From Dimargaris cristalligena (Eukaryota), in assembly GCA_003614675.1 (NCBI GenBank), contig ML002427.1:1-32108 (forward strand): a DNA stretch of 32,108 nt, in the 5' to 3' direction. The notes beneath the pieces are model-generated. The model was not told where the DNA came from. It saw nothing but the letters and a program-made list of their open reading frames with translations, and searched no databases. Every line of letters begins with the position of its first letter. Within the stretch, counting starts at the first letter, position 1. A program made the position numbers and the translations under genes. Shown in pieces: positions 1-32,108 of this stretch.

Positions 1-55
<55 letters not shown>
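1..55. repeat. (CT)n microsatellite, truncated at window edge
   Basis: Perfect CT dinucleotide run from base 1 to 55. Confidence 0.98.
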
Positions 56-59
<4 letters not shown>

Positions 60-2770
60 TAGTTTTACCTTAAACTGCGTGGACTAAAGACTAACCTTCT
101 ACCAATCCTCAGTCACCCGAGGTAATCACATGACCCCTTTCTAAGGCACACTCCTCCCGGCTTTGGCAGCTGACTGCACTGAGGGGGGGGGTGGTCTCCT
201 CCCCTTCATGTCCTTATCGCGCCGCTCTTGTTCGGTGAAATCAAATAATCATTAATTGTTATTACTGGTATTGTTTTCTAAATGGGTTGGATGGTGGGGG
301 GTTTCTGTGCCTCATTTCACCAACTCAAAATGTAAGGCTTACGATTTTTAGATAAAGATAATCCTTAAAGGGATGACCCTTCATGCAACCAGATCTTGAT
401 GCTTCATGTTTAGCTGTTTTCCTATCGTGCGATTGAAACAACTGGTAAAAATACCCATCTTATGCAACCCAAAAAGCCGCAATGTAAAAAGGAAGGCCAT
501 TTGTTTATGTTTTTCGTAAAGAAGGCCATGTTCCATACTACTTAGCTTAAAACATCGATAGGGCTGGTCTTATTCACAGGGCGGCACCAACAATACACAG
601 TTCCTTGCTGAAACAGGCCATCCATTCTACTCCCTGCTTCCCATGGTCTAAACTAGTATACTCTCTGAATAATATGGACGACGCTAACGGCTGGTGGCAT
701 CGCGTCACACTGGCGTTTGTATTCCATGGTCAAAGACCGGCTCTCCATCCAACTTCTAACATACCCCAGTCGGGGAGCGGGTTTAATTTTTGACTAACAG
801 GGACATGCCCTAATGCCAGAAGTCTGGACCTTGATAAGTACCGCCCATTATCCCACAAATGGCTAAACCGCTAATTCGTTAAAACTGAAATGGTACAACT
901 CTCATTAAATTCGACTTGCGTCAAAACCCGTAATCGATAATCCCCGTTTTCTTAGTTGTGCAGTATACCTAACTATATATTACCCCTAAATCCCATTATT
1001 AGCTAGTATATATTAAAATGTTTTAAAGTTAAATATATTTTCCTACTTACAGAGTTTGTTGTGGAATATGCGGTTTATTTTTTTGTCCCAGTTGTGACTG
1101 AGGTGCTCTAATCGACGGCTCCCTCATAACCACACTGTCTTACTCTAGTCCGTTTCGAGGAACAGTTTGCTGTTAACCCGTACATTTGCAGTATTCACCC
1201 TTCTCTCGTGATTTAATCTGTAGGCCGTGGGTATGGTTACAGTGATCACATTTCGGTCCAGTATACCACTTGTTAGCAAAGAATATGCCATCCATTAGCA
1301 ACTCTCGCCCCTACTTTTCTGCTACTGTTGCATCCTTAAATAACTTTCCATGCATTTGCCATTCACTTCAGGAACCCAGTTCCCTGATCTTATGAGGTAA
1401 AATAGCGAACGGTTTCCTCCTCATTATTCAAATTATACATAGGTTTTCCTGTGGTTTCATATTAATTAACCCAGCATTATAAATGTCATAAAGTCATATC
1501 CCTCTTTTGTGAGTGATTGTACAGCTTTTAATAAATTGTTATTTTTATGGACCAAAAATCAATGGTATGCGCCGTCGATGGTAGCTTTTAGGAGCGACCC
1601 CGTGATGCGGGATAATCAGGATACGACTGATTAGTAATCCAACTGGCCTATATGGAATATTAAGATGTGGTATGGACTCCTACTATTATTTTAATCTAGT
1701 CGAATACCCCAGGAATACCAACAGTTAAACAAGTGTATAGTTTTAATTCGCCATTCTTGAGTCCATGGTGGTTAATTTAGCGGTACACATCGCCGCCACT
1801 ATTAATAAACTGGGAAGACACGCAAGTTCGGTGTGTTTAAAAGTAGCCTCGGACTAAGGGTTGCCCATGTGCTTTGGCATACTATATCCTTAGCCCTGCC
1901 TAGGGACGCTCACGAAAAAATTCCCTCGAACATTCCGACATTGGGGAGTACGGATTGGCCCAGAATTCGTACCTTACCATTCAACCAGCTGATGGCCTAA
2001 CGGGGTACAGGATTATAAATTATGGGGTAGAAATGGAAGGGTTCAAGACATTCAAAAAAACACAGGTTTTACTATGCTATACCGGATAAGGTTGTACGCC
2101 TTTTTCGGGCAGGCGGGGTAATCCTACCTTTAGGGGTATATGCGGATGTATGGGGGGGTACCATCGCAAAGACTACCTGTGGGCGTATATAACCCAGAAA
2201 CTATCAAACGGACACGGAAAGTACCAGTGTCGGATCAGTTGTGAAGGTGGGAGAATCCCAACGACATAAAAAGTGAAAATATAAGGAGAAAAGGGCGGTC
2301 TGTAAGGCCGGCCGGTCCTATATTGAACCATTATCGTCAGTCAGCAAAGGCAGAGTTCCCTCTAAAAAAGGGGGAACATGGTCTCATTGATCAGCAGGCA
2401 TCTACGGGGCAATAGGAATTGATTATAGAATAATCTAATCAGCCTCAGTTCCGTTAATTTTTTTGGGCGGATGTACAAATTGCCCAATGTTTAACTACTA
2501 TCCAAGTAGACTGGCGGGACGGCCAAGTTAGTGGGTAATTTAAAAATTGGTATATATTCTATTCACACATTGTAATGGTTGGTATACTTTATTAACCGCA
2601 TATCGGTAAATTTACTAGTGTTATAACGAGAGAGAGAGAGATAAACAGAAACGACCTTTTGCGGAAAAGCATAGGCCCACATTTGAATGTCCGGTATCGA
2701 ATCGGCGGCATTGGGGCTAATCGGCCTGCCCTTGGAATATTGGTTAGAACCTTGTTGGATTAGGTTCAAA

Positions 2771-3223
2771 TTATGCCACGTATGTCTTCTTACAAACCAT
2801 GCTGGCCGTCCCAATAAAACTATCCATAATTAAAGCCATACAACACATCATTATAGGTCTATTCTGATTTATCGCTAGGAATCTCGCAGTCTCCGGATCC
2901 AGTTGTTCCTCTTGGTCGTCTGAGCGAAATTCGCCCTCATGATCTATAAGTCCGAGCAAATGGGCCAAATTTTGGCATTGGTCCTTGAGGCCAGCTCTCT
3001 GTTCTCTAGTGAGTTCCACTTGTCCGGGTTTCATATTTCTATAGGCGTCAGAAAAACTGCTGTTAAGCTCTTCCAATAATGGATCGTACCGAGTGGTGGT
3101 GGACTGCTCCGCATTGGCGGGCAGGTAGCGTGAAGAGTTCGAGGGAGAGCGGTCAATGGGTTGGGCAATAACGGCGCATCCTAAAACCAGGAGGAGCCCT
3201 GGGACTACGGAGATGAAGCGCAT
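2771..3223 (-). CDS. Small putative secreted protein, ~150 aa, no recognised family
   Basis: ATG at 3223 gives MRFISVVPGLLLVLGCAVIA|QPID, a signal-peptide-like start. Single ORF to TAA at 2771; TATA-like (AT)n ~100 bp upstream. Confidence 0.7.
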   Translation of the reverse strand: MRFISVVPGLLLVLGCAVIAQPIDRSPSNSSRYLPANAEQSTTTRYDPLLEELNSSFSDAYRNMKPGQVELTREQRAGLKDQCQNLAHLLGLIDHEGEFRSDDQEEQLDPETARFLAINQNRPIMMCCMALIMDSFIGTASMVCKKTYVA

Positions 3224-3325
3224 GGTGTTTAGTTGGGGAGGCGGTAAGAAATAGGGGAATAGACTCAAAAATAGATAGGATGTCGATGTAAGGGTAATGG
3301 ACAGTAAAAAGTTCCGCTGGGATAC

Positions 3326-3345
3326 ATATATATATATATATATAT
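3326..3345. repeat. (AT)n run, possible TATA element of the secreted-protein gene
   Basis: atatatatatatatatatat about 100 bp upstream of the minus-strand ATG at 3223. Confidence 0.6.
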
Positions 3346-3508
3346 AATTAGATCATGATTTTTCTCGAGAGGGGGGGCAGGGGGTGGTATTATATAGGAG
3401 TGCGCGCCGAAATCCCCACCCGTCGATATCTTCATAATATCATGTTTCTATTCAGTGACCTAATTGATAGTATCGCCCTTTCCTTCTCTTATCCTCTCCC
3501 CTTATTAT

Positions 3509-3522
3509 CGTTAATAGATGCC
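3509..3522 (-). repeat. Split direct repeat B2 (element 3' terminus)
   Basis: cgttaatagatgcc is identical to 3822-3835. The match is 19 bp when the adjacent ATTAT is included (3504-3522 = 3817-3835). Confidence 0.85.
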
Positions 3523-3680
3523 GTCGACGTTTTGTTATTTATTGGCGATACTTATTTCGCACAATGGACAAGTCCACGGTCTATAATAACCGAAAGGTCG
3601 TCGTGCACATGTGTAAAGAACACGGCAGAGACAAATTTTGATAGTAAAAATAGAATAACCTAATAGGGTCGGATGGTAGG

Positions 3681-3821
3681 AAGGAATAAAAGAAGGAGAA
3701 AGATAGAGAAACAAATTTTCGCTAGAAAATTTTTCCTTTCTACTTCGGGGAAAGTAATATTTTTACGGAAAAATTTTTCTTTCCCCTCTATTAACATAAT
3801 AAGTTTGTATAAACGAATTAT
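3681..3821 (-). repeat. Split direct repeat A2
   Basis: 141 bp matching 7769-7908 with one substitution and one 1-bp indel. Confidence 0.97.
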
Positions 3822-3835
3822 CGTTAATAGATGCC
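3822..3835 (-). repeat. Split direct repeat B1, abutting A2 (B1A2 = copy of the predicted circle junction)
   Basis: Identical to 3509-3522 and directly contiguous with A2. Confidence 0.85.
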
Positions 3836-3999
3836 TATTCCCAATAACCCTACCTCTCGAAATGACGACTCCATTACACTGGAGTTGTCCTTCAGGCTTT
3901 CATAAGCCTCTAAATATAGATAAATGGGATAGACTAAATGAATGGAAACACCTCGAGGATAAACGGGAAAACCAATATAACTGAAAGTATTGAGAATAT

Positions 4000-6891
4000 T
4001 TAAATGATAAACGAAAATATAAGCTGTAACTCTGGCTGATAAGGTAAAACTACTCGGCAATAGGCCCGCATTGTTTCCAAAGCCTCCCATCGACCCCAAT
4101 CCAATACTCTTAGTGGGTCCACCTTAGCTGCCAACATCCCCGCAACCATAGTCTTCCTTAAGCTATGTGATGAATATGCTGATGTAATAGCTTTCTGATG
4201 TCCCAAGGATTCTAACAGTGCATGGAGACACCGGGTAACCCAGGCCGCTGGGTTTGATTTAAAGGTTAACCACAGGGTAGTTGTTTTGACGGATGCCAGA
4301 TATAAACCAATGATCTCCTTAAAGGCTGGGCATATTGGATTAGCTACTCGATGAACCCCCTCTAGATGTGCCTTACGTTTTTCACCGCTGATAAAAATAG
4401 ATAAAGTTTGGCCCTCAAGGCTCACATCTTGCCTTCGTAAACTGGCTAGCGAGCTGGCCCGTAGGCCGAAGATAATACCAATAATAAACAGGGTAGCCCA
4501 TTCTAACTGCACCCCATTGGGCTTCCACCCGAGGGTATAGAGATGCTTGTACAGGTGTGTAGGTATCGGCCGGGCTCCCTGTGGATCCTTCGACTCGGGG
4601 AAGTCTTGATAAAAGGTTACAGCATATCCTTTACGAAACTGTGATGCAGCCTCCTCGGAGAATCTGACCCGACCATATATGATCCTATCGAATTTTGACA
4701 AAGGTGCCAGTTTTCCAGGCAATGATCGGGGGTTCACCCTCAATGTGTACAGGTGAACCAGATATGCGACTAGGGTAGTATTAGAAACGGGGTGTGCGAG
4801 ATGACCAGTGGACTGGCAGAACTGTAAGAATTGCTGGTGGTGGTGTTCATAGGTCTTCCAGGTCGCCTTGGCAAGACTATTGAGCATGATGGTCTTCGCT
4901 AAATCATTTTCTTTAAGACTAGGGGCCAAATGGGATAGCCAGTGATCAGTAATCTGGGAGGCATAATTTCCCTGAAACTGGAGTGCCGTTAGAACCGAGC
5001 CACAATCATTTTCCAATGCCGATTCATGAATGGTTCTGGGAGTAAATTGATGGACCCTGCTGGCGGAATTGCCCACTGGCCCTGGATCGGTAACTCTTGA
5101 ATTGATTTCGCAGACTCGACAAGGGGGGGCCACCATGGTTGGCTCTTCCAAAGAGGCAGAATAATTGTCCCTTGAGCCCGCTCTTGAATTATCTTTGCTA
5201 TCACCCGATTGATTATGCCGAAGGGGGGATTGAACCACCCGTTTTCCTGTGACCAATCGAGGGAGAAAGCGTCCTGGCCGACTGCTCTTGGATGGTGCTT
5301 CAAGGTGCAATAGCGGGGCAGCTGGGCGTTCCAGGGGCTTGCAAACCAGTCGATGGTGTGCGGCCCAAATGAGTGCTCGAGGGACACGAATAACTCCTGG
5401 GCTAGTTTCCAATCCCCGTGCTGATTGATCCGGGACAGAAAGTCGGCTTCGGTGTTGAGAATACCTGCTAAATGTTGAGCCCCGCCAAAGATTGTGATGT
5501 TGTTCCTGGCCACCAAGGTCCAAATTCGGCGAACTATTTGATTTAGCAGATGGCTCCGTGATCCGTAACCGTTTATTGCTGCCACCACGCTGGTAGCATC
5601 TGTTCTTAGTTGGATCTGGTGACCGATAATCATTGGTAGGCTCCTCTTCAAGGCCTCTTCGACAGCCATGAGCTCCAAAGCGGTAATATGGAGTTGGGCT
5701 TCCTCCTGAGTCCACATCCCATGGCCAAGGGCGGAATTGTAAGTCCACCCGAAGCCCTGGGAGCTGGCATCGGTGGTCAGAGTGTGTGTCCGAACCGGGG
5801 TCTGAATGGGGTAGCTCAATTCCGGGTCTAAAAGGGTGTGGTATAACCGTTTTAGGTCCCGACAAGCAGCATTGGTTAGTTTGATGGTCGCATCCCAATT
5901 TTCCTTGGTTGTCAGGCACTGGTATAGTGAGCGTAGGTACATTCGAACTGCAGGGAAGACCAACCGGGCTGACTGGATTAACCCTGTCAAGGAGGCTAAG
6001 GCCCGGGCCTTTACTACCCGTTTCTGTTGGGCAACCTTGCGGAGGAGATGGTGTACCTGGCCTGTCAGTTTTTCGCGGAACTCGGAGGTAAGCATGAACT
6101 GCATCCGGGGGATATCTAGAGTTAATCCCAGGTGTTGTATGACTGCCACTGGGTCCCACTGGCACTTCTTGGGGTGGGGGCGGAGGCCCAGGGAATGAAT
6201 TAATTCTTGTACCCTGAGGGACGTAGACTGCATTTTGGTGGACGAACCTGAGCAGAGGACTAAATAATCGTCCAGATAGGGTAAGCAATTCAACTTCCAT
6301 GAGCGAAGGGTAGTAGTAAGGGTTTTCATTGTTTTGCAAAAGAAAAAAGGAGACAACTTCCAGCCAAAGGGAAGAGTATTGAACTGGTAAAGTTTCCCAA
6401 GTAACCGAGTCTGGAAGAACCCTTGGAAATTCCGGTGGATTCCAATTGCCATATAACCATCCTTTAAATCGAAGGATATCGCGCGCTGGTCCGGCTGGAT
6501 ATAATTGCGCACTGCGTCCCAGGTTTCGTAACGCATCGTGCGTGACCGACAGAATGTATTTAAGTACCTCAGATCGGTGATAAGGCGGTACCCGCCTCCT
6601 TTGCGGGGGATCAAGAAGGAGGGGGAGACAAAGGTACCGTGGGGTATCTCCCGAATTGCCCCAGCCAATAGCATCCGCTGGATCTCGGACTGCATAAACC
6701 CCACTTCGTCTGGGCTGGCTAAGGGGCACTCGGGGATATTGAAAGGGGGTGGGGGCCCCTCCTTCCAAGGAATAGCAACCCCATGTTTGATCCAATCGAG
6801 AACATGGGGGGAGGTTTTTAGGGAAGCCCAAGTGTCCACTGCTGACCTGACCTGCAAATGCAGAGGTCCCTCCTTGGACGGGCTGTTGGAG
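4000..6891 (-). CDS. ORF3: tyrosine recombinase (YR domain in the C-terminal ~295 aa from ATG 4887); frame open from 6891
   Basis: Catalytic set GLRASSL (R), SGEKRK (K), SHSLRK (HxxR, 4156-4167), GRWEA (W), MRAYC (Y). Preceded by a LAKATWKTY..FLQFC core-binding region. The true start is uncertain. Confidence 0.92.
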   Translation of the reverse strand, partial: LQQPVQGGTSAFAGQVSSGHLGFPKNLPPCSRLDQTWGCYSLEGGAPTPFQYPRVPLSQPRRSGVYAVRDPADAIGWGNSGDTPRYLCLPLLLDPPQRRRVPPYHRSEVLKYILSVTHDALRNLGRSAQLYPAGPARDILRFKGWLYGNWNPPEFPRVLPDSVTWETLPVQYSSLWLEVVSFFLLQNNENPYYYPSLMEVELLTLSGRLFSPLLRFVHQNAVYVPQGTRINSFPGPPPPPQEVPVGPSGSHTTPGINSRYPPDAVHAYLRVPRKTDRPGTPSPPQGCPTETGSKGPGLSLLDRVNPVSPVGLPCSSNVPTLTIPVPDNQGKLGCDHQTNQCCLSGPKTVIPHPFRPGIELPHSDPGSDTHSDHRCQLPGLRVDLQFRPWPWDVDSGGSPTPYYRFGAHGCRRGLEEEPTNDYRSPDPTKNRCYQRGGSNKRLRITEPSAKSNSSPNLDLGGQEQHHNLWRGSTFSRYSQHRSRLSVPDQSARGLETSPGVIRVPRALIWAAHHRLVCKPLERPAAPLLHLEAPSKSSRPGRFLPRLVTGKRVVQSPLRHNQSGDSKDNSRAGSRDNYSASLEEPTMVAPPCRVCEINSRVTDPGPVGNSASRVHQFTPRTIHESALENDCGSVLTALQFQGNYASQITDHWLSHLAPSLKENDLAKTIMLNSLAKATWKTYEHHHQQFLQFCQSTGHLAHPVSNTTLVAYLVHLYTLRVNPRSLPGKLAPLSKFDRIIYGRVRFSEEAASQFRKGYAVTFYQDFPESKDPQGARPIPTHLYKHLYTLGWKPNGVQLEWATLFIIGIIFGLRASSLASLRRQDVSLEGQTLSIFISGEKRKAHLEGVHRVANPICPAFKEIIGLYLASVKTTTLWLTFKSNPAAWVTRCLHALLESLGHQKAITSAYSSHSLRKTMVAGMLAAKVDPLRVLDWGRWEALETMRAYCRVVLPYQPELQLIFSFII

Positions 6892-6920
6892 CTAATCCTG
6901 ACGAGTGCCAGGCTTACCCA
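4989..6920 (-). CDS. ORF2 pol: reverse transcriptase + RNase H + DNA adenine methyltransferase-like domain
   Basis: RT: FDLKDGY, LPFGWKLSP, YLDD (6267-6278). RNase H: TTDAS, ALELMA, RTDAT, NTEADFLSR. MT: IDWFAS..NAQLPRY..DAF..W..NPPF (5220-5231)..QPWWP. Frame is open from 6920; first ATG is at 6695. Confidence 0.96.
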   Translation of the reverse strand, partial: WVSLALVRISSNSPSKEGPLHLQVRSAVDTWASLKTSPHVLDWIKHGVAIPWKEGPPPPFNIPECPLASPDEVGFMQSEIQRMLLAGAIREIPHGTFVSPSFLIPRKGGGYRLITDLRYLNTFCRSRTMRYETWDAVRNYIQPDQRAISFDLKDGYMAIGIHRNFQGFFQTRLLGKLYQFNTLPFGWKLSPFFFCKTMKTLTTTLRSWKLNCLPYLDDYLVLCSGSSTKMQSTSLRVQELIHSLGLRPHPKKCQWDPVAVIQHLGLTLDIPRMQFMLTSEFREKLTGQVHHLLRKVAQQKRVVKARALASLTGLIQSARLVFPAVRMYLRSLYQCLTTKENWDATIKLTNAACRDLKRLYHTLLDPELSYPIQTPVRTHTLTTDASSQGFGWTYNSALGHGMWTQEEAQLHITALELMAVEEALKRSLPMIIGHQIQLRTDATSVVAAINGYGSRSHLLNQIVRRIWTLVARNNITIFGGAQHLAGILNTEADFLSRINQHGDWKLAQELFVSLEHSFGPHTIDWFASPWNAQLPRYCTLKHHPRAVGQDAFSLDWSQENGWFNPPFGIINRVIAKIIQERAQGTIILPLWKSQPWWPPLVESAKSIQELPIQGQWAIPPAGSINLLPEPFMNRHWKMIVARF

Positions 6921-7593
6921 CTACGGGGTTTGCCTTAGCACTATCAGAATTAGTAGTCTGTGATCTGACCGCGACCTGAGCTGCAACCGCGGTTTCCTGA
7001 TCACGTTTCTTGGCCATAAACTGTGAAATGAGTCCTTGTAATCGTAACGAGCTATTGGAGACTAAATCGCTCTCGTCCATCATCCGGATGGTATTCGCAA
7101 CCTTCACGCCTTCGGTGACCTTGATCCGATTAAGTGTCAAACGGGATAAAAGTGTCCCATCGATTGCACCAGCAAGAATCCGCACTATATAGGCCACTCG
7201 CGGGTCGGACGAAAAACCCGGGTTAATTGACTCGGCGTAAGCTAATCCGGTAACGATCAACGATAAGAGGGATTGCCCAGCGAAATATTCCTCTCGGGAT
7301 TCTAATGCCATACTGGTGGAATAATTGTCACTATAAGAACGGACGATCCGAGACTCGGGGGGTAAATGGGAGAAGGGGAGGAGATAATCCACCCACTGGC
7401 TGATTGGCTGACGTTCACGCGCATAAACTGCAGGGCGGAAACTACTAGGAACATGTAGTAAGGCATCAGGAAGGTGTTTATCCTGGAGGTTACAGCCTCC
7501 CTGATCAATTGGGTGGGTAGCCTGTCGCCCGCTAATCAGTTCGGTGAGGAGGTTCTCCATGGTTTTGAAACGTTCTTCAAGGGGATTTGACAT
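6892..7593 (-). CDS. ORF1: putative gag-like protein, ~233 aa
   Basis: First long ORF inside repeat A1, ATG at 7593. Assigned by position; no zinc knuckle seen. Confidence 0.7.
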   Translation of the reverse strand: MSNPLEERFKTMENLLTELISGRQATHPIDQGGCNLQDKHLPDALLHVPSSFRPAVYARERQPISQWVDYLLPFSHLPPESRIVRSYSDNYSTSMALESREEYFAGQSLLSLIVTGLAYAESINPGFSSDPRVAYIVRILAGAIDGTLLSRLTLNRIKVTEGVKVANTIRMMDESDLVSNSSLRLQGLISQFMAKKRDQETAVAAQVAVRSQTTNSDSAKANPVVGKPGTRQD

Positions 7594-7768
7594 ACTGGAG
7601 AAACTAAAAGCCACGAGAGGTAGGGCGTAAATGGTAGGGATTAAACTGAGATAACTATTATACTAGATCAGGGATAGGGGAACCTTATGGACTGAAAGGG
7701 GACGAAACTAGGAAGGATCGGTAGTATATAGACCAAAATAAAACGATCACTACCAAACTTTTATTCAC

Positions 7769-7908
7769 AAGGAATAAAAGAAGGAGAAAGATAGAGAAAC
7801 AAATTTTCGCTAGAAAATTTTTTCTTTCTACTTCGGGGAAAGTAATATTTTTACGGAAAATTTTTCTTTCCCCTCTATTAACATAATAAGTTTGTATAAA
7901 CGAATTAT
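7769..7908 (-). repeat. Split direct repeat A1 (element 5' terminus)
   Basis: 140 bp near-identical to 3681-3821; similarity stops sharply after ATTAT at 7908. Confidence 0.97.
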
Positions 7909-8178
7909 GCCAAAATTGATGACCTTTATGAAATAACCAACTGCAATTAGCCCACACGGTACTTCAAGCAAGACCAGTTACCAGGACATCGCTAGAGGCA
8001 TTAATAGAGGGGTATATTTATAGAAGAAGAAAGGCAGTACAGGGCAGGCTCAGATAATAATATTCTTTAGCGCCATACCAATATTGGGGAAATCGCAAAA
8101 TAAGGTCATCAATCGGTTTAGGAAAAAAAAAAGCGGATGGCAAACCGAATACGCTTGAAGGGATAGGGTGACATGCGT

Positions 8179-11100
8179 TTAATACCCCAGTGCTTGCAGC
8201 CGTTTCTTAATTTCCTGGGCTTTGGCACAGGTTTGCACAATCATGAACTGCTCGTTTTCCAAATCCCGCTGGAGGTTGGAGGAGGTGTGCGGCTCGATTT
8301 CCTTCTCCACTGCCACGGGGATAGTTTCGGGTTGGCTGGTAGTAAGGGGGGTACCTTTCAAAGAAAATGACTTGCGGGATCGAGTAGGCAACCCGTAGGT
8401 GTCTAGGGCCGAGAAGGGCGAGTCGGCTGGGGAGGTGGTTGCACTGTGACTGCCGTCCGGTCGGTTGAGACCTAGCAAGCCGCCTGGTGTCCCCGGCGGA
8501 GGGGGGGATTTGAAACTGAAGCTGCGCTGTGACTGGTGTTTTGGTGGGGTGGATCCCTGCTTCAGAGTATGTAGCGCCTCTTCTAAACGCTCGGCCTTGA
8601 TTTCCAGACCCTGGTTGTCCCGTATGAGTTTATCCATCCGCTTGAGTTCGTCGTAGTAATTGCGCTCTTCGGGGGTAAGGATAGGCTGGTTGATCTCGGT
8701 GAGTTTCTGCAGTAGCCGATCGTACCGGTTCGCTAAATCGGTCTGGGTCTGTCGGAGGTGCTTAAGTTTAGTCAGGGTCTGCGTTTGTTTGTGAATCAGA
8801 TGGTTGTGCAACTCGTCGGTTTTTTGGGCAACAACATGGGCCTGGCGATCGTGCTCCTGTACCTGAAGAGCAAGCCTGGGGAGCAGTGTACAAGGATCGA
8901 ATATAAATAATCACTAGGGTTAGTACCACTGATTGATAACAAAAAAAAAACGGGACCAAGACTAATTTTAAGAGACTGTACGTTTTATCATAAATATAGA
9001 TGATGCGGTGCAATAGTCCAGCCGGGTCCCGTAAGGCGAGTCCAGTTTAACCCATCAACCGCATTCAAAAGTACTTACCGCTCCTGTATCATGGCATCAG
9101 TGACACCAATATTGGCCACCTGGTTCATCAATTCGGTCACGCAATCACCGAAATACTTGACATTGTCTTCGGTCAGTTCCACCCCGATGATTTTGCGGTT
9201 ACCCAGTTCGCTTTGGCCGTCCACCAGAACCGTGGTGGGTTTACGGGCCTGGCGATCTAGTTCGGGGGGCACCGTGAAGGCGGGTAGAGGCAGTTTGGGC
9301 AAATACTTGACGCCGTCCAGGCCCGGGCACTGGGAAGTTGGTTCGCCGGTCCTGGTGGTGTTTTCACCGGTCGCGGAACGCAACAGTGACCCGGGCATAT
9401 CGGCCATATCCATAAGGGACTCGTAGCGAATGCTTAACTCCAGTCCGACAAACTCCCGGCTGCGCGTCATCATGCCTAACGCGTAGGACAGATATACGTC
9501 ATTGAAGGCCAGCAGCCCGGTGATGGGCACCCCCAAACTCGTAGGCAAGGGCTGGGTGCACACGACCCAGTCGACATTGGACAATATGTCCCGGTTTACT
9601 AGCGCTGGGTCGAGTTGGTGGTTGGGATTGGGGTCGGTGGTTAGCGCAGCAGTGGTACTAGGGTCAACGACCTCCGTCGATTTCCGACCCAGTGGGGAAT
9701 CGGGTGGTGCACCGGGTTCAGTGGAGTCTTCGGAATACGCCGCATGACACAGTCGGCGGTACCACTTTTCGATATCGATACTGTGGACCCCCTGTTGGTG
9801 GTAGGCATAGACGGTATGGATATATAGTGGATCCGCCACTAGGGTCACATGGCTGTTAGTGGGGTTATCGTCGTCCTGGTCGATTGTGTCCGCCACAGAG
9901 GCGGAGATGGAGGCGCCTGACCCCGAAGGTTGGGACGAAACGTCCAGGGGATTTCGGGCCAGGGCCGTGACTGGGGCCAGCGGAGGGGCCGTTTCCAACC
10001 CCAGGTCAATCGACTCGTAGGATACAAGCACGGGCAGTTTGCCGCCCAGCAAAAAGGTGCCATCCGCTATGCTATCCATGGCCCACTGGGGCACGACCGG
10101 CTGCAACTGGAGATAAAGGTCGATTTGGCCGTGTTCAAATGCCACTGCAAGCGCGCCGAACGGCTGAACATCGAGGCACAGAATACTACAGGCGCTGGGG
10201 CTGTGGTCCACTAGTTCCGGGGGGGCCGGCTGGAGAAGGTAGGGTCCGACGGGAAGGGGTTTCATACGGACGAAAGGCCAAGTGACCCGAACCATTTCGG
10301 TATCGGCGGAAGACGAAGGGGATTCCGCCGTCGCGGGCTTGGGGGACCGTATGCTGGCGGAGACGGCGGTATCTTCCAGGCGGGCCAGCCACTGTTTAGT
10401 ATAGAGTAACTGGGTCGGGTGGATGAGGGGGGTGCTAGGCCCGGTGGTGGATACGAAATTCCCGTAGCCATCGACTTCGGTCAGGGCGGAGTGGGATTCA
10501 AACAGCATTCGGATATTTAAGGACATGGTGTCAAGCAGGGAGCGGGGGCAAATGGACTCATGCGGCATGTAGGGGGCCAATGAGTAAATATCGCCGTTCT
10601 TCATAAGCACATACACGGTGAAGACCGACCAGCTCGGTTTGGTAGACCCGGCGAGGTGACCAGAGGGGATGGGCCGTGTAAGGGCAGTCAGCTCTGAACT
10701 GTGGCCTAAGCAAAAATCGGCTGCCTCGTGGGTGTCCAGATCCGCCCCGAAGGCGTGGTAGGAGCCCGTGCGACGGGGGGGAGTGCGACGACTGCGCGTA
10801 TCGGCGGTACTAAAGTGATGGGTCTGTTCGGGCCGCTCCAGGCTCTTGACGACGTTGAACATGCGCAAGACGCCGTCGGTACCCAACACCATCAGATGGA
10901 CGTGGTTGCTACTAAGCGGGTGCCAGTGGATACGCGTTAGACCGTTGGAGAAGCGGGGATTATAGAGCGTGGGCGCTAGGGCGAAACCCTGGCAACGTAA
11001 AATGTCACCTTGGTCGTAGGCCGCCCCGGGGCGCGGTAGGCTGGCTACGGTAATTTGATATAGGCCCATGATGGCCAAGAACCGGCCCCCACTGTTGATG

Positions 11101-11708
11101 GCGATGGCCTGGATCGGGAAGGCGGGCTGGGTCACTCGCACCACCGCGTACGGGATCCGAGCGGCGCACTGCCGTAACCAATGGGTGTCAAAATCAACGT
11201 CGAGGCTTGCCTTGGGCTGGGTGGCGCCGGGTTCTGGACTTCCGTTTCCGGCGCGGGGGGTGGTCGTATTTTGGGCCTCTAGCCATTTCTGCTGTTGCGT
11301 TTCGTAGTTTGATAGTTCCTCCAACCAAACGTCTTTACACCGCTTGAGGTTCACGAGGCGGATTTCCACGCCCTGGACTACCACAAACAGGTCATGGCCG
11401 CGGAGGGCCAATGACCGGGTCGTGTAGCGTCCGAACCCGTCGGACTCGGCCCGCCACTGGGGTTGGTGCAGAAAGGCCAGGCCCTCGGTTAAGTCGCGGA
11501 GGGACGTTTCAAAGGACGGTGGGTCGGCAGCGGAAGCCGGGGCGGGTGCGGGTACGGTCTGGGGAGCGGATGAGACCGCGAGGCCGGCTAAGCTAATATC
11601 AAGGGCTAATGCGTCTGAATCGGGGTCCGTGGGTGGGGCGGAAGGGAGATCTGCCGTGAACACGGAGTGCTGGCCGAGCAGAGACAGCCAGCTGAGGTGA
11701 TCCGCCAT
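8179..11708 (-). CDS. NUP82: Nucleoporin Nup82/Nup88-like, 2 exons (11708-9079, 8875-8179), ~1108 aa
   Basis: Beta-propeller-type motifs (INSGGRFLAI, IHWHPLS..HLMVLGTDGVLRMFNV, WSVFTVYVLMKNGDIYSLAP) and a C-terminal coiled coil. GTAAGT donor, TACTAAC branch point and CAG acceptor join the two ORFs in frame. Confidence 0.82.
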
Positions 11709-12336
11709 TACGAGTCACTGATGGGGGAGAGCTTTCGGGGATGCGAGGGTCTCTGAATTAAGTATATAATAAAACGGAAGGTTTGGACGAGAAACGGGTG
11801 GAAAACGTGTACTGTGGATATGTAGGAAGGAATGTAACTCTGAACGGGGGGTGGAAGTTTAAAAATGCTAATGTGATTTAAAGGGGAGTGAATGCTGAGG
11901 CTTGCTCGACTGCCTTGGGAAAAACGGGAGGTTATACAGGTGGTGGCCTGGTGGAGTGGACAAGTAGTTTAAACAAAAACACACTCCGCTCTTTGCCAGG
12001 AGAAATCTGTACTTCTTATGAATAATGGAACCTAGGTTAGCCTAGCTGGCTCGCCTATGGAAATAATAAATGATAGTAGAGTATAGTATAGAGCATATAA
12101 CTGGGATCAACTGGCAGACACAAAGGTGATCAAAAAGGTTTAGCCTATCCGCTTTTTACTCTCTTGTATAATTAATCCAGGAATCTACCTGATGCTGTTG
12201 TATATATGTATAGATATATAGGAATGTATCAACAACAGAAGAACCTTATCAAATTAGAAAACCATTAGACCATATTTATTGGGTTTCGGGTTATTTGAAA
12301 GAAGCACGAAATCTGTGGAAAGGTGAGTCAAATGAC

Positions 12337-12360
12337 CACACACACACACACACACACACA
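12337..12360. repeat. (CA)12 microsatellite
   Basis: Perfect CA run. Confidence 0.95.
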
Positions 12361-12646
12361 AGCTAATCAGTCAGTGAGGGAAGAGAGGGGACGGAACAAC
12401 ATATCAAGCAATAGTAAAAAGGCGAAAGTATATATATAGATTTATATATAGAAAAAAATAACGAAAGAGTCCATGGTTTGCTCAACAGAAATATAAAAGG
12501 GAAGGAAAGGTAAGGTAAACAGGGTAAGGAGTAAAACAGGGGGTCGATTAGGCTACATAGGAGTTGCGTATGGGGAAGAGATCAGTGGATAGGCAATACT
12601 CACAAAGATGTGCCGTAAGAGCTTTGTCGCCACCGATCATAGCGAC

Positions 12647-14059
12647 TTAGTGGGTGTTAGGCTTGAGGTTGGAGGCATCGAAACCGGGCATGGGGAACTG
12701 AGTGGCGAAAGCCTCCACATCGGTGCGGAGCTGGGCCACCTCGGGACTGTCCTCGACAACCTTCAGGAAGTCCTTGAGCATGCGGCTACCGCACTGCTCC
12801 TGGGCCTTGAGACCAATCTGGACGGCACGGTGCAGGAACTCGGCGACCTTCACAAAGTCGGCCTCCTTGAAGGAGCGGGAGGTCAGGGCCGAAGTACCCA
12901 AACGCACACCACCGGGGGTGACGGCGCTCACGTCACCGTGGACGGCGTTCTTGTTGAGGGTGATGTTGGCCAGATCGCACAGCTTCTCGACCTTGCTGCC
13001 GGTGAACCGCTGGGGACGGAGATCCCAGAGCACGGAGTGGTTGTCGGTACCCCCGGTGACGAGCTTGTAGCCATAGCCGGTCAGGGCCTCGCCCAGTGTA
13101 CGGGCGTTGGCACGGACCTGCTTAGCGTAGGCCACGAATTCGGGGGAGGCCGCCTGCTTGAGGGTCACAGCGACGGCGGCAATGGTGTTGTTGTGGGGAC
13201 CGCCCTGGCACGAGGGGAATACGGCCATGTTCACGCGGCCCTCCAGACCCTTGTTGCGGGCCTCGGTCGAGTTGCGGCGGAAGAAGATTAGACCGGCGCG
13301 GGGGCCGCGCAGGGTCTTGTGGGTGGTGGTGGTGACAATATCGCAGAACTCAAAAGGGTTGGCGGCCTCGTGGGTGGCAACCAAACCGCTAATGTGGGCC
13401 ATATCCATCATAAGGTAGGCGTCGTGCTCGTTGGCGACCTTGCGCAGACGGGCGTAATCCCACTCACGGGGGTAGGCGCTGGCACCGCAGATGAGCACCT
13501 TGGGGCGGAACAGCTTGGCGTTGGCCTCCAAGCGGTCGTAATCGATGTAGCCGGTGACGGGATCAACCTGATAAGGCATGGACTGGAAGTAGATGGACGA
13601 GGACGAGATCTTCTTCTTGGCGGTCTGGTAACCGTGGGTCAAGTGACCACCTGAAGGGAGGTCCAGGCCCATGATGCGGTCCTGGGGGCTGATCAGGGCG
13701 GTGAAGGCGGCGAAGTTGGCGGTACTGCCGGAGTAGGGCTGGACATTGACGCCCCATTCGGTAGGGTCCAGGTGGAAGGCCTCCAGAGCACGCTTCTGGC
13801 AGAGCAGTTCGATCTGGTCAATGTACTCGTTACCACCGTAGTAACGGGCGCCGGGCAGGCCCTCGGAGTACTTGTTGGTGAGACAGGTACCATTGGCCTC
13901 GATCACAGCCTGGGAGGTGAAGTTCTCGGAAGCAATGAGCTCGAGGCCGGAGAACTGGCGGTACTTCTCCTTCTCGACCAGGTCGTTGATCTCGGGATCA
14001 TAGTCGGCCAAAGGCACGTTCATGATGGAGTTGTAGGGCTCGACGGGGTGGGGAGACAT
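12647..14059 (-). CDS. SHM2: Serine hydroxymethyltransferase, probably cytosolic, 470 aa
   Basis: [43 protein letters not shown] (PLP lysine), QGGPHN. ATG at 14059 with no mitochondrial presequence. Confidence 0.97.
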
Positions 14060-14945
14060 GGTGAGGACTGACTGACTTAGTAAGTGGGGTGGTACGGGAA
14101 AGTGGGGGAGGGACAAAGTGAGGAGTAAGGGCCGAGGGAAGTGGAGCTGGTATATAAATAATAAGCACTTGGCTGGTGTGGTGGTTACACGGCCAGGGTC
14201 CTCTCTCTTTGAGACTGCTTAATTCCCCTGTCCTTGGCTAGTGCTATATGATTTATTATAGGTGGTGAAAAAAAAACCTCCCACCCAGCGAGTGAATAAA
14301 AATCTTCCCACATTCACTAGTGACACATGAAACGCAGCCATTGGGCTTTTCCTTCGCTTAATACCTGCCAACCACTCATTCCCCTCCCCAACCATCGGCT
14401 AGTTGGGGCGCACGTTATATCAGCCGTGCCTTTGATTATGTGGCCGACGAACCCGATAAGGCAGGAAGGAGACACCACCCCATTAGCACCCATTCATCCA
14501 TTCACTGGCGATTAAAAGAGAGAGAGAGAGGGAGGGACCACTCGCTTTAATTATTGATCAATTCAAATGTCGCTTAATTTAATAACCCTCAGCCTGGTTA
14601 TTTCACCCTTTTAGGTGGCCGGAATTCCCTTTGCGAACTAAAATAGCTCTAGACTGTACGGCGGACTCGGTCCGGTCCGGGGCCTCCTCTGACTGCTGGT
14701 ATGGGTAGGGCGAGGAGGGTCTCGGATGACCCGTTTCCGGGCCGGGCTTCTGTCCTATTTTCACCACCAGGGCTCATAAAGCCTCGTCTACGGCCGGATA
14801 TATATATAGTCATATACGCTCTACTCCAAGTACTTTTTACCAGCGACACTGCCTCTATTTCCATGTAGCTGTTTTGCTAAACCCGTCTCCTTAGCACCAC
14901 TATCGATAGACCCTTCTCATGTTAATTTGGTTTAAACCGTTTGTC

Positions 14946-15903
14946 ATGAAGTCGCCCCTTACATCAGTGACGCTATTGGGACTTATGTTAACCCCCTATG
15001 CAGCCTGTCTCCCGTCTTCTATGGGCTATGACTGGGGGAACGTCATATCCGCGGTAGGAGACCAGGGCGTCCCAGATGCTCCCAGCCAGGTAAATAGAAT
15101 GTCCACTACGAATAAACCCGTCTAGCTAATGTGGCTCTATTTCCTTGTGATATGGTCGATTAATAGTGGTTATCATTGCTTTATTATATACTCTAATATA
15201 CCCCCCATTTGTTAATTGAACTGCCACAAAAAACATATCCGCTTGCCGTTAATTTGTTGCGCATGCATTAACTGCCTCCTGATTACGGGGGAGTATCGCT
15301 CCCTGGCTATAGAATCGCCCATTGACCACCACCTCTCCACAGAACAATGCCTATATCACGTTTCTGAGACTGAGCCTCGATAAACAGGAAGAGGCCGCGC
15401 CTATGCTTTATTCAGCATGGAAGAATGGCGGTGACCCGATTCCTGGACTGCTACCCGCGATTAAAAACGAGCTTACCAATCCATCGGACAGTGGAAGTAA
15501 GAGAGAGGCTGAAGCCGAGGCCATTCTCAAGGGCAATGTTCTGACCCCACTTATTATCCAGTTGGCCAAGCATAATGACCAGTACGGTTTGGACCGCCTG
15601 CATAACACTATCGGGCAGCATGCTGATATTGCCCTTGACTTCGGAACAGCCCTGTTTGCGGTCATGGTGCTCGAGTTTGCCACGGGCCCGTCTCTCGTTA
15701 AATTATACGAGGACGTGCTCCGAAATAATATCCGGTATGGATTTCCAGGTTGTGCTAGAGCCCTGGGATTTAACAAGGCGGCCGACTCGGGCAAATTCGG
15801 CGGGGTCCCGGCCGCCAACCCCGACATGCGAATCCCATGCCGGATTTTCGCCAAGTCAGACTACTGGGGAGCCGATCACTCGGACAGCCTGTCTCGTTGG
15901 TAA
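14946..15903 (+). CDS. Putative secreted orphan protein, exons 14946-15089 and 15313-15903 (~244 aa; 3' end uncertain)
   Basis: MKSPLTSVTLLGLMLTPYAAC|LP is signal-like. CAG|GTAAAT donor and TAG acceptor at 15312 join in phase 0. The stop overlaps another possible GTAAAT donor. Confidence 0.6.
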
Positions 15904-16392
15904 ATAGTATGGTTGTCCGGGCACCTTGTACCCCAACTCGGCGCATTGGACCGAGAAATTCCATCCGCCGCGACCCATTTTATTCTATTAGCCCCCCCTC
16001 GTCGCTTGAGCGCCTCTAGCCGTTAACTGATACCCCGGATGGGGCATCTTCTTTACGCCCGAAGTGCAATCTATTGAATAGTTCTAAATGCCCATTTAGT
16101 TATATGGCTTTTTAGGTGTTGCTTACTATTTCTATTGAGGTTACACTCCCAGCTGTAAAATTAAATCCTTAACATATTATTTTTTATCTCTAAATTCCAA
16201 TGCGGCTAATGGGCCCCATATACCAAAGGGAAAGTATAAATATTGGACTAAACGGATAGAACAGCCCATGATCTCCTATATCGGTTGGGTTGTAGTTGAT
16301 CAGTCTTAGGATGTTTGGCATGGGTCCATATTCCTCCCGTTTTGTGGATGATAGGGATGGGATGGAGAGCTCGCTTGAACCCACGCCAGCAA

Positions 16393-16400
16393 ATCACGTG
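16393..16400. promoter_or_regulatory. RTCACGTG E-box (Cbf1-type) upstream of TFIIIA
   Basis: atcacgtg ~270 bp upstream of ATG 16673. Confidence 0.35.
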
Positions 16401-16672
16401 GCCTATTCATATAGCCCACTCTTCGCACACTGATTGATTTTTGCTTATGAACGGGAAAGGAAAATTTTGATTTTGGTTTTGATTTAGCCGACTTAGTTAG
16501 TCCAATTGCCCCTATGTTCCACACGTTTTATCATGAAGCAAAAGGACTGTAGCGCTTTAGGTCACTTTATAACCAACTCCTTCTAAACTCCCCCAACCTG
16601 GACCAGTCCACTGGGCTGTATAGGCCGTTCTTTTTATTATACTCCTGCACACATTACCTTGGCCTTTTCAAT

Positions 16673-18112
16673 ATGCGTGCCTTTCCCGCGCCACTCGACT
16701 CCCCGGAGACCCAATGCGTTGCGAGCCCCGTCAGACAGGGAGCGGACGACAGCGTTGAATGTCCGGCCCGCGAGTCAAAGCACGAGACTCCCGGACTACC
16801 CGTAGCCACCCCGCCCACAACACCGAGTGCGCCTGGCACTCCTTCCAACGGCGGCAAACGGCCCCGGCCCTACCTCTGTTCGTACGAGGACTGCGACCGC
16901 GCTTTTCACTGCCAAACCCTTCTTGACGACCATTTAAACACGCATACGGGCGCCTGCCCCTATGTATGTACCGAACCCGGCTGCTCCCGGGCCTTTAATA
17001 AGAAGCAGAACCTCAAGTACCACCTCTACAGCCACCTGCCCTACGAGGCCCGGCCCCTCGCATGCGACTTCCCCCATTGCCATTCACGCTTCTACGATGC
17101 CTGCTCACTGAGAAAACACCAGCGCATTCATACCGATCCCCAACCTTTCAAATGCCCCCAGGACGGCTGTTCCTTGGCTTTCACCAAGAAGTACCAGCTC
17201 ACCCGCCATGTCTCCGAACACACCGGCCAATTACCACACGGCTGCGACTTCCCGGGTTGCGGCCGTAGTTTCAAATACCCCAGCTACCTGCGCAAGCATA
17301 AGCTCGACCACGAAGGGCCCGATCGACCCCCCAAATACCCGTGTACCCAGGCCTACTGCGAACAGGGGTTTCCCAAATGGTCGGAGCTGCAGGCTCACCT
17401 GCGGGCGGACCATCCCCCCCAGTGTTCCGTTTGCCAGAGCACCTTCAAGTGTAAGCAGTCCCTTCGGCGACATGCGGAGACAGTCCATAACACCAACCAT
17501 TCCAAATTTCCGTGTCCCTGGGAGGGATGTACCAAACTATTACGTTCGGCCCAAACGCTCCGTAACCATATCCTGTGCGTACACGAGAAAACCAAACTGT
17601 TCGTTTGCCAGTTTGCGGACTGTGAAGTGGCATGGGGATCCAAAGGGTCTCTAGATAAACACTACCGTGAGTCCCACGGGGTTGAGAAACTTCACCGACG
17701 CAACGAGTTTCGCCCCATTCCCCCCGACGAGTTGGCCAAGACCACTCCCTCTACCCCCGCAGCCACTAACGAACCCGCTTCACCGGAACCTGACTCCACT
17801 ACTAAACGCCGGCGCCGGGCGTCATCAATGCCCAGTTCGAGCCCCACCACCCCGGCCAAGCGACCCAAGACACAGACCGCACTTCCGGCCCCCTCGACTA
17901 GCGAATTCCTTACTGGATACGACTTCCTGAATGTAGAAGTCACCAAGCGCAAATACGCCTGTCCTTTCGCTTACTGTACTCACGCGTATGTTCGCAAGGG
18001 CAACCTCGACTACCACTTAGCCTATCACCACGAATCAGACGTCGCGGCTATACCACTGAACGACAACGAGTTGGATGGTCAAGTAATCGAATCAACCCAA
18101 TATATATTTTAG
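16673..18112 (+). CDS. PZF1: Transcription factor IIIA-like C2H2 zinc-finger protein (9 tandem fingers + 1 distal finger), 479 aa
   Basis: Ten C2H2 fingers. Finger 6 FPKWSELQAHLRADHP followed by a short CxxC finger 7 resembles fungal TFIIIA. Confidence 0.8.
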   Translation: MRAFPAPLDSPETQCVASPVRQGADDSVECPARESKHETPGLPVATPPTTPSAPGTPSNGGKRPRPYLCSYEDCDRAFHCQTLLDDHLNTHTGACPYVCTEPGCSRAFNKKQNLKYHLYSHLPYEARPLACDFPHCHSRFYDACSLRKHQRIHTDPQPFKCPQDGCSLAFTKKYQLTRHVSEHTGQLPHGCDFPGCGRSFKYPSYLRKHKLDHEGPDRPPKYPCTQAYCEQGFPKWSELQAHLRADHPPQCSVCQSTFKCKQSLRRHAETVHNTNHSKFPCPWEGCTKLLRSAQTLRNHILCVHEKTKLFVCQFADCEVAWGSKGSLDKHYRESHGVEKLHRRNEFRPIPPDELAKTTPSTPAATNEPASPEPDSTTKRRRRASSMPSSSPTTPAKRPKTQTALPAPSTSEFLTGYDFLNVEVTKRKYACPFAYCTHAYVRKGNLDYHLAYHHESDVAAIPLNDNELDGQVIESTQYIF

Positions 18113-18999
18113 GAGGTATCGCTCCAGTGGAGGAAAAGATATGGTCGAATTAGATGGTAGTCCCTCCCCCCCGGTTCACCCTCGTAGTGTAGTTAGCCCA
18201 AAATGATGTTCTCTCCTAACGCTTATTTGTAAGATATCTCCACCTCCATTCATTTTTCCTCGCCTCCTCGCATTACATCCAATGTATCCTTCAAAATCGA
18301 ACCACCGTAGTTCTCCAACGCGGAGTTATTACACTCTATTGTTTTATTATTATTATTATTATTTATTTTGGAATTCGTTGTAATTGTTGACCCCCCCGTT
18401 CATTAAAGTTAAATTTTATTTAGAGATTCTGGCTGGGATCGGTTAAGATGTCCTGTAATATTATAACCTCGATTGGTTGATGGTATATTAGGAATTTGCC
18501 ATCATAATGTACCGCTCAACCGGCTCGTGGTCCATATCGAATGGTTAAAAATGTTGCTTCGAGGGTTAAAGGTTTACCACTTATGTGACAAGGGTGTGTG
18601 CAAATTTGTTACCTGTAAATAGCCTAGTTAGTTGAGCCAACGAGTTATCCAATCGATATTTACCAAGGGCCCATAATTCATTTCGTTATTCCCCCCTGTT
18701 TGGCCTGGAATTTCCCGCCCAATTCCAAATTAGTGCGCTCTCCTTTGGGAATATTTTTGACGGGTAATCACCCACTTTGGTTCGTTTTAATTGACCGGGA
18801 GTTCGCGGTCTCCAACCTCCCAGCCACCCAGGTATTTTCTAAATCCGCAGCGTTGGCAACCCCAGTTAAACTCGCTCTTCTTTGTGATCATCCAACGCAC
18901 AATTCCCATTCCCATTCACGGTCTTCTATTCTACTCCCCTAACCAGCTTCCCCCCCCCTTAATTCCTTCCTAGTCCCGCACCTCCACCATTCATTCACC

Positions 19000-19314
19000 A
19001 TGGCTGAACCTACCGCTTGGGATAAAATGAAGCTAGGTGCCCTCATGGGCGGCACAGTAGGACTGGGTCTCGGTGCGGTTTTCGGCATCGTCACTATTCT
19101 CCGCGTAGGCCCCGGCCCGAAGGGTTACCTCAGCACCATGGGCCAGTACATGCTGTCCTCCGCCGCCACCTTCGGCTTCTTCATGAGTATCGGGAGTGTG
19201 ATCCGCTCCGACGGTCAGTGGAACGAACCCCTGCCCGTTACTGCCGGTGGTATCACGGGCTCCCGTCGGTTGCCCATCCACATTCTCCCGAATGCCCGCC
19301 GGTCCCAACAATAG
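19000..19314 (+). CDS. MGR2: Mgr2/Romo1 family TIM23 subunit, 104 aa
   Basis: WDKMKLGALMGGTVG..G..FG...SAATFGFFMSIGSVIR signature. Confidence 0.95.
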   Translation: MAEPTAWDKMKLGALMGGTVGLGLGAVFGIVTILRVGPGPKGYLSTMGQYMLSSAATFGFFMSIGSVIRSDGQWNEPLPVTAGGITGSRRLPIHILPNARRSQQ

Positions 19315-19904
19315 ACCGCCTTTAGTCACTCGACTCCTGCGGCCACACAGTACCACCCCCGTCTCCCCTTTATATTACACCCCACCATCCACTTGATGCA
19401 TCAAGCGAACTTGATAACCAATTTATTCGAATCAGTAAAGGATATATCCATGTTCTAATCTCAAGTTCATTGGATACGGGAACCTCGTCCTAGGCGTTAA
19501 GCCACTACCGAAATCCAAATCAATTCAACGAACGTCCCGACCGTCACTGGCGGGGTTTCGACCCCACAGCTCATTAAGCCAAATGAAATTTATCCTTATC
19601 CAGACGTCATCTGCTGCGGTATAACTAATGGTATTTATAACGGGTAGGCGAGGTGTTGCTAGTTGTGTGTACATGGGCGTAAAAGTTACGTATTTTGAGA
19701 GAAAGACCAGGCGAAGGGATAACAGCAAATGGGGAAGGGGGGCGTGTATAAAGAAAAGAGCTTGCATTTGTGGCTGAATGGTCAAGAGCACTTGTGGAAG
19801 TGACAAGTGGCTGGAGTAGGAGTTGAATGGGCTCGGTAGGAGTAGGTGCGGACAATGGTCAAGGCTGTATGTAAGGTGTCGGGGTATGTGTCACTTGACG
19901 GTCG

Positions 19905-20607
19905 TTACCACACTAGGCTAACGGCCATTATGACGCAGGCCAGTGCCACGTAGGGACTAAGTCGCTCACCTAGAATTTATATAATGGGCCAGGTGAGTAT
20001 TGTATCAGTATAGTGATAGTAGATAGTTCTTGATTAATGCACGTCGGGTCATAAGGCGGAACTTAAAGAAAGTCGCTGATTATTGTCACCAAGTTGGGGT
20101 TATGAATAACATTCTAGTCAGCAGTCTGCGCCATAGGTAAAACTGGGGTAAGTGAATTATACTAGAGCCAGCTTGCTTACCTATACGAGCGGCTTTCCAA
20201 AAGAGACCAAGAAACCTGTAAAACAGTAGTGCAGGGGGGTCAGAGATTCGGGCATTAGATATTATTCGGCTAGGCAGACTGGCGGGACATGTGACCCACG
20301 GTCAGGCATACCGGCCCATTTGGCCACAAGGCCAGTGTAATGCCTCTGACATAGGAGAATGGAAACCTGGATGTCTATATATTTAGACACACGGATGAGG
20401 ATGGGGCGTAGTAGCGCTTGCCTAGGAATTAAGCAACCGGGTGGGAAATAGGCAACAGTTACTATCCGCAATGGTGCCAACGGCCATGACTTACCCTTGC
20501 TTATTGCGGTCGAGAAGGTACGGAAACTGGGCCCGAATGTACGCACAAGTGCATATGACCAGTAGAATGACGAGGAGTAGGCTTTGGAAATTAAAGAGGG
20601 CCGACAT
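19905..20607 (-). CDS. KSH1: Protein Kish (TMEM167/Ksh1), 3 exons (20607-20495, 20215-20181, 19969-19905), 70 aa
   Basis: Spliced product [70 protein letters not shown]; canonical GT-AG introns. Confidence 0.95.
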
Positions 20608-21594
20608 GGTTGGTCACCGGGTATCAAAATGTGGGGGTGCGTGGAAATGCGGAGTTGGTGGGGCAAGGATGGGGTAAGTTTGGGCCACGGATAGGTCGAT
20701 TGGCAAGGAGATTGACGAGTATATTCAAAATACAACAGGAACAGGAGCAAGAATCAGCGGCAATTCAATCCAACTGAACTGGACGGTGGGGCAGGGAGCG
20801 GAGGATGAAGATGGGAAACAATGGGATGAGAAAGAATGCAGAAAGCAACAAGGAACACGCTCCAATGGGACCCGGGCGGTGAGAAAACGGGGTCAGCGTA
20901 AGGGCTGCCAGAGGAAGTCGTTTAGCGACCAAGTCCGCCAAGTGGGTGGAGGGGAGTTGGCCCAGTGACGTGGGTCGCTGGTTCGGAACTCCCCAATTAA
21001 GACTCAACGCAAGGCGTCTCTCCCCCCCCCATCGGCCATGCACATGGGATGCAATTCGCCTAATTTTACACCTATTTTGTTTTTCGGTAGACTATACTAC
21101 AATCCCCCCTACACACTAGCACTCTGGGACTCTGGCGTATTAATAAAGTGGGATTGGTTCTATATCAAACAACAATAATGGTCCGTTTGGAATCAATAGC
21201 CCGCCAGCCACTCTCTGATTAATGATCCCAGTGATCAATCAGTAAACCGAATGGCTCGCACCAGCCCTCCCCCTTCCTTCCATTCTTAAATGCTGCTGAT
21301 TTTGGTTAAATTTACGAGATGCCTTAACCACGATTCAGCCCTTCTACCACCTACCCCAAATGTGCGCTATAATAATTCTGCTAGATATCGAGCCACTGAT
21401 AGACAACACGGGCCGTATGGCTACCACTTGGAAATTATTTAATAAATTATATATATAATTTTAAAGAAAAACACAATCGAAAATAGCTGATATACTGCGA
21501 ATAATCAAATAAATTCGAATTTTGTAGAAATATAACTATATAAGCTAAGGGATAATGGTAAAAAGGGGGATTCATTCGCGTTTTTAGCTATTGC

Positions 21595-23477
21595 TTATCT
21601 ACTTTGGAACCACGCGCGAGCCACCCTTGTCAACGATTCCGCTAGACCTGGGGCTTCTGGAGTTGGGGTGGGATGGGTCGCAGGTTCTGCCTGTGTTTGA
21701 GCGCGCTCCATTTCCATGAGCCGGCCCTGTTCCTCGATATGCGGAGTAAACGAATACGCCTTCGGTTTCCACTGGTCCAAAATCGATTGGGGAGTCGCAA
21801 TCTTGGAGGCCATACGCGGATCATCCAGCAGCGCCCGCGGAACGGCCACGTGTAAATGCCCCTCATTATCCAGCCACTGGTTTTGGACATTGATCATTGG
21901 ACCCATTGGCCGGTCCTTATCAATCGGCTCCAACCCCTCCCAAATTGTAGTAAGGTATTCCAGGGGTGCGGTAAAGTTATGTTCTTTCAGGGTCGCTAAA
22001 AAGTAGCGACGACTTTGGTCATACGAAAACCGGACCCCGAAGAAATCGGCGTGGTGTTCGGCCCAATGGACTTCGGTTCGCTGCACCAGGTCTTGGTTCA
22101 GGTCGAGGGCCGCCAGGGTAATAATGAATTGGGCAAAGCGGCCGTACTGCAAGACCATGTGAAACGACCGAGTTTCGAACCGCGATGAATCTTTGAGATA
22201 AGCCGCGGCCATGGCCATAAACCGGTCAATATCGGCGATGCGCCGGGTTTGGTATAGCCACCACAGCCCAGTCGTAATGATGCGATTGGCAATATCTTGG
22301 AGCTTCTGGGGTACCCCCGGCGAATTGGGGACATTCTGGATTCCTAAGTGCCTATAGGTGTCGACCAGCGTCGGAGGTGCTTCGTATTCACCCATTGCCG
22401 CCATAATCAACTTGAATAGGCCTAGAAGAGTTTCGGCCGATGTCTTGGAAACGAGGGGGAATAACTTTTGGAAATCCCTATGACTCAGTTGGGCCAGATC
22501 AATATACACGCGGGGGTTCTGGGCCACGTAGGGATTGTTTACATTGGAGGTAAGGAACCGGGTATACTGATTCATGTCGCGCTGCCAGGGCTGGCTGTGG
22601 CGGGAGACGGGTTGGTCGCCATGAGTTTTGAGGTATTGGTATTCATACGCCCAGTGCTGGGCCGTTCCGGCAAGATAGGTATCCCACGCCTCCAAGGGGG
22701 CTACTACATCCAGACCAGTTGCGAACCAATTCCACTCCGACTGAATCCTAAAGATTGCTTCATCACCCTGGTAGTTTTTGAGCTCGGAAAGTACCTGGTA
22801 TATTGTCAATAGCACACGATGGTCTAGACTGGTAAGCATATAGAGGTTTTCGTGTAGTTTGATATGTTGGACTGCATCTCCCCCCGAGTGCCATCTACTG
22901 TATCGGGTATTTCGAGTGATCCTATTGGTCGAAACTACACTCTATAAATACCACTGCGATGAGCCTAATTCTCAGCTTGCGGTTCTTTCCCTATTATATC
23001 TATCTTGAAATAAACTTCGTCTTTAGTCTATCTCGTAATATCATTATTAAGAGAATCGGCGGTTATCCCAACATTATATACTACAGTCGGACTGGCTCCA
23101 TCAGACATCCACCCACCCCAATACCCGTAAGCTGGGCTGGATGGATGTGAGTTCAGCGGCTACCTGTTTATCTGGCATAGTTGTAAAAAAGATAAATTAA
23201 GCCAGCTCATACAACTTACCCCATCAGCTAGAGCTTCTCGAGCATAAGCACCAACAATGCCCATATCTTGGCGTAGTTCAACGAGCTTGACCTTATCAAC
23301 ATGGCTAAACATATTTCTAAACACTTCCGGGGGGAATGCTGGTGTATCGGTCGGCGTGGGCGTGGCCAATGTTGCCGTTGGCACATTTCTATGGTTCGAT
23401 GGCCAGAATAGAGCACCCTTGACCATGGGGGTGCAAGCAGTCGAACCCCATAGAGCTAAGGTCAAAAAAGGAACCAT
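21595..23477 (-). CDS. Putative secreted orphan protein with N-terminal F-box-like motif; exons 23477-23220 and 22941-21595 (middle structure uncertain)
   Basis: Hydrophobic start MVPFLTLALWGSTAC. GGG|GTAAGT donor at 23219; TAG acceptor at 22942 is in phase with the 414-aa ORF. Confidence 0.55.
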
Positions 23478-24421
23478 CCTTAGTTCGGTAATATTTATAT
23501 ATAGTATTTTTAAAAAAACCTCTATATAACCTGCAAGTTCAAATGTGCACGAGAAAAGAACCGGGATATCAGATCAACAAAACCGTAATAAAATATTTAA
23601 TAGAAGTTACCTACTGGGGAAATGAAAAGAGGAAACGGGCTGAGCTTATATAATATTAAGTTCAACCGAGACAAGCCACTTTCTAGGCCAGGGACGGACC
23701 TGTATCACCTTTGCATCGCCCATCGGTTACCCTACCACGTCGCTACACATGTTAGCTCATTTTTAAGGTGAATATGACAATACTTAACCAAACTCTGTAA
23801 ATAAGGACAGGGGCGGAGAGCCCTCAATATACCATCCAAAACAATCCCTATGAGCGATGCAATTGGCCATAGTCTTGTTTGACTTCCAAAATCAGCGAGA
23901 GGGGCCCCCAATAGACACCGGGTGTAACGATTGAAAATAATTGCCGTCCCTTTTCTAATCAGACTACGTAATAGCTGGTACTAATCTGTCAGCCGTATGT
24001 GTCGGGGATGGGCGAATATAGAGCGTAAGTTGTTTTGGTATCTGCCGAGGATTATTTTACTCTAAATTGACATTGTTAAGCATTCGCATGGTTGGCTTCA
24101 AAGGGGTGTACCATGCCATTCTAATGTTTATTGACCTAATTTACCTGTTTATGCCTTAAAGATACAGTTAATAATTTCGACCCAACCATATAAGCCCCCA
24201 AATAGCCCAACGTTAAGACACCTACACCAACGACTAGTAATTTATCACTGATTTAAGCAACAACTCATAATGGCACTCCATGTGGTTTTATTTAATGGTA
24301 TATTATTATAAATGGCCTAAACGAAACATGGCGGGTACTATTGGGTTACAATCAATAAGCAAAATATATATTTTAAAAGAAAAAAAGGGGAAATCGGCTG
24401 ACCGATCAATCCACCAAACGA

Positions 24422-24964
24422 TTAGAACAGCGTGTTCTCGTCACGCAGGTATTCGCCAACGTCGGACTGATGGAACACCACAATGGCGGTAGGATCAAGT
24501 CGCCGAATTTCGACGGTTGACCGGGCGGTCGTTCCGAAGCCAATGGGGTTATCGGCCATGTTGTAGATTACTACACCCTGGTGCTCGGGGGTATCTTCGG
24601 TGATTCGACCAATGTGGGCCTTGACGACATGGTTACCGTACAGGAACGGCATCTCACCATTGGGTTTCACCCACACCTTATATTTGGAGTACTGGGCCAG
24701 GTAGTCCAGGGCGGTGATGTGGAGGCGGAACTTGCGGGTCTTGGTGAACTTGCCGAAACAGGTACCAAACGACAGGAGATGGTCCCGGTTAATACCGGCG
24801 GCCTTCTTCATGGTCGTTTCACCGACGTAGTACACTTTTTCTTCGTGCAGGCGGAAGCAATGGGGCTCGTCGGGCCGATCGATAAGATGGGTGATGTTCT
24901 TACCCACATAGCGGGCCAGCTTCTCGAACAGAGTCTTAGTTTCTTCCTCGGTAAGCGGACGCAT
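24422..24964 (-). CDS. NIP7: 60S ribosome biogenesis protein Nip7, 180 aa
   Basis: [42 protein letters not shown] domain..[13 protein letters not shown]. Confidence 0.98.
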
Positions 24965-25482
24965 GGTGAAATAGTGCTGCTGGGGGAAAATAGAGCGTAT
25001 AGGTTTTGGGGGGGACTATAAAAAACGGGGCGTATTGGGGGTATATTACAGTGGTGGAATAAGGAATGCGGTCGGAATATGGGAACTGTAGGACGTCTAA
25101 AGCTAATTGGTAGGAATCGACGAGTAAGTTTGGTTAATGGCCGGCTGAGTAACGAAGGTCGGGAGTAGCAAGGGTTCGAAGCGACTTGGGCCAAGGCAGG
25201 ATCAGAATGGCGTGCCAAAACGCTCACCAAAGGTATAGGGACTTTTGCTATGAATAAGGGGTTTTTTCAATACAATTTCCTTTTTTTCGGGCTTGGTGCA
25301 ATACGAATTTGCCACTTTCCTTTATTTTTTTGCCAGCACTGATTGCTAGGGCTAGAATATGTGGTCCAAGTAATACACACAGTATGCTGCTGTAGGTTGT
25401 TGGATTATAGTGGAGGAAGGAGTTGTGAATTGGACGACCTCAAATAGCCCAAACCGGCCGCCTGCCCTAGCCGATAATAAAA

Positions 25483-25490
25483 CACGTGAC
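25483..25490. promoter_or_regulatory. GTCACGTG E-box (Cbf1-type) in the NIP7/RPL28 divergent promoter
   Basis: cacgtgac, ~310 bp upstream of the RPL28 ATG. Confidence 0.4.
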
Positions 25491-25796
25491 AAGGAATAAC
25501 TAGTATTGTGGACCCGTTGTTCGTAGGAATTGGGTGTGTGAAGCGCTGTTGGAGATGAGAGAGACTATGGCGGTTATTCTCAACAATTGGTGGACAGCCC
25601 TCGCAGCATGGGCAGGCCCGCCCACCATGGGGGCGTGAAGGGAAATGGGCCGGGGGATTGGAGGTGGATGCAGGACTCAAAAGTAATAGAGCCCCTGTCA
25701 CAAGGATCGTTCCTTCTTTCGAAATCTATCTCTTGTAGATTACTCCCTTCCGTTCTACTTCGAGCAACTCGTTTTCGACCGGAAACTTCATACACA

Positions 25797-26649
25797 ATGG
25801 TAAACCGTCGTTCCCCCGTATCGTATCGTGGATCTCACTGTCGCTGCCCTCCCACCACCGAATCCTGTCACACCGCCGCAAACTCGCCGTCGACGTTAGC
25901 CCACGATCTGTCCGCCCGGATGGATGGATAAGCCACGGCCGGTTACGTAGATGGATGGATGGATGTTAATGGTCGTTTTGCGACCGTTAATCCCACTCTA
26001 TTGTCGAACTTCCCCAATTGAACACACCATCCATCGCTCCGCAAATCAAACATCCAAGACTATATGGGCTTTTCGTCGGTGCGGATGCGCTTACATTGGA
26101 ATCTCCGGACCAACCTTCCGTTGTGGCGCATAACGGACTCGGGTGTTTGCGTGGGCAGCCGTGGTGAATATCCGCGTATTGTATTTACATGTCCATCTGT
26201 TTAGCGGATCGCTTGTTCGTCATACCAAACCATTGACTAATTCACCTGTTGTACCAATTGTACCTTCCTCTAATTATACAAATTGTATAGCCGACTCGCT
26301 TCTCCAAGACTCGTAAGCACCGTGGTCACGTTTCGGCCGGTCACGGTCGTGTTGGTAGGTTTACTGTTCAATACACGTTATTATGATTTAAACCGTCGAT
26401 TCTGGCTGCTGCCGGCTTCGTTATGGCAGGCCAAATTGCCCATTGATTCACCCTGATGTCTGTCTAAATTCACCTAACTGTTGAAGTAAATATTTACCCT
26501 CCCCGTCTATATCGCTAACCACTAATTATTGTGCTTCGTAACTCGGCAATTACCCCCAACTACCAGGCAAGCACCGCAAGCATCCAGGAGGTCGCGGTCT
26601 GGCTGGTGGTATGCACCACCACCGTATCAACATGGATAAGTACCATCCC

Positions 26650-26680
<31 letters not shown>

Positions 26681-26943
26681 TCCATTTGAAGCGCAACCCC
26701 TACTGGCGCCCCGTGATCAACGTCGACAGCCTGTGGAACTTGGTCGATAGCGAGGCCCGCGCCAAGGTCTCCGCCAACCAGGAGCTCGCCCCCATCGTCG
26801 ATACCCTCCAGGCCGGTTACGGTAAGGTCCTGGCCAAGGGTTTCCTCCCCAAGCAGCCCATCATCGTCAAGACCCGCTTCGTGTCCCGCCGCGCTGAGGA
26901 GAAGATTAAGGCCGTCGGTGGCGCCGTCATCCTGACCGCCTAA
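25797..26943 (+). CDS. RPL28: 60S ribosomal protein uL15 (yeast L28 / L27a), exons 25797-25799, 26291-26354, 26567-26943; 147 aa
   Basis: Spliced product [59 protein letters not shown]. The ATG-only first exon is inferred from ACAATG|GTAAAC. Confidence 0.95.
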
Positions 26944-28011
26944 GTATCGGACCCCCCCTCTCTCTTTGTCTCCACCTCTGCAACCCATTGCCTACCTACT
27001 TTTCACTTGGTATTGTTGTCTGCGTCACATAAACACCCCCTCTCTACATACCTCTGGATTACACTAAATTATGGGTTCTACTCCATGTCCGTTTCTTTGT
27101 CGACGCAGCTAGAAGCCCATGTGTAATAAAATAGTCATTCTCTATATTATCATTCATTCCAAGGTTAGAATGACGTTGTTGAACTAATTGATGCAGGCAT
27201 GTCAGATTATGTAGGGGTTCCGCTGAGTATCACAGTCTCTCGAATCCATTGAAGACATTAGTTGATTATTCAATATTCGGTATATCGACGGCTTGCTGTA
27301 TAGCCTCCAAATCGGACCTGTGCATTTGGCTGTTCCCTTTGTTTGAACCTGGTTCCTTGCATTGTCGGAGTAGGAGGTTCCCTGACTCGCGTTTTCGTCG
27401 AATTAACTCAAGCTCCACATGGTTAAATTAGGGTAGGGACCGGCCATTCGTAATTTTAATACTGACAGACATCATCGCTATAACATGTCCATTTGACCAT
27501 TCTAGTAAAAACATCCGCAATCGCACACGCTGTATTACACGATCCCCCATCTGGCTGGAACGATGTCGAACTTTGCTCTGGCCTCTAGTAATATCATAAA
27601 GTAAGGCCTATAAATCGACACAGCATTGGATTAATTGGCTTCAGGTGAAATTTGCCATGTCTTACGTCGAATAATCTAGGCAAGAAAAAGCGTGCATTGG
27701 CACCCAAGAGTATTTTTTACCATAGCCGCCCACCCTAAACCAGCTAGGCGATTCAGTTAGTTGCTTGTTTGTTGGTAGCTCCGCTAGGATAGTGCCGTGC
27801 TTGCCCGTTTGGTATAATCAGTATTCAGGTATACAGCAAGAAAATTCAGGCGGGTAACTTGGGGCTGATGGTTATGGGTCTTAAGATTTTGCCATAGTGT
27901 TAGGGTGTAGCCTAGTCTAGCACCCGCCATCCATTGATGATGTTCCACATTGGAGTCCTTCTCTAATATGCCCAGGATGGTTGCAGTCAAATCCCGTGGT
28001 TGAAAGTCCTA

Positions 28012-28019
28012 GTCACGTG
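28012..28019. promoter_or_regulatory. GTCACGTG E-box (Cbf1-type) upstream of RPL16
   Basis: gtcacgtg ~440 bp upstream of ATG 28456. Confidence 0.4.
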
Positions 28020-28455
28020 CCATATATGGAATATCAGTGGACAAGGGAGGGCCAGTGGGATGAAAATGGGATGCATTGGCAAGAAAAAAGCGGGCGACAC
28101 CACACAGAATCGCGGTAGTGAAAAAACCAGTGCTAAGCCGGTCCAGCCTTTTCCTTCAGGCTGTGGGGGGAGGGGAGGGTGGTGGTGGTGAGTGGGCGAA
28201 ACAGAGAAGAGAGTGTGGGCGAGAGACAGCGAGCGTAGGTTGGTACGGGGCGCAGGGCAGGGAAACTCCAAGCCTGACTGAAAAAAATTACCGTCAAAAC
28301 TAGGAACCGGGGCAGCTTAAGCGGGATTCTCCCTCTTTCCCCCGAATTAGGTTCATCTATACCTATATTTTCTTCCCATCCGTTGTTGAATCCCTCACCG
28401 TGTTTGACCCTTGGGTATCCTCGCTAATCCTAGCACCCTACAGTCCATAATCACA

Positions 28456-29478
28456 ATGTCCACTTTCGAAAAGGTGAGTCCTTGGATCTTCGTATAGATC
28501 GTCCCCCGATCAGCCCGCCCGATCTATCGAGCTGTCTGGGATTCCCTCGGGGCCCAGGGCGTGGTCCAAGCCGGCTGGATCGGTGACCTGGATCGTATAC
28601 CCACTAGGTCGTTGGCTCGGTCAGTCCTGCGATGGGATCGGGTCTTACCTCGGTTGGATCACCCTGCCTGAGTTGCCGGATCCCTCGCGCTAGACTGAAC
28701 TACCCGACCAATTATTTGGATCTGTTTAGGTGGATCCCTCTGTTCGGATATTATATCCTACTCCTATTCGATTATATTCCCTTATCCACCTCCACCACCC
28801 ACTTCGCCATATACCAGACCACTCATCATATGCCCTCCAATTTTTATATCTCCCCATATTTACCAACCTGGATGTCACCCTCTCTAGGTTTTCATCATCG
28901 ACGCCAAGGGCCACCTGATGGGTCGTCTGTCCGCCACCGTCGCCAAGCTGCTCCTGAACGGCCAGAAGGTCGTCATCCTCCGCTGCGAGGAGCTTAACAT
29001 CTCCGGTTCCCACTTCCGGAACAAGATCAAGCTCCACTCTTTCCTGCGCAAGCGTTGCCTGGTCAACCCCAAGAAGGGTCCCTTCCACTTCCGCGCCCCC
29101 TCGCTCATCTTCAAGCGTACCATCCGCGGTATGGTCCCCCACAAGACCCACCGTGGTGCCACTGCTCTGAACCGCCTCCAGGTCTTCGAGGGTGTCCCCC
29201 CCGCCTACGCCACCAAGAAGCGCATGGTTGTGCCCCAGGCCCTCCGCGTGCTCCGCTTGAAGCCCGGCCGTAAGTACGCCACTCTGGGCCGCCTGGCCTC
29301 CGAGATTGGCTGGAAATACCAGGAGATCGTCAGCACTCTGGAGGCTAAGCGCAAGGTCAAGGGTGCCGCCTTCTACGAACGCAACCTCGCCCAGCAGGCT
29401 CTCCGTACCAAGGCCGCTGCCAACCAGGAGGCCAAGCTCGCCGAGATCAACTCTGGCCTCGCCACCCTCGGTTACTAA
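28456..29478 (+). CDS. RPL16: 60S ribosomal protein uL13 (yeast L16 / L13a), exons 28456-28473, 28888-29478; 202 aa
   Basis: [64 protein letters not shown] intron. Confidence 0.97.
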
Positions 29479-29947
29479 GTTCGCTTCTTATCCTTCCCCT
29501 CCCTCTAAATTGTCCAAATCCCCCCTCCCTCCCTCCTCTACCGGACAGGGATGGTGGCGTGACTTGTTGCGATCCTTTGTGACCGTCTGGGTCGGCGGGT
29601 TCATCCTCCTTAACTCCCCCGACCTGGTCTGTGCATTGTAACTGTTGGTTGATTCAACGGGCCCGTCGTCATTCCAGTGCATTCATTTGCCACCAATAAA
29701 TCCCACTTATTTCTATTATTTTTTTACTAAAAAGAATATTTCCTTTCAATGAATCCACCAAGCCTTTTATTGGGATTTAGAGTTTAGATGGAAAGTGTGC
29801 ATTTTTGGGAAAGTGATTACATATGTAGTGAGGGTCGAGAGCTTTATTCATTGGGCTTTCGGAATGGTTCATTCTTAGCCAGTATATGTAGGCCTAAAAC
29901 ACCCAAGTACAAACTGTAAAATCGGCAATATCCCAAGTTATACCCTC

Positions 29948-31459
29948 CTATTTTTGTTGGGCCAATTCAACAATACCGTCGGGATTGACCACTCCAGTGA
30001 GGTTTTTTCGACGAAGGGCCTGAAGAGCAGCCTGGGCTACCGTCCCAATGGGCAGCGGCGGGGTGGTTAGACCCGATGCGGTTATGGGATGCGTTCGACT
30101 CACCCAACCCAGGGCCATATTTCGAGCACAGCCGAGGGCACTGAGCGCCCGGGCCACCGGGACCGTGAAGGGCTGGCTTTCCGAGTACATAAATCCCGGG
30201 CGGAGAATGACCGTCCGGAATTCCGGCCGCTGGAGCAAACCCGCCTCGGCCTCGCGTTTGGTGCTAATGTACCGCGAACTGATGAATGGGAACACATCAC
30301 TGGCTGAGATGTAAACGAAGGATTTCATTTTAGGGTGCTTGGCGGCCTCGGCGGCAACTGCGAGAGCTATACATACAAACATGTAAATTTATATAGTAAA
30401 ATTGGGATTGGTAAGATGGTTCCAAAGTGAAGGTTAGGAAAGTGGGTAAGGTTCATTTTGGGAGTATACCGTATTACGACAATTGGTCCCATGTATAAAA
30501 ATCACACCGTTCTCCAATGGTTTGGCGGCTTTAAGTGTCTCGGAATAGGTTGGTCATGATTATTTCAACCTATTCATTTAAACATACTAGGCACCGAGGG
30601 GTTAGGTTTAGCTAGGGTCGGTGCTGAGGCAAATGAGAGGTAACCCAATCAATTGATAATTACTTTACCTGTATCCCGATTAATGGTTTCATACGAGATG
30701 CCTGGTGATGGACCTGGCTTGGTGGGTGTAGTCGATTTGGTGATAAGCTGGCAGATACTATTGGCCTTGACCAGGGTTTTATAGTCGGCTTCCAGGAGAG
30801 TACCCACGGTATGTACCACAGCATCGCAATCCCGAAGGGCAGAGGCGTACGTTTCGGGGTGAAGGGCGTCCCCTTGGATCCATTCGACAGCCTGGGTCCA
30901 ATTCTTATCCAAGGGCGCGGCGGTTACGGGACCAGTCGGCGAACCGGGGTGGGGGTGATTTGAAGGGTTAGGGGAGCCCCGGCGACTTAGGCTAAGTACT
31001 TGGAATCCCTGCTTTACGGCCGCCTCGCAAATACTGGAACCTAGTAGTGGTTGTGGCATTTATTAGTCATTAGCGTTAGTAAAATACTGAAAATGATTTA
31101 AGTACGGGGTGCCCCCCCCCCCTTTGAGATTTATTTTTTCACCAATGAGTAGGTTGGTTTAAACCGATGGTTAAGGTCCATTCGCCCATAAATAATAGTT
31201 ACAGGTTAGTGGAGGAGTAATGCACTTTAGCACCGGGTCGTTTATTTGTGCCACTGGCTAGTGCAGCAGTGTACTTGGCTGAGCATTTCCATTTCCAAGC
31301 CATAGAATGGTAGAGTAATAAAAAAATGAGTATAGATCCCCTTTCCGCGCCCTGCCAAAGTAGGAGGGGACATGCACAGCCACAGGTAATCGGCTCACAC
31401 TTACCCAAGGACCCAGAGCCGCCAACGACGAGCAGTTTACCGAGAGATGGGGTGATCAT
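29948..31459 (-). CDS. Atypical SDR / NAD(P)-binding Rossmann protein, Coq11 (YLR290C)-like; exons 31459-31405, 31040-30669, 30366-29948; 281 aa
   Basis: LLVVGGSGSLGSSICEAA..VLSLSRRG, DAVVHTVGTLLE, YETINRDTA, FVYISA..RYISTKREAE..ILRPGFMY; three exons join in frame. Confidence 0.88.
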
Positions 31460-32108
31460 AGTTTACTGAATAGGTCCAAAGTGAATATGTGCCGAGGGGT
31501 ATGTATTTGAGCGGACCATATGAGGTGGAATCAATAGAATGTGGTACTGAAAAGTATAGGGGAATGAGGTAATGTTCGGTAGCCAGGCGTTTGAAGCGAA
31601 GGGCTAAGCAATGCCACAATCAAGTTCCCAATGTGCGCTCCTTCTACACGGATGTGGTGATGTACGCAGTCCATTTATCCCATGCATGCCTTGTCTCAAC
31701 CCCGGGCTATATTCTTTTCCCAACGCCATCATGGTTGCTCCCATTCTCACGGGGTCGTCACCAAATTTAGGGAGCAACCTCAACAGAATTAATCCTCTTG
31801 GACAATTAAAGTGTATAGTATAGCCTCTCCCTTGCTTATGGGCTAACATGTCCTTTAAAGACGAGTAGTGGATATAATCTCACCATGGTATTTTATCGCC
31901 TTTGGTATAGTTAGTTGCACTTGGGTTACGTTATACTAGATTGGCGCAGGATTATTTTAGGGCAGCGACAACATCAATATATAACAACCATTATTTACTC
32001 GTATTTCAATATGGGTGAAATTCGGCCCAGCTATAGAAGGGTTTACATTATACGTGTATGGGAAGATATATGGGAAATGTATTTTTAACTAGTAATATTG
32101 GCCGAATC

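Follow-up and report, generated by a model that had tools for sequence, protein, structure and literature searches.

A probable PAT-like tyrosine recombinase retrotransposon with split direct repeats in the fungus Dimargaris cristalligena

A 32,108-nt stretch of the Dimargaris cristalligena genome (contig ML002427.1, positions 1 to 32,108; hereafter, the window) carries a retrotransposon with a tyrosine recombinase (YR), split direct repeats, and a methyltransferase (MT) domain, which raises the question of whether the PAT-like group of YR retrotransposons also occurs in fungi. Fungal YR retrotransposons have been described as DIRS1-like (in early-diverging fungi) or Ngaro (in Basidiomycota). 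An earlier note on this DNA named the same two kinds, in agreement with the survey in PMC3783388 and with passages of PMC13465315 (2026), in which fungi are still assigned DIRS and Ngaro only. The main text of PMC3783388 lists DIRS and Ngaro alone for 177 fungal genomes, does not contain the word PAT, and places MT-bearing fungal elements under DIRS, with no PAT category. In passages of PMC3266345 and PMC6681497, 11 PAT-like families and six PAT-like references, respectively, include none from fungi, and fungi are absent from the main text of the preprint 10.64898/2026.05.21.726589. The suggestion that this is an undescribed fungal PAT-like lineage is consistent with the literature searched, where we found no report of a fungal PAT-like element (Repbase, Dfam, and subscription reviews such as Poulter and Butler 2015 are outside this scope). 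Provisionally, the element is therefore apparently the first-reported fungal member of a group known from algae and animals.

The element occupies positions 3504–7906 on the minus strand (4,403 bp), with AAT at both termini; other genomic copies, together with loose contig ends from public runs, fix its boundaries. Read from 7906 to 3504, its order is A1-gag-pol(RT-RH-Dam-like MT)-YR-B1/A2-158 bp spacer-B2, so that the layout, strand, and domains first described stood with small corrections. Repeat A1 (7769–7906, minus strand) is 138 bp long and likely holds a candidate promoter and transcription start; the 140 bp given before included two host bases (7908 and 7907), as all four distinct body-linked 5' ends begin at the AAT equivalent to 7906 and are preceded by differing bases. 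Comparison with other genomic copies thus confirmed the terminus at 3504, whereas the other moved from 7908 to 7906. Repeat A2 (3681–3819, minus strand) is 139 bp long; over 138 bases, a single substitution and a single indel separate it from A1, a near identity that indicates a young insertion. Repeat B1 (3817–3835, minus strand) opens with GGCA, and its last AAT is also the first three bases of A2, so that an end-to-end junction is stored inside the element. Repeat B2 (3504–3522, minus strand), the right terminus, also has AAT as its last bases and matches B1 (3835–3817 against 3522–3504) exactly over 19 bp; in the 14-bp repeat reported earlier, the AAT common to A2 had been omitted. The spacer between A2 and B2 (3523–3680, 158 bp, minus strand) is element sequence kept in all copies, likely a 3' UTR, and contains AATAAA (3538–3543, minus strand), a candidate poly(A) signal 21 nt upstream of B2. 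Both ends share the AAT core amid unrelated flanks, with no longer target duplication, and the two ends are not linked by any inverted repeat among the 25 longest of the window. An imperfect palindrome of about 40 bases lies inside repeat A (7835–7873 and 3747–3786) and is possibly a hairpin or protein-binding site.

All open reading frames of the element are on the minus strand, and the YR is not inverted. ORF1 (6892–7593, 233 aa) is gag-like, has no internal stops, and lacks a CCHC finger and any Pfam match; a weak Atlas lead pointed to LAP2alpha-bearing clusters (score 0.87). The pol frame (4989–6920, 643 aa, +1 to gag) is also free of internal stops and encodes RT (YLDD at 6278; RVT_1, E = 1.7e-17), RNase H (TDAS at 5774), and a Dam-like adenine methyltransferase domain (5100–5414). 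Pfam matches for RNase H were under the cut-off, but its D/E/D/D residues were invariant in a 30-sequence alignment. The MT domain exceeded the cut-off of PF05869 (E = 8.1e-11; 42.3 bits, cut-off 28.1), and its NPPF motif is intact at 5231; activity is at most predicted from this motif, and passages of the preprint 10.64898/2026.05.21.726589 describe the motif of such domains as conserved, yet report no activity in E. coli. The word intact needs one qualification: the first ATG of the pol frame is residue 76, past the conserved N-terminal block, and a frameshift, a splice, or a non-ATG start would be candidates for the start of translation.

A third open frame (4000–6891, minus strand, 963 codons, −1 to pol) covers all of pol and carries the tyrosine recombinase domain at its end (4000–4965; Phage_integrase, PF00589, E = 5.9e-9), where the R, K, HxxR, W, and Y residues were found. 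Over pol, 624 codons of this frame contained 0 stops, whereas synonymous shuffles gave 16.1 ± 3.1 and none of 500 was as low; the pol-overlap frame was also stop-free in 12 of 17 relatives. By comparison, stops were at chance level in copies of a diverged subfamily of the same genome that are 84% alike after pol and have no YR match (L005/L119 on C704 and L012 on C2192): 23 versus 24.5 in a copy with pol fully open (L119), and 20 versus 18.4. Because the frame is stop-free here and has chance-level stops in YR-less copies, we conclude that it is held open for the recombinase. A decayed copy of a second family that keeps YR remnants was ambiguous (14 stops, 19.3 expected). The long frame starts right behind the TAG stop of ORF1, with which it is in frame, and this position suggests readthrough, although just 7 of 16 relatives have their gag and long frame in register. 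The recombinase would thus probably be the C-terminus of a long protein crossing the entire pol overlap, with readthrough of the gag TAG as the simplest route; internal ATGs at 5136 and 4887 make a separate YR start conceivable. We also considered an intron linking gag to the downstream frames, which was unsupported, as the GT donor was absent in two of six copies.

We investigated relatives of the element in metagenomes, where 35 of 99 pattern hits were confirmed, giving 34 loci. Seven of these, representing six families, read as A...B1-A2-spacer-B2, and most of the remaining loci were truncated or collapsed. The distance from B1 to B2 in the six families was 315–479 bp. Loci L084, L085, L089, L092, L093, and L103 resemble the element in their short B, spacer, stop-free overlap frame, and NPP motif, which was present in the MT of all seven metagenome loci checked, and their B opens with GGCA, GAGCA, or GTGAGCA. 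They differ in pol, with only 32–34% identity, and in a longer B (23–49 exact bases versus 19). The short B and the spacer had been called atypical, a view that we do not share, since both occur in the six related families and are therefore common in the group; in addition, A2 and B2 are apart in the published VIPER/SIRE (PMC6681497) and nematode-form Pat1 (PMC4157794). None of 32 pattern hits in viral contigs was confirmed. In prokaryote genomes, 1 of 11 was: a DIRS-order pol (L117; JBCBKP010000055.1, 1–3840) on a 3.8-kb contig of a Planctomycetota MAG, which is probably eukaryotic carry-over or contamination.

To assign the element, we applied the definitions of PAT-like, Toc3, Pat1, and kangaroo elements from PMC4157794. 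As in PAT-like elements, pol contains RT, RNase H, and MT, the recombinase is a tyrosine recombinase and not a DDE integrase, and split-repeat ends share a short core; the combination of split direct repeats with MT, already recognized from the sequence, was thus substantiated by PF05869 and by ends fixed by copies. The gag without a zinc finger and the YR on the same strand match the Toc3 form (Chlamydomonas TOC3/TOC1), which also shares the MT-bearing pol and the A1-B1-A2-B2 repeats as defined there. The element is likened to this form by layout and differs from it in its fungal host and in its B of 19 bp (about 10 bp in a sister family). Pat1-like elements (Panagrellus PAT and SpPat1) and kangaroo likewise combine split direct repeats with MT, but the gag here has neither a CCHC pattern nor a Pfam match, unlike the zinc-finger gag of Pat1, the YR is not inverted as in kangaroo, and, as a further difference, the internal repeats follow the YR instead of lying between MT and YR.

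Fungal DIRS1-like elements (Prt1 and those of Rhizopus, Allomyces, and Coemansia; PMC3783388, PMC3266345) share the RT-RH-MT pol, the YR, a trinucleotide core at both ends, and a long ORF overlap, a feature known per se in DIRS1-like elements (PMC3266345). However, unlike these and the DIRS1-like elements resident in the same genome, the element has neither inverted terminal repeats (ITR) nor an internal complementary region (ICR); it falls in a clade apart from the latter. Ngaro and VIPER/SIRE share the A1-ORFs-B1A2B2 order and solo AB units with the element but lack MT. The earlier placement outside both DIRS1-like and Ngaro elements therefore agrees with the structure. A Ngaro element with a captured methyltransferase would account for the repeat order, as Ngaro, which occurs in fungi, likewise has its repeats arranged A1-B1-A2-B2 behind the YR (PMC3783388, PMC4157794) and DAM domains transfer between retroelements (passages of preprint 10.64898/2026.05.21.726589), but it is highly improbable, given that all seven relatives checked carry an MT with the NPP motif and that the survey text of PMC3783388 records no Ngaro in early-diverging fungi.

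The RT-RH tree retained 39 of 50 rows, after removal of 11 that were short or near-duplicate, and three Ty3-type RTs of this genome served as its root; none of the rows is a named sequence of PAT, TOC3, kangaroo, or Ngaro. The two split-repeat families resident in the genome were sisters (support 100/99). All six metagenome rows with split repeats and two algal proteins (Pyropia and Pedinophyceae) fell with them in a 22-row group, whose support of 94/93 was not starred and which contains several long branches. A branch with 97/99 support set the split-repeat families, namely the resident ones and the six metagenome rows, apart from the ITR/ICR elements of the genome, and a single clade of all resident elements was rejected (AU p = 0.0001, for a group defined after the first tree was viewed). 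Likewise, the YR had matches among split-repeat relatives, at E = 3e-14 to 6e-5, and none to the decayed ITR copies of the genome. Neither protein searches with the element nor cluster look-ups had a PAT, TOC3, kangaroo, or Prt1 record among their matches, and the YR protein search returned no match at E ≤ 1e-5. The closest named relatives were algal (Pedinophyceae and Pyropia), and the best protein matches outside the genome were at 39% or less. As the tree has no named PAT reference, PAT-like membership rests on structure together with this indirect tree. The element could alternatively belong to a DIRS1-like lineage that acquired split direct repeats independently, PAT-like in its working yet outside the PAT clade, because the structure of YR elements is homoplastic and the PAT group is nested among Dirs1-like elements according to passages of Szitenberg et al. 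(PMC4157794), and named references are absent from the rows. We regard this as unlikely, since the element was apart from the resident ITR/ICR elements in both the tree and the AU test and split repeats occur in all six neighboring families with readable ends. We therefore read the element, with a probability of roughly 0.8, as an intact and recent PAT-like YR retrotransposon of the Toc3 layout, for which we propose a replication model; its host, of Dimargaritales, would contain two or more old families of the split-repeat kind, this one included.

The genome contained at least 48 matches to the element (40 of 108 candidates were scored), and a 29-nt pattern of its 3' end had 59 genomic matches versus 0 for the reversed control. 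We distinguished 58 3'-end contexts, of which 27 were solo A-spacer-B units, 11 were B1-linked, and 20 were partial or at a contig edge; two pairs resemble assembly duplicates, and the left ends of a few solo calls are unclear. All 58 distinct 3' ends stop at the base equal to 3504 amid unrelated flanks, and contigs from three public runs likewise diverge at 3503/3504, with none spanning an empty site. Because 58 distinct loci end alike amid unrelated flanks, the spacer and B2 are element sequence, and the view that the element stops at A2, with both belonging to host DNA, is already refuted; the copies ending at A2 that would have favored it were not seen. Among the 27 solo units, 19 had AAT and 5 had TAT as their left core, which was unclear in the remaining 3. 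One solo unit of the second family (L015; G000:C1794:562-1007) is inserted in the A repeat of a first-family copy, and because it interrupts that repeat, the empty site is visible and the 3-base core is readable. In run X5, element contigs (near-identical) in window positions 2800–8600 had depths of about 3,150–3,660 versus 173–202 in the flanks, which hints at a higher copy number in that sample, and runs X1 and X2 differed. Within-contig inverted duplications were seen at L009 (C1932) and L136/L137 (C941), possibly by amplification or as assembly chimeras, and copy counts may therefore be slightly inflated.

The eight families with both B copies offer a possible reason for the short B. B starts with GGCA in five families and with AGGCA, GAGCA, and GTGAGCA in one each. 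The 30 nt upstream of B2 contain A[AG]TAAA in seven of the eight families, and those upstream of B1 in none (Fisher p = 0.0014; the motif was picked after sequence inspection, the families are related and not independent, and L103 lacks the motif). The distance from this poly(A)-like signal to CA was 14–19 nt in six of the seven families. In the family of the element, AATAAA upstream of B2 was retained in 52 of 57 3' ends; further AATAAA occur at 7765 and 5577. Purine richness upstream of B1 (fraction 0.70 here, 0.25–0.65 in the seven other families) did not support a polypurine tract as a general feature.

We propose a sequence of replication steps that combines the general DIRS-order model with the anatomy of the element, and in which the start, end, and splicing of the RNA are presumed from sequence. 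The RNA would start inside A1 and be polyadenylated at the GGCA opening B2, about 19 nt past the AATAAA of the spacer, and it would therefore lack the outer part of A and nearly all of B. The internal B1/AAT/A2 junction would hold both missing ends pre-joined and could therefore be the template by which reverse transcriptase rebuilds the ends and closes a circle. The recombinase would then cross the AAT of the circle with a chromosomal AAT, or sometimes TAT. This follows the circle-and-recombinase model with a trinucleotide core at both ends in PMC7192593, where DIRS-1 cDNA is described as accumulating mostly as linear single strands, which is why the circle is a model here. B could be as short as 10–19 bp because it would be only what lies past the RNA end, to be restored from B1. 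Later recombination between A1 and A2 would leave solo A-spacer-B scars, and rare loss between B1 and B2 would leave a copy terminating at B1. In fact, 1 of 16 B1 junctions (on C1198) leads into unrelated DNA: this copy (L011/L038; C1198:1700-1727) stops exactly at the AAT of B1, and its 5' end is beyond the contig. The full proposal, namely that PAT-like elements have their first fungal lineage here (two or more old Dimargaritales families) in a minimal form, with B as the DNA past the poly(A) cut, the spacer as 3' UTR, and YR made via readthrough, is tentative, and we put it at slightly below even odds. If true, it would expose a general rule for split-repeat retrotransposons, in which B is joined via a conserved stretch of some four bases, GGCA.

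The solo units might instead be mobile on their own, like SIRE, or be mini-circles excised and re-inserted by the recombinase. SIRE corresponds to the A2-B2 region of VIPER, and its mobility is left open in passages of PMC6681497. Solos outnumber body-linked ends (27 versus 11), their left cores are clean AAT or TAT, and the B1/A2 junction inside the element also has the form of a recombinase site. However, solos were mixed with body-linked ends in a DNA tree of the 3' ends (8 label changes versus 9.6 when shuffled, with 72 of 500 shuffles as low), where they formed no clade of their own and no self-spreading subfamily was seen; repeated recombination between A1 and A2 would produce such a mix. 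Solos also have no B1/A2 template, and no intact permuted or tandem junction of spacer-B2 with A was found, all 14 good B/A junctions being of the B1 type. Furthermore, solo AB repeats of Ngaro are interpreted as recombination products in passages of the literature. Mobile solos thus seem doubtful, though less so than the alternative origins weighed above, and we favor recombination scars.

The genome also houses other YR families. The second split-repeat family (L122) has 38% pol identity, an A of 142 bp, and a B of 10 exact bases, and decayed DIRS1-like elements with ICR-type repeats were found at L131, L134, L135, L138, and L141. At least two old split-repeat families and true DIRS1-like elements thus share one genome; long residence follows from the mere 38% identity between the two families and from old decayed copies. 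The YR-less subfamily described above, non-autonomous with pol kept and YR gone, is analogous to TOC1 relative to TOC3; TOC1 reportedly has a unique segment between A2 and B2. PAT-like elements beside true DIRS1-like ones in one fungal genome would amount to a third fungal YR group, and this coexistence suggests that some elements filed as fungal DIRS are misfiled. The very short end repeat hints at how split-repeat elements rebuild their ends. We found no experimental test of the replication of such elements in the literature, and this element, being compact and intact, with a B of 19 bp, a candidate poly(A) site, and YR-less copies as natural controls, offers concrete mutations for one.

Finally, we examined the host. 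The SHMT encoded in the window (12647–14056) was 82–85% identical to proteins of Tieghemiomyces, Dispira, and Dimargaris, versus 77% or less for the other listed proteins, a pattern that indicates a host in Dimargaritales, which we take to belong to Zoopagomycota (Kickxellomycotina). This, together with 36 Zn2Cys6 matches in the genome, bears out the fungal host assumed previously; comparison of SHMT with PDB gave no lineage information. The chance that algal or protist DNA contaminated the assembly and brought in the element is practically negligible: its nearest named relatives are algal and the assembly contains inverted duplicates, but fungal genes lie on the same contig, the two families and old decayed copies speak for long residence, and even the best outside matches are, as noted, distant. 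Other host genes in the window are a weak Nup54-like (8179–8910) and a Nup88-like gene (9075–11714), and positions 8179–29478 presumably also include genes for a multi-C2H2 protein, a NIP7-like protein, and a ribosomal L13a-like protein. On the other side of the element, a 149-aa ORF (2771–3220, minus strand) has a signal-peptide-like start and no Pfam match, and its ATG has the 3' end of the element 284 bp upstream.
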